DNA from: a virus
Lineage: Duplodnaviria; Heunggongvirae; Uroviricota; Caudoviricetes
Length of the DNA: 33,385 nucleotides
Reading direction: 5' to 3' (one strand)
Virus record (IMG/VR): IMGVR_UViG_2565956726_000001
In this document: positions 1-33,385 of the stretch, piece by piece
How the letters are laid out: the number at the start of each line of letters is the position of its first letter
Position numbering within the stretch: position 1 is the first letter of the stretch
The notes under the pieces: model-generated
The model's database searches: none
What the model was told of the DNA's origin: nothing
The model's input: only the letters and a program-made list of their open reading frames with translations
Program-made: the position numbers and the translations under genes

Positions 1-7225: not shown

Positions 7226-8156
7226 ATTAACCGGCTATGTATGGGATGGTTGCGCAGCGTCAGGCATGAAATTATCCAGCGTGGCAATTATGGCCCGCCT
7301 GGCTGATTTCAGTAATGACGAAGGTGTGTGCTGGCCATCGATTGAAACCATTGCCCGCCAGATTGGCGCGGGGATGAGTACAGTCAGAACGGCTATCGCA
7401 CGGCTGGAAGCAGAAGGCTGGTTAACGCGTAAGGCGCGTCGCCAGGGTAACCGCAATGCGTCGAATGTTTATCAGCTTAACGTTGCGAAGCTTCAGGCTG
7501 CGGCATTTTCTCAACTGTCAGATTCTGACCCGTCAAAATCTGACGCATCAAAATCTGACCCGTCAAAATTTGATGCGTCGAAATCTGGCAAAAAAGCGGG
7601 TTTTCACCCGTCAGAATCTGGCGGGGATCCGTCAGTAAAATCAAAACATGATCCGTCAGATAAAAAACCTTCTCGTCCGGACGCTTCGCAACCGGACACG
7701 CAGACGGCTGAACAGGATTTTTTAACTCGCCATCCTGATGCGGTTGTATTCAGCCCTAAAAAGCGCCAGTGGGGGACGCAGGATGATTTGACCTGCGCAC
7801 AGTGGCTCTGGAAAAAAATCATCGCCCTGTACGAGCAGGCTGCCGAATGTGACGGCGAGGTGGTTCGTCCCAAAGAACCGAACTGGACAGCCTGGGCAAA
7901 CGAAATTCGCCTGATGTGTGTGCAGGATGGTCGTACTCACAAACAAATCTGCGAGATGTACAGCCGCGTCAGCCGCGATCCGTTCTGGTGCCGTAACGTG
8001 CTCAGCCCGTCGAAGCTGCGGGAAAAATGGGATGAGCTTTCCCTGCGCTTATCGCCGTCCGTAAGCACGTACACCGAAAAACGCGAAGACGCGTACTTCA
8101 AAGCCAGTTACGACAACGTGGACTACAGCCAGATCCCGGCAGGATTCAGGGGGTAA
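7215..8156 (+). CDS. Replication initiator (lambda O-like; N-terminal winged-helix, internal iterons)
   Basis: 313 aa; N-terminal HTH region; iterons inside the gene are translated as repeated DPSKSDASKSDPSK; GAGGT SD. Confidence 0.8.
   Translation: MSTKLTGYVWDGCAASGMKLSSVAIMARLADFSNDEGVCWPSIETIARQIGAGMSTVRTAIARLEAEGWLTRKARRQGNRNASNVYQLNVAKLQAAAFSQLSDSDPSKSDASKSDPSKFDASKSGKKAGFHPSESGGDPSVKSKHDPSDKKPSRPDASQPDTQTAEQDFLTRHPDAVVFSPKKRQWGTQDDLTCAQWLWKKIIALYEQAAECDGEVVRPKEPNWTAWANEIRLMCVQDGRTHKQICEMYSRVSRDPFWCRNVLSPSKLREKWDELSLRLSPSVSTYTEKREDAYFKASYDNVDYSQIPAGFRG
7515..7650. repeat. Origin iterons (ori) within the O-like gene
   Basis: About six to seven ~15-16-bp direct repeats of CCGTCAAAATCTGAC-like units followed by an A-rich stretch. 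Confidence 0.6.
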
Positions 8157-8158
8157 TC

Positions 8159-8647
8159 ATGAGTCTTTTGAATGAAGTTCAGAAATTCATTGAAGCCCAT
8201 CCGGGGTGTACTTCCGGAGACATTGCGGATGCTTTTGCAGGCTACTCACGGCAGCGCGTTCTGCAGTCAGCAAGCAAGTTACGTCAGAGTGGGCGTGTGG
8301 CTCACCGTTGTGAAGGGGATACACGCAGACATTTCCCGCGCCTGACTGAGAGAGCGCAGGAGCCGGAACCACAACCAGTTCGTGAAACCAGACCTGCGCG
8401 CAATTTCTATGTCGGCACTAACGATCCACGGGTAATTTTGTGCCTGACCCGCCAGGCTGAAGAACTGGAGTCCAGGGGCTTATACCGTCGTGCTGCAACC
8501 GTGTGGATGGCGGCATTCCGTGAAAGCCACTCCCAACCAGAACGAAACAATTTTCTGGCGCGTCGTGAGCGGTGTTTACGGAAAAGCAGCAAGCGCGCTG
8601 CATCGGGTGAAGAGTGGTATCTGTCAGGGAATTACGTGGGGGCTTAA
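8159..8647 (+). CDS. PerC-family-like protein (C-terminal RAAxxW motif) with N-terminal HTH-like extension
   Basis: 162 aa; segment LESRGLYRRAATVWMAAF resembles PerC/Pch regulators; call is by recall. Confidence 0.45.
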   Translation: MSLLNEVQKFIEAHPGCTSGDIADAFAGYSRQRVLQSASKLRQSGRVAHRCEGDTRRHFPRLTERAQEPEPQPVRETRPARNFYVGTNDPRVILCLTRQAEELESRGLYRRAATVWMAAFRESHSQPERNNFLARRERCLRKSSKRAASGEEWYLSGNYVGA

Positions 8648-9300
8648 TGAGTAATAAATATTGCCAGGCGCTGGTGGAACTGCGGAACAAACCAGCCCAT
8701 GAACTGAAGGAAGTGGGCGATCAGTGGCGCACGCCGGACAACATTTTCTGGGGAATTAACACCCTGTTTGGCCCGTTTGTTCTGGATCTGTTCACTGACG
8801 GTGATAACACCAAATGTGCTGCGTATTACACGGCGGAAGACAACGCGCTGGCGCATGACTGGTCAGAACGTCTTGCGGAGCTTAAAGGTGCTGCCTTTGG
8901 TAATCCCCCATACAGCCGCGCCAGTCAGCATGAGGGGCAATACATCACAGGCATGCGTTACATCATGAAGCATGCCAGTGCCATGCGTGATAAAGGTGGG
9001 CGCTATGTTTTCCTGATCAAAGCTGCCACCAGCGAAGTGTGGTGGCCGGAAGATGCAGATCATATTGCTTTTATTCGCGGGCGTATTGGTTTTGAACTGC
9101 CTGCCTGGTTTATCCCGAAAGATGAGAAGCAGGTGCCGACAGGCGCTTTCTTCGCTGGTGCTATTGCTGTTTTCGACAAGACCTGGAAGGGACCGGCAAT
9201 CAGCTACATCGGGCGCGATGAACTTGAGGCATGTGGTGAGGCGTTTCTGGCGCAGGTTCGCCAGCAGGCGGAAAAACTGGTCAGGGAGATGGCGGCATGA
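8647..9300 (+). CDS. Phage DNA N6-adenine methyltransferase (Dam-type)
   Basis: NPPY catalytic motif (GNPPYS); ATG 8647 overlaps previous stop (TAATG). Confidence 0.8.
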   Translation: MSNKYCQALVELRNKPAHELKEVGDQWRTPDNIFWGINTLFGPFVLDLFTDGDNTKCAAYYTAEDNALAHDWSERLAELKGAAFGNPPYSRASQHEGQYITGMRYIMKHASAMRDKGGRYVFLIKAATSEVWWPEDADHIAFIRGRIGFELPAWFIPKDEKQVPTGAFFAGAIAVFDKTWKGPAISYIGRDELEACGEAFLAQVRQQAEKLVREMAA

Positions 9301-9623
9301 CGACGTTAACTCAATGCCAGCAGCAGGTGCTGGATATGCTGATTTCTTATCAGAAAGAACGTGGCTTCCCGCCAACCAATCAGGAGGTGGCAACCATGCT
9401 GGGATACCGTTCAGTGAATGCAGCGGTGGAGCATCTTCGCGCACTGGAGAAAAAAGGCGTCATCACGATAAAGCGTGGTGTGGCCCGGGGGATCACGCTT
9501 CATACCGTGGTGAAGGACGACGACAGCGAGGCGGTCGGGATTATCCGCTCACTGCTTGCCGGTGAGGAAAACGCCAGGCTGCGTGCAGCCCACTGGTTAC
9601 ATGAGAGGGGCCTGAAAGTATGA
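9297..9623 (+). CDS. LexA DNA-binding-domain-only protein (no S24 peptidase domain)
   Basis: 108 aa; aligns by eye with the LexA N-terminal wHTH (PPT..E.A..LG.RS.NAA.EHL.AL..KGVI); start overlaps the methyltransferase stop (ATGA). Confidence 0.6.
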   Translation: MTTLTQCQQQVLDMLISYQKERGFPPTNQEVATMLGYRSVNAAVEHLRALEKKGVITIKRGVARGITLHTVVKDDDSEAVGIIRSLLAGEENARLRAAHWLHERGLKV

Positions 9624-10015
9624 AGCTGATCCTACCTTTTCCGCCCAGCGTGAACACGTACTGGCGACACCCCAACAAAGGGGCGTTTGCTGGTAAGAGC
9701 CTGATAAGCGCGGCGGGGCGAAAATTCCAGAGCGCGGCGTGTGCAGCAATAGTTGAGCAGTTACGTCGTCTGCCGAAACCAACGTCGGCACCTGCTTCAG
9801 TGGAGATCGTGTTGTTTCCTCCGGATAACCGGATCCGCGATCTGGACAACTATAACAAGGCGCTGTTTGACGCCCTGACCCACGCGGGTGTGTGGGAAGA
9901 CGACAGTCAGGTGAAAAGAATGCTGGTGGAGTGGGGACCGGTTATCCCGGAGGGGAAGGTCGAGATCACTATCAGTAAGTACGAAAAAGCGAGTTGCAAA
10001 TTAGCAACTCGGTAA
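9620..10015 (+). CDS. rusA: RusA-type Holliday junction resolvase
   Basis: 131 aa; characteristic RDLDNYNKALFDALT acidic motif; ATGA overlap with upstream gene. Confidence 0.8.
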   Translation: MKLILPFPPSVNTYWRHPNKGAFAGKSLISAAGRKFQSAACAAIVEQLRRLPKPTSAPASVEIVLFPPDNRIRDLDNYNKALFDALTHAGVWEDDSQVKRMLVEWGPVIPEGKVEITISKYEKASCKLATR

Positions 10016-10060
10016 CGGAATTGAGCAACACCCTAAATTTGGGTATTACCTCGTTAAAGA

Positions 10061-10080
10061 TACTGTATTTATGAACAGTG
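10061..10080. promoter_or_regulatory. LexA (SOS) box TACTGTATTTATGAACAGTG
   Basis: CTGT-N8-ACAG with AT-rich spacer, close match to consensus TACTGTATATATATACAGTA; lies in the intergenic region upstream of the KilA-N gene. Confidence 0.6.
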
Positions 10081-10177
10081 TATCCTTGATAACTATTAAA
10101 AATCGCAGTAAGTTCATCCTGCATCAACGAAAAGGGAGTGCAGTCCCGCTCGTGGATAAAAATTTGTGGAGAAACCA

Positions 10178-10993
10178 ATGAATCAGTTGCTTGTAATTGA
10201 TGGCGTTTCTGTGCGCCAGTACTTCGAATCTAACTACTGTCTTAACGACCTTCAGAAAGCAGCTCTTCTTGCCGCTGGTGAGAATCGCTCCTCCCGTTCG
10301 CTGGAAGTTCACGAGTTTATGCGTCGTCCTGAAACGAAGGCTCTTGTGGAATTATTGGAAGAAGAAACTACGGGAGATTCCCGTAGTATTCCTGTCATCA
10401 CCATTCAGGGGCGCAATGGTGGGACGTATGTCTGTAAAGAGCTGGTCTATGCATATGCAATGTGGATCAGCCCGGCATTCAGCTTAAAAGTGATACGTAC
10501 TTTTGATGCGCTTCATAATTCATCACCAGAAGAAACCACATCCGACAAAATTAAATCCGGGGTCATTCTGCTTGAATCAGCAGCAAAGACTCTAAATCTG
10601 TCAAACTCCTCGAAACTTGGTGCATACCAGAAATTATCAAAGGTAGCTGGTCTTCCTGAACTTATGCCGATCTATGCCATTGATGCACCTGCTGATGCGC
10701 CAGATGGTTCAAGCCGCCCTACGCTGTCGCTGAGTGCACTGCTGAAGCAGTATGGTATCCGCCTGACGGCTAATCAGGCATATCACCAGATGGCGAAGCT
10801 GGGGATCGTTGAACAACGCGAACGATACAGCCGTACCGCGATTAACAACATCAAAAAATTCTGGTCGCTGACCGCGAAAGGCTGCATGTTCGGCAAGAAC
10901 ATCACCAGTCCTGCAAATCCGCGCGAGACGCAGCCGCATTTCTTCGAATCCCGATTCCCTGAGCTGTTAAAGCTGCTCGATACCGTTCATTGA
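10178..10993 (+). CDS. KilA-N domain protein (antirepressor-like)
   Basis: N-terminal KilA-N signature (GTYVCKELVYAYAMWISPAF); ATG 10178 with GGAG SD; the track ORF starts 12 nt earlier. Confidence 0.7.
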   Translation: MNQLLVIDGVSVRQYFESNYCLNDLQKAALLAAGENRSSRSLEVHEFMRRPETKALVELLEEETTGDSRSIPVITIQGRNGGTYVCKELVYAYAMWISPAFSLKVIRTFDALHNSSPEETTSDKIKSGVILLESAAKTLNLSNSSKLGAYQKLSKVAGLPELMPIYAIDAPADAPDGSSRPTLSLSALLKQYGIRLTANQAYHQMAKLGIVEQRERYSRTAINNIKKFWSLTAKGCMFGKNITSPANPRETQPHFFESRFPELLKLLDTVH

Positions 10994-10994
10994 G

Positions 10995-11990
10995 GTGACC
11001 GTGAGAGCACTACTGACCCCTGAAATTGCCCCGCGTATGGGGATCGTATTGTTCAGACCAGGTTCAGAGCTGATGCCCTTGTTTATGCAGGGGCGTGTCC
11101 TGCTGGAGCCTGAGCCGGAACGTTATTCATCTTTCGCCAGTGGTGCCGTTCCGGCGGCATCACAACCGCTGGCGGATGATCCTGCCGTTCGGGCCGTGTT
11201 CCGCAATGAGGCAGTGATCCGTCGTGCTGGTGGCGTGGAATGTCTTGAAAGCTGGTTACTTCGTGAAAAAGGCTGCCAGTGGCCTCATTCCGACTGGCAC
11301 AGCGAGAACATGACAACAATGCGACACGCTCCGGGCGCAATCCGTCTGTGCTGGCACTGCGATAACCAGCTGCGCGATCAGTTCACGGAACGGCTGGAAT
11401 CAATGGCAACGGATAACTGTGCCCGCTGGGTGTTGTCTGTTGTGCGTCGGGATCTCGGTTTTGATGACAGTCATGTTGTGACAATGCCGGAACTGTGCTG
11501 GTGGCTGATTCGTAATGATCTGGCGGATGCCTTACCGGAAAGTGCAGCCCGTAAGGCACTGAGATTACCGAAGCCTGTTGTGCCGTCTGTTACCCGGGAA
11601 AGTGACCTTGTGCCTTCGGTTCCTGCCACCAGCATCATCCAGGATAAGGCGAAAAAGGTGCTGGCGCTGAAAGTGGATCCGGAGTCGCCGGAGTCTTTTA
11701 TGTTACGCCCAAAACGTCACCGCTGGGTTAATGAAAAGTACACGCGCTGGGTTAAGACGCAGCCGTGCGCATGTTGTGGAAAACCTGCTGATGATCCCCA
11801 CCACCTGATAGGCCACGGTCAGGGGGGAATGGGTACAAAAGCGCATGACCTTTTTGTGTTGCCTTTGTGCAGAAAGCATCACGACGAGCTGCATGCGGAT
11901 ACCGTGGCATTTGAAGAGAAGTATGGCTCCCAGCTGGAGCTGATATTTCGTTTTATCGATCGCGCACTGGCGATTGGTGTGCTGGCCTGA
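10995..11990 (+). CDS. DUF968-type protein with C-terminal Cys/His cluster (possible HNH-like fold)
   Basis: 331-aa ORF; C-terminal [39 protein letters not shown]; start may be GTG 11001 rather than 10995. Confidence 0.6.
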
Positions 11991-12007
11991 TTTTGTGGAG
12001 AAAGTTA

Positions 12008-12391
12008 ATGCGTGATATTCAGATGGTTCTTGAACGTTGGGGAGCGTGGGCGGCTAATAATCATGAAGATGTGACCTGGTCGTCCATTGCCGCCGGTTTT
12101 AAGGGATTAATTCCTTCAAAAGTAAAATCTCGCCCGCAATGTTGTGACGATGACGCGATGATCATTTGCGGGTGCATGGCCCGTCTGAAAAAGAACAACA
12201 GCGATTTACACGATTTATTAGTAGATTATTATGTATGTGGTATGACATTCATGTCACTGGCAAGTAAGCATTGCTGCTCGGATGGTTATATCGGGAAAAG
12301 GTTACAGAAGGCTGAGGGCATAATTGAAGGGATGTTAATGGCATTAGATATCCGGTTAGATATGGATATCGTTGCTAATAATTCTAATTGA
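12008..12391 (+). CDS. quuD: Late-gene antiterminator Q (QuuD-type, about 127 aa)
   Basis: Sequence recalled as near-identical to DLP12 QuuD; ATG 12008 with GGAG SD. Confidence 0.8.
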
Positions 12392-12423
12392 TATGCAATT
12401 GTTTACTAAAAGTTATTAAAAAT

Positions 12424-12442
12424 GGGGCGTGGAAACGCCCCC
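12424..12442 (-). terminator. Probable intrinsic terminator for the porin transcript
   Basis: GGGGCG-TGGAAA-CGCCCC hairpin followed on the minus strand by AUUUUUAAU. Confidence 0.45.
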
Positions 12443-12527
12443 AAAATAAAGGGTAATATATAACAGAAGGTTTATATAGTAAGAAGCAAGGTAGTGCTTC
12501 TAAAGGAAGTGGCTTGAGGGCTCCACT

Positions 12528-12568
12528 TATATGTTGCGGAGGCAAAGCCTCCCGCAACATATCTTTTT
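12528..12568 (+). terminator. Intrinsic terminator on plus strand (tR'-like, downstream of Q)
   Basis: 15-bp near-perfect stem ATATGTTGCGGAGGC/GCCTCCCGCAACATAT followed by CTTTTT. Confidence 0.5.
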
Positions 12569-12579
12569 CGTAAGTCAGA

Positions 12580-13662
12580 TTAGAACTGATAAACCAGACC
12601 TACAGCGACGATGTCGTCGGTATCAATACCAGCTGTTTTGGTAAACTTACTATCGTCAATTAAGTTGATTTTGTAATCAACAAAAGTGGACATGTTTTTA
12701 TTAAAGTAGTAAGTAGCACCGACATCGACATACTTGACTAAGTCTCGGTCACCATGAACACCAAGGTCTTTACCTTTTGACTGAAGGTAAGCAACAGATG
12801 GACGCAGACCGAAGTCAAACTGATATTGTGCTACTGCTTCAAAGTTTTGTGCTTTGTTTGCAATATGGTTATTACCAAAAACGGTCATATTCTGAGTTTC
12901 AGAATATGTGGTAGCCAGATAGATATTGTTCGCATCATATTTCAGGCCTGCAGCCCATACTTCCGCATTTTTGCCGGAGGCATTGAATTTGCTCTTACCA
13001 TAGGCGACCTGACCGTCAGTGCGATCTGATTTAGCATAGGTTGCACCCACGCCGAATCCTTCATACTCATAAGTAGTGGAGAAACCGAAACCATCACCAT
13101 TGGCTTCAGTTACGTCAGTGCGGTCATTTTTACCCTGATACTGAGCAGCAAAGTTCAGGCCATCGACCAGACCAAAGAAGTCGTTGTTACGATAAGTTGC
13201 AACACCAGTAGTGCGACCAGTCATGAACACATCTGTTTGGGTCCAGGTATCACCACCGAATTCTGGCAGGACGTCAGTCCACGCACCGATGTCGTATGCT
13301 ACACCGTAGTTACGGCCGTAATCGATTGAGCCGTAATCACCAAATTTCAGGCCTGCAAATGCAAGACGGGTTTTGTCTTTGGAAGAACCTTGAGATTCAG
13401 CACGGTTGCCTTTGAATTCATATTCCCACTGACCGAAACCAGTCAGTTGATCGTTGATTTGGGTTTCACCTTTGAAGCCAAGACGGGCATAAGTAGTATC
13501 ACCATCATCTGCATCATTAGAGGAGAAGTAGTGCTTGGCATTAACTTTCCCGTATAGATCCAGCTTGTTACTGTCTTTATTATAAATTTCAGCTGCCTGA
13601 GCAGACATCGCCATCAGTACTGATGCAGCTACAGCAGAAATTGCCACTGTTAATTTTTTCAT
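12580..13662 (-). CDS. nmpC: Prophage-encoded general porin (OmpC/NmpC/Lc family) with signal peptide
   Basis: 360 aa; signal peptide ending AQA-AE; terminal aromatic residue (..VGLVYQF); located between Q and the lysis genes in reverse orientation, as in DLP12. Confidence 0.9.
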
Positions 13663-14090
13663 TGTACGCCCTTTTTTTTGAACTATTATTAAAAAATGAT
13701 GTCACTGCGCGATAAATATTCATCTAATCAATGCGATTATTTCAAGATGTAAGTTTTAGTTTCTCATTTAATTTGTGAAGTAGATCTCTATTTTTATCTA
13801 AACCTTTTCTATCTAATCCTATTCATGGCTCTTGTTTGAACGAAAATAAATCTATTAGCTAATTTATATTAATGGCACTTATTTATAAGAGATCTATAAT
13901 TCTTTAGCTTAATTTAAACAAACTAAAAATAACATCGGAAATTATTCATTGGTTATTTGTTGAAGTTTTCTTATGTATTTGTGGTGGTGTTTTGAACACT
14001 CGGTGGCATTCTCACAAATATCATTTAGTAGTTTACGTACGTAAAAAATTGGTTATGCTGTTAAGAGTGGTTACTTCGTCACACAGCTTA

Positions 14091-14122
14091 AACCCGCCGT
14101 CGAGCGGGTTTTTCCATTTTTT
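14091..14122 (+). terminator. Intrinsic terminator upstream of the lysis cassette
   Basis: AACCCGC-CGTCGA-GCGGGTT hairpin followed by TTTCCATTTTTT. Confidence 0.5.
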
Positions 14123-14251
14123 GAGTCTCGATATTAGCTGATAACCCAATACCTGAGTTATTCACTGACTCCGAATCTGTTACGTTTCTGCCTTTATTGC
14201 GATACGTAGTATCCCCTTAATTTACACCCGCTTTGTCTGCGAGGTGGGGTT

Positions 14252-14467
14252 ATGAAATCCATGGATAAGTTAACAACGGGTGTCGCCTATGGCACCTCAG
14301 CAGGTAGTGCCGGATACTGGTTTTTACAGCTGCTAGATAAAGTCACGCCCTCACAGTGGGCGGCAATTGGAGTGCTGGGTAGCCTGGTATTTGGCCTGCT
14401 GACGTACCTGACAAACCTTTATTTCAAGATTAAAGAAGATAAGCGCAAGGCTGCGAGAGGTGGATAA
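14252..14467 (+). CDS. S: Class II holin (phage-21 S-type pinholin), dual-start motif MKSMDK
   Basis: 71 aa, close to recalled S21 sequence ([17 protein letters not shown]...); two in-frame Met codons separated by a Lys codon. Confidence 0.9.
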
Positions 14468-14964
14468 TGCCTCCATCATTACGAAAAGCTGTTGCTGCTG
14501 CTATTGGTGGCGGGGCTATTGCTATAGCATCTGTGTTAATCACTGGCCCAAGTGGTAACGATGGTCTGGAAGGTGTGAGACATAATCCTTACAAAGACAT
14601 AGTTGGTGTATGGACTGTATGTTACGGGCATACAGGAAAAGACATCATTCCCGGTAAAACGTATACCGAAGCAGAGTGCAAAGCCCTCCTGAATAAAGAC
14701 CTTGCCACTGTCGCCAGACAAATTAACCCGTACATCAAAGTCGATATACCGGAAACAACGCGCGGCGCTCTTTACTCGTTCGTCTACAACGTGGGTGCTG
14801 GCAATTTCAGAACATCGACGCTTCTTCGCAAAATCAACCAGGGCGATATCAAAGGCGCATGTGACCAGCTACGTCGCTGGACATACGCTGGCGGTAAGCA
14901 ATGGAAAGGGCTGATGACTCGCCGTGAGATTGAGCGTGAAGTCTGTTTGTGGGGGCAGCAATGA
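14467..14964 (+). CDS. R: SAR endolysin (phage-21 R-type lysozyme with N-terminal signal-anchor-release domain)
   Basis: 165 aa; hydrophobic Gly/Ala-rich N-terminus then a lysozyme-like catalytic region (call by recall); TAATG overlap with holin stop. Confidence 0.9.
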
Positions 14965-15398
14965 GCAGGTTAACCGCGATTATCTCCGCTCTGGTTATCT
15001 GCATCATCGTCTGTCTGTCATGGGCTGTTAATCATTACCGTGATAACGCCATTACCTATAAAGAACAGCGCGATAAAGCCACGTACATCATCGCTGACAT
15101 GCAGAAGCGTCAACGTGACGTAGCAGAACTCGATGCCAGATATACAAAGGAGCTTGCTGATGCTAACGCGACTATCGAAAGTCTCCGTGCTGATGTTTCT
15201 GCTGGGCGTAAGCGCCTGCAAGTCGCCGCCACCTGTGCAAAGTCAACGACCGGAGCCAGCGGCATGGGCGATGGAGAAAGCCCAGGACTTACAGCAGATG
15301 CTGAACTCAATTATTACCGTCTCCGAAGTGGAATCGACAAGATAACCGCGCAGGTTAACTACCTGCAGGAATACATCAGGACGCAATGCCTGAATTAA
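14961..15398 (+). CDS. Rz: Rz i-spanin
   Basis: ATG 14961 overlaps R stop (ATGA); N-terminal TM segment plus coiled-coil periplasmic domain. Confidence 0.85.
15160..15345 (+). CDS. Rz1: Rz1 o-spanin lipoprotein, embedded in +1 frame of Rz
   Basis: Signal peptide with lipobox (LLGVSAC) followed by Pro-rich mature region; entirely inside Rz. Confidence 0.7.
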
Positions 15399-15429
15399 TT
15401 TTTTTGCAAATCACAAAGTCCATTTAATG

Positions 15430-15484
15430 AGCCTCGCGATGCGGGGCTTTTTGCAATAAATGCGTACCGCAACGCATGTTTTTT
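15430..15484 (+). terminator. Two tandem intrinsic terminators after the lysis cassette
   Basis: Hairpin AGCCTCGC..GCGGGGCT plus T5 (15430-15452) and hairpin ATGCGT-ACCGCA-ACGCAT plus T6 (15460-15484). Confidence 0.6.
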
Positions 15485-15599
15485 ACACCGAACCTGCCCC
15501 TTTGGAATGGGCCTTTGAGGATACCAGTTAGTGCTGGCGAGCCTCGGTGGGCTGGTTTCCTGTGCGGCAAAGGTTCATTTCAAAGAGTAGGTACACGCT

Positions 15600-16097
15600 A
15601 TGAAATCATTAACCCTCTTCAATCAACCAATTCGTATCGGTGAAGATGGCATGATCTGCCTCACTGATATGTGGAAAGCCAGTGGTAAAAGTGAATCTGA
15701 ATCGCCTTACCACTACCTGCGAAACAAGCAGACCAAAGAGTTCTTAGCCGAGCTGGAGAAAAACCACGAATCTGTGGTTTTTACTGAGCGCGGTGTACAC
15801 GGTGGAACATATGGCGGGAAGTTTGTTGCTTACGATTATGCGGCTTGGTTAAACCCCGGGTTCAAGTACGCGGCCTATAAAGTCCTCGATGACTACTTCA
15901 CCGGAGAACTTCAGCATCGCAACAGCTTAAGTGCGCAGCTCAACATGAAATGTCATGAGTTTGACCAGAAGAAAGACATGGCGAGCTTCTGCGGACAAGG
16001 GCTGGCAGCATGGCGCTATACGAAGCCAGTGTTGGTCGCTGAGATTAACTCCCTGGCTAACCAGCTGCAGATTACGATCCCCGGGCTTCCGGGATGA
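15600..16097 (+). CDS. KilA-N domain protein (second copy in window)
   Basis: 165 aa with KilA-N-like core (GTYGGKFVAYDYAAWLNPGF); occupies the position that bor holds in lambda. Confidence 0.65.
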   Translation: MKSLTLFNQPIRIGEDGMICLTDMWKASGKSESESPYHYLRNKQTKEFLAELEKNHESVVFTERGVHGGTYGGKFVAYDYAAWLNPGFKYAAYKVLDDYFTGELQHRNSLSAQLNMKCHEFDQKKDMASFCGQGLAAWRYTKPVLVAEINSLANQLQITIPGLPG

Positions 16098-16351
16098 GTG
16101 ATCGTGTTATTGAATGCGCCTCCAGAGCGGGGCGCGACTTCTCAGAGTTCATGAAAGGCGAGAAGGGCATGATGGAAGCATTGGCCTCGGTGGATGAGTT
16201 TGGCGAGCAGCTGCGCCTCAACGGCTGTGTCAATCATCACTTTGTTAGCTACATGATGCGGAACTCGATCATGCAGGCATTCATGGACATGGCAAAAGCC
16301 GAGAGGAAAGAAGAGCGCCGGCGTAAGCGAGCGGAAGCAAAAGCGAAGTAG
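16094..16351 (+). CDS. Hypothetical small protein with basic C-terminal tail, translationally coupled to KilA-N gene
   Basis: 85-aa ORF, ATGA overlap with upstream gene; no recognisable family. Confidence 0.45.
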   Translation: MSDRVIECASRAGRDFSEFMKGEKGMMEALASVDEFGEQLRLNGCVNHHFVSYMMRNSIMQAFMDMAKAERKEERRRKRAEAKAK

Positions 16352-16637
16352 CCATTACAAAGCCTATCTACGGGTGGGCTTGATAATGGCTTATACCCTA
16401 CACGGGATAACTTAACTGATATCCCTTTTAAAGGATAAAGGTATTCAAGCCTGACACATCATGCGCTGTATCGTCGCCGTGTTCCCGTATTAACAGAGAC
16501 CGTAGCCCGACGGGGAACTCCTTCTGCGCGAGTGTGCGGGAATAATCAAAAACGATGCACACCGGGGTTACCGGGTACACATATTTCATCATGCCAGCGA
16601 GTCCGGTTCTGGCACGGAAGAAACCGGACGTTATGAT

Positions 16638-17048
16638 TTAGTGCGGAAATATTTGTGTAGTGTTCTGAATGTTCTCAGTAAAGAGTAATGAATTATCAAA
16701 GGTATAGTAATACCTTTTGTTTTCGTGGATATTTGTAATCCATCTGAAAACCCCTGCTGTAGCAAGATTTTTCCTGTATTCGTAAAATGATAACTCTCCT
16801 GATTTGAATCCTTTTAAGGTGGCTTCTATAAGGCATTTATTTTTTGAAAATCTTACATTTACAACCTTACCCTGTCCTTTTATTAAAACCGTATTATCGT
16901 TTTCAAGAACAAGATGAATATTCTCTGTGGCTAAATAGTAAATGTAATGTGAGACATTGTGACGTTTTAGTTCAGAATAAAACCAGTGATAGTTTAAATT
17001 ATTTCGCACTTTATCGAATATTTGTTTAAAAATGGCAACCTGAGCCAT
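16638..17048 (-). CDS. DUF1398-type protein (YbcV-like)
   Basis: AT-rich 136-aa gene; start taken at ATG 17048 (GGAAGG SD) rather than track start 17063. Confidence 0.7.
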
Positions 17049-17105
17049 TGTAGTACCTTCCATGTGATATGAGGGGGCGTAGTCTGCACGATTATCTAGA
17101 TTGCT

Positions 17106-17339
17106 TCAATCTGGTCTAACCTGTTTTCTGAGCAATTCAGTAATGTCACTCTTTTCTTTGTTTGCTTCAGGCGAAACTCTTTTTTCTGAGCACAGTCTCC
17201 GGCGGCAGGCTTCAATGACCCAGGCTGAGAAATTCCCGGACCCTTTTTGAACAAGAGCGATGTTAATTTGTTCAATCATTTGGTTAGGAAAGCGGATGTT
17301 GCGGGTTGTTGTTCTGCGGGTTCTGTTCTTCGTTGACAT
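17106..17339 (-). CDS. YlcI-like small protein (DUF3950-type)
   Basis: 77-aa ORF beginning MSTKNRTRRTTTRNIRFPNQMIEQIN, recalled as DLP12 ylcI-like. Confidence 0.55.
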   Translation of the reverse strand: MSTKNRTRRTTTRNIRFPNQMIEQINIALVQKGSGNFSAWVIEACRRRLCSEKRVSPEANKEKSDITELLRKQVRPD

Positions 17340-17499
17340 GAGGTTGCCCTGTATTCAGTGTCGCTGATTTGTATTGTCTGAAGTTGTTTTTACGTTAAGT
17401 TGATGCAGATCAATTAATACGATACCTGCGTCATAATTGATTATTTGACGTGGTTTGATGGCGTAGATGCACGTTGTGACATGTAGATGATAATTATTA

Positions 17500-17727
17500 T
17501 CATTTTTCGGGTCCTTTCCGGCGATCCGACAGGTTACGGGGCGGCGACCTCGCGGGTTTTCGCTATTTATGAAAATTTTCCGGTTTAAGGCGTTTCCGTT
17601 CTTCTTCGTCGTAACTTAATGTTTTTATTTAAAATACCCCCTGAAAAGAAAGGAAACGACAGGTGCTGAAAACGAACTTTTGGGCCTCTGTCGTTTCCTT
17701 TCTCTGTTTTGGGCCGTGGAATGAACA
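17500..17727 (+). other. cos region (cosQ, cosN, cosB with terminase and IHF binding sites)
   Basis: Near-identity to lambda 5' terminal sequence up to the Nu1 start. Confidence 0.75.
17538..17549 (+). other. cosN, the 12-nt cohesive end GGGCGGCGACCT
   Basis: Identical to the recalled first 12 nt of the lambda genome; flanking sequence on both sides matches the lambda right end and left end. Confidence 0.85.
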
Positions 17728-18247
17728 ATGGAAGTCAACAAAAAGCAGCTGGCTGACATTTTCGGTGCGAGTATCCGTACCATTCAGAACTGGCAGGAAC
17801 AGGGAATGCCCGTTCTGCGAGGCGGTGGCAAGGGTAATGAGGTGCTTTATGACTCTGCTGCCGTTATAAAATGGTATGCCGAAAGGGATGCTGAAATTGA
17901 GAACGAAAAGCTGCGCCGGGAGGTTGAAGAACTGCTGCAGGCCAGCGAGACAGATCTCCAGCCAGGGACTATTGAGTACGAACGCCATCGACTTACGCGT
18001 GCGCAGGCCGATGCACAGGAGCTGAAAAATGCCAGAGACTCCGCTGAAGTGGTGGAAACCGCATTCTGTACTTTCGTGCTGTCGCGTATCGCAGGTGAAA
18101 TTGCCAGTATTCTCGACGGGATCCCCCTGTCGGTGCAGCGGCGTTTTCCGGAACTGGAAAACCGACATGTTGATTTCCTGAAACGGGATATCATCAAAGC
18201 CATGAACAAAGCAGCCGCGCTGGATGAACTGATACCGGGGTTGCTGA

Positions 18248-18273
<26 letters not shown>
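17728..18273 (+). CDS. nu1: Terminase small subunit Nu1
   Basis: 181 aa, matches recalled lambda Nu1 (MEVNKKQLADIFGASIRTIQNWQEQGMPV...). Confidence 0.95.
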
Positions 18274-21954
<3,681 letters not shown>

Positions 21955-21974
<20 letters not shown>

Positions 21975-23274
21975 TCTCCCGCATATTACCAGTATGGCCT
22001 TTAATGAGCCGCTGATGCTTGAACCCGCCTATGCGCGGGTTTTCTTTTGTGCGCTTGCAGGCCAGCTTGGGATCAGCCGCCTGACGGATGCGGTATCCGG
22101 CGACAGCCTGACTGCCGGAGAGGCACCCGCGGCGCTGGCGTTATCCGTTGATGATGACGGACCACGGCAGGCCCGCAGTTATCAGGTCATGAACGGCATC
22201 GCCGTGCTGCCGGTGTCCGGCACGCTGGTCAGTCGGACGCGAGCGCTGCAGCCGTATTCGGGGATGACCGGTTACAACGGCATTATCGCCCGTCTGCAAC
22301 AGGCTGCCAGCGACCCGATGGTGGACGGCATTCTGCTCGATATGGATACGCCAGGCGGGATGGTGGCAGGGGCATTTGACTGCGCTGACATCATCGCCCG
22401 TGTGCGTGACATAAAGCCGGTATGGGCGCTGGCCAATGACATGAACTGCAGCGCAGGTCAGCTGCTTGCCAGTGCCGCCTCCCGGCGTCTGGTCACGCAG
22501 ACCGCCCGGACAGGCTCCATCGGCGTCATGATGGCTCACAGTAATTACGGTGCTGCGCTGGAGAAACAGGGCGTGGAAATCACGCTGATTTACAGCGGCA
22601 GCCATAAGGTGGATGGCAACCCCTACAGCCATCTACCGGATGATGTCCGGGAAACACTGCAGTCCCGGATGGATGCAACCCGCCGGATGTTTGCACAGAA
22701 GGTGTCGGCATATACCGGCCTGTCCGTGCAGGCTGTGCTGGATACCGAGGCTGCAGTGTACAGCGGTCAGGAGGCCATTGATGCCGGACTGGCTGATGAA
22801 CTTGTTAACAGTACCGATGCGATCACCATCATGCGTGATGCACTGGATGCACGTAAATCCCGTCTCTCAGGAGGGCGAATGACCAAAGAGACTCAATCAA
22901 CAACTGTTTCAGCCACTGCTTCGCAGGCTGACGTTACTGGCGTGGTGCAAGCGACGGAGGGCGAGAACGCCAGCGCTGCGCAGCCGGACGTGAACGCGCA
23001 GATCACCGCAGCTGTTGCGGCAGAAAACAGTCGCATTATGGGGATCCTCAACTGTGAGGAGGCTCACGGACGCGAAGAACAGGCACGCGTGCTGGCCGAA
23101 ACCCCCGGTATGACCGTGGAAACGGCCCGCCGCATTCTGGCAGTTGCACCACAGAGTGCACAGGCGCGCAGTGACACTGCGCTGGATCGTCTGATGCAGG
23201 GGGCACCGGCACCGCTGGCTGCAGGTAACCCGGCATCTGATGCCGTTAACGATTTGCTGAACACACCAGTGTAA
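21955..23274 (+). CDS. C: Head maturation protease gpC (GTG start)
   Basis: 439 codons from GTG 21955 (GAGGAG SD), same length as lambda C; the track ORF extends further upstream without a start. Confidence 0.85.
22669..23274 (+). CDS. nu3: Scaffolding protein Nu3, nested in-frame in the 3' part of C
   Basis: ATG 22669 in frame with C, 201 codons, matching the lambda arrangement. Confidence 0.7.
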   Translation: MDATRRMFAQKVSAYTGLSVQAVLDTEAAVYSGQEAIDAGLADELVNSTDAITIMRDALDARKSRLSGGRMTKETQSTTVSATASQADVTGVVQATEGENASAAQPDVNAQITAAVAAENSRIMGILNCEEAHGREEQARVLAETPGMTVETARRILAVAPQSAQARSDTALDRLMQGAPAPLAAGNPASDAVNDLLNTPV

Positions 23275-23283
23275 GGGATGTTT

Positions 23284-23616
23284 ATGACGAGCAAAGAAAC
23301 CTTTACCCATTACCAGCCGCTGGGCAACAGTGACCCGGCACATACGGCAACCGCGCCCGGCGGATTGAGTGCGAAAGCGCCTGCAATGACCCCGCTGATG
23401 CTGGATACCTCCACCCGTAAGCTGGTTGCGTGGGATGGCACCACCGACGGTGCTGCCGTTGGCATTCTGGCGGTTGATGCTGACCAGACCAGCACCACGC
23501 TGACGTTCTACAAGTCCGGCACGTTCCGTTATGAGGATGTGCTCTGGCCGGAGGCTGCCAGCGACGAGACGAAGAAACGGACCGCGTTTGCCGGAACGGC
23601 AATCAGCATCGTTTAA
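23284..23616 (+). CDS. D: Head decoration protein gpD
   Basis: 110 aa from ATG 23284 (AGGG SD), lambda D-like. Confidence 0.9.
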
Positions 23617-23670
23617 CCTTACCCTTCATCACTAAAGGCCGCCTGTGCGGCTTTTTTTACGGGATTTTTT

Positions 23671-24696
23671 ATGTCGATGTACACAACCGCCCAGCTGCTG
23701 GCGGCAAATGAGAAGAAATTTAAGTTTGATCCGCTGTTTCTGCGTCTCTTTTTCCGTGAGAGCTATCCCTTCACCACGGAGAAAGTCTATCTCTCACAAA
23801 TTCCGGGACTGGTAAACATGGCGCTGTACGTTTCGCCGATTGTTTCCGGTGAGGTTATCCGCTCCCGTGGCGGCTCCACCTCTGAATTTACACCGGGATA
23901 TGTCAAGCCGAAGCATGAGGTGAATCCGCAGATGACCCTGCGTCGCCTGCCGGATGAAGATCCGCAGAATCTGGCGGACCCGGCTTACCGCCGCCGTCGC
24001 ATCATCATGCAGAACATGCGAGACGAAGAGCTGGCCATTGCTCAGGTCGAAGAGATGCAGGCCGTTTCTGCCGTGCTTAAGGGCAAATACACCATGACCG
24101 GTGAAGCCTTCGATCCGGTTGAAGTGGATATGGGCCGCAGTGCGGCGAACAACATCACACAGTCCGGTGGTACGGAGTGGAGCAAGCGTGACAAGTCCAC
24201 GTATGACCCGACCGACGATATCGAAGCCTATGCGCTGAACGCCAGCGGCGTGGTGAATATCATCGTGTTTGATCCGAAAGGCTGGGCGCTGTTCCGTTCC
24301 TTCAAAGCCGTCAAGGAGAAGCTGGATACCCGTCGCGGCTCTAATTCCGAGCTGGAGACAGCGGTAAAAGACCTGGGCGAAGCGGTGTCCTATAAGGGGA
24401 TGTATGGCGATACGGCGATCGTCGTGTATTCCGGACAGTACGTGGAAAACGACGTCAAAAAGAACTTCCTTCCGGACAACACGATGGTGCTGGGGAACAC
24501 TCAGGCACGCGGTCTGCGCACCTATGGCTGCATTCAGGATGCGGACGCACAGCGCGAAGGTATTAACGCTTCTGCCCGCTACCCGAAAAACTGGGTGACC
24601 ACCGGCGATCCGGCGCGTGAGTTCACCATGATTCAGTCAGCACCGCTGATGCTGCTGGCTGACCCTGATGCGTTCGTGTCCGTACAACTGGCGTAA
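23671..24696 (+). CDS. E: Major capsid protein gpE
   Basis: 341 aa, lambda E-like. Confidence 0.95.
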   Translation: MSMYTTAQLLAANEKKFKFDPLFLRLFFRESYPFTTEKVYLSQIPGLVNMALYVSPIVSGEVIRSRGGSTSEFTPGYVKPKHEVNPQMTLRRLPDEDPQNLADPAYRRRRIIMQNMRDEELAIAQVEEMQAVSAVLKGKYTMTGEAFDPVEVDMGRSAANNITQSGGTEWSKRDKSTYDPTDDIEAYALNASGVVNIIVFDPKGWALFRSFKAVKEKLDTRRGSNSELETAVKDLGEAVSYKGMYGDTAIVVYSGQYVENDVKKNFLPDNTMVLGNTQARGLRTYGCIQDADAQREGINASARYPKNWVTTGDPAREFTMIQSAPLMLLADPDAFVSVQLA

Positions 24697-24737
24697 TCAT
24701 GGCCCTTCGGGGCCATTTTCTCTTTGTGGAGGAGTCC

Positions 24738-25133
24738 ATGACGAAAGATGAACTGATTGCCCGTCTTCAGGTGCTGGGTGAGCAACTGAACCGTGATGTC
24801 AGCCTGACGGGGACGAAAGAAGAACTGGTGCTCCGTGTGGCAGAGCTGGAAGAGGAGCTTGATGACACGGATGACGCTGCCGGTCAGGACACATCTGTCA
24901 GCCCGGAAAATGCGCTGACCGGACATGAAAATGAGGTTGTATCAGCGCAGCCGGATACCGTGACTGATACGGCTGATCTGGTCACGGTTGTGGCACTGGT
25001 GACGCTGCATACTGATGCACTTCACGCCACGCGGGATGAGGCTGTGGCATTTGTGCTGCCGGGAACGGCGTTCCGTGTCTCTGCCGGTGTGGCAGCTGAA
25101 ATGACAGAACGTGGCCTGGCCAGAATGCAATAA
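24738..25133 (+). CDS. FI: DNA-packaging protein FI
   Basis: ATG 24738 with GGAGGAG SD; lambda FI-like. Confidence 0.9.
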   Translation: MTKDELIARLQVLGEQLNRDVSLTGTKEELVLRVAELEEELDDTDDAAGQDTSVSPENALTGHENEVVSAQPDTVTDTADLVTVVALVTLHTDALHATRDEAVAFVLPGTAFRVSAGVAAEMTERGLARMQ

Positions 25134-25144
25134 CGGGAGGCGCT

Positions 25145-25498
25145 GTGGCTGATTTCGATAACCTGTTCGATGCTGCCATTGCCCGCGCCGATGAAACGAT
25201 ACGCGGGTACATGGGAACGTCAGCCACCATGACATCCGGTGAGCAGTCCGGCGCTGTGATACGTGGTGTTTTTGATGACCCTGAAAATATCAGCTATGCC
25301 GGACAGGGCGTGCGCGTTGAAGGCTCCAGCCCGTCCCTGTTTGTCCGGACTGATGATGTGCGGCAACTGCGGCGTGGAGACACGCTGACCATCGGTGAGG
25401 AAAACTTCTGGATAGACCGGGTATCGCCGGATGATGGCGGAAGCTGTCATCTCTGGCTTGGGCGTGGCGTTCCGCCTGCCGTTAACCGTCGCCGTTGA
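25145..25498 (+). CDS. FII: Head-tail connector FII
   Basis: 117 aa, lambda FII-like. Confidence 0.9.
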   Translation: MADFDNLFDAAIARADETIRGYMGTSATMTSGEQSGAVIRGVFDDPENISYAGQGVRVEGSSPSLFVRTDDVRQLRRGDTLTIGEENFWIDRVSPDDGGSCHLWLGRGVPPAVNRRR

Positions 25499-25576
25499 AA
25501 GGGGGATGTATGGCCATAAAAGGTCTTGAGCAGGCCGTTGAAAGGGGGATGTATGGCCATACAGGGTCTTGAGCAG
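25491..25576 (+). repeat. 43-bp tandem duplication (2 copies, 2 mismatches) spanning the FII stop and Z start
   Basis: GCCGTTGAAAGGGGGATGTATGGCCATA..GGTCTTGAGCAG occurs at 25491-25533 and 25534-25576, each copy bounded by the 10-bp repeat GCCGTTGAAA. Confidence 0.9.
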
Positions 25577-26131
25577 GCCGTTGAAAACCTCAGCCGTATC
25601 AGCAAAACGGCGGTTCCCGGTGCCGCCGCAATGGCCATTAACCGCGTTGCGTCATCCGCGATATCGCAGTCGGCGTCACAGGTTGCCCGTGAGACAAAGG
25701 TACGCCGGAAACTGGTAAAGGAAAGGGCCAGGCTGAAAAGGGCCACGGTCAAAAATCCGCAGGCCAGAATCAAAGTTAACCGGGGGGATTTGCCCGTAAT
25801 CAAGCTGGGTAATGCGCGGGTTGTCCTGTCCCGCCGCAGGCGTCGTAAAAAGGGGCAGCGTTCATCCCTGAAAGGTGGCGGCAGCGTGCTTGTGGTGGGT
25901 AACCGTCGTATTCCCGGCGCGTTTATTCAGCAACTGAAAAATGGCCGGTGGCATGTTATGCAGCGTGTGGCCGGGAAAAACCGTTACCCCATTGATGTGG
26001 TGAAAATCCCGATGGCGGTGCCGCTGACCACGGCGTTTAAACAGAATATTGAACGGATACGGCGTGAACGTCTTCCGAAAGAGCTGGGCTATGCGCTGCA
26101 GCATCAACTGAGAATGGTAATAAAGCGATGA
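25553..26131 (+). CDS. Z: Tail completion protein gpZ (start in second copy of the duplication)
   Basis: 192 codons from ATG 25553; the first-copy ATG at 25510 opens only a 20-codon ORF. Confidence 0.85.
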   Translation: MAIQGLEQAVENLSRISKTAVPGAAAMAINRVASSAISQSASQVARETKVRRKLVKERARLKRATVKNPQARIKVNRGDLPVIKLGNARVVLSRRRRRKKGQRSSLKGGGSVLVVGNRRIPGAFIQQLKNGRWHVMQRVAGKNRYPIDVVKIPMAVPLTTAFKQNIERIRRERLPKELGYALQHQLRMVIKR

Positions 26132-26523
26132 AACATACTGAACTCCGTGCAGCCGTACTGGATGCACTGGAGAAGCATGACACCGGGGCGACGTTTTTTG
26201 ATGGTCGCCCCGCTGTTTTTGATGAGGAAGATTTTCCGGCAATTGCCGTTTATCTCACCGGCGCTGAATACACGGGCGAAGAGCTGGACAGCGATACCTG
26301 GCAGGCGGAGCTGCATATTGAAGTTTTCCTGCCTGCTCAGGTGCCGGATTCAGAGCTGGATTCGTGGATGGAGTCCCGGATTTATCCGGTGATGAGCGAT
26401 ATCCCGGCACTGTCAGATTTGATCACCAGTATGGTGGCCAGTGGCTATGACTACCGGCGCGACGATGATGCGGGCCTGTGGAGTTCAGCCGATCTGACTT
26501 ATGTCATTACCTATGAAATGTGA
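26128..26523 (+). CDS. U: Tail terminator gpU
   Basis: 131 aa, lambda U-like. Confidence 0.95.
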
Positions 26524-26530
26524 GGACGCT

Positions 26531-27271
26531 ATGCCTGTACCAAATCCTGTAATGCCGGTGAAAGGTGCCGGGACCACCCTGTGGGTTTATAAGGGGAGCG
26601 GTGACCCTTATGCGAACCCGCTTTCAGACGTTGACTGGTCGCGTCTGGCAAAAGTTAAAGACCTGACGCCCGGCGAACTGACCGCTGAGTCCTATGACGA
26701 CAGCTATCTCGATGATGAAGATGCAGACTGGACTGCGACCGGGCAGGGGCAGAAATCTGCCGGAGATACCAGCTTCACGCTGGCGTGGATGCCCGGAGAG
26801 CAGGGGCAGCAGGCGCTGCTGGCGTGGTTTAATGAAGGTGATACCCGTGCCTATAAAATCCGCTTCCCGAACGGCACGGTCGATGTGTTCCGTGGCTGGG
26901 TCAGCAGCATCGGTAAGGCGGTGACGGCAAAGGAAGTGATCACCCGTACGGTGAAGGTCACCAATGTGGGTCGTCCGTCAATGGCAGAAGAACACAGTAC
27001 GGTGACGGCGGCAACCGGTATGACCGTGACGCCAGCCAGCGCTTCCGTAGTGAAAGGGAAGAGCACCACGCTGACCGTGGCATTCCAGCCGGAAGGCGCA
27101 ACCGACAAGAGCTTCCGTGCGGTGTCAGCGGATAAAACAAAAGCTACCGTGTCGGTCAGTGGTATGACCATCACCGTGAATGGCGTTGCTGCAGGTAAGG
27201 TCAACATTCCGGTCGTATCCGGTAATGGTGAGTTTGCTGCGGTTGCAGAAATTACCGTCACCGCCAGTTAA
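26531..27271 (+). CDS. V: Major tail tube protein gpV
   Basis: 246 aa from ATG 26531 (GAGGA SD), lambda V-like. Confidence 0.95.
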
Positions 27272-27286
27272 TCCGGAGAGTCAGCG

Positions 27287-27709
27287 ATGTTCCTGAAAAC
27301 CGAATCATTTGAACATAACGGTGTGACCGTCACGCTTTCTGAACTGTCAGCCCTGCAGCGCATTGAGCATCTCGCCCTGATGAAACGGCAGGCAGAACAG
27401 GCGGAGTCAGACAGCAACCGGAAGTTTACTGTGGAAGACGCCATCAGAACCGGCGCGTTTCTGGTGGCGATGTCCCTGTGGCATAACCATCCGCAGAAGA
27501 CGCAGATGCCGTCCATGAATGAAGCCGTTAAACAGATTGAGCAGGAAGTGCTTACCACCTGGCCCACGGAGGCAATTTCTCATGCTGAAAACGTGGTGTA
27601 CCGGCTGTCTGGTATGTATGAGTTTGTGGTGAATAATGCCCCTGAACAGACAGAGGACGCCGGGCCCGCAGAGCCTGTTTCTGCGGGAAAGTGTTCGACG
27701 GTGAGCTGA
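27287..27709 (+). CDS. G: Tail assembly chaperone gpG
   Basis: 140 aa, lambda G-like. Confidence 0.9.
   Translation: MFLKTESFEHNGVTVTLSELSALQRIEHLALMKRQAEQAESDSNRKFTVEDAIRTGAFLVAMSLWHNHPQKTQMPSMNEAVKQIEQEVLTTWPTEAISHAENVVYRLSGMYEFVVNNAPEQTEDAGPAEPVSAGKCSTVS
27685..27691 (+). promoter_or_regulatory. Programmed -1 ribosomal frameshift site G GGA AAG (G to G-T fusion)
   Basis: Heptamer GGGAAAG in the G zero frame 6 codons before the G stop; the T frame is open from here. Confidence 0.85.
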
Positions 27710-28125
27710 GTTTTGCCCTGAAACTGGCGCGTGAGATGGGGCGACCCGACTGGCGTGCCATGCTTGCCGGGATGTCATCCACGGAGTATGCCGACTGGCA
27801 CCGCTTTTACAGTACCCATTATTTTCATGATGTTCTGCTGGATATGCACTTTTCCGGGCTGACGTACACCGTGCTCAGCCTGTTTTTCAGCGATCCGGAT
27901 ATGCATCCGCTGGATTTCAGTCTGCTGAACCGGCGCGAGGCTGACGAAGAGCCTGAAGATGATGTGCTGATGCAGAAAGCGGCAGGGCTTGCCGGAGGTG
28001 TCCGCTTTGGCCCGGACGGGAATGAAGTTATCCCCGCTTCCCCGGATGTGGCGGACATGACGGAGGATGACGTAATGCTGATGACAGTATCAGAAGGGAT
28101 CGCAGGAGGAGTCCGGTATGGCTGA
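27691..28125 (+). CDS. T: gpT portion of the G-T frameshift fusion chaperone
   Basis: 144-codon ORF in -1 frame relative to G, lambda T-like; expressed only as a fusion. Confidence 0.85.
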   Translation: MFDGELSFALKLAREMGRPDWRAMLAGMSSTEYADWHRFYSTHYFHDVLLDMHFSGLTYTVLSLFFSDPDMHPLDFSLLNRREADEEPEDDVLMQKAAGLAGGVRFGPDGNEVIPASPDVADMTEDDVMLMTVSEGIAGGVRYG

Positions 28126-30679
28126 ACCGGTAGGCGATCTGGTCGTTGATTTGAGTCTGGATGCGGCCAGATTTGACGAGCAGATGGCCAGAGTCAGGCG
28201 TCATTTTTCCGGTACGGAAAGTGATGCGAAAAAAACAGCGGCAGTCGTTGAACAGTCGCTGAGCCGACAGGCGCTGGCTGCACAGAAAGCGGGGATTTCC
28301 GTCGGGCAGTATAAAGCCGCCATGCGTATGCTGCCTGCACAGTTCACCGACGTGGCCACGCAGCTTGCCGGCGGGCAAAGTCCGTGGCTGATCCTGCTGC
28401 AACAGGGGGGGCAGGTGAAGGACTCCTTCGGCGGGATGATCCCCATGTTCAGGGGGCTTGCCGGTGCGATCACCCTGCCGATGGTGGGGGCCACCTCGCT
28501 GGCGGTGGCGACCGGTGCGCTGGCGTATGCCTGGTATCAGGGCAACTCAACCCTGTCCGATTTCAACAAAACGCTGGTCCTTTCCGGCAATCAGGCGGGA
28601 CTGACGGCAGATCGTATGCTGGTCCTGTCCAGAGCCGGGCAGGCGGCAGGGCTGACGTTTAACCAGACCAGCGAGTCACTCAGCGCACTGGTTAAGGCGG
28701 GGGTAAGCGGTGAGGCTCAGATTGCGTCCATCAGCCAGAGTGTGGCGCGTTTCTCCTCTGCATCCGGCGTGGAGGTGGACAAGGTCGCTGAAGCCTTCGG
28801 GAAGCTGACCACAGACCCGACGTCGGGGCTGACGGCGATGGCACGCCAGTTCCATAACGTGACGGCGGAGCAGATTGCGTATGTTGCTCAGTTGCAGCGT
28901 TCCGGCGATGAAGCCGGGGCATTGCAGGCGGCGAACGAGGCCGCAACGAAAGGGTTTGATGACCAGACCCGCCGCCTGAAAGAGAACATGGGCACGCTGG
29001 AGACCTGGGCAGACAGGACTGCGCGGGCATTCAAATCCATGTGGGATGCGGTGCTGGATATTGGTCGTCCTGATACCGCGCAGGAGATGCTGATTAAGGC
29101 AGAGGCTGCGTTTAAGAAAGCAGACGACATCTGGAATCTGCGCAAGGATGATTATTTTGTTAACGATGAAGCGCGGGCGCGTTACTGGGATGATCGTGAA
29201 AAGGCCCGTCTTGCGCTTGAAGCCGCCCGAAAGAAGGCTGAGCAGCAGACTCAACAGGACAAAAATGCGCAGCAGCAGAGCGATACCGAAGCGTCACGGC
29301 TGAAATATACCGAAGAGGCGCAGAAGGCTTACGAACGGCTGCAGACGCCGCTGGAGAAATATACCGCCCGTCAGGAAGAACTGAACAAGGCACTGAAAGA
29401 CGGGAAAATCCTGCAGGCGGATTACAACACGCTGATGGCGGCGGCGAAAAAGGATTATGAAGCGACGCTGAAAAAGCCGAAACAGTCCGGCGTGAAGGTG
29501 TCTGCGGGCGATCGTCAGGAAGACAGTGCTCATGCTGCCCTGCTGACGCTTCAGGCAGAACTCCGGACGCTGGAGAAGCATGCCGGAGCAAATGAGAAAA
29601 TCAGCCAGCAGCGCCGGGATTTGTGGAAGGCGGAGAGTCAGTTCGCGGTACTGGAGGAGGCGGCGCAACGTCGCCAGCTGTCTGCACAGGAGAAATCCCT
29701 GCTGGCGCATAAAGATGAGACGCTGGAGTACAAACGCCAGCTGGCTGCACTTGGCGACAAGGTTACGTATCAGGAGCGCCTGAACGCGCTGGCGCAGCAG
29801 GCGGATAAATTCGCACAGCAGCAACGGGCAAAACGGGCCGCTATTGATGCGAAAAGCCGGGGGCTGACTGACCGGCAGGCAGAACGGGAAGCCACGGAAC
29901 AGCGCCTGAAGGAACAGTATGGCGATAATCCGCTGGCGCTGAATAACGTCATGTCAGAGCAGAAAAAGACCTGGGCGGCTGAAGACCAGCTTCGCGGGAA
30001 CTGGATGGCAGGCCTGAAGTCCGGCTGGAGTGAGTGGGAAGAGAGCGCCACGGACAGTATGTCGCAGGTAAAAAGTGCAGCCACGCAGACCTTTGATGGT
30101 ATTGCACAGAATATGGCGGCGATGCTGACCGGCAGTGAGCAGAACTGGCGCAGCTTCACCCGTTCCGTGCTGTCCATGATGACAGAAATTCTGCTTAAGC
30201 AGGCAATGGTGGGGATTGTCGGGAGTATCGGCAGCGCCATTGGCGGGGCTGTTGGTGGCGGCGCATCCGCGTCAGGCGGTACAGCCATTCAGGCCGCTGC
30301 GGCGAAATTCCATTTTGCAACCGGAGGATTTACGGGAACCGGCGGCAAATATGAGCCAGCGGGGATTGTTCACCGTGGTGAGTTTGTCTTCACGAAGGAG
30401 GCAACCAGCCGGATTGGCGTGGGGAATCTTTACCGGCTGATGCGCGGCTATGCCACCGGCGGTTATGTCGGTACACCGGGCAGCATGGCAGACAGCCGGT
30501 CGCAGGCGTCCGGGACGTTTGAGCAGAATAACCATGTGGTGATTAACAACGACGGCACGAACGGGCAGATAGGTCCGGCTGCTCTGAAGGCGGTGTATGA
30601 CATGGCCCGCAAGGGTGCCCGTGATGAAATTCAGACACAGATGCGTGATGGTGGCCTGTTCTCCGGAGGTGGACGATGA
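28118..30679 (+). CDS. H: Tail tape measure protein gpH
   Basis: 853 aa, lambda H-like. Confidence 0.95.
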   Translation: MAEPVGDLVVDLSLDAARFDEQMARVRRHFSGTESDAKKTAAVVEQSLSRQALAAQKAGISVGQYKAAMRMLPAQFTDVATQLAGGQSPWLILLQQGGQVKDSFGGMIPMFRGLAGAITLPMVGATSLAVATGALAYAWYQGNSTLSDFNKTLVLSGNQAGLTADRMLVLSRAGQAAGLTFNQTSESLSALVKAGVSGEAQIASISQSVARFSSASGVEVDKVAEAFGKLTTDPTSGLTAMARQFHNVTAEQIAYVAQLQRSGDEAGALQAANEAATKGFDDQTRRLKENMGTLETWADRTARAFKSMWDAVLDIGRPDTAQEMLIKAEAAFKKADDIWNLRKDDYFVNDEARARYWDDREKARLALEAARKKAEQQTQQDKNAQQQSDTEASRLKYTEEAQKAYERLQTPLEKYTARQEELNKALKDGKILQADYNTLMAAAKKDYEATLKKPKQSGVKVSAGDRQEDSAHAALLTLQAELRTLEKHAGANEKISQQRRDLWKAESQFAVLEEAAQRRQLSAQEKSLLAHKDETLEYKRQLAALGDKVTYQERLNALAQQADKFAQQQRAKRAAIDAKSRGLTDRQAEREATEQRLKEQYGDNPLALNNVMSEQKKTWAAEDQLRGNWMAGLKSGWSEWEESATDSMSQVKSAATQTFDGIAQNMAAMLTGSEQNWRSFTRSVLSMMTEILLKQAMVGIVGSIGSAIGGAVGGGASASGGTAIQAAAAKFHFATGGFTGTGGKYEPAGIVHRGEFVFTKEATSRIGVGNLYRLMRGYATGGYVGTPGSMADSRSQASGTFEQNNHVVINNDGTNGQIGPAALKAVYDMARKGARDEIQTQMRDGGLFSGGGR

Positions 30680-31005
30680 AGACCTTCCGCTGGAAAGTGA
30701 AACCAGGTATGGATGTGGCTTCGGTCCCTTCTGTAAGAAAGGTGCGCTTTGGTGATGGCTATTCTCAGCGAGCGCCTGCCGGGCTGAATGCCAACCTGAA
30801 AACGTACAGCGTGACGCTTTCTGTCCCCCGTGAGGAGGCCACGGTACTGGAGTCGTTTCTGGAAGAGCACGGGGGCTGGAAATCCTTTCTGTGGACGCCG
30901 CCTTATGAGTGGCGGCAGATAAAGGTGACCTGCGCAAAATGGTCGTCGCGGGTCAGTATGCTGCGTGTTGAGTTCAGCGCAGAGTTTGAACAGGTGGTGA
31001 ACTGA
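30676..31005 (+). CDS. M: Tail tip protein gpM
   Basis: 109 aa, lambda M-like; ATGA overlap with H. Confidence 0.95.
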   Translation: MKTFRWKVKPGMDVASVPSVRKVRFGDGYSQRAPAGLNANLKTYSVTLSVPREEATVLESFLEEHGGWKSFLWTPPYEWRQIKVTCAKWSSRVSMLRVEFSAEFEQVVN

Positions 31006-31703
31006 TGCAGGATATCCGGCAGGAAACACTGAATGAATGCACCCGTGCGGAGCAGTCGGCCAGCGTGGTGCTCTGGGAAATCGACCTGACAGAGGTCGGT
31101 GGAGAACGTTATTTTTTCTGTAATGAGCAGAACGAAAAAGGTGAGCCGGTCACCTGGCAGGGGCGACAGTATCAGCCGTATCCCATTCAGGGGAGCGGTT
31201 TTGAACTGAATGGCAAAGGCACCAGTACGCGCCCCACGCTGACGGTTTCTAACCTGTACGGTATGGTCACCGGGATGGCGGAAGATATGCAGAGTCTGGT
31301 CGGCGGAACGGTGGTCCGGCGTAAGGTTTACGCCCGTTTTCTGGATGCGGTGAACTTCGTCAACGGAAACAGTTACGCCGATCCGGAGCAGGAGGTGATC
31401 AGCCGCTGGCGCATTGAGCAGTGCAGCGAACTGAGCGCGGTGAGTGCCTCCTTTGTACTGTCCACGCCGACGGAAACGGATGGCGCTGTTTTTCCGGGAC
31501 GTATCATGCTGGCCAACACCTGCACCTGGACCTATCGCGGTGACGAGTGCGGTTATAGCGGTCCGGCTGTCGCGGATGAATATGACCAGCCAACGTCCGA
31601 TATCACGAAGGATAAATGCAGCAAATGCCTGAGTGGCTGTAAGTTTCGCAATAATGTCGGCAACTTTGGCAGCTTCCTTTCCATTAACAAACTTTCGCAG
31701 TAA
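31005..31703 (+). CDS. L: Tail tip protein gpL
   Basis: 232 aa, lambda L-like. Confidence 0.95.
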   Translation: MQDIRQETLNECTRAEQSASVVLWEIDLTEVGGERYFFCNEQNEKGEPVTWQGRQYQPYPIQGSGFELNGKGTSTRPTLTVSNLYGMVTGMAEDMQSLVGGTVVRRKVYARFLDAVNFVNGNSYADPEQEVISRWRIEQCSELSAVSASFVLSTPTETDGAVFPGRIMLANTCTWTYRGDECGYSGPAVADEYDQPTSDITKDKCSKCLSGCKFRNNVGNFGSFLSINKLSQ

Positions 31704-31708
31704 ATCCC

Positions 31709-32452
31709 ATGACAGAGACAGAATCAGCGATTCTGGCGCACGCCCGGCGATGTGCGCCAGCGGAGTCGTGCGGCTTCGTGGTGAGAACGCCGGAGGAGGA
31801 AAGATATTTTCCCTGCGTGAATATCTCCGGTGAGCCGGAGGAGTATTTCCGGATGTCGCCGGAGGACTGGCTGAGTGCAGAAATGCAGGGTGAGATTGTG
31901 GCGCTGGTCCACAGCCACCCCGGTGGCCTGCCCTGGCTGAGTGAGGCCGACCGGCGGCTGCAGGTGCAGAGTGATTTGCCGTGGTGGCTGGTCTGCCGGG
32001 GGACGATTCATAAGTTCCGCTGTGTGCCGCATCTCACCGGGCGGCGCTTTGAGCACGGTGTGACGGACTGTTACACACTGTTCCGGGATGCTTATCATCT
32101 GGCGGGGATTGAGATGCCGGACTTTCATCGTGAGGATGACTGGTGGCGTAACGGCCAGAATCTCTATCTGGATAATCTGGAGGCGACGGGGCTGTATCAG
32201 GTGCCGTTGTCAGCGGCACAGCCGGGCGATGTGCTGCTGTGCTGTTTTGGTTCATCGGTGCCGAATCACGCCGCAATTTACTGCGGCGACGGCGAGCTGC
32301 TGCACCATATTCCTGAACAACTGAGCAAACGAGAGAGGTACACCGACAAATGGCAGCGACGCACACACTCCCTCTGGCGTCACCGGGCATGGCGCGCATC
32401 TGCCTTTACGGGGATTTACAACGATTTGGTCGCCGCATCGACCTTCGTGTGA
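31709..32452 (+). CDS. K: Tail tip assembly protein gpK (JAB/MPN plus NlpC/P60-like); long form, classical 199-aa start at 31853
   Basis: Open frame starts right after L; HSHP JAMM-like motif; C-terminal 199 aa match recalled lambda K. Confidence 0.85.
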   Translation: MTETESAILAHARRCAPAESCGFVVRTPEEERYFPCVNISGEPEEYFRMSPEDWLSAEMQGEIVALVHSHPGGLPWLSEADRRLQVQSDLPWWLVCRGTIHKFRCVPHLTGRRFEHGVTDCYTLFRDAYHLAGIEMPDFHREDDWWRNGQNLYLDNLEATGLYQVPLSAAQPGDVLLCCFGSSVPNHAAIYCGDGELLHHIPEQLSKRERYTDKWQRRTHSLWRHRAWRASAFTGIYNDLVAASTFV

Positions 32453-33020
32453 AAACGAGGGCTGAAGCCATCCGGGCACTGGCCACACAGCTCCCGGCGT
32501 TTCGTCAGAAACTGAGCGACGGCTGGTATCAGGTACGGATTGCCGGGCGGGACGTCAGCACGTCCGGGTTAACGGCGCAGTTACATGAGACTCTGCCTGA
32601 TGGCGCTGTGATTCATATTGTTCCCAGAGTCGCCGGGGCCAAGTCAGGTGGCGTATTCCAGATTGTCCTGGGGGCTGCCGCCATTGCCGGATCATTCTTT
32701 ACCGCCGGAGCCACCCTTGCAGCATGGGGGCAGCCATTGGGGCCGGTGGTATGACCGGCATCCTGTTTTCTCTCGGTGCCAGTATGGTGCTCGGTGGTGT
32801 GGCGCAGATGCTGGCACCGAAAGCCAGAACTCCCCGTACACAGACAACGGATAACGGTAAGCAGAACACCTATTTCTCCTCACTGGATAACATGGTTGCC
32901 CAGGGCAATGTTCTGCCTGTTCTGTACGGGGAAATGCGCGTGGGGTCACGCGTGGTTTCTCAGGAGATCAGCACGGCAGACGAAGGGGACGGTGGTCAGG
33001 TTGTGGTGATTGGTCGCTGA
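32350..33020 (+). pseudogene. I: Tail assembly protein gpI, split by a 1-bp deletion in a G-run (32726-32730)
   Basis: ORF 32350-32754 carries the first 128 residues of lambda I, ORF 32724-33020 the last 95 in the +1 frame; junction is TGGGGGCAGCC where lambda has one more G. Confidence 0.75.
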
Positions 33021-33080
33021 TGCAAAATGTTTTATGTGAAACCGCCTGCGGGCGGTTTTGTCATTTATGGAGCGTGAGGA

Positions 33081-33385
33081 ATGGGTAAAGGAAGCAGTAA
33101 GGGGCATACCCCGCGCGAAGCGAAGGACAACCTGAAGTCCACGCAGTTGCTGAGTGTGATCGATGCCATCAGCGAAGGGCCGGTTGAAGGTCCGGTGGAT
33201 GGATTAAAAAGCGTGCTGCTGAACAGTACGCCGGTGCTGGACAGTGAGGGGAATACCAATATATCCGGCGTCACGGTGGTGTTCCGGGCCGGTGAGCAGG
33301 AGCAGACACCGCCGGAGGGATTTGAATCCTCCGGCTCCGAGACGGTGCTGGGTACGGAAGTGAAGTACGACACGCCGATTACCCG
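33081..33385 (+). CDS. J: Tail tip/host specificity protein gpJ, 5' partial (runs off window end)
   Basis: ATG 33081 with GAGGA SD; MGKGSSKGHTPREAKDNLKSTQLLSVIDAISEGPVEGPVDGL matches the lambda J N-terminus. Confidence 0.9.
   Translation, partial: MGKGSSKGHTPREAKDNLKSTQLLSVIDAISEGPVEGPVDGLKSVLLNSTPVLDSEGNTNISGVTVVFRAGEQEQTPPEGFESSGSETVLGTEVKYDTPIT

Follow-up and report, generated by a model that had tools for sequence, protein, structure and literature searches.

YfdN of lambdoid prophages: a predicted winged helix joined to a PerC/ANR-type domain and encoded directly after the replication initiator

What might a protein related to the PerC virulence activators be doing in a lambdoid prophage, directly beside the genes for phage replication? 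The question is raised by an open reading frame in the viral DNA analysed here (33,385 nucleotides, IMG/VR record IMGVR_UViG_2565956726_000001, hereafter the window). From the letters of the window alone, the original prediction had proposed a PerC-family-like protein with an additional helix-turn-helix-like region, through which the prophage could influence virulence gene expression of its host. The features of the locus that bear on this are as follows.

7215..8156, + strand: replication initiator, with an N-terminal HTH_36 origin-binding domain and a C-terminal part like the C-terminal domain of lambda O (Pfam HTH_36, PHROG 391, BLASTP)
7524..7587, no strand assigned: 4.3 tandem copies of a 15-bp unit (TCTGACCCGTCAAAA) in the linker of the initiator gene (repeat analysis)
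8159..8647, + strand: yfdN coding sequence, 162 amino acids plus stop (identity to K-12 YfdN and WP_000055021.1, PHROG 1324)
8647..9300, + strand: phage N6-adenine DNA methyltransferase (Dam, PF05869; Pfam and annotation)

Identity of yfdN and its place in the early-right operon

The open reading frame at 8159-8647 is a real gene, the prophage gene yfdN. It begins with an ATG at 8159 and ends with a TAA stop at 8645-8647, and a Shine-Dalgarno-like AGGGGG is found at 8148-8153, within the last codons of the upstream gene. The protein is 98% identical to YfdN of Escherichia coli K-12 (b2357) across 162 amino acids and 100% identical to RefSeq WP_000055021.1, a 'PerC family transcriptional regulator'. 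A match to PHROG 1324 ('transcriptional activator') spans its full length (amino acids 1-161, E = 1.8e-78), and both this full-length similarity and the two-domain architecture described below place the protein in the YfdN orthologous group. The gene is already catalogued, the RefSeq/PGAP label for the identical gene being 'yfdN: PerC family transcriptional regulator', and it has been called 'the K12 unique PerC homologue' (PMC5931665). Phage copies from E. coli and Shigella (SfV orf40, SfII, SfIV, mEp460 and Stx2c phages) are 95-100% identical to the window protein, and Sb43 of Salmonella ST64B is 68% identical. No substantive difference separates the window protein from K-12 YfdN and these orthologues; in K-12 and many other records the annotated start lies two codons further upstream, giving 164 rather than 162 amino acids. 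In the literature yfdN is mentioned incidentally, in a glycogen overexpression screen, in lists of genes responding to NO or induced in urine and in a predicted interactome, and the phenotypes found there come from overexpression or transcriptome screens only. A PADLOC search matched YfdN to no defence system.

The prediction had also placed the gene beside replication genes, and indeed a lambda-O-like initiator adjoins it, ending at 8156 with its stop 2 nt ahead of the yfdN start. The initiator matches PHROG 391 'replication initiation O-like' (E = 1.2e-135) and, by BLASTP, lambda O itself (E = 6e-26). To judge from the repeat analysis, the 15-bp repeats at 7524..7587 are probably origin iterons; they are placed in the initiator gene much as the ori iterons of lambda are placed inside gene O. 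At the other end of yfdN, its stop and the ATG of the methyltransferase gene share one base (TAATG), an overlap that suggests translational coupling of the two genes. The yfdN gene lies in the early-right operon, downstream of repressor-, cro- and cII-like genes, and no promoter-like site was found between the initiator and yfdN; the gene should therefore be silent in an intact lysogen until induction. Gene order in K-12 is alike, with yfdN set between an initiator remnant (yfdO) and a methyltransferase remnant (yfdM), but the K-12 copy resides in the decayed cryptic prophage CPS-53, which is without a repressor region, whilst the window copy resides in an apparently complete lambdoid prophage.

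Predicted architecture of YfdN

The predicted layout of YfdN is a winged helix-turn-helix (wHTH) followed by a disordered linker, a three-helix domain and a conserved disordered tail.

8159..8338, + strand: N-terminal winged helix-turn-helix domain, amino acids 1-60, presumed DNA-binding module (AlphaFold2, Foldseek)
8339..8425, + strand: Pro/Glu-rich low-complexity linker, amino acids 61-89, predicted to be disordered (pLDDT, alignments)
8426..8605, + strand: PerC/ANR-type three-helix domain, amino acids 90-149 (Pfam PF06069, hhalign, AlphaFold2, Foldseek)
8615..8641, + strand: C-terminal tail motif W-Y-L-S-G-N-Y-V-G, amino acids 153-161 (alignments, pLDDT <50)

The helix-turn-helix-like region that had been proposed for the N-terminal half is borne out by the AlphaFold2 model, in which amino acids 1-60 adopt a winged-helix fold of H-H-H-E-E topology (H3-13, H19-25, H31-44, E47-52, E55-60; pLDDT 81-91). 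Foldseek aligned this domain with the winged helices of SmtB (ArsR/SmtB), MepR (MarR), BlaI/MecI and PerR at an rmsd of 1.7-3 Å over 55-68 columns and a probability of 1.0, all at E >0.001. Sequence matches of the wHTH are weak: PHROG 1687 (MarR) at E = 8.4e-5, BilQ at 17 bits versus 125 and, in YfdN homologues, Penicillinase_R at E of about 0.06.

The claim of an RAAxxW signature of PerC/Pch type in the C-terminal half has also held up. The motif is present as RAATVW (R111-A112-A113-T114-V115-W116, nt 8489-8506) inside LESRGLYRRAATVW, and the longer core signature A-x-x-L-E-x-x-G-L-Y-R-R-A-A-x-x-W ... R ... R-R-x-x-C-L is present as LESRGLYRRAATVW ... ERNNFLARRERCL, its invariant columns being common to PchA, PchD and PchE in the alignment. 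The Pfam profile search that had been proposed as a check gave a significant match to PerC (PF06069) at amino acids 98-149 (nt 8450-8605), with 36.2 bits against a gathering score of 22.6 bits (E = 7.5e-9). Alignment of the YfdN family with a PchA/PchD/PchE-type alignment by hhalign gave 98.9% probability (E = 3.4e-17), and BLASTP found 40% identity to PchE over 52 amino acids and 41% to a 104-amino-acid, group-1-type Pch over 44. Homology links the three-helix domain with the N-terminal core common to PerC/Pch activators, a stretch of about 50 residues shared by YfdN, PerC (encoded on pEAF of EPEC) and Pch (encoded in EHEC prophages), all of them on mobile elements. There is a likeness of position too, since PchE in Sp7 directly follows replication genes (primase, SSB) as YfdN follows the initiator. 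The likeness ends with the core, however: YfdN covers positions 5-56 of the 90 in the PerC profile and the second conserved half is absent, whereas PchA and PchE match positions 1-89 with 149-153 bits, and in the alignment the second half of Pch (...E-x-x-x-A-x-x-x-x-x-x-M-G...) is without counterpart in YfdN. Distant two-domain YfdN homologues score 21.9-34 bits on the same profile, one of them slightly under threshold. Pch proteins are single-domain (PchA 104, PchD 89 and PchE 90 amino acids), and it is YfdN that has the N-terminal wHTH, the linker and a C-terminal tail motif of its own.

AlphaFold2 models the three-helix domain with pLDDT >90, and in the model its fold is the same as that of ANR (AraC negative regulator) proteins, a family that includes Aar. 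Its best Foldseek neighbour is a 60-amino-acid phage 'ANR family transcriptional regulator', itself a predicted structure, at an rmsd of 0.6 Å over 56 columns and a TM score (target) of 0.91; the small size of the domain keeps E at only 0.08. The ANR model NF033650 gives YfdN 23.6 bits, under the cut-off of 32. The PerC and ANR profiles overlap, one protein scoring 72 bits with PerC and 45 bits, over that cut-off, with the ANR model. PerC/Pch and ANR proteins have one small helical module in common, which in YfdN is fused to a winged helix. Solved structures offer no informative homologue: a search of all PDB chains by sequence with the YfdN family profile gave no match at E up to 10, and the C-domain by itself, compared with the PDB by Foldseek, matched nothing but generic three-helix structures of TPR/MIT type, each at E >0.6.

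The two remaining segments are both predicted to be disordered and differ sharply in conservation. Amino acids 63-82 of the linker have pLDDT <50, its length differs between homologues and its alignment columns are gapped and unconserved. The tail likewise has pLDDT <50, but homologues as distant as about 25% identity keep its motif in the form W/C-x-L-A/S-G-x-Y/F-x-G, which is absent from PchA, PchD and PchE. An origin of this conservation in the overlapping downstream gene was considered and rejected, because the overlap amounts to just 1-4 nt, the genes that follow are not related to one another and synonymous variation is seen in the motif codons. The tail is probably a short peptide motif for partner binding, and the Gly codons at its end may also provide the ribosome-binding site for the next gene.

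Distribution of YfdN and survey of related loci

Present in 2668 of the 5426 complete E. coli genomes (approximately 49%), K-12 included, yfdN is among the commonest prophage genes of this species, and it is also found in Shigella and Salmonella phages and in Stx2c/Stx2a-converting phages of O157. Homologues with both domains, the most distant at about 25% identity, have kept wHTH, PerC core and tail motif alike, which indicates purifying selection on the whole architecture. A gene carried by about half of all E. coli is what would be expected of an ordinary accessory phage regulator, and this is probably what YfdN is; a dedicated virulence switch is unlikely.

A survey of 137 related loci found the YfdN-like gene directly after a replication initiator of lambda-O type in 128, usually with an ATGA overlap; for the other nine no upstream ORF was obtained. 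The replication modules concerned are without a helicase loader, and in the window, in K-12 and in the survey alike the YfdN slot lies between the initiator and methyltransferase, LexA-DNA-binding-domain or RusA genes of the lambdoid early-right operon. The surveyed initiators comprise four N-terminal and three C-terminal types (C1-C3), and the YfdN proteins fall into five clades (Y1-Y5), with identities down to 27%. Co-variation of YfdN clade and initiator C-terminal domain was considered as evidence of an interaction and set aside: the association is coarse, with Y2-Y5 paired with C2 and Y1 paired with both C1 and C3, two unrelated types, and phages that have no YfdN share the conserved tail (..VDY..IP.GFRG) of the initiators. 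Initiators of the same family are found where YfdN is lacking, in Klebsiella phage 1 LV-2017 (initiator 73% identical), in Citrobacter rodentium phage phiNP and in the plaque-forming phage LLS, although the K-12 host on which LLS was grown has its own yfdN copy in CPS-53 and could supply YfdN in trans; in Yersinia phage YeP3 an unrelated ORF occupies the YfdN slot. YfdN is therefore accessory, and these comparisons indicate that it is not an obligatory replication protein.

Possible functions of YfdN

The explanation that we tentatively favour, and that may well prove right, is that yfdN belongs to the early-right (replication/nin) operon as an accessory gene and that its product is a DNA-tethered transcription modulator of PerC/ANR type, with an anti-silencing or anti-activation function. 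YfdN would be made only once this operon is derepressed, that is upon induction, upon infection or, as in CPS-53, where the prophage has decayed and its repressor is gone. The winged helix would tether the protein to specific DNA sites, whilst the PerC/ANR-type domain, perhaps together with the tail peptide, would contact a regulatory protein of the host or the phage. Precedent suggests two kinds of candidate partner: H-NS-family nucleoid proteins, which Pch removes from promoters and Aar binds, and the AraC/XylS-type activators targeted by ANR proteins. The result would be altered transcription of silenced or activator-dependent genes. Pch has been shown to relieve silencing by H-NS, StpA and Hha at LEE1 (PMC4764244), and Aar, the ANR protein of EAEC, binds H-NS directly and modulates silencing; ANR proteins act on H-NS-dependent silencing, as Pch does (PMC5570504). 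According to an unpublished observation mentioned in PMC4764244, PchA did not co-precipitate H-NS, and the PerC core may thus not touch H-NS directly. The fusion in YfdN thus suggests a protein that would be tethered to DNA and would modulate H-NS or an activator whilst the prophage is being induced.

The original prediction went further and raised the possibility that YfdN works as PerC/Pch do, activating the ler (LEE1) promoter and letting the prophage modulate attaching-effacing virulence. PerC and PchABC do activate LEE1 (PMC5931665; PMC4764244), YfdN has the core signature of this family, Stx-converting phages of O157 carry it, and, to be on the safe side, authors studying ler deleted yfdN in the K-12 strain that carried their reporter (PMC5931665). 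The activity of PerC and PchABC on ler has been shown by experiment, however, whilst the literature searched contains no test of YfdN with a ler reporter. Membership of the family does not predict activation, since even the full-length PchD and PchE barely affect ler (PMC5931665) and a PerC-like protein of a PICI represses LEE1 (PMC11773190). The half-profile match and the two domains in 162 amino acids, as against one in the 89-104 of Pch, tell against equivalence, as does control of the operon by a repressor, and the spread of yfdN through K-12 and through Shigella and Salmonella phages makes a LEE-specific role unlikely. Nothing points to a dedicated LEE activator, this part of the prediction is unsupported, and we regard it as very unlikely to be correct; a PerC-domain match in a prophage is not to be read as 'LEE activator'. 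A negative counterpart has also to be weighed, in which YfdN would be an ANR-like anti-activator that sequesters an AraC/XylS-type activator or H-NS purely by protein-protein binding, with net repression as the outcome. The best structural neighbour of the C-domain is an ANR-family protein, the ANR model gives a hit to YfdN, if a sub-threshold one, the PerC and ANR models cross-match, Aar is reported to bind AggR and H-NS (PMC5570504; PMC10148876), and the PICI protein that represses LEE1, EcCIMP1_025, is annotated as PerC-like but was proposed by its authors to be ANR-like in nature (PMC11773190). ANR proteins, however, are small (the NCBIfam profile has 54 positions), stand-alone and single-domain, with no DNA-binding domain, whereas in YfdN the core is fused to a domain of DNA-binding type and followed by a conserved tail; its score with the ANR model is sub-threshold, and no cognate AraC-type gene lies near yfdN. 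Pure sequestration of this kind appears unlikely.

The strict position after replication initiators could instead indicate a replication-linked role, in which YfdN fills the place of lambda P as an adaptor that helps an O-type initiator to recruit DnaB or DnaB-DnaC in loader-less lambdoid modules. Like lambda P, YfdN is encoded directly after an O-type initiator and translationally coupled to it, and this place is held across initiator types and all five clades. The C-terminal domain of lambda O is the part that binds P, and that of the window initiator resembles it. No lambda P homologue was found by tblastn in the window or in approximately 150 fetched loci, PGAP annotates neither helicase nor loader in the identical prophage, and the conserved disordered tail could serve as a docking peptide. 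Among 314 lambdoid phages, 34 have been reported to possess the O gene only, and their replication 'is not yet understood' (PMC12315714). A relationship to lambda P was nonetheless rejected: YfdN differs from it in size and predicted fold, and neither sequences nor profiles show any similarity (hhalign probability 0.07%). A wHTH together with a PerC/ANR domain is typical of regulators, no strict co-variation with the initiator is seen, and the comparison with LLS, LV-2017, phiNP and YeP3 argues that YfdN is dispensable to this initiator family. Such an adaptor role is distinctly unlikely, and the link of YfdN with loader-less modules is probably just positional. There is a slim chance of something broader, that YfdN-like proteins are an unrecognised second component of 'O-only' modules: the wHTH would be placed at the origin or close to it, and the helical bundle and W-x-L-A/S-G-x-Y-x-G tail would bridge the initiator to DnaB or DnaB-DnaC, or else H-NS would be cleared off the AT-rich origin for transcriptional activation of ori, with YfdN-less relatives using copies from the host or a resident prophage, or recombination-dependent replication. 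The neighbour on the other side invites a similar thought, namely that YfdN is dedicated to controlling or assisting the adjoining DNA methyltransferase, like the C-proteins of restriction-modification systems. A DNA methyltransferase follows in about 112 of the 129 loci with a readable downstream gene, drawn from at least four families (PF05869 Dam-type, D12-class Dam, MT-A70-like and C5-cytosine/Dam fusions), and the junctions usually overlap. We consider this highly improbable, however: in 16 loci a LexA-DNA-binding-domain protein directly follows YfdN and there is no methyltransferase, whilst in LLS, phiNP and LV-2017 the initiator is followed by a methyltransferase without YfdN, so that the two genes assort independently within a fixed gene order.

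The yfdN gene and its protein

The yfdN gene is already known and annotated, and it is very common. A search of 5426 complete E. coli genomes matched 2668 of them, for the most part at 95–99% identity, and identical DNA carries the RefSeq label ‘yfdN: PerC family transcriptional regulator’. It lies in the window amongst the following features:

7215-8156, + strand: replication initiator, with an HTH_36 N-terminal domain and a C-terminal domain homologous to that of lambda O
7524-7587: candidate iterons, 4.3 tandem copies of the 15-bp unit TCTGACCCGTCAAAA
8109-8153: extreme C-terminal tail of the initiator, YDNVDYSQIPAGFRG (aa 299-313)
8159-8647, + strand: yfdN coding sequence, 162 aa, from ORF reading (ATG at 8159, TAA stop at 8645-8647)
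8647-9300, + strand: Dam methyltransferase
9297-9623: 108-aa protein comprising a LexA-type DNA-binding domain only, without the protease domain (PF01726, 69 bits)
12580-13662, - strand: OmpC-like porin (PGAP ‘porin OmpC’ in the identical prophage)

The product is 98% identical to K-12 YfdN (b2357) of the cryptic prophage CPS-53 and 100% identical to PhiR49_1 YfdN; the same protein is found in SfV (orf40), SfII, SfIV, mEp460 and several Stx2c/Stx2a-converting phages, and Sb43 of Salmonella ST64B shares 68% identity with it. It matches PHROG 1324 (‘transcriptional activator’) over its full length (E 1.8e-78). The two-domain family is small, with only 100 matches at E < 0.001 among 1.84 billion representative proteins, and is enterobacterial and phage-borne as far as the contexts show. 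Fusions predicted in public databases (YfdN–Dam, YfdN–RusA and initiator N-terminus–YfdN C-terminus; proteins P0020, P0021, P0121, P0033 and P0034) are probably frameshifts or deletions at 1–4-nt gene overlaps, not real architectures. One study, which terms yfdN ‘the K12 unique PerC homologue’, took the precaution of deleting the gene in its ler::lacZ reporter strain (PMC5931665); no direct functional test was found in the literature, the remaining mentions being incidental screen entries.

An AlphaFold2 model built with an 18-sequence alignment bears out the extra HTH-like N-terminal half of the original prediction: residues 1-60 form a winged helix of three helices and a β-hairpin (pLDDT about 90), and residues 90-149 a bundle of three helices, again with confidence (pLDDT above 90). 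Disorder is predicted for the Pro/Glu-rich linker between them (aa 63-82) and for the tail (aa 152-162). The modelled N-domain fits the DNA-binding domains of ArsR/SmtB, MarR, BlaI/MecI and PerR at about 2 Å over about 60 residues, whilst the sequence gives no more than weak hints of membership of any named winged-helix family. A PDB search with the family profile returned nothing, and Foldseek of the C-domain, which was additionally modelled alone, gave generic TPR/MIT-like matches only, all with E above 0.6, and no informative solved relative. The tail carries the motif W-Y-L-S-G-N-Y-V-G, which homologues sharing as little as about 25% identity retain in the form W/C-x-L-A/S-G-x-Y/F-x-G and which is also present in some short proteins that have no winged helix. 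Since its codons vary synonymously and the genes downstream are unrelated, this conservation acts at the protein level.

Relationship to PerC/Pch and ANR proteins

Assignment to the PerC family, originally made from an RAAxxW signature, proved correct. The string is present as R111-A112-A113-T114-V115-W116, inside LESRGLYRRAATVW, and Pfam PF06069 (PerC) matches significantly at 36.2 bits (gathering score 22.6; E 7.5e-9). Profile–profile comparison of 28 YfdN-type with six PerC/Pch-type sequences gave 98.9% probability (E 3.4e-17). In pairwise BLASTP, 52 aa align with PchE of O157 Sakai at 40% identity and 44 aa with a group-1-type Pch of 104 aa at 41%. However, whilst PchA and PchE span all 90 positions of the Pfam profile and score about 150 bits, the match of YfdN and its two-domain relatives is confined to positions 5 to about 56, and the alignment shows nothing in YfdN that corresponds to the conserved second half of PerC/Pch. 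PchA-type proteins (104 aa), PchD (89 aa) and PchE (90 aa) are also single-domain, unlike the two-domain YfdN. By sequence, YfdN is a Pfam-level PerC member through its core yet of distinct architecture and subfamily, because only the core half is matched, the second half is missing and it has a tail motif of its own.

The closest predicted viral structures to the C-domain are 60-aa proteins, one of which, annotated ‘ANR family transcriptional regulator’, superposes at 0.6 Å rmsd with a TM(target) of 0.91, both structures being predicted. The NCBIfam ANR model scores 23.6 bits on YfdN, below its cut-off of 32, and a short PerC-type protein scores 72 bits on Pfam PerC and 45 bits on the ANR model. 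Structural neighbour and cross-matching profiles thus agree, and PerC/Pch and ANR proteins therefore have one small helical module in common, a link also remarked on by the authors of PMC11773190.

Position in the early operon and after the initiator

The window is a lambdoid prophage. An identical copy reads, in order, integrase beside tRNA-Arg, yfdT–yfdP, a LexA-type repressor, a cro-like gene, YmfL (CII-like), DUF4222, initiator, yfdN, Dam methyltransferase, the LexA-DNA-binding-domain protein, RusA, KilA-N, DUF968, Q, the OmpC-like porin and then lysis and structural genes. The location beside replication genes was rightly called, the upstream neighbour being the initiator, whose C-domain matches that of lambda O at E 6e-26 and 31–39% identity. 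No promoter-like site was seen between initiator and yfdN, which places yfdN in the repressor-controlled early-right operon. A purine-rich AGGGGG lies 5 nt 5' of its start, the final codons of the initiator tail doubling as ribosome-binding site, and its stop overlaps the next ATG by one base (TAATG).

A survey of 137 loci with YfdN-like genes (five clades, identity down to 27%) found the gene directly 3' of a replication initiator in 128, usually through an ATGA overlap; the others yielded no upstream ORF. Among these initiators the N-terminal part comes in four alternative types and the C-terminal part in three. Where the gene 3' of YfdN was readable (129 loci), it encodes a methyltransferase, of at least four families, in about 112, and the LexA-DNA-binding-domain protein in 16. 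The families are PF05869 Dam-type (some with long C-terminal extensions), D12-class Dam, MT-A70-like, and C5-cytosine methyltransferase fused to Dam; equivalents of the variable slot at 8647-9300 occur in related loci L084, L085, L131, L143, L144 and L145. The 108-aa LexA-type gene is kept between methyltransferase and RusA in most related loci with ORFs read. The porin gene, which is flanked by the Q antiterminator gene and the lysis genes and lies on the opposite strand, resembles a moron. A consensus scan of 5500-10500 found 16 terminator-like hairpins (4.8 ± 2.7 from shuffles), 12 of them on the - strand, antisense to the early-right operon.

Elsewhere, pchE of O157 Sakai Sp7 (L003:31772-32044), in a small capsid-encoding element, lies directly 3' of primase and SSB genes, so another PerC-type gene adjoins replication genes; pchD (SpLE1, L146:39877-40146) is downstream of ibrA/ibrB-like genes.

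Regulation or replication

A regulatory role is favoured, at somewhat under an even chance. Derepression of the early-right operon would yield YfdN, the winged helix would bind DNA, and transcription would change through contact of the PerC/ANR-type bundle, perhaps together with the tail peptide, with a nucleoid or regulatory protein. The direction is not predictable because family members variously activate, repress or are nearly inert: PerC and PchABC activate, PchD and PchE have next to no effect on ler (PMC5931665), curli and adhesion are repressed by PchE, and LEE1 by EcCIMP1_025 (PMC11773190). There are two precedents for such a mechanism: Pch lifts H-NS/StpA/Hha silencing at LEE1, direct Pch–H-NS contact not being detected (PMC4764244), and direct binding to H-NS and to AraC-type activators is described for the ANR protein Aar (PMC5570504). 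Purely ANR-like sequestration by YfdN is unlikely. There is no support for reading the family assignment as control of LEE virulence, and LEE activation is judged very improbable; control of the neighbouring methyltransferase is more doubtful still.

The one lead that goes beyond the trivial is that YfdN strictly follows O-type initiators in replication modules that have no loader. The early region (1-12400) has an O-type initiator only, with no P, DnaC-like or DnaB-like gene, and a lambda P homologue is absent from the window and every surveyed locus. The module is of the O-only class, which PMC12315714 counts in 34 of its 314 lambdoid phages and whose mode of replication it calls ‘not yet understood’. 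YfdN could be the missing partner, in the slot held in lambda by the helicase loader P, but this is a slim prospect, a little below sequestration. In the plaque-forming phage LLS, of the same initiator family, O is followed directly by a methyltransferase, although LLS was grown on K-12, itself a yfdN carrier. Klebsiella phage 1 LV-2017 (initiator 73% identical over its full length) and C. rodentium phage phiNP likewise pass straight from O to methyltransferase, and in Yersinia phage YeP3 an unrelated 156-aa ORF fills the slot. YfdN and lambda P show no similarity, the main YfdN clade occurs with two unrelated initiator C-domains, and the conserved initiator tail (..VDY..IP.GFRG) is present also without YfdN. 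The slot after O thus behaves as a variable accessory position, and YfdN is probably not an obligate replication component, though it may facilitate replication.

The 15-bp repeats fall in the part of the initiator gene encoding a Ser/Asp/Lys-rich linker and, by analogy with lambda, where they are similarly positioned, are probably origin iterons. The initiator tail, which may be a docking peptide, is kept across initiators with unrelated main C-terminal domains (C1, C2 and C3), and in the YfdN-less LLS and Klebsiella phage 1 LV-2017.

Follow-up and report, generated by a model that had tools for sequence, protein, structure and literature searches.

Between the antiterminator gene Q and the lysis genes S, R and Rz, the window (by which we mean the whole analysed stretch of 33,385 nucleotides) carries a porin gene that reads opposite to both, just as the first-pass annotation had placed it (table 1). 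Q and the porin gene converge, 188 nt apart, and the order Q, porin, S/R/Rz matches that of DLP12 and many phages. The start of Q is likely the ATG at 12008 rather than the TTG at 11993, since the alignment to Q of phage PA5 begins at that ATG. From position 987 onward the window follows the lambda-like siphovirus Escherichia phage PhiR49_1 with 99.3% identity. The first 986 positions are occupied by the 3' part of an IS3-family element, which replaces the start of the PhiR49_1 sequence and bears a 296-aa transposase ORF (54-944, +) and a frameshift pseudoknot matching the Rfam family ALIL (12-128, +). The integrase gene is truncated by this element to a remnant ORF (826-1302, -), and the prophage may be unable to excise. 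A second outer-membrane gene, coding for an omptin (OmpT-like protease), is found beyond the window near the right end of the PhiR49_1 record (43844-44797).

Table 1. Features of the porin locus and its surroundings; positions are counted from the first nucleotide of the window.
Feature	Position	Strand	Basis or remark
Antiterminator gene Q, QuuD type, 127 aa	12008-12391	+	ORF, stop 12389-12391; RefSeq name of homologue quuD
Porin cassette, 1,688 nt	12341-14028		stands where PA5 has 86 nt
Porin 3' UTR (the tail), homologue of the 167-nt IpeX RNA	12413-12579	-	93-94% identity to DLP12 and PA-2
Terminator (Rho-independent) at the end of the porin mRNA	12418-12441	-	hairpin, A, U5
Predicted seed, tail nt 107-137, AAACCUUCUGUUAUAUAUUACCCUUUAUUUU	12443-12473	-	complementary to ompC -32..-6 and ompF -15..+9
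SL4, weak 7-bp hairpin (A-U pairs only) presenting the loop ACCUUCUG	12457-12478	-	fold; not conserved in P7
SL3, hairpin	12482-12501	-	A-to-G variant gives a G-U pair in 8/29 variants
SL2, hairpin with loop core CCCUCA	12507-12528	-	core invariant in all lambdoid, P7 and plasmid copies
SL1, hairpin of 15 bp with one bulged G and a 3-nt loop	12529-12562	-	fold
Porin ORF, Lc/NmpC type, OmpC family, 360 aa	12580-13662	-	ATG start, stop 12580-12582
Porin signal peptide, 23 residues	13594-13662	-	same sequence as annotated for Lc
Counterpart of the promoter-proximal CRP site	13771-13791	-	J02580 feature 1363-1383 (PA-2 lc), sequence identical
Counterpart of the distal CRP site	14066-14086	-	J02580 feature 1067-1087 (PA-2 lc), sequence identical
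Hairpin followed by a T-run, upstream of the holin gene	14090-14117	+	homologous to the hairpin after Q in 933W-type phages
Lysis genes S/R/Rz	14252-15398	+	

The porin shares 91% amino-acid identity with the Lc porin of phage PA-2, scores 521 bits against the NCBIfam model NF007841 (OmpC subfamily; curated cut-off 484 bits) and aligns over its full mature length with the solved structures of OmpC and OmpK36 (E ~1e-137). Its translation shows the PEFGGD motif and a C-terminal F, and it has the attributes of the 16-strand general porin class, i.e. the OmpC/OmpF/PhoE family with a cleavable signal peptide. The earlier description of a complete OmpC/NmpC-family porin with signal peptide is confirmed by the NF007841 and Lc matches and the identical signal peptide, and the protein is, judging from its sequence, an allele of Lc. 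The substitutions and two short indels that distinguish it from PA-2 Lc cluster in a few stretches, which are taken to be surface loops by comparison with other porins. The region upstream of the gene is 96% identical to PA-2 and K-12, and a regulatory region with CRP sites is common to PA-2 Lc, DLP12 NmpC and the window. A consensus scan for a sigma-70 promoter of the porin gene gave none. Just 5' of the porin ribosome-binding site lies an A-run (13668-13676, -) that has eight A in the window and PA-2 and seven in K-12. Within 11900-14500 the window differs from PhiR49_1 by 1 nt, which may account for the 380-aa porin of that record, with its start 60 nt upstream.

The extent of the inserted segment can be read from a comparison with the 933W-type phage PA5. 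Positions 12008-12340 of the window correspond to PA5 282-614 (nt 1-333 of PA5 Q, 74% identity), and the correspondence resumes at 14029-14113, matching PA5 701-784 (78% identity), a block that spans the PA5 Q stop, with 16 nt ahead of it and 68 nt beyond. Besides the tail and the porin gene, the segment in between holds the final 17 codons of Q and, upstream of the porin gene, an AT-rich region (26-32% GC); GC content within the cassette is 26-40%, compared with 48-58% in the flanks. It is a moron in that it forms an insert with definable junctions, present in the window and absent from PA5, and, with the unchanged counterparts of two CRP sites upstream of the porin gene, it fits a self-contained, catabolite-controlled unit. 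The block 14029-14113 (+), similar to the end of Q and the hairpin and T-run after it in 933W-type Stx phages, appears to be a remnant of the ancestral end of Q; it overlaps one of the CRP sites annotated in PA-2. We first read this block as pR'/tR', an interpretation rejected on finding that in PA5 it consists of the last 16 nt of Q and the adjoining hairpin. In the StxS paper, a leader of 247 nt lies downstream of Q; given this and the PA5 layout, the block does not locate pR'. A promoter-like site at 13872-13900 (+) is a consensus match only. The porin gene had been described in the first-pass annotation as antisense to the late operon; its orientation is as claimed (porin on the minus strand, Q and S/R/Rz on the plus strand), and any placement inside the late transcript would be conjectural, since the late promoter pR' was looked for in the window and not located.

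The porin stop codon is followed by a non-coding tail with a 15-bp-stem hairpin and, at its end, a terminator with a U-tract, previously estimated at about 165 nt and now delimited to 167 nt. Its calculated fold has a free energy of -53.6 kcal/mol, compared with -31.7 +/- 3.4 kcal/mol for dinucleotide shuffles (z = -6.5; reached by 0/200), and consists of four hairpins (SL1-SL4) and the terminator. The terminator hairpin (12441..12424) has 7 bp, six of them G-C pairs, and is followed by an A and T5 at 12422-12418 (-); variation among copies of it is mostly confined to the loop. Among 29 distinct lambdoid variants of the tail, 8/71 paired columns vary as against 28/75 unpaired ones (Fisher p = 2.6e-4), a count that excludes the 22-mer used to collect the copies. 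The same 22-mer makes SL4 appear invariant in the copies collected from IMG/VR. Three stem changes are recurrent: one turns an A-U into a G-U pair, one is absorbed by a shift of the SL1 bulge, and one breaks a pair. No compensatory change was found in the 50 pairs among these 29 variants, because the copies are too similar. The perfect SL1 stem with its bulged G in the window has its K-12 counterpart in a stem with a bulged C, a G-to-C change in the 3' arm being absorbed there by the bulge moving from G to C, and in phage P7 a hairpin built on the same AUAUG/CAUAU base is present. On the plus strand (12529-12570), SL1 precedes CTTTTTC and is a possible terminator for rightward transcription of Q. 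If SL1 does stop the Q transcript, the convergent transcripts would overlap by ~150 nt; the T-run is missing in P7 relatives. It may also be mentioned that the CCCUCA of SL2 is complementary to UGAGGG in the ribosome-binding site of ompF (ompC has AGAGGG) and may provide a second contact.

Comparison with E. coli K-12 clarifies the identity of the tail. Over its whole length it can be aligned with the spacer between nmpC and quuD in DLP12, a cryptic prophage of K-12, at a mean column identity of 91%, BLAST identity being 92.9% with a 241-nt query and 94.0% with the 167-nt tail alone, and the homologous segment lies at 574362-574528 in K-12-type coordinates. It is likewise 94.1% identical to the lc 3' UTR of PA-2. 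The suspicion that the DLP12 equivalent encodes IpeX is borne out by the 94.0% identity over 167 nt to K-12-type genomes, and the proposed alignment with the ipeX region gives the end-to-end match just described. The tail occupies the place of IpeX (the 3' UTR of a phage porin, between the porin stop and the convergent stop of Q) and resembles it in its 167 nt, hairpins and terminator; it differs from the K-12 sequence in a few loop positions and in having one T fewer in the U-run before the terminator. The porin gene itself is split by IS5 in K-12 and intact in the window. In K-12 the remaining 58-nt nmpC fragment and the 189-nt spacer add up to exactly 247 bp; Castillo-Keller, Vuong and Misra reportedly mapped, in 2006, the active region to 247 bp after the IS5 insertion in nmpC. 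The same work is said to have noted the same sequence after lc in PA-2, and to have found OmpC and OmpF, and not OmpA, repressed.

IpeX is a 167-nt RNA of DLP12 that lowers OmpC and OmpF (PMC12197685; PMC5069750; PMC7177473), these two porins being named as its targets (PMC7177473, PMC5069750). It is transcribed from the phage porin promoter within the porin transcript and then processed (PMC12197685). A search for a sigma-70-like promoter within 12413-12700 (-) of the window found none, which fits processing of IpeX rather than its separate transcription. The locus is thus almost certainly the Lc/NmpC porin cassette of lambda-like coliphages with IpeX as its 3' UTR, to judge from sequence identity and gene order. 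The feature itself is already known, a known locus rather than an 'IpeX-type' candidate.

Copies of the tail, up to four per genome, are present in 2,517 of the 5,426 complete E. coli genomes, and in none of the complete E. coli genomes listed does an annotated feature lie under it. The RefSeq annotation of K-12, which lists micF and micC, lacks ipeX. No Rfam family matched the tail at gathering or permissive thresholds, the sole match in the window being ALIL of the insertion sequence. Among species representatives, the 22-mer of the tail occurs in only two E. coli genomes and in a 442-bp contig assigned to Streptomyces alkaliterrae (NZ_VJYK02000722.1), which holds it exactly and is most likely contamination by E. 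coli or phage DNA. The most diverged lambdoid tail (87.7%), in E. coli SF-166, adjoins ybcM and has no quuD beside it, indicating that the cassette also occurs in decayed prophages lacking Q. In one IMG/VR prophage, an insert of ~703 bp with an IS200-like transposase and a ~10-bp duplicated junction is found at the position of window 12559-12568, between the porin stop and SL1, where it would part the tail from the porin promoter. A protein-based locus search returned only identical porins. Two candidate relatives were discarded: a porin match from a Salmonella 'phage' is the chromosomal ompN, flanked by ydbK and uspF, and the prophage sRNA svsR is unrelated and located in cI.

While the locus is a known one, the way in which its RNA affects host porins deserves closer consideration. 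According to one review, IpeX differs from MicF and MicC in not base-pairing with ompC or ompF (PMC3617542), and the same view is expressed in softer wording elsewhere (PMC12197685). Our calculations suggest the contrary. Nucleotides 108-122 of the tail (AACCUUCUGUUAUAU), which form the loop and the 3' arm of SL4, could pair with ompC -21..-7 (AUAUAACAGAGGGUU), giving 15 contiguous predicted pairs, one of them G-U, over the Shine-Dalgarno sequence (P 0.003-0.006, for a seed region picked after inspection of the data). Past a 5-nt bulge, CCUUUAUUU is predicted to pair with AAAUAAAGG of ompC (9 bp), bringing the total to 24 pairs and -26.4 kcal/mol. The calculated cost of opening the tail at nt 108-122 is 3.5 kcal/mol, and that of the SL4 loop alone 0.26 kcal/mol. 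When opening energies were added and the whole tail was compared with dinucleotide shuffles of the whole tail, it scored -16.4 kcal/mol against ompC (0/400 shuffles as good) and -11.3 kcal/mol against ompF (8/400). The scores were not significant for ompA (+3.7 kcal/mol, 60/60 shuffles as good) or for the phage porin's own mRNA (+1.1 kcal/mol, 57/60). An energy-only scan with 37-nt windows and no accessibility term was marginal for ompC (8/150 shuffles), and whole-length duplex folding of the tail with its targets was uninformative, even the MicF-ompF pair not reaching significance in it. For comparison, the 5'-most 30 nt of MicC were calculated to pair at -22.8 kcal/mol with a part of ompC that overlaps the site of the tail. 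The model hence predicts an accessible seed that is complementary to the ompC ribosome-binding region beyond chance and, more weakly, to ompF. This predicted specificity (ompC and ompF, neither ompA nor the porin's own leader) matches the effects reported for ompC and ompF and the reported lack of one on OmpA.

Of the 13 copies retrieved by BLAST, 12 have the seed block unchanged, the exception, ev243, having one change just 5' of the pairing stretch. In Smith-Waterman comparisons with the antisense strand of the tail, the ompC leader reached a score of 32 (0/1000 shuffles) and ompN was matched over 51 nt through the start codon (2/1000), whereas the comparisons with ompA and the phage's own porin were not significant. 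In view of these matches to the ompC leader and to ompN through the start codon, the seed looks like an inverted copy, or relic, of the 5' end of a porin gene.

A partly independent test of the pairing is provided by the tail of phage P7. The P7 nmpC product is 81% identical to the window porin, and its 3' UTR is 73% identical to the tail over 90 nt and has the same layout (SL1, SL2, SL3, an open seed stretch and a terminator). The P7/plasmid element differs from the window tail in that SL4 is absent, the seed fits ompF best and some of the plasmid terminators are unrelated. Elements of this type reside on 116 plasmids from E. coli, E. fergusonii, Klebsiella and Salmonella; P1-like and conjugative plasmids are among the carriers, and the examples typed are IncK2/Z, IncI1 and IncHI1B. 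We found no report that names the P7/plasmid nmpC 3' UTR element IpeX. At the position of the seed, the P7 tail reads ACUUCAUGUUAUUUAUUACCUUUU, which fits ompF -15..+9 with -17.3 kcal/mol (0/200 shuffles as good) and ompC less closely (4/200), and plasmid variants behave alike; neither ompA nor P7's own porin leader showed a fit with the P7 seed.

The P7 and plasmid sequences are also informative about the fold. In an alignment of eight sequences, 96.9% of the cells of SL2 and SL3 are paired and 6 of the 17 pairs have changed on both sides, whereas slid controls gave 32-53% paired and 0-1 two-sided changes. Three of the two-sided changes between lambdoid and P7/plasmid copies fall in SL2, where one pair forms the series G-C, G-U, A-U, and three in SL3; this covariation rests mostly on two clades, and the independent events are few. 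The occurrence of G-U intermediates argues for a helix formed in RNA of the porin strand.

We incline, with some reserve, to the view that the tail acts by direct antisense pairing. The other possibility to be reckoned with is that IpeX acts without pairing to ompC or ompF, by titrating a protein or an RNase or through another RNA, the complementarity being a relic of an inverted duplication. Besides the position taken by the reviews (PMC12197685, PMC3617542), this reading is favoured by the weak result of the energy-only test and by the likeness to ompN through the start codon, on account of which the similarity could stem from descent rather than selection. We nevertheless consider it rather doubtful: in copies gathered without pattern bias the seed is the most conserved part of the tail, though it does not lie in a strong helix, the P7 and plasmid seeds have changed at many positions and yet kept significant fits to ompF and ompC, and the targets predicted from pairing (ompC and ompF, to the exclusion of ompA and the element's own leader) agree with those reported.

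A much simpler role, in which the tail would be a mere 3' end of a convergent gene pair, its hairpins stopping and stabilizing the porin transcript and SL1 stopping that of Q, with no role in trans, appears quite improbable. The terminator is there, a T-run does follow SL1 on the plus strand, and Q and the porin do converge at a distance of 188 nt, but ~160 nt with five hairpins far exceeds what termination needs, P7 relatives keep SL1 without the plus-strand T-run, and near-identical sequences of DLP12 and PA-2 lower OmpC experimentally (PMC12197685, PMC5069750). It is hardly conceivable that the tail encodes a small protein: a 58-aa ORF starting inside SL1 exists (12384..12560, -) and the record of one phage has a short hypothetical CDS within the spacer, but the ORF was rejected as coding because K-12-type copies have TAA for TTA in the window, which would cut it to ~25 codons, one-nucleotide indels in the T-run shift the frame between copies, and it matches no protein family.

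Taking these considerations together, we regard as probable the overall explanation that combines the known porin/IpeX locus with an antisense action of the tail. The porin gene would form a leftward unit with its own terminator and a region of CRP sites, and would provide a lysogen with a new general porin. The tail, whether attached to the porin mRNA or freed as an RNA of ~165 nt, would lower OmpC and OmpF of the host, so that the cell surface would be swapped rather than added to. The SL4 loop, the 3' arm and the linker before the terminator would pair with the ompC leader at -32..-6, and pairing over the Shine-Dalgarno sequence of ompC would block ribosome binding. The same region of the tail would pair less well with ompF, across the Shine-Dalgarno sequence and the start codon, and the phage porin, whose leader has no such site, would escape.

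This scheme invites comparison with MicC and MicF, each of which is likewise encoded beside one porin gene (ompN and ompC, respectively) and represses a rival porin at its ribosome-binding site, the pairing in the case of the tail being predicted. Both halves of the MicC 5' end (GUUAUAUGCCUUUAUU) recur in the tail, as GUUAUAU and CCUUUAUU, and the P7 relative has the MicF string UUAUUUAUUACC. MicC and MicF are separate, divergently transcribed and Hfq-dependent, whereas the tail lies within the 3' UTR of a porin mRNA and has five U after its terminator; the effect of IpeX on ompC has been reported to be Hfq-independent. In having a terminator common with the mRNA the tail resembles the sRNAs cut from mRNA 3' ends (reviewed in PMC9438474), and IpeX is indeed said to be released by processing (PMC12197685). 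Unlike other sRNAs of this kind, the tail and its mRNA are located on a mobile element, and the target is the competing gene of the host. With similar reserve, IpeX may be viewed as a genuine antisense RNA, directed against ~24 nt of the ompC leader and belonging to an undescribed family of porin 3' UTR regulators of lambdoid prophages, P1/P7-like phage-plasmids and conjugative plasmids, in which the seeds would have drifted towards ompC or ompF while the element's own porin leader stayed immune.

By itself the locus adds little, being one more porin-plus-IpeX cassette of a kind present in nearly half of the complete E. coli genomes; the added value of the analysis is a concrete pairing model and evidence for a wider family on phage-plasmids and plasmids. 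The lack of annotation means that a regulator of the two main porins has been overlooked in ~2,500 genomes, including the RefSeq record of K-12. The mode of action of IpeX, 'not by base-pairing' according to the reviews, becomes testable with a specific 24-bp model. OmpC and OmpF control the entry of antibiotics and serve as phage receptors, and the plasmid relatives suggest that it is common for mobile elements to deliver a replacement porin along with an RNA silencing those of the host. If this is true, mobile porin-plus-RNA cassettes would influence how permeable clinical strains are to drugs and how susceptible they are to phages.

What the first reader, a model, noticed from the sequence alone, without database searches (positions are those of the whole stretch)
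15600..16351. Two-gene cassette (KilA-N protein plus 85-aa basic-tailed protein) in place of bor
Downstream of the lysis terminators, where lambda has bor on the opposite strand, this phage carries a plus-strand KilA-N domain gene translationally coupled (ATGA) to a small ORF with no recognisable family, followed by a weak terminator (16404-16429). The post-lysis region is a known moron hotspot, so this pair may be an accessory module of unknown function (regulatory, anti-defence or exclusion).
Basis: partly seen in the sequence, partly recalled or inferred. Interest (0 to 1): 0.5.

Follow-up and report, generated by a model that had tools for sequence, protein, structure and literature searches.

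The report
KilA-N late-gene cassette with RNA leader
This is a common, dispensable insert in the late operon of lambda-like phages: a KilA-N DNA-binding protein of the Bro/Rha/Ant domain-shuffling family, a tiny helical partner protein of unknown role, and, upstream, two terminators and a conserved RNA hairpin that hides the ribosome-binding site.

Summary
Window 15600-16097 encodes a 165-aa KilA-N + ORF11CD3 protein. It overlaps by ATGA an 85-aa ORF (16094-16351) with no Pfam or NCBIfam family, only PHROG 875 (unknown function). The window is 100% identical to Escherichia phage PhiR49_1.

The pair is not rare. It equals HK620 hkbK/hkbL, occurs in Stx2 phages 1717 and 2851 and in Salmonella and Klebsiella phages, and is in about 10% of complete E. 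coli genomes.

It sits where P22 has rha. P22 Rha and the late Ant of 933W share its C-terminal ORF11CD3 domain, so it belongs to the known Bro/KilA/Rha/Ant network.

The small ORF is a real gene (dN/dS about 0.15) from a narrow Enterobacterales family. It always follows a Bro-network gene (KilA-N-ORF11CD3, KilA-N-P63C or pRha). In one protein its domain is fused to T5orf172.

New here: the unit carries two upstream terminators and a roughly 100-nt hairpin that sequesters the Shine-Dalgarno sequence (15494-15596). The hairpin shows strong covariation, has no Rfam family, and matches the P22 sncRNA "P22F".

No promoter was found, so this looks like a Q-dependent late passenger rather than a lysogen-expressed moron. 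The biochemical function remains unknown.

The parts
13872..14120 (+). Context: a pR'-like promoter (ATGGCA-17-TATAAT, 13872-13900) and a tR'-like terminator (14090-14120) upstream of S. They define the Q-dependent late transcription unit that contains the cassette.
   Evidence: Consensus scan only. Gene order Q, porin (minus strand), S, R, Rz comes from the PhiR49_1 annotation. Not tested further.
15429..15456 (+). Terminator hairpin 1 after Rz: AGCCUCGCG-AUG-CGGGGCU followed by a U run.
   Evidence: RNA folds. The same arrangement is conserved in HK620, a Klebsiella phage, phiEt88 and P22.
15460..15484 (+). Terminator-like hairpin 2: AUGCGU-ACCGCA-ACGCAU followed by GUUUUUU.
   Evidence: Terminator scan, fold, conserved arrangement.
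15494..15596 (+). Conserved structured 5' leader: a long imperfect hairpin of about 100 nt. Its basal helix pairs a CCUUU-type strand with the Shine-Dalgarno region of the KilA-N gene. It is the homologue of P22 sncRNA 'P22F'.
   Evidence: The fold of 15400-15610 gives -74.4 kcal/mol, z = -3.1. Covariance model R1 was built from Ant/Rha/KilA-N and other leaders of other phages. It hits here at 42.3 bits, E 1.4e-8. On 21 sequences, 94.7% of cells are paired and 18 of 29 pairs show compensatory changes. The covariation score is 0.504, against 0.187 for shuffles (0 of 500 reach it) and at most 0.089 for slid controls. RNAalifold finds the same helix. No Rfam family matches. Window 15506-15586 equals the first 81 nt of P22F exactly (PMC13397905).
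15600..16097 (+). KilA-N + ORF11CD3 protein, 165 aa (HK620 hkbK type; D3 Orf11 architecture).
16069..16093 (+). Small hairpin (CCCGG-GCUU-CCGGG within a longer stem) that ends directly at the ATG of the small ORF. There is no good independent SD, which is consistent with translational coupling.
   Evidence: Fold of the junction. It is present in the window and HK620 type but not in the Klebsiella or HK97 junctions.
16094..16351 (+). Small ORF, 85 aa (HK620 hkbL; PHROG 875): a three-helix protein with a long arginine/lysine-rich C-terminal helix.
   Evidence: AF2 gives pLDDT 92.3 with helices at 3-20, 26-42 and 48-84. There are no fold or sequence matches in PDB or BFVD. An exhaustive search finds only 19 representative clusters among 1.84 billion proteins. 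dN/dS is about 0.15.
16350..16391 (+). Strong 3' stem-loop directly after the stop codon. It marks the right-hand boundary of the cassette and acts as a linker sequence.
   Evidence: Fold z = -4.9. Homology with other phages breaks at 16388 in 40 of 85 loci. A copy of 16351/16374-16439 recurs after inserts of 180-800 bp. GC-rich hairpins also follow the small ORF in the Klebsiella and Rha-type cassettes.
16404..16429 (+).
   Evidence: Sequence. Not called by the scan because the loop exceeds 8 nt. It abuts the stop of the minus-strand 54-aa ORF at 16428-16592.

Best explanation
**What it is.** The locus is one copy of a mobile, accessory expression unit that lambdoid and related phages carry inside their late operon. 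Its order is: two intrinsic terminators, a roughly 100-nt RNA hairpin that sequesters the Shine-Dalgarno sequence, a Bro-network gene, a translationally coupled 85-aa gene, and a 3' stem-loop. Here the Bro-network gene encodes a KilA-N DNA-binding domain plus an ORF11CD3 helical hairpin.

**Shown.**
- The domain identities.
- The APSES-like DNA-binding fold.
- The shared C-terminal domain with P22 Rha and the late Ant of 933W.
- The constant linkage of the small ORF to Bro-network genes.
- The conserved, covarying leader structure.
- Accumulation of the leader RNA during P22 infection (published).

**Inferred.**
- The unit is transcribed only by Q-modified, terminator-resistant RNA polymerase late in lytic growth.
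- Translation is kept low or gated by the leader hairpin, through processing or unfolding.
- The KilA-N protein acts as a DNA-binding regulator or antirepressor-type factor that is harmful if made at the wrong time, as P1 KilA and P22 Rha are.
- The small protein, made with it by coupling, is an auxiliary module of the same network, probably binding nucleic acid or a partner through its arginine-rich helix.

The cassette is dispensable for phage growth.
For: - **Anatomy and domains:**
- **Identity to PhiR49_1 and its annotated late-operon context:**
- **Same position as P22 rha:**
- **ORF11CD3 shared with P22 Rha, 933W Ant, D3 Orf11 and ST104 orf45:**
- **Natural N-domain swap:** P0146 is pRha + ORF11CD3 and is 97% identical to the window protein across the 77% of it that aligns.
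- **Linkage:** the small ORF is always directly downstream of a Bro-network gene. All 80 IMG/VR loci have KilA-N-ORF11CD3 upstream. HK97 and mEp234 have KilA-N-P63C. Klebsiella ST11-VIM1phi8.1 has a 251-aa annotated DNA-binding protein that aligns with the HK97 KilA-N-P63C protein. A metagenomic arc-ant region has pRha with a 4-nt overlap.
- **Domain fusion:** the small-ORF domain is fused to T5orf172/MUG113 next to KilA-N-P63C, Arc and Bro-N genes.
- **Mobility as a unit:** the cassette sits inside tail genes in Klebsiella phages.
- **Leader:**. It lies 5' of Ant, Rha and KilA-N genes in 306 phage records.
- **P22F RNA** was detected only in infected samples and is identical to window 15506-15586.
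- **No plus-strand promoter** between 15400 and 15600, with terminators upstream.
- **Dispensability:** lambda lacks the cassette (own knowledge). Phages phi458 and cdtI carry N-terminally truncated copies. HK97 has a frameshifted small ORF.
- **Precedent** for RNA-level locks on antirepressor genes: Gifsy-1 IsrK-orf45-anrP (PMC4825925).
Against: - No experiment addresses this pair, and its target DNA or protein is unknown.
- The promoter scan is a simple consensus search and could miss a weak or non-sigma-70 promoter.
- The small ORF is 97% identical in HK97 and mEp234 although the upstream protein there is only about 19% identical over the whole protein. The recombination joint lies at the gene boundary (window 16109). 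This argues against a tightly co-evolved heterodimer. It allows that the small ORF simply rides on any leader-controlled Bro gene.
- KilA-N-ORF11CD3 genes often occur without the small ORF (phiEt88, D3, ST104).
- The covariation statistics come from an alignment fitted to the model. A plain MAFFT alignment gave no consensus structure.
- The P22F ends come from small-RNA read pile-ups and do not prove processing.
Confidence: 0.6

Rival explanations
1. A prophage-expressed defence or exclusion module (abortive infection or toxin-antitoxin-like). The KilA-N protein would sense or attack incoming phage DNA, and the small protein would be its antidote or regulator.
For: - KilA-N domains occur in the prophage Abi protein BstA (PMC8585504).
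- PADLOC gives a weak domain-level hit to candidate system PDC-S22 (E 1.2e-8, a 31-residue stretch).
- P1 KilA is lethal when expressed (own knowledge; the P1 kilA homology is).
- The two-gene, translationally coupled layout resembles toxin-antitoxin pairs.
Against: - No promoter was found. Two terminators and an SD-sequestering hairpin lie directly upstream. The cassette is co-oriented inside the late operon.
- No BstA-type C-terminal domain or any PADLOC system model matches.
- In Klebsiella phages the cassette sits among tail genes, again in late orientation.
Confidence: 0.1
2. A selfish, homing-endonuclease-like or domesticated mobile element that spreads between late operons and gives the phage little or no benefit.
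For: - It is found at different intergenic sites: after Rz, between R and Rz (Ant type), after Q, and among head or tail genes.
- It has sharp mosaic joints and repeated boundary hairpins.
- The small-ORF domain is fused to a T5orf172/GIY-YIG-like domain.
- HNH genes are frequent neighbours.
Against: - Neither protein has a nuclease domain.
- Both are under purifying selection or well conserved.
- An elaborate conserved regulatory leader suggests a function that must be timed.
Confidence: 0.15
3. An anti-defence (counter-immunity) pair that neutralises a host system.
For: It is accessory, patchy and horizontally mobile. The small protein is helical and highly charged, with no known fold.
Against: - Known anti-defence genes are usually early, and this unit is late and translationally locked.
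- The partner is a DNA-binding, regulator-type protein of a network known for antirepressors and regulators.
- No supporting literature was found.
Confidence: 0.08
4. A packaging or cos-proximal accessory DNA-binding factor, analogous to the HNH protein of HK97, acting with terminase.
For: It lies just upstream of Nu1/A here and of terminase genes in HK620, HK97 and phiEt88.
Against: - The same cassette occurs with unrelated terminases, both cos and pac types, and far from terminase among tail genes.
- Lambda packages without it (own knowledge).
- Truncated copies exist.
Confidence: 0.05

Closest known systems
HK620 hkbK / hkbL (also Stx2 phages 1717 and 2851 'kilA', and Salmonella S107)
   Same: The same two genes in the same order with the same 4-nt overlap. 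The KilA-N protein is 96-97% identical. The small protein is 100% identical over the aligned residues 1-66. The cassette follows Rz.
   Different: Nothing essential. The flanks differ: P22-like or Stx-phage backbones rather than a lambda-like siphovirus. The function is listed as 'unknown' there too.
P22 Rha (orf201) and the phi80/P22 rha genes
   Same: The same position after Rz/Rz1. The same leader RNA, nearly identical in sequence. The same C-terminal ORF11CD3 domain. The rha products are reported to inhibit phage growth in IHF-mutant hosts (Henthorn and Friedman 1995; the title is seen and the content rests on own knowledge).
   Different: The N-terminal domain is Phage_pRha in P22 and KilA-N here, with no pRha hit. 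P22 has no hkbL-type small ORF; orf25, pid and orf80 follow instead.
Late-region Ant of Stx phages (933W ant between R and Rz; phi24B d_ant)
   Same: The same leader RNA family and terminator arrangement. The same ORF11CD3-type C-terminus. Late-operon orientation.
   Different: A different N-terminal domain, a different insertion point (between R and Rz), and no small ORF. Some prophages carry both units (L044, L084, L035).
Pseudomonas phage D3 Orf11 (namesake of ORF11CD3) and P1 KilA (namesake of KilA-N)
   Same: D3 Orf11 has the same full architecture and is 27% identical over residues 9-160. It also sits inside the late head/tail genes. P1 KilA shares the KilA-N domain, about 30% identity.
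   Different: D3 has no hkbL-type partner and the enterobacterial leader was not found there. P1 kilA lies in the C1-controlled lytic replicon operon, not the late operon (record notes).
RNA-level control of antirepressor genes: Gifsy-1 IsrK-orf45-anrP, P1 C4 RNA-ant, P22 sar-ant
   Same: A structured RNA upstream of a Bro-network or antirepressor gene keeps it translationally silent, with RBS sequestration, terminator read-through and translational coupling (PMC4825925). The authors of the P22 sncRNA paper suggest this analogy for P22F.
   Different: Not homologous. The Gifsy-1 region matches Rfam isrK, C4 and c4-a1b1, but model R1 does not hit it. The window has no isrK or C4 hit. No trans-acting mechanism has been shown for this leader.
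BstA (prophage Abi protein with a KilA-N-like domain)
   Same: A KilA-N-type DNA-binding domain in a lambdoid or P22-like prophage.
   Different: BstA is a two-domain protein with a distinct C-terminal region, expressed from the prophage. No PADLOC BstA match was found here, and this unit is late-operon-embedded and locked.

Membership tests
KilA-N domain family (Pfam PF04383) | Sequence match to the family HMM above the gathering threshold | tested here: met
   57.6 bits against a cut-off of 23.8, residues 9-101.
KilA-N domain family (Pfam PF04383) | APSES-like alpha/beta DNA-binding fold | tested here: met
KilA-N domain family (Pfam PF04383) | DNA binding | not testable with these tools
   Needs EMSA or ChIP.
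ORF11CD3 domain (Pfam PF10549) | HMM match above threshold at the C-terminus | tested here: met
   50.5 bits against 25, residues 109-161. It is modelled as a helical hairpin.
Bro/KilA/Rha/Ant domain-shuffling network (Iyer, Koonin and Aravind 2002) | N- and C-terminal modules recombined among paralogues in phage genomes | tested here: met
   The same C-terminal domain occurs with pRha (P22 Rha, P0146) or an Ant-type N-domain (933W). The same small-ORF partner occurs with KilA-N-P63C. The ten Pfam families of the network are listed in PMC10111431.
Rha family (Phage_pRha, PF09669) | N-terminal pRha winged-helix domain | tested here: not met
   No pRha hit at E <= 1. Only the C-terminal part matches PHROG 518 'Rha-like'. 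The protein is therefore a positional and C-terminal homologue, not a Rha.
P22 Ant-type antirepressor (P22_AR_N / ANT domains) | Ant N- or C-terminal domains; binding and inactivation of a repressor | tested here: not met
   No Pfam hit to these domains. Only weak PHROG 'anti-repressor' hits were seen (E 6e-4 and 2e-3). Repressor binding is not testable here.
Moron (own promoter + gene + terminator, expressed from the prophage) | Autonomous promoter upstream | tested here: inconclusive
   No plus-strand sigma-70-like site between 15400 and 15600. The scan is consensus-only.
Moron (own promoter + gene + terminator, expressed from the prophage) | Terminator downstream | tested here: met
   A strong stem-loop at 16350-16391, though without a good U tract here. 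A canonical terminator follows the Rha-type cassette in L091.
PHROG 875 (small ORF) | Full-length HMM match | tested here: met
   E 3.2e-54, residues 1-85 against profile 1-85 of 85. The family has no annotated function.
Known anti-phage defence systems (PADLOC-DB v2) | Match of both proteins to the models of one system | tested here: not met
   Only a 31-residue KilA-N-level hit to PDC-S22 and a non-significant QatB hit.
Rfam isrK / C4 / c4-a1b1 (RNA control of ant genes) | Covariance-model match of the leader | tested here: not met
   No such hit in window 13500-18000 at E <= 1. The positive control, Gifsy-1, is hit by all three families but not by the leader model R1.
Lambda Bor | Sequence similarity; minus-strand lipoprotein gene after Rz | tested here: not met
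   No bor-like ORF in 15400-17400. 933W has both the late ant and bor.

The most novel reading that the evidence does not exclude
The leader hairpin may be a previously uncatalogued RNA class that gates every late-operon Bro-network gene (KilA-N, Rha, Ant) in enterobacterial phages. It might also act in trans as the stable sRNA P22F.

The 85-aa protein has a C-terminal ERRRKRAE-type arginine-rich helix. From memory, this recalls the RNA-binding motifs of lambdoid N proteins. It could be an RNA-binding factor that opens this or another hairpin.

Together they would form a self-contained, mobile, RNA-gated switch. Lytic phages could use it to act on co-resident prophages, satellites or host regulators.
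Probability: 0.1. Interest if true: 0.7.

Novelty: new member of a known kind. Interest (0 to 1): 0.4.

Why it matters
Bro/KilA/Rha/Ant proteins are among the commonest unexplained genes in temperate phages, including Shiga-toxin phages. In those phages anything that affects induction affects toxin output.

Three results give concrete, testable handles on a gene class that has resisted functional assignment since the 1990s:
- The late-operon members share one conserved, covarying leader that hides the ribosome-binding site.
- That leader corresponds to an experimentally seen but unexplained P22 small RNA.
- An unnamed 85-aa protein family is a recurrent, translationally coupled partner.

The work also corrects annotations. 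The P22 'orf201' start and several 'hypothetical proteins' are called across the RNA hairpin. As a gene pair, however, the cassette itself is ordinary and already present in public annotations.

Tried and rejected
- **Literature on the phage.** Searches for PhiR49_1, ORF11CD3, P63C with KilA-N, and KilA-N in lambdoid late regions found no functional study of this pair.
- **Henthorn and Friedman 1995** is not held.
- **phi24B ant knockout** (PMC3064807) concerns a different, pre-qut ant gene, so it is not evidence for this locus.
- **Small ORF fold and sequence.** Foldseek against PDB and BFVD gave nothing below E 0.1. A PDB profile search found zero hits.
- **Zinc-site idea.** I considered C8/C45/H48/H49 as a zinc site. 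I dropped it because C8 is Ser or Ala in P0122 and P0133.
- **Remote homologues.** An exhaustive HMM search found only 19 clusters.
- **Rfam.** Only chance-level hits.
- **MAFFT alignment of 17 leaders.** RNAalifold returned no pairs on it. This was an alignment artefact. I resolved it by building a CM from one well-aligned subgroup and aligning the rest to it.
- **Homology of the leader to Gifsy-1 IsrK/C4.** Tested and rejected.
- **PADLOC.** No system match.
- **dN/dS.** Two comparisons (KpnST11, L091) were out of register and are ignored.
- **Prevalence.** The figure of 4049 of 5426 E. coli genomes reflects the flanks, not the genes. The coding cassette alone is in 525 genomes.
Full report
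**Observation.** Window 15600-16097 (+) is a 165-aa ORF. Window 16094-16351 (+) is an 85-aa ORF whose ATG overlaps the upstream TGA (ATGA). The first protein carries Pfam KilA-N (residues 9-101, 57.6 bits) and a C-terminal ORF11CD3 domain (residues 109-161, 50.5 bits). The second has no Pfam or NCBIfam family. It is a full-length member of PHROG 875, 'unknown function'.

The whole window is 100% identical to Escherichia phage PhiR49_1 (PV340568), a lambda-like siphovirus. In its annotation the two genes are 'KilA-N-ORF11CD3' and 'hypothetical protein'. They lie between Rz and a minus-strand trio (a small ORF, YbcV/DUF1398 and a YlcI/YnfO-like protein), followed by Nu1/A. I found no paper on that phage.

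**How common it is.** The coding cassette occurs in 525 of 5426 complete E. coli genomes. It also occurs in many phages:
- HK620, as hkbK/hkbL, 'unknown'.
- Stx2 phages 1717 and 2851, as 'kilA'.
- Shigella phage Ss-VASD.
- Salmonella phages S107 and 29485.
- Klebsiella phages.

In all 80 IMG/VR loci that encode the identical small protein, the gene immediately upstream is the KilA-N-ORF11CD3 gene. Homology with other phages typically begins at Rz, or at about 15462 or 15527, and ends at 16388, 16439 or about 16570. The pair with about 140 nt of leader therefore behaves as a mosaic module. In two Klebsiella phages the cassette sits inside the tail-gene block, still co-oriented with the late genes. 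It moves as a unit.

The C-terminal ORF11CD3 hairpin is shared with four other proteins:
- P22 Rha, at the same post-Rz position.
- The late 'ant' of 933W, between R and Rz.
- ST104 orf45.
- D3 Orf11, the namesake, which also sits inside late head/tail genes.

A natural variant, P0146, combines a pRha N-domain with the C-terminal part of this protein; it is 97% identical across the 77% of the window protein that aligns. This is the Bro/KilA/Rha/Ant domain-shuffling network of Iyer et al. 2002. ORF11CD3, KilA-N, Phage_pRha, ANT and P22_AR_N are among its ten Pfam families (PMC10111431). The protein is not itself a Rha or a P22-type Ant, because it does not hit those N-domains.

**What the small protein is.** It is a genuine gene. 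dN/dS is about 0.17 against Klebsiella RAH1 (dS about 1.0) and about 0.13 against mEp234. AlphaFold (pLDDT 92) predicts three helices. The last helix (residues 48-84) ends in the basic tail. Invariant motifs are ECASRAGRDFSEF and GCxNHHF.

It has no detectable structural or sequence relative in PDB or BFVD. An exhaustive profile search of 1.84 billion representative proteins found only 19 clusters, with named sources all in Enterobacterales.

Its context is informative:
- In HK97 and mEp234, an almost identical small ORF follows a different protein, KilA-N + P63C. The recombination joint lies at the gene boundary, window 16109.
- A 50%-diverged homologue, P0122, follows a Phage_pRha gene with a 4-nt overlap. 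That gene lies in an arc/ant immI-like region.
- In P0133, the domain is fused to a T5orf172/MUG113 domain. Its neighbours are KilA-N-P63C, Arc and Bro-N genes.

The small ORF is thus an unnamed module of the same network. It is always expressed by coupling to a Bro-type gene. It tolerates very different upstream partners, which argues against a finely co-evolved heterodimer. KilA-N-ORF11CD3 genes also occur without it (phiEt88, D3, ST104).

**The leader, the most informative new feature.** The region between Rz and the KilA-N ATG holds three elements:
- Terminator hairpin 1 at 15429-15456.
- Terminator-like hairpin 2 at 15460-15484.
- A long imperfect hairpin at about 15494-15596. Its base pairs a CCUUU-type strand with the Shine-Dalgarno region. 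The region folded (15400-15610) gives -74 kcal/mol, z = -3.1.

The same three-part arrangement precedes KilA-N, Rha and Ant genes in many backgrounds:
- HK620, HK97 and P22.
- 933W, ST64B, ST104, SPN3UB and VSe13.
- phiEt88.
- Klebsiella phages, where it sits inside the tail genes or directly after Q.

A blastn search with one leader type finds 306 phage records, each with the match just upstream of such a gene.

I built a covariance model from eight Ant/Rha/KilA-N-gene leaders that did not include the window type. It hits the window leader at 42.3 bits (E about 1e-8) and hits nothing else significant in the window. On the 21-sequence model alignment:
- 94.7% of cells are paired.
- 18 of 29 pairs show compensatory double changes.
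- The covariation score is 0.504, against 0.187 for shuffles (0 of 500 reach it) and at most 0.089 for slid partners.
- RNAalifold recovers the same helix with a covariation term of -5.9.

One caveat applies. The alignment is model-fitted, and a plain MAFFT alignment gave no consensus structure. Single-sequence folds of each type independently give the same long SD-sequestering hairpin.

No Rfam family matches. A 2026 small-RNA survey of P22 infection reports an 89-nt sncRNA, 'P22F', seen only in infected samples. It is described as 'partially overlapping ORF201, no known function', with its 3' end 6 nt from the rha ATG (PMC13397905). Its first 81 nt are identical to window 15506-15586. The leader RNA therefore accumulates in vivo.

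The Gifsy-1 IsrK-orf45-anrP system is analogous. It also combines terminator read-through, RBS sequestration and coupling to an antirepressor gene (PMC4825925). It is not homologous. Gifsy-1 matches Rfam isrK, C4 and c4-a1b1 but not my model, and the window matches none of those families.

**Most likely mechanism.**

Shown:
- The unit lies in late-operon orientation downstream of a pR'/tR'-like pair and S-R-Rz.
- It has terminators and an SD-sequestering hairpin upstream.
- No sigma-70-like promoter is detected between the terminators and the ATG.
- The larger protein has a DNA-binding fold.
- The small ORF lacks a good SD of its own, and in this type its ATG abuts a hairpin.

Inferred:
- The unit is transcribed only by Q-modified polymerase late in lytic growth.
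- The leader keeps translation low or makes it conditional, through unfolding or RNase processing. From memory, this resembles the RNase III hairpin in the lambda N leader.
- The KilA-N protein acts as a DNA-binding regulator or antirepressor-like factor whose mistimed expression is harmful. [quoted passage not shown] P1 KilA lethality rests on my own knowledge.
- The small protein is an auxiliary, probably nucleic-acid- or partner-binding module.

The cassette is dispensable. Lambda lacks it (own knowledge). Phages phi458 and cdtI carry N-terminally truncated copies. HK97 has a frameshifted small ORF.

**Rivals.** I rank four alternatives lower, for the reasons given in their entries: prophage-expressed defence or toxin-antitoxin, a selfish homing-type element, anti-defence, and a packaging accessory. 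The main arguments against them are the late, locked expression context, the lack of nuclease or defence-system domains, and the occurrence of the cassette with unrelated terminases and far from cos.

**Verdict.** The finding is real, but the gene pair is ordinary and already in public annotations as hkbK/hkbL. It is a member of the known Bro/KilA/Rha/Ant network at the position of P22 rha.

What this analysis adds:
1. The unnamed 85-aa family is tied to that network.
2. A conserved, covarying, SD-sequestering leader RNA is shared by late-operon KilA-N, Rha and Ant genes. It is absent from Rfam and corresponds to P22 sncRNA P22F.
3. The cassette is better described as a Q-dependent, RNA-locked late passenger than as a lysogen-expressed moron 'replacing bor'.

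The biochemical function remains unknown.

Noticed in passing
window 15494-15596 (+); also L094 1539-1642 (P22), L095 1503-1607 (933W), L002 1660-1769 (HK97), L003 2398-2506 and L096 1503-1606 (Klebsiella phages): A conserved hairpin of about 100 nt sequesters the Shine-Dalgarno sequence 5' of late-operon KilA-N, Rha and Ant genes. It shows strong covariation and has no Rfam family. Its sequence is identical to most of the published P22 sncRNA 'P22F' (PMC13397905). It is a candidate new cis-regulatory RNA family.
   Followed up: yes
L094 1576-1645 (P22 NC_002371 39575-39644); L098 and L099 1430-1621: The annotated GTG start of P22 rha/'orf201' lies inside the leader hairpin. The likely true start is the ATG at L094 1645. 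In VSe13 and 118970_sal4 a 63-aa 'hypothetical protein' is annotated across the same RNA element. These are probably annotation artefacts.
   Followed up: partly
L044 482-589, L084 2020-2127, L035 1564-1669; L095 (933W) 1503-2177: Some prophages carry two leader-plus-Bro-gene units. One is an Ant-type gene inserted between the endolysin and Rz. The other is the KilA-N cassette after Rz. Each has its own terminator and leader copy.
   Followed up: partly
window 16350-16439 (+): The strong hairpin after the small ORF (16350-16391) marks a mosaic joint. In 40 of 85 related loci homology stops at 16388. A second copy of 16351/16374-16439 reappears after a variable insert of 180-800 bp. This looks like a repeated boundary or linker sequence used in modular exchange.
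   Followed up: partly
L090 4001-4495 (protein P0133): The small-ORF domain occurs fused to a T5orf172/MUG113 (GIY-YIG-like) domain. This gene lies in a prophage tail region next to KilA-N-P63C, Arc and Bro-N genes.
   Followed up: partly
window 16313-16348 (residues 74-85 of the small ORF); P0122 C-terminus: The basic tail (EERRRKRAEAKAK here; RRRERRRTKALAKK in P0122) resembles, from memory, the arginine-rich RNA-binding motifs of lambdoid N proteins. No tool here could test this.
   Followed up: no
window 16428-17339 (-): A minus-strand trio lies between the cassette and Nu1: a 54-aa ORF, a DUF1398/YbcV protein and a YlcI/YnfO (DUF3950) protein. PHROG 413 labels the DUF1398 protein 'head protein', which is likely a mislabel. 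These genes, not the KilA cassette, occupy the 'bor-like' opposite-strand moron niche.
   Followed up: no
window 12580-14120: An OmpD/NmpC-like porin gene on the minus strand lies between Q and the lysis genes. It is followed on the plus strand by a pR'-like promoter (13872-13900) and a tR'-like terminator (14090-14120) about 200 nt apart. This resembles the lambda 6S RNA arrangement (own knowledge).
   Followed up: no
L101 (Gifsy-1) 34131-34329 (-): The isrK-orf45 region of Gifsy-1 is hit by three Rfam families: isrK, c4-a1b1 (which overlaps isrK) and C4 antisense RNA (adjacent). This suggests that IsrK control of anrP is a C4/ant-type system.
   Followed up: no
hit H123, PP818812.1 19509-20003: A record named 'Actinobacillus phage vB_Apl-pPE4' encodes a KilA-N protein 96% identical to the E. 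coli one. That is unexpected for a Pasteurellaceae host. It could reflect recent transfer, contamination or a misassigned host.
   Followed up: no

Follow-up and report, generated by a model that had tools for sequence, protein, structure and literature searches.

How a ribosome-binding site comes to stand twice in a row in front of one gene, and whether the extra copy alters the supply of that gene's product, are questions raised by the junction between genes FII and Z of a lambda-like Escherichia coli prophage. An earlier note on this DNA, made from the letters alone, had described a tandem duplication there and suggested that it might lower or modulate translation of Z and hence tail completion. 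We analysed the junction in the window, by which we mean the whole stretch of 33,385 nucleotides, and compared it with phage records, complete bacterial genomes and metagenomic contigs. At a probability of about three in four, we read the 43-bp duplication as a near-neutral scar of short-repeat recombination that joined two lambda-like genomes and has a small net effect on Z.

A 43-bp tandem repeat spanning the end of FII and the start of Z

The two 43-bp units lie head to tail and are the same at 41 of 43 positions (Table 1), and the 10-bp sequence GCCGTTGAAA with which each begins is present a third time directly after copy 2. TRF returned the array as by far the top-scoring one of the window (period 43, 2.2 copies, 96% matches, 0% indels, score 178); by chance, some 4e-18 adjacent pairs of 43-mers with no more than two mismatches are expected in 33 kb. 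The duplication itself was thus confirmed, and the earlier note's statement that lambda has a single copy is borne out by J02459 and by the other single-copy lambda-like phage records examined.

Table 1. Features of the FII/Z junction, in window coordinates
Feature	Position	Strand	Content and basis
FII, head-tail joining protein, 117 aa	25145..25498	+	ORF list; Pfam PF05354 Phage_attach, E=1e-19; FII in PhiR49_1 annotation
Copy 1	25491..25533	+	GCCGTTGAAA, SD GGGGG 25501-25505, ATG1 25510, Z codons 2-8; alignments to lambda and single-copy relatives
Inverted repeat born of the duplication	25507..25563	+	TGTATGGCCATA 25507-25518 / TATGGCCATACA 25552-25563; could pair both start regions in mRNA
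Decoy ORF, 20 codons	25510..25572	+	MAIKGLEQAVERGMYGHTGS, stop TGA 25570-25572; translation
Copy 2	25534..25576	+	GCCGTTGAAA, SD GGGGG 25544-25548, ATG2 25553, Z codons 2-8
Z, tail completion protein, 192 aa	25553..26131	+	Pfam PF06763 Minor_tail_Z, E=4e-81; same protein as RefSeq WP_001520551.1
Third GCCGTTGAAA	25577..25586	+	Z codons 9-11 plus A; downstream edge of duplication

The duplication leaves the FII frame intact and unchanged: the protein has the same length as in lambda, scores 71 bits against its Pfam cut-off of 26, and ends at a TGA (25496-25498) that lies inside the first 10-bp repeat. By alignment, copy 1 corresponds to the native Z start and keeps its native setting behind the FII stop. 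As the earlier note had it, this copy has its own Shine-Dalgarno (SD) sequence and ATG and opens a frame of only 20 codons, which extends over SD2 and ATG2 into the first 20 nt of Z, in a different frame; the 20-aa decoy peptide has no Pfam match. The true Z start in copy 2, 43 nt downstream of ATG1 and out of frame with it, was likewise upheld. Translated from ATG2, Z matches its Pfam profile over the full length, from position 1 to 190 of 190, and scores 272 bits where the cut-off is 23.9; PGAP calls Z from ATG2 in all carriers of the duplication, as does the annotation of the phage PhiR49_1 discussed below. The gene order annotated in PhiR49_1 and all carriers, E-FI-FII-Z-U-V-G-T-H, places Z between FII and U. 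For annotation, Z is to be called from the second ATG.

The length of the unit has a counterpart in phages with one copy. In single-copy lambda and all aligned relatives, GCCG(C/T)TGAAA and GCCGTTGAAA are spaced by 43 bp, the former at the FII end and the latter in Z codons 9-11, and the duplicated unit is exactly as long as this spacing. The joint between the copies reads GAGCAG-GCCGTTGAAA-GGGGG, with nothing inserted, and is found in carriers only. The earlier note had taken the flanking direct repeat to be a 10-bp one; it is perfect in most carriers, but in lambda and nearly all single-copy relatives it agrees at only 9 of 10 positions. The FII-end repeat is GCCGCTGAAA in lambda, SCU-172-a, AF3-b, LR-60 and the aligned single-copy prophages with CAG at Z codon 4, so the ancestral pair was usually a 9/10 match and not a perfect 10-mer.

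The duplication recurs in independent prophages

Over 701 bp around the junction, the window matches Escherichia phage PhiR49_1 (PV340568) and the "star" variant of that phage at 100% identity. Lambda is among the 89 other phage records with a match, all of which align in two segments with 43 bp fewer. The window differs from every record recovered in these searches: over its full length the identity to PhiR49_1 is 99.3%, and the closest match is an IMG/VR contig at 99.93%. We then used a junction-specific search, with a 96-nt block as query and an E-value limit out of reach for a single copy. Among phage records it returned PhiR49_1 and the variant only. Among 5,426 complete E. coli genomes it found the junction at eight places, corresponding to eight prophages, in seven records, which represent six distinct genomes because KK19-02 was deposited twice: ST3 (Italy), CEA212U (France), KK19-02 (Germany), AF3 (UK), MSB1_4I (Australia, two prophages) and SCU-172 (USA). 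Lambda-like FII/Z junctions number about 4,600, in 3,498 of the 5,426 genomes, and about 99.8% of those in complete genomes lack the duplication.

The novel joint GAGCAGGCCGTTGAAAGGGGGATG is present in three IMG/VR contigs and two metagenome contigs as well, and in none of the GTDB species-representative genomes. A gapped pattern for other duplication lengths, with two Z starts 20-50 nt apart, recovered the same three 43-bp carriers only from IMG/VR. When the exact Z protein was looked up, ten places were found, half with a 54-nt gap between FII and Z and half with an 11-nt gap; with similar grouped places counted, about 19 of 26 encoding this same protein are duplicated and 7 are single. A search of the available literature found nothing on PhiR49_1 or the 43-bp junction; the source paper of the phage is probably Brenes & Laub 2025, cited in PMC13190303. 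The duplication is real and heritable, and the sequence that carries it is a lambda-like prophage of E. coli.

Copies 1 and 2 hold different natural alleles of Z

The two positions at which the copies differ (25519 and 25521 against 25562 and 25564) both fall within Z codon 4, which is AAA (Lys) at 25519-25521 in copy 1 and CAG (Gln) at 25562-25564 in copy 2; the Z protein encoded here is therefore K4Q relative to lambda. The earlier note had counted two substitutions between the copies. Both are present, but they are a single codon's worth of a natural Lys/Gln dimorphism and not drift. A synthetic single-copy CAG junction (89-mer) has 14 exact matches in complete genomes, and the single-copy CAG allele occurs in at least 17 complete genomes of several backgrounds, also behind other FII and Z types; strain RL465, for instance, encodes this very Z protein (WP_001520551.1) downstream of a junction with one copy. 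The AAA/CAG pair separates the copies in every carrier, and we found none with the identical copies that slippage within one genome would leave at birth. As CAG is a widespread single-copy allele, the duplication joins two alleles and its copies did not diverge afterwards; divergence after duplication was considered as the origin of the two differences and rejected on the grounds that CAG pre-exists in single copy.

The first repeat varies too, with T in most carriers and C in SCU-172-b and the loci L019 and L020. The C-AAA-T-CAG-T arrangement of these three is, from the alleles involved, the primary product to be expected if both parents were of ordinary lambda type. Single-copy junctions with T are very rare: T with AAA has one exact match in 5,426 RefSeq genomes (strain A36, with unrelated flanks), and T with CAG has none among the 5,426 RefSeq complete genomes and two in the wider collection (L032 and L035). 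This rarity leaves either a rare T parent or later conversion of the first repeat. We also observed that L026 (CP164702.1) has, at about 1480-1540 of the locus, the flanks of the single-copy AAA prophage of SCU-172 and AF3 and yet has CAG at Z codon 4; going by its sequence, it may have received a short patch by conversion from a duplication carrier in the same cell, or be a candidate for the right-hand parent.

The block moves between prophages, persists in defective ones and is apparently lost at times

Except for C/T in the first repeat, the 96-bp block is invariant among carriers, and it is flanked by no fewer than five haplotypes of FII and three of Z, one of the latter recombinant. A block without internal variation gives no handle on selection or constraint, and weak positive selection on the duplication may also be compatible with its invariance. 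In the metagenome contig L020 (OLSG01001627.1), FII has only about 60% nucleotide identity to the lambda type, and homology returns in the last ~15 nt of the gene. The joining of such a ~60%-identical FII to a lambda-type Z forms a sharp head/tail mosaic joint both in L020, which is duplicated, and in L033 (CP076279.1), which is single.

Strains with two lambda-like prophages are informative about movement. SCU-172 and AF3 have two each, of which the IS30-truncated one is duplicated and the intact one single-copy, while in MSB1_4I, a related strain, both prophages carry the duplication; in all three related strains one of the two prophages is truncated by IS30 after gene T. Comparison of MSB1_4I (L003/L011) with SCU-172 (L007/L009) and AF3 (L010/L016) revealed that the head genes are homogenised in MSB1_4I together with the duplication. 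The tract in MSB1_4I has its left edge at 25465-25471 and its right edge at 25900-25957 (window coordinates), and this pattern makes MSB1_4I a clear instance of gene conversion between prophages that share a cell. The duplication is kept in IS30-truncated, defective prophages.

Loss is suggested by L032 (OZ039802.1) and L035 (KE699608.1), which at about 1480-1540 of the locus have a single-copy T+CAG junction between flanks like those of duplication carriers; L032 equals L027 and L029 at all informative sites on both sides. These two loci are apparently precise 43-bp collapse products, and reversion would then have occurred at least twice. Single-copy T+CAG loci could in principle be ancestors of the duplication and not revertants, and recombination has shuffled the flanks, so that their SNPs single out no left or right parent. 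A block that is heritable, mobile by homologous recombination, kept in dead prophages and reversible behaves as a tolerated neutral variant.

Predicted effect on translation of Z

The 19 nt 5' of the two ATGs are the same, and so is the sequence 3' of them apart from codon 4; the calculated SD:anti-SD duplex energy is -10.7 kcal/mol at both sites. Opening the ribosome footprint is calculated to cost 13.8 kcal/mol at the decoy and 11.6 kcal/mol at Z, against ~14 kcal/mol at reconstructed single-copy junctions, and in 180-nt folds the mean probability of being unpaired, from the SD to ATG+3 of the Z start, is 0.44 in the duplicated and 0.37 in the single-copy form. No Rfam family, promoter or terminator was found at the junction. 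Since the ribosome-binding sites have equal energies and the Z start is predicted to be as accessible as before, RNA structure gives no reason for a changed Z output, and the proposal of lower or modulated Z translation is favoured by nothing computed here.

An inter-copy hairpin that might hide the starts (25507-25518 with 25552-25563, lengthened by the A>C difference) was considered separately and set aside as an effect that the folds do not bear out, as the 12-bp inverted repeat is absent from the predicted minimum-energy fold and accessibility is unchanged. A different pairing was seen in the folds of both mRNA forms: a third ATGGCCAT palindrome at 25631-25638, in the region of Z codons 26-28, pairs with the ATGGCCAT of the Z start. 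This may be a native long-range stem over the Z start, as far as the predicted folds go. The CAG allele turns the start region into a perfect palindrome of 14 nt, TGTATGGCCATACA.

The duplication lengthens the distance from the FII stop to the Z start from 11 nt in the single copy to 54 nt. ATG1, itself 11 nt past the FII stop, would probably be used about as the lambda Z start is, yielding a 20-aa out-of-frame peptide, and the ribosomes on the decoy would cross SD2 and ATG2 and end 17 nt inside Z. With d as defined by Tian & Salis 2015, the FII-Z distance changes from d = +11 to d = +54, and the decoy-Z distance is d = -20. In their work re-initiation is small beside de novo initiation and declines for d < -10 (PMC4538824), and in E. 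coli +38 nt leaves almost no termination-reinitiation (Huber et al. 2023; PMC10666635). Given the reduced re-initiation that the published models predict at d = -20 and d = +54, Z would most likely depend on ribosomes that initiate independently at SD2, the identical second site. Occlusion of the Z start by ribosomes on the decoy, together with the more distant FII stop, would cost at most a modest part of Z. On the basis of thermodynamic prediction and these general models, we expect little net change in Z output.

Both Z and FII are essential in lambda (PMC10695390, where CRISPRi polarity is a caveat). PhiR49_1 was deposited as a complete phage genome with the laboratory host ECOR13; the propagation recorded in these metadata, from which we infer infectivity, implies that a phage with the duplication makes enough Z.

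Relation to known systems

The FII/Z duplication belongs to a familiar class, that of tandem duplications at short direct repeats. As in other such duplications of E. coli and phages, the unit equals the ancestral spacing of the repeats (43 bp), the product has the form repeat-X-repeat-X-repeat, and precise collapse is possible (L032, L035). It differs from them in an ancestral repeat that was usually imperfect (9/10) and in copies that carry different natural alleles, which point to an exchange between two genomes. Recombination joints at module boundaries of lambdoid phages are described by the mosaicism model of Hendrix and Hatfull. The duplication resembles such joints in lying exactly at the head/tail boundary between FII and Z, in a block that travels with the Z side, and in L020, where FII is only ~60% identical and homology resumes near the end of the gene; but classical joints are sharp and unduplicated, whereas this one left a ribosome-binding site and the first eight codons in tandem.

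The decoy has its own SD and a 20-nt overlap and its ribosomes must cross the Z ribosome-binding site, as with overlapping short ORFs and coupled genes (PMC4538824, PMC10666635), but Z has a strong SD of its own and no need of coupling, and typical coupled overlaps are 1-8 nt long. Termination-reinitiation operates at stop-start distances of about -8 to +10 nt (PMC10666635, PMC4538824), and both d = -20 and d = +54 lie outside this range. Unlike a regulatory upstream ORF, the decoy gives no sign of regulation, of ligand or stalling sensing, or of conservation beyond one lineage.

Origin of the duplication and alternative readings

We propose that out-of-register recombination, or template switching, at the short direct repeat GCCG(C/T)TGAAA produced the duplication. 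An unequal exchange between two different lambda-like genomes would have placed the AAA allele in copy 1 and the CAG allele in copy 2, and it is the simplest route because either codon-4 allele is found in prophages with one copy; SCU-172, AF3 and MSB1_4I are examples of strains that harbour two lambda-like prophages. The scar would then have been tolerated, moved by homologous recombination and now and then lost by precise collapse. Duplication within one genome followed by conversion of one copy is a possible variant of this history. Improbable in our estimation is slippage in a single genome followed by two point mutations in copy 2. Replication slippage between short direct repeats is the commonest route to tandem duplications, most carriers have three perfect GCCGTTGAAA repeats, and strain A36 has a single-copy T+AAA junction whose two 10-bp repeats match perfectly; yet both differences lie in one codon and recreate the widespread single-copy CAG, two specific hits that are very unlikely by chance, and the lack of other differences in the 96-bp block, bar the first-repeat C/T, argues against enough time for drift. 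There is practically no chance that the true sequence is single-copy and the duplication an artefact of assembly or sequencing, the outcome that the earlier note had set as the one to undo its claim. Short tandem repeats are prone to mis-assembly and the PhiR49_1 record contains at least one probable homopolymer error (a split H gene), but comparison with related prophages excludes the artefact because many independent assemblies carry the same junction: it is identical across laboratories, countries and sample types (complete chromosomes, viral contigs and metagenomes), it sits on differing flank haplotypes, and the two differences between the copies are not what a collapse or expansion artefact would make.

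That the decoy is a maintained upstream ORF tuning Z output, and so adjusting the stoichiometry of tail completion, is unlikely. Such control could work by occlusion that damps Z, or by a relay from FII to Z through an unfolded Z start and backward re-initiation; we are quite doubtful of a functional relay or attenuator in which ribosomes from FII would load the decoy, open the Z start and terminate a little way into Z, making Z a set fraction of upstream traffic by occlusion together with backward re-initiation. What speaks for adaptive control is the placing of a full-strength decoy ribosome-binding site exactly at the native position of the Z start relative to the FII stop, the d = -20 geometry, at which re-initiation is reduced but still occurs (PMC4538824), the predicted pairing of the Z start with ATGGCCAT at 25631-25638, which a passing ribosome could open, and the status of the duplication as the majority form among large contigs encoding the exact Z protein. 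Against this, the decoy is missing from about 99.8% of lambda-like junctions in complete genomes, persists in IS30-truncated prophages in which tail genes are useless, has apparently reverted at least twice, and leaves the predicted accessibility of the Z start as it was; the IMG/VR pattern search revealed no other duplication lengths or convergent versions, and the block offers no variation for a test of constraint. A programmed +1 frameshift at the end of the decoy (UCU UGA), which would give an N-terminally extended Z isoform, is very improbable. The frameshift site of prfB (RF2) has the form AGGGGG-N3-CUU-UGA. The decoy resembles it superficially, as it contains AGG GGG, ends in UCU UGA G with the UGA in frame, and lies in frame -1 relative to Z, with the productive frame at +1, such that a +1 shift would create an in-frame fusion. 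It lacks, however, the defining features: there is no slippery CUU-U, a P-site UCU would be unable to re-pair on CUU, and the SD-like AGGGGG is 15 nt upstream of the would-be shift codon in place of 3 nt. Nor was an Rfam frameshift element found, and the sequence amounts to a duplicated ribosome-binding site. Compared by eye, the end of the decoy (AGG GGG AUG UAU GGC CAU ACA GGG UCU UGA) does not match the RF2 motif, and an RF2-like site was discarded.

Read as a recombination scar, the locus would be a clean natural example of a duplicated ribosome-binding site left by short-repeat exchange at a head/tail module boundary, and a handy marker for recombination among co-resident prophages. It also offers a ready-made natural construct for the effect of an overlapping decoy ORF with an identical ribosome-binding site on a downstream start. 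If the decoy did tune Z dosage, the locus would be a small case of expression evolution through duplication of a ribosome-binding site; a relay or attenuator, if real, would be a naturally evolved retuning of the dose of a tail-completion protein and could explain the predominance of the duplication among prophages with this Z allele.

Other features of the prophage

The window begins inside the ORF of an IS3-family transposase (54-944, 296 aa), which is abutted by the minus-strand ORF of a truncated integrase (826-1302, 158 aa). In PhiR49_1 the integrase at this place is complete, and the identity of that phage to the window begins only at window position 987; to judge from these ends, the prophage copy in the window is probably unable to excise. 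The tape-measure gene H is intact in the window (28118-30679, 853 aa), with a G-run near 28406-28412, and the PhiR49_1 record gives H as two overlapping CDSs (27991-28290 and 28257-30551), which suggests a 1-nt length difference or an error in that record, probably in a homopolymer. Within the homologue of replication gene O, a 15-mer, TCTGACCCGTCAAAA, is repeated in tandem 4.3 times at 7524-7587 (also scored as a 30-mer repeated 2.1 times), and these repeats are probably origin iterons. At ~12580-13725 (12455-13597, minus strand, in the PhiR49_1 record), an OmpD-like porin gene is annotated in PhiR49_1 between Q and the lysis cassette, and further right that record has an omptin protease gene and Lom fragments; by their annotation, the porin, the protease and the Lom fragments are moron-type cargo.

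Follow-up and report, generated by a model that had tools for sequence, protein, structure and literature searches.

The locus examined here raises the question of why gene I of a lambdoid prophage, which encodes a tail-tip protein, is found as two overlapping open reading frames, and whether this split reflects a genuine lesion, a working two-piece arrangement, a sequencing error or a switch. The window, meaning the whole stretch of DNA analysed (33,385 nucleotides, IMG/VR record IMGVR_UViG_2565956726_000001), was traced to scaffold KI530678.1 (GCA_000488135.1) of E. coli UMEA 3323-1, where it constitutes a whole contig between N-gaps and where scaffold positions are obtained by adding 426503 to window positions. 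KI530678.1 matches the final 10,937 bases of the window without a difference, and a gap of 1075 N within gene J comes next, while a scaffold gap of 175 N, located inside an insertion sequence, precedes window base 1. The prophage adjoins fimZ, which places it at the argU/DLP12 site. Taken together, the evidence set out below makes it very probable that gene I carries a genuine, inherited deletion of one G from a tract of six (G6 to G5), with a consequent loss of tail function that we infer from the structure of the protein and from the distribution of the allele.

The closest complete genome was that of E. coli ST3 (NZ_CP121087), to which window positions 987-33385 were aligned at 99.86% identity. 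In ST3 the prophage is flanked by the tRNA-Arg/intD end beside fimZ and, at its other boundary, by the ompT side of the chromosome, and it has a full gene set from int to the tail fibres; in the stretch yfdT to K, the window has intact copies of all 44 other coding sequences of ST3. Over these 32.4 kb the two sequences differ by 44 substitutions and a single true indel, the G in gene I, for which ST3 has the six-G form. Two further gaps reported by the alignment were rejected as indels, being an alignment artefact of a CAG/AGT substitution. Two other features were observed in this part of the prophage. An ompC-like porin gene (12580-13662, minus strand, 360 residues, annotated ompC in ST3) separates the Q antiterminator gene from the lysis genes and is a moron-type cargo gene. 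At the FII/Z junction (window 25491-25576) a 43-bp tandem duplication was found, in which GCCGTTGAAAGGGGGATGTATGGCCATA.A.GGTCTTGAGCAG is present twice; it copies the Shine-Dalgarno element and the start of Z, so that a short decoy ORF arises before the real Z start at 25553. The duplication is also present in ST3, and one related prophage is apparently without it (Z starting 12 nt after FII, versus 55).

Gene I lies between gene K (31709-32452, plus strand, 247 residues, intact, with Prok-JAB and NlpC/P60 domains) and gene J, which the end of the contig truncates to its 5' part (33081-33385, plus strand); in sister prophages J is intact, with 1137 residues. The original prediction was that lambda I is made up by the ORFs at 32350-32754 and 32724-33020 together, which lie in different frames as a result of a 1-bp deletion in a G tract that has six G in lambda. 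The positions proved exact, and alignment to lambda J02459 confirmed the missing base. The junction reads GCAGCATGGGGGCAGCC, with five G at 32726-32730 (plus strand; KI530678.1 459229-459233), whereas lambda J02459 and E. coli RM9872 have six, which was the sole difference from the window in a 162-nt alignment; six G are found in lambda and in more than 99% of relatives. Insertion of one G restored an ORF of 223 residues, 221 of which are identical to lambda gpI (PDB 8iyk chain I, residues 1-223), the two substitutions being G37R and I164T. The UniProt entry of lambda gpI is P03730. The 5' fragment (ORF1, 32350-32754, plus strand, 134 residues) encodes native gpI residues 1-127 followed by QPLGPVV and a stop codon at 32752-32754, and the 3' fragment (ORF2, 32724-33020, plus strand, 98 residues, ESK41845.1) encodes a methionine and native residues 127-223, which corrects the figure of 95 residues first given for the C-terminal part to 97 native residues after the initiator. 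The two ORFs overlap by 31 nt. The split is not a chance pattern but a single-base difference from a highly conserved gene. A terminator-like hairpin at 32742-32759 was not retained as a feature, such hairpins occurring at chance level (2 found versus 0.9 expected).

The repaired protein was compared with lambda gpI (PDB 8iyk, 8iyl, 8k35, 8xcg and 9e7m; PF06805) in order to delineate what lies on either side of the break. The two genes have the same position between K and J and encode the same parts in the same order, namely a ubiquitin-like N-terminal domain, a GG motif at residues 100-101, two hydrophobic helices, a plug at residues 159-175 and C-terminal beta-strands. The transmembrane helices predicted by TMHMM for gpI, at residues 68-91 and 96-118 of the 190-residue form (PMC7291167), correspond to residues 101-124 and 129-151 of the 223-residue form, and the frame break at residue 127 thus falls in the short loop between them. 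ORF1 contains the ubiquitin-like domain (a PF06805 hit to residues 14-97 at 99.4 bits, where the cut-off is 23.8, and E = 1.6e-28), the GG motif and predicted transmembrane helix 1. ORF2 contains helix 2, the plug and the beta-strands seen within the lambda tail tip. Its coding range takes in residues 133-222 of the repaired protein, a stretch that hit the gpI chains of 9e7m at E = 1e-51, and ORF2 itself aligns to positions 121-202 of the 203-position phrog_32 profile, 'tail assembly protein'. The window gene differs from lambda gpI in that one G is lost after codon 127, so that the two domains are divided between overlapping ORFs instead of sharing one continuous reading frame. Because the reading frame is interrupted, the locus is, as judged from its sequence, a pseudogene of the lambda gpI/TAPI family and not a functional member.

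The annotated forms of the gene are shorter than those used here. Both GenBank and PGAP start gene I at GTG 32449, giving a 101-residue form of ORF1 (ESK41844.1, G966_00625), which is on record once, and a full form of 190 residues. No record calls the 134-residue ORF1 as a gene, gene callers choosing GTG 32449. The PF06805 domain begins at residue 14 of the 223-residue form, whose ATG at 32350 lies within K, and the annotated GTG start therefore removes the first beta-strand of the domain.

In cryo-EM structures a gpI trimer is a structural part of the tail tip; located inside the gpJ cone, the trimer acts as the plug of the tube and as a support for the gpH C-terminus, and it is docked to gpJ through beta-sheet augmentation (PMC11101478, PMC10721106, PMC12617516); the residues resolved were 101-223 (PMC11101478), 135-223 (PMC10721106) and 134-222 (PMC12617516). 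In the preferred reading, a 1-bp deletion passed down vertically in one E. coli lineage ends the normal frame after residue 127, so that normal decoding no longer yields full-length gpI. The ubiquitin-like N-terminal domain and helix 1 are uncoupled from helix 2, the plug and the beta-strands, which form the trimeric plug in the gpJ cone, and without full-length gpI the tail-tip initiator would fail to assemble properly, such that induction would be expected to yield few or no infectious particles. On the strength of these structures, and of the absence of the five-G allele (G5) from 80 phage genomes, we infer that tail-tip assembly would fail or be severely reduced.

Some residual gpI activity is nevertheless conceivable, either from the ATG of ORF2 or from a -1 slip on G-GGG, and in an unlikely alternative the split would be functional or leaky, the C-terminal part being made from ATG 32724 by reinitiation or from a weak GGAG, or slippage occurring at a low level, so that some tails would assemble. 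The original prediction was formally right that this ATG could allow the C-terminal part to be expressed: the deletion itself brings the codon into frame with that part exactly at the break, within the ORF overlap and with the ORF1 stop codon 28 nt downstream. Were tRNA-Gly to slip by -1 on G-GGG, precisely the wild-type sequence would be regained. ORF2 spans every gpI residue seen in two of the three virion structures (8iyk-type and 9e7m, 134/135-223), three copies of gpI only are needed per virion, and the remaining head and tail genes near gene I are still intact across the clade that carries G5. Furthermore, gpK was proposed to cleave the ubiquitin-like domain from gpI at its last glycine by means of its JAB peptidase (Iyer et al. 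2006; PMC1779556), in which case the N- and C-terminal parts may normally be separate anyway. However, this predicted cleavage is at GG 100-101 and one of the structures is resolved from residue 101, from which mature gpI would include helix 1, and ORF2 is without it. The only Shine-Dalgarno-like element upstream of ATG 32724 is GGAG at 32707-32710, 13 nt away, which is a poor spacing; G5 was found in none of the phage genomes; the clade occupies one chromosomal site wherever the flank is readable, in keeping with vertical inheritance and without any indication of viral spread; and the neighbouring genes could still be intact because the lesion is young. A viable two-piece gpI, with ORF1 and ORF2 made separately or joined by -1 slippage and the lineage still building working tails, is decidedly improbable. 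If it were true, covalent linkage of the gpI halves, and hence the proposed processing of I by the K JAB domain, would be dispensable.

The preferred reading, an inherited loss of full-length gpI, requires that the missing base be real. The original prediction had left a genuine pseudogenising mutation, a slippage-prone tract and a homopolymer sequencing error side by side, and comparison with closely related genomes, which it had put forward as a check, proved decisive between the first and the last. In the part of the window aligned to ST3 there are 143 homopolymer runs of at least 5 bases, and the gene I G is the one indel among them. As a substitute for read evidence, the exact window K protein was then looked up across public assemblies; this protein differs from that of ST3 at 5 amino-acid positions and served as a haplotype marker, and such a look-up of an exact neighbouring protein offers a quick stand-in for reads. 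In the assembly collection 36 blocks contain the exact K protein, and all ten of the other assemblies that were read with it carry G5, with zero gaps and 99.7-100% identity to the window (CP164275.1, CP164475.1, CP164635.1, KE699059.1, KQ088929.1, DABDHH010000039.1, DABFNM010000108.1, DABCBC010000090.1, JBNHRE010000142.1 and DAXPLY010000059.1). These range from draft contigs of 3.6-45 kb to three complete chromosomes. One of them, DABCBC010000090.1, has the rare R37 SNP in common with the window and is 100% identical to it over 1673 nt. At the six sister loci with long flanks the gene order of the tail module is unchanged, and three of them reach the right-hand chromosomal flank of the window; between each of these six and the window, 5-15 SNPs were counted in comparisons covering up to 11.7 kb, versus 22 substitutions and the G for ST3. 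On these comparisons the change from G6 to G5 is a real, inherited mutation in gene I, as the original prediction had allowed, and a homopolymer error is rejected for the window.

In the corresponding alternative, the missing G would have arisen as an artefact when the UMEA 3323-1 draft was sequenced or assembled, the true genome having six G and an intact gene I. Several circumstances speak for it: 660 nt separate the G tract from the end of the contig, where the scaffold has a gap in J that was induced by a repeat, and the gene I tract is a frequent site of artefacts in public data generally, the 98-residue ORF2 being found in many long-contig assemblies with shredded neighbouring tail genes, as is typical of long-read homopolymer errors. 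The UMEA 3323-1 assembly, however, is a gapped scaffold draft without sign of homopolymer errors, its contig having no other indel across the 143 tracts, and the ten assemblies of the same lineage all have G5 while their other tail genes are intact. An isolated assembly error in UMEA 3323-1 could not account for an allele common to a whole lineage with many separate sequencing and assembly efforts behind it, and the artefact reading as a whole is very improbable. A re-assembly of the UMEA 3323-1 reads was sought by means of the R37 protein forms and none was found; a Logan contig (run ERR3333550) encoding the repaired 190-residue R37 protein was considered as a G6 re-assembly of this strain and rejected, as it represents a different prophage (96.8% identical, with an 859-residue H and a different stf). 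In all, 267 blocks of the assembly collection contain the 98-residue ORF2, and the tail genes beside it are fragmented in most of the long contigs among the matches listed. With the neighbouring tail genes in pieces, G5 in many of these other records is probably a long-read artefact. Frameshifted I calls in shredded chromosome-length assemblies should consequently not be taken as biology, and each is to be judged by its context.

The frequency of tract-length variants was estimated using an 81-nt query around the tract. Exact G5 was found in 13 of 2827 complete E. coli records and in none of 80 deposited phage genomes; the phage records Chlobot, Lambda_ev058 and PhiR34_1, which give the same match length as G5, were rejected, gene I being intact in each and the I-J spacer 1 nt shorter. 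A seven-G form (G7) was found in 5 of 2799 complete E. coli records, all of them mouse isolates with adjacent accession numbers. As controls, 1-bp deletions were counted in a G7 tract in H (7/3701) and a G6 tract in Z (4/3104), relative to which the excess of G5 is at most 2-3.6 times (Fisher p = 0.069 and 0.026, respectively). The suggestion of a slippage-prone tract thus holds to a small degree at best, variants with one G more or fewer amounting to ~0.5% of records, of the same order as the two control tracts, and the gene I tract may be a mild hot spot at most. That the tract acts as a phase-variable or programmed on/off switch of tail production, to which the existence of both G5 and G7 among complete E. 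coli genomes and the somewhat higher count of G5 relative to the controls might point, is so improbable as to be negligible, given that the variants occur at a rate within the order of magnitude of the controls (0.1-0.2%), that the G7 records all come from mouse isolates with adjacent accessions, that the lineage members examined are all fixed at G5 and length switching among close relatives well above background was not seen in them, that six G is short for a contingency tract, and that relatives encode one ORF with no conserved two-frame design of the lambda G/GT kind, the split being absent from ~99.5% of prophage records.

The history of the inherited deletion was examined through its linkage to neighbouring variants. 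Fifteen of the 44 substitutions relative to ST3 are clustered within 243 nt in K (window 31634-31876), and in the comparison of the window with ST3 this cluster is followed by the R37 SNP and then by the deletion. This cluster is probably a patch acquired by recombination, or else the trace of an earlier divergence of two prophage sub-lineages. The window K allele is wholly linked to G5 in the ten other assemblies examined. In RM8082 (NZ_CP043825.1), gene F1745_RS02895 carries this very G5 allele, its 781-nt context differing from that of the window by one SNP, and is labelled 'frameshifted' by PGAP; there, however, K is of the ST3 type and J is marked frameshifted, in contrast to the window lineage, with its other K allele and with J intact in the sisters. 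The combination of G5 with an ST3-type K indicates either that the tract has mutated more than once or that recombination has separated K from I. G5 is also present in two prophage loci only ~90% identical to the window prophage, where assembly errors are possible, and these suggest that the allele may have arisen recurrently.

Individual members of the lineage carry private lesions in addition. In UMEA 3323-1 part of an IS3-family insertion sequence (1-986, plus strand, with an orfB transposase at 54-944) is inserted in intD, the contig beginning inside the element; the 5' fragment of the integrase gene (987-1302, minus strand) is interrupted at ~986/987, and in the scaffold the integrase halves flank the insertion sequence, the second half lying past the 175-N gap. 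Window positions 1-986 have no match to ST3, the int::IS junction was sought in other public records and the same junction was found in none, and the int-IS fusion ORF is on record for UMEA 3323-1 only. With intD broken in this way, the UMEA 3323-1 prophage is already unable to make integrase, and the insertion looks like a private second inactivating lesion, by which the prophage would additionally be locked in place. CP164475.1 has a 1-bp deletion in the H G7 tract (equivalent to window 28405-28411), for which no H protein is called; as this is the tract that was used as a control, the deletion could be a further decay step or an assembly error. CP164635.1 has an insertion sequence in a tail-fibre gene. 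In KE699059.1 (4608-7672) a duplicated segment comprising the 3' end of H, M and L was observed upstream of K, and either a tandem duplication or a scaffolding artefact would account for it.

The substitution pattern of the clade was considered as well. Synonymous and non-synonymous SNPs stand at 16:9, in a small sample confounded by recombination, two SNP clusters in the clade resembling recombination patches. This ratio is not what long neutral decay predicts and counts against the preferred reading; as a test of ongoing selection on the tail genes it was rejected, there being too few SNPs and these being confounded by recombination. The private lesions of the clade members accord with the usual slow decay of a vertically inherited prophage.

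Two known frameshifts in lambda tail genes are instructive for comparison. In stf (PaPa versus Ur-lambda) a stable single-base frameshift likewise splits a tail gene into two ORFs (PMC10721106). However, stf is dispensable for plaque formation, whereas I is a tail-tip gene encoding a structural plug, and a stronger defect would therefore be expected. The programmed -1 frameshift of lambda G/GT likewise involves two overlapping frames in a tail gene, and the pair is present and normal in the window (G 27287-27709, T 27691-28125). Conservation of G/GT extends to all relatives, and the pair has a slippery site dedicated to it, whereas the split of I is missing from more than 99% of relatives and from all 80 phage genomes, and is thus to be regarded as a mutation and not as a design. 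Each relative whose tract was read for this comparison has the single-ORF G6 form.

The finding is a case of ordinary prophage pseudogenisation, of a kind already annotated in RM8082, and it has little significance beyond annotation. G966_00625 and ESK41845.1, at present 'hypothetical proteins', should be merged into one frameshifted I pseudogene, and in the PGAP-annotated sister genomes no protein is called between K and J. The UMEA 3323-1 prophage should be scored as defective twice, in I and in int. For the gpI family, the G5 lineage offers a natural test of whether gpI must be one polypeptide, which bears on the proposed cleavage of gpI by the gpK JAB domain.
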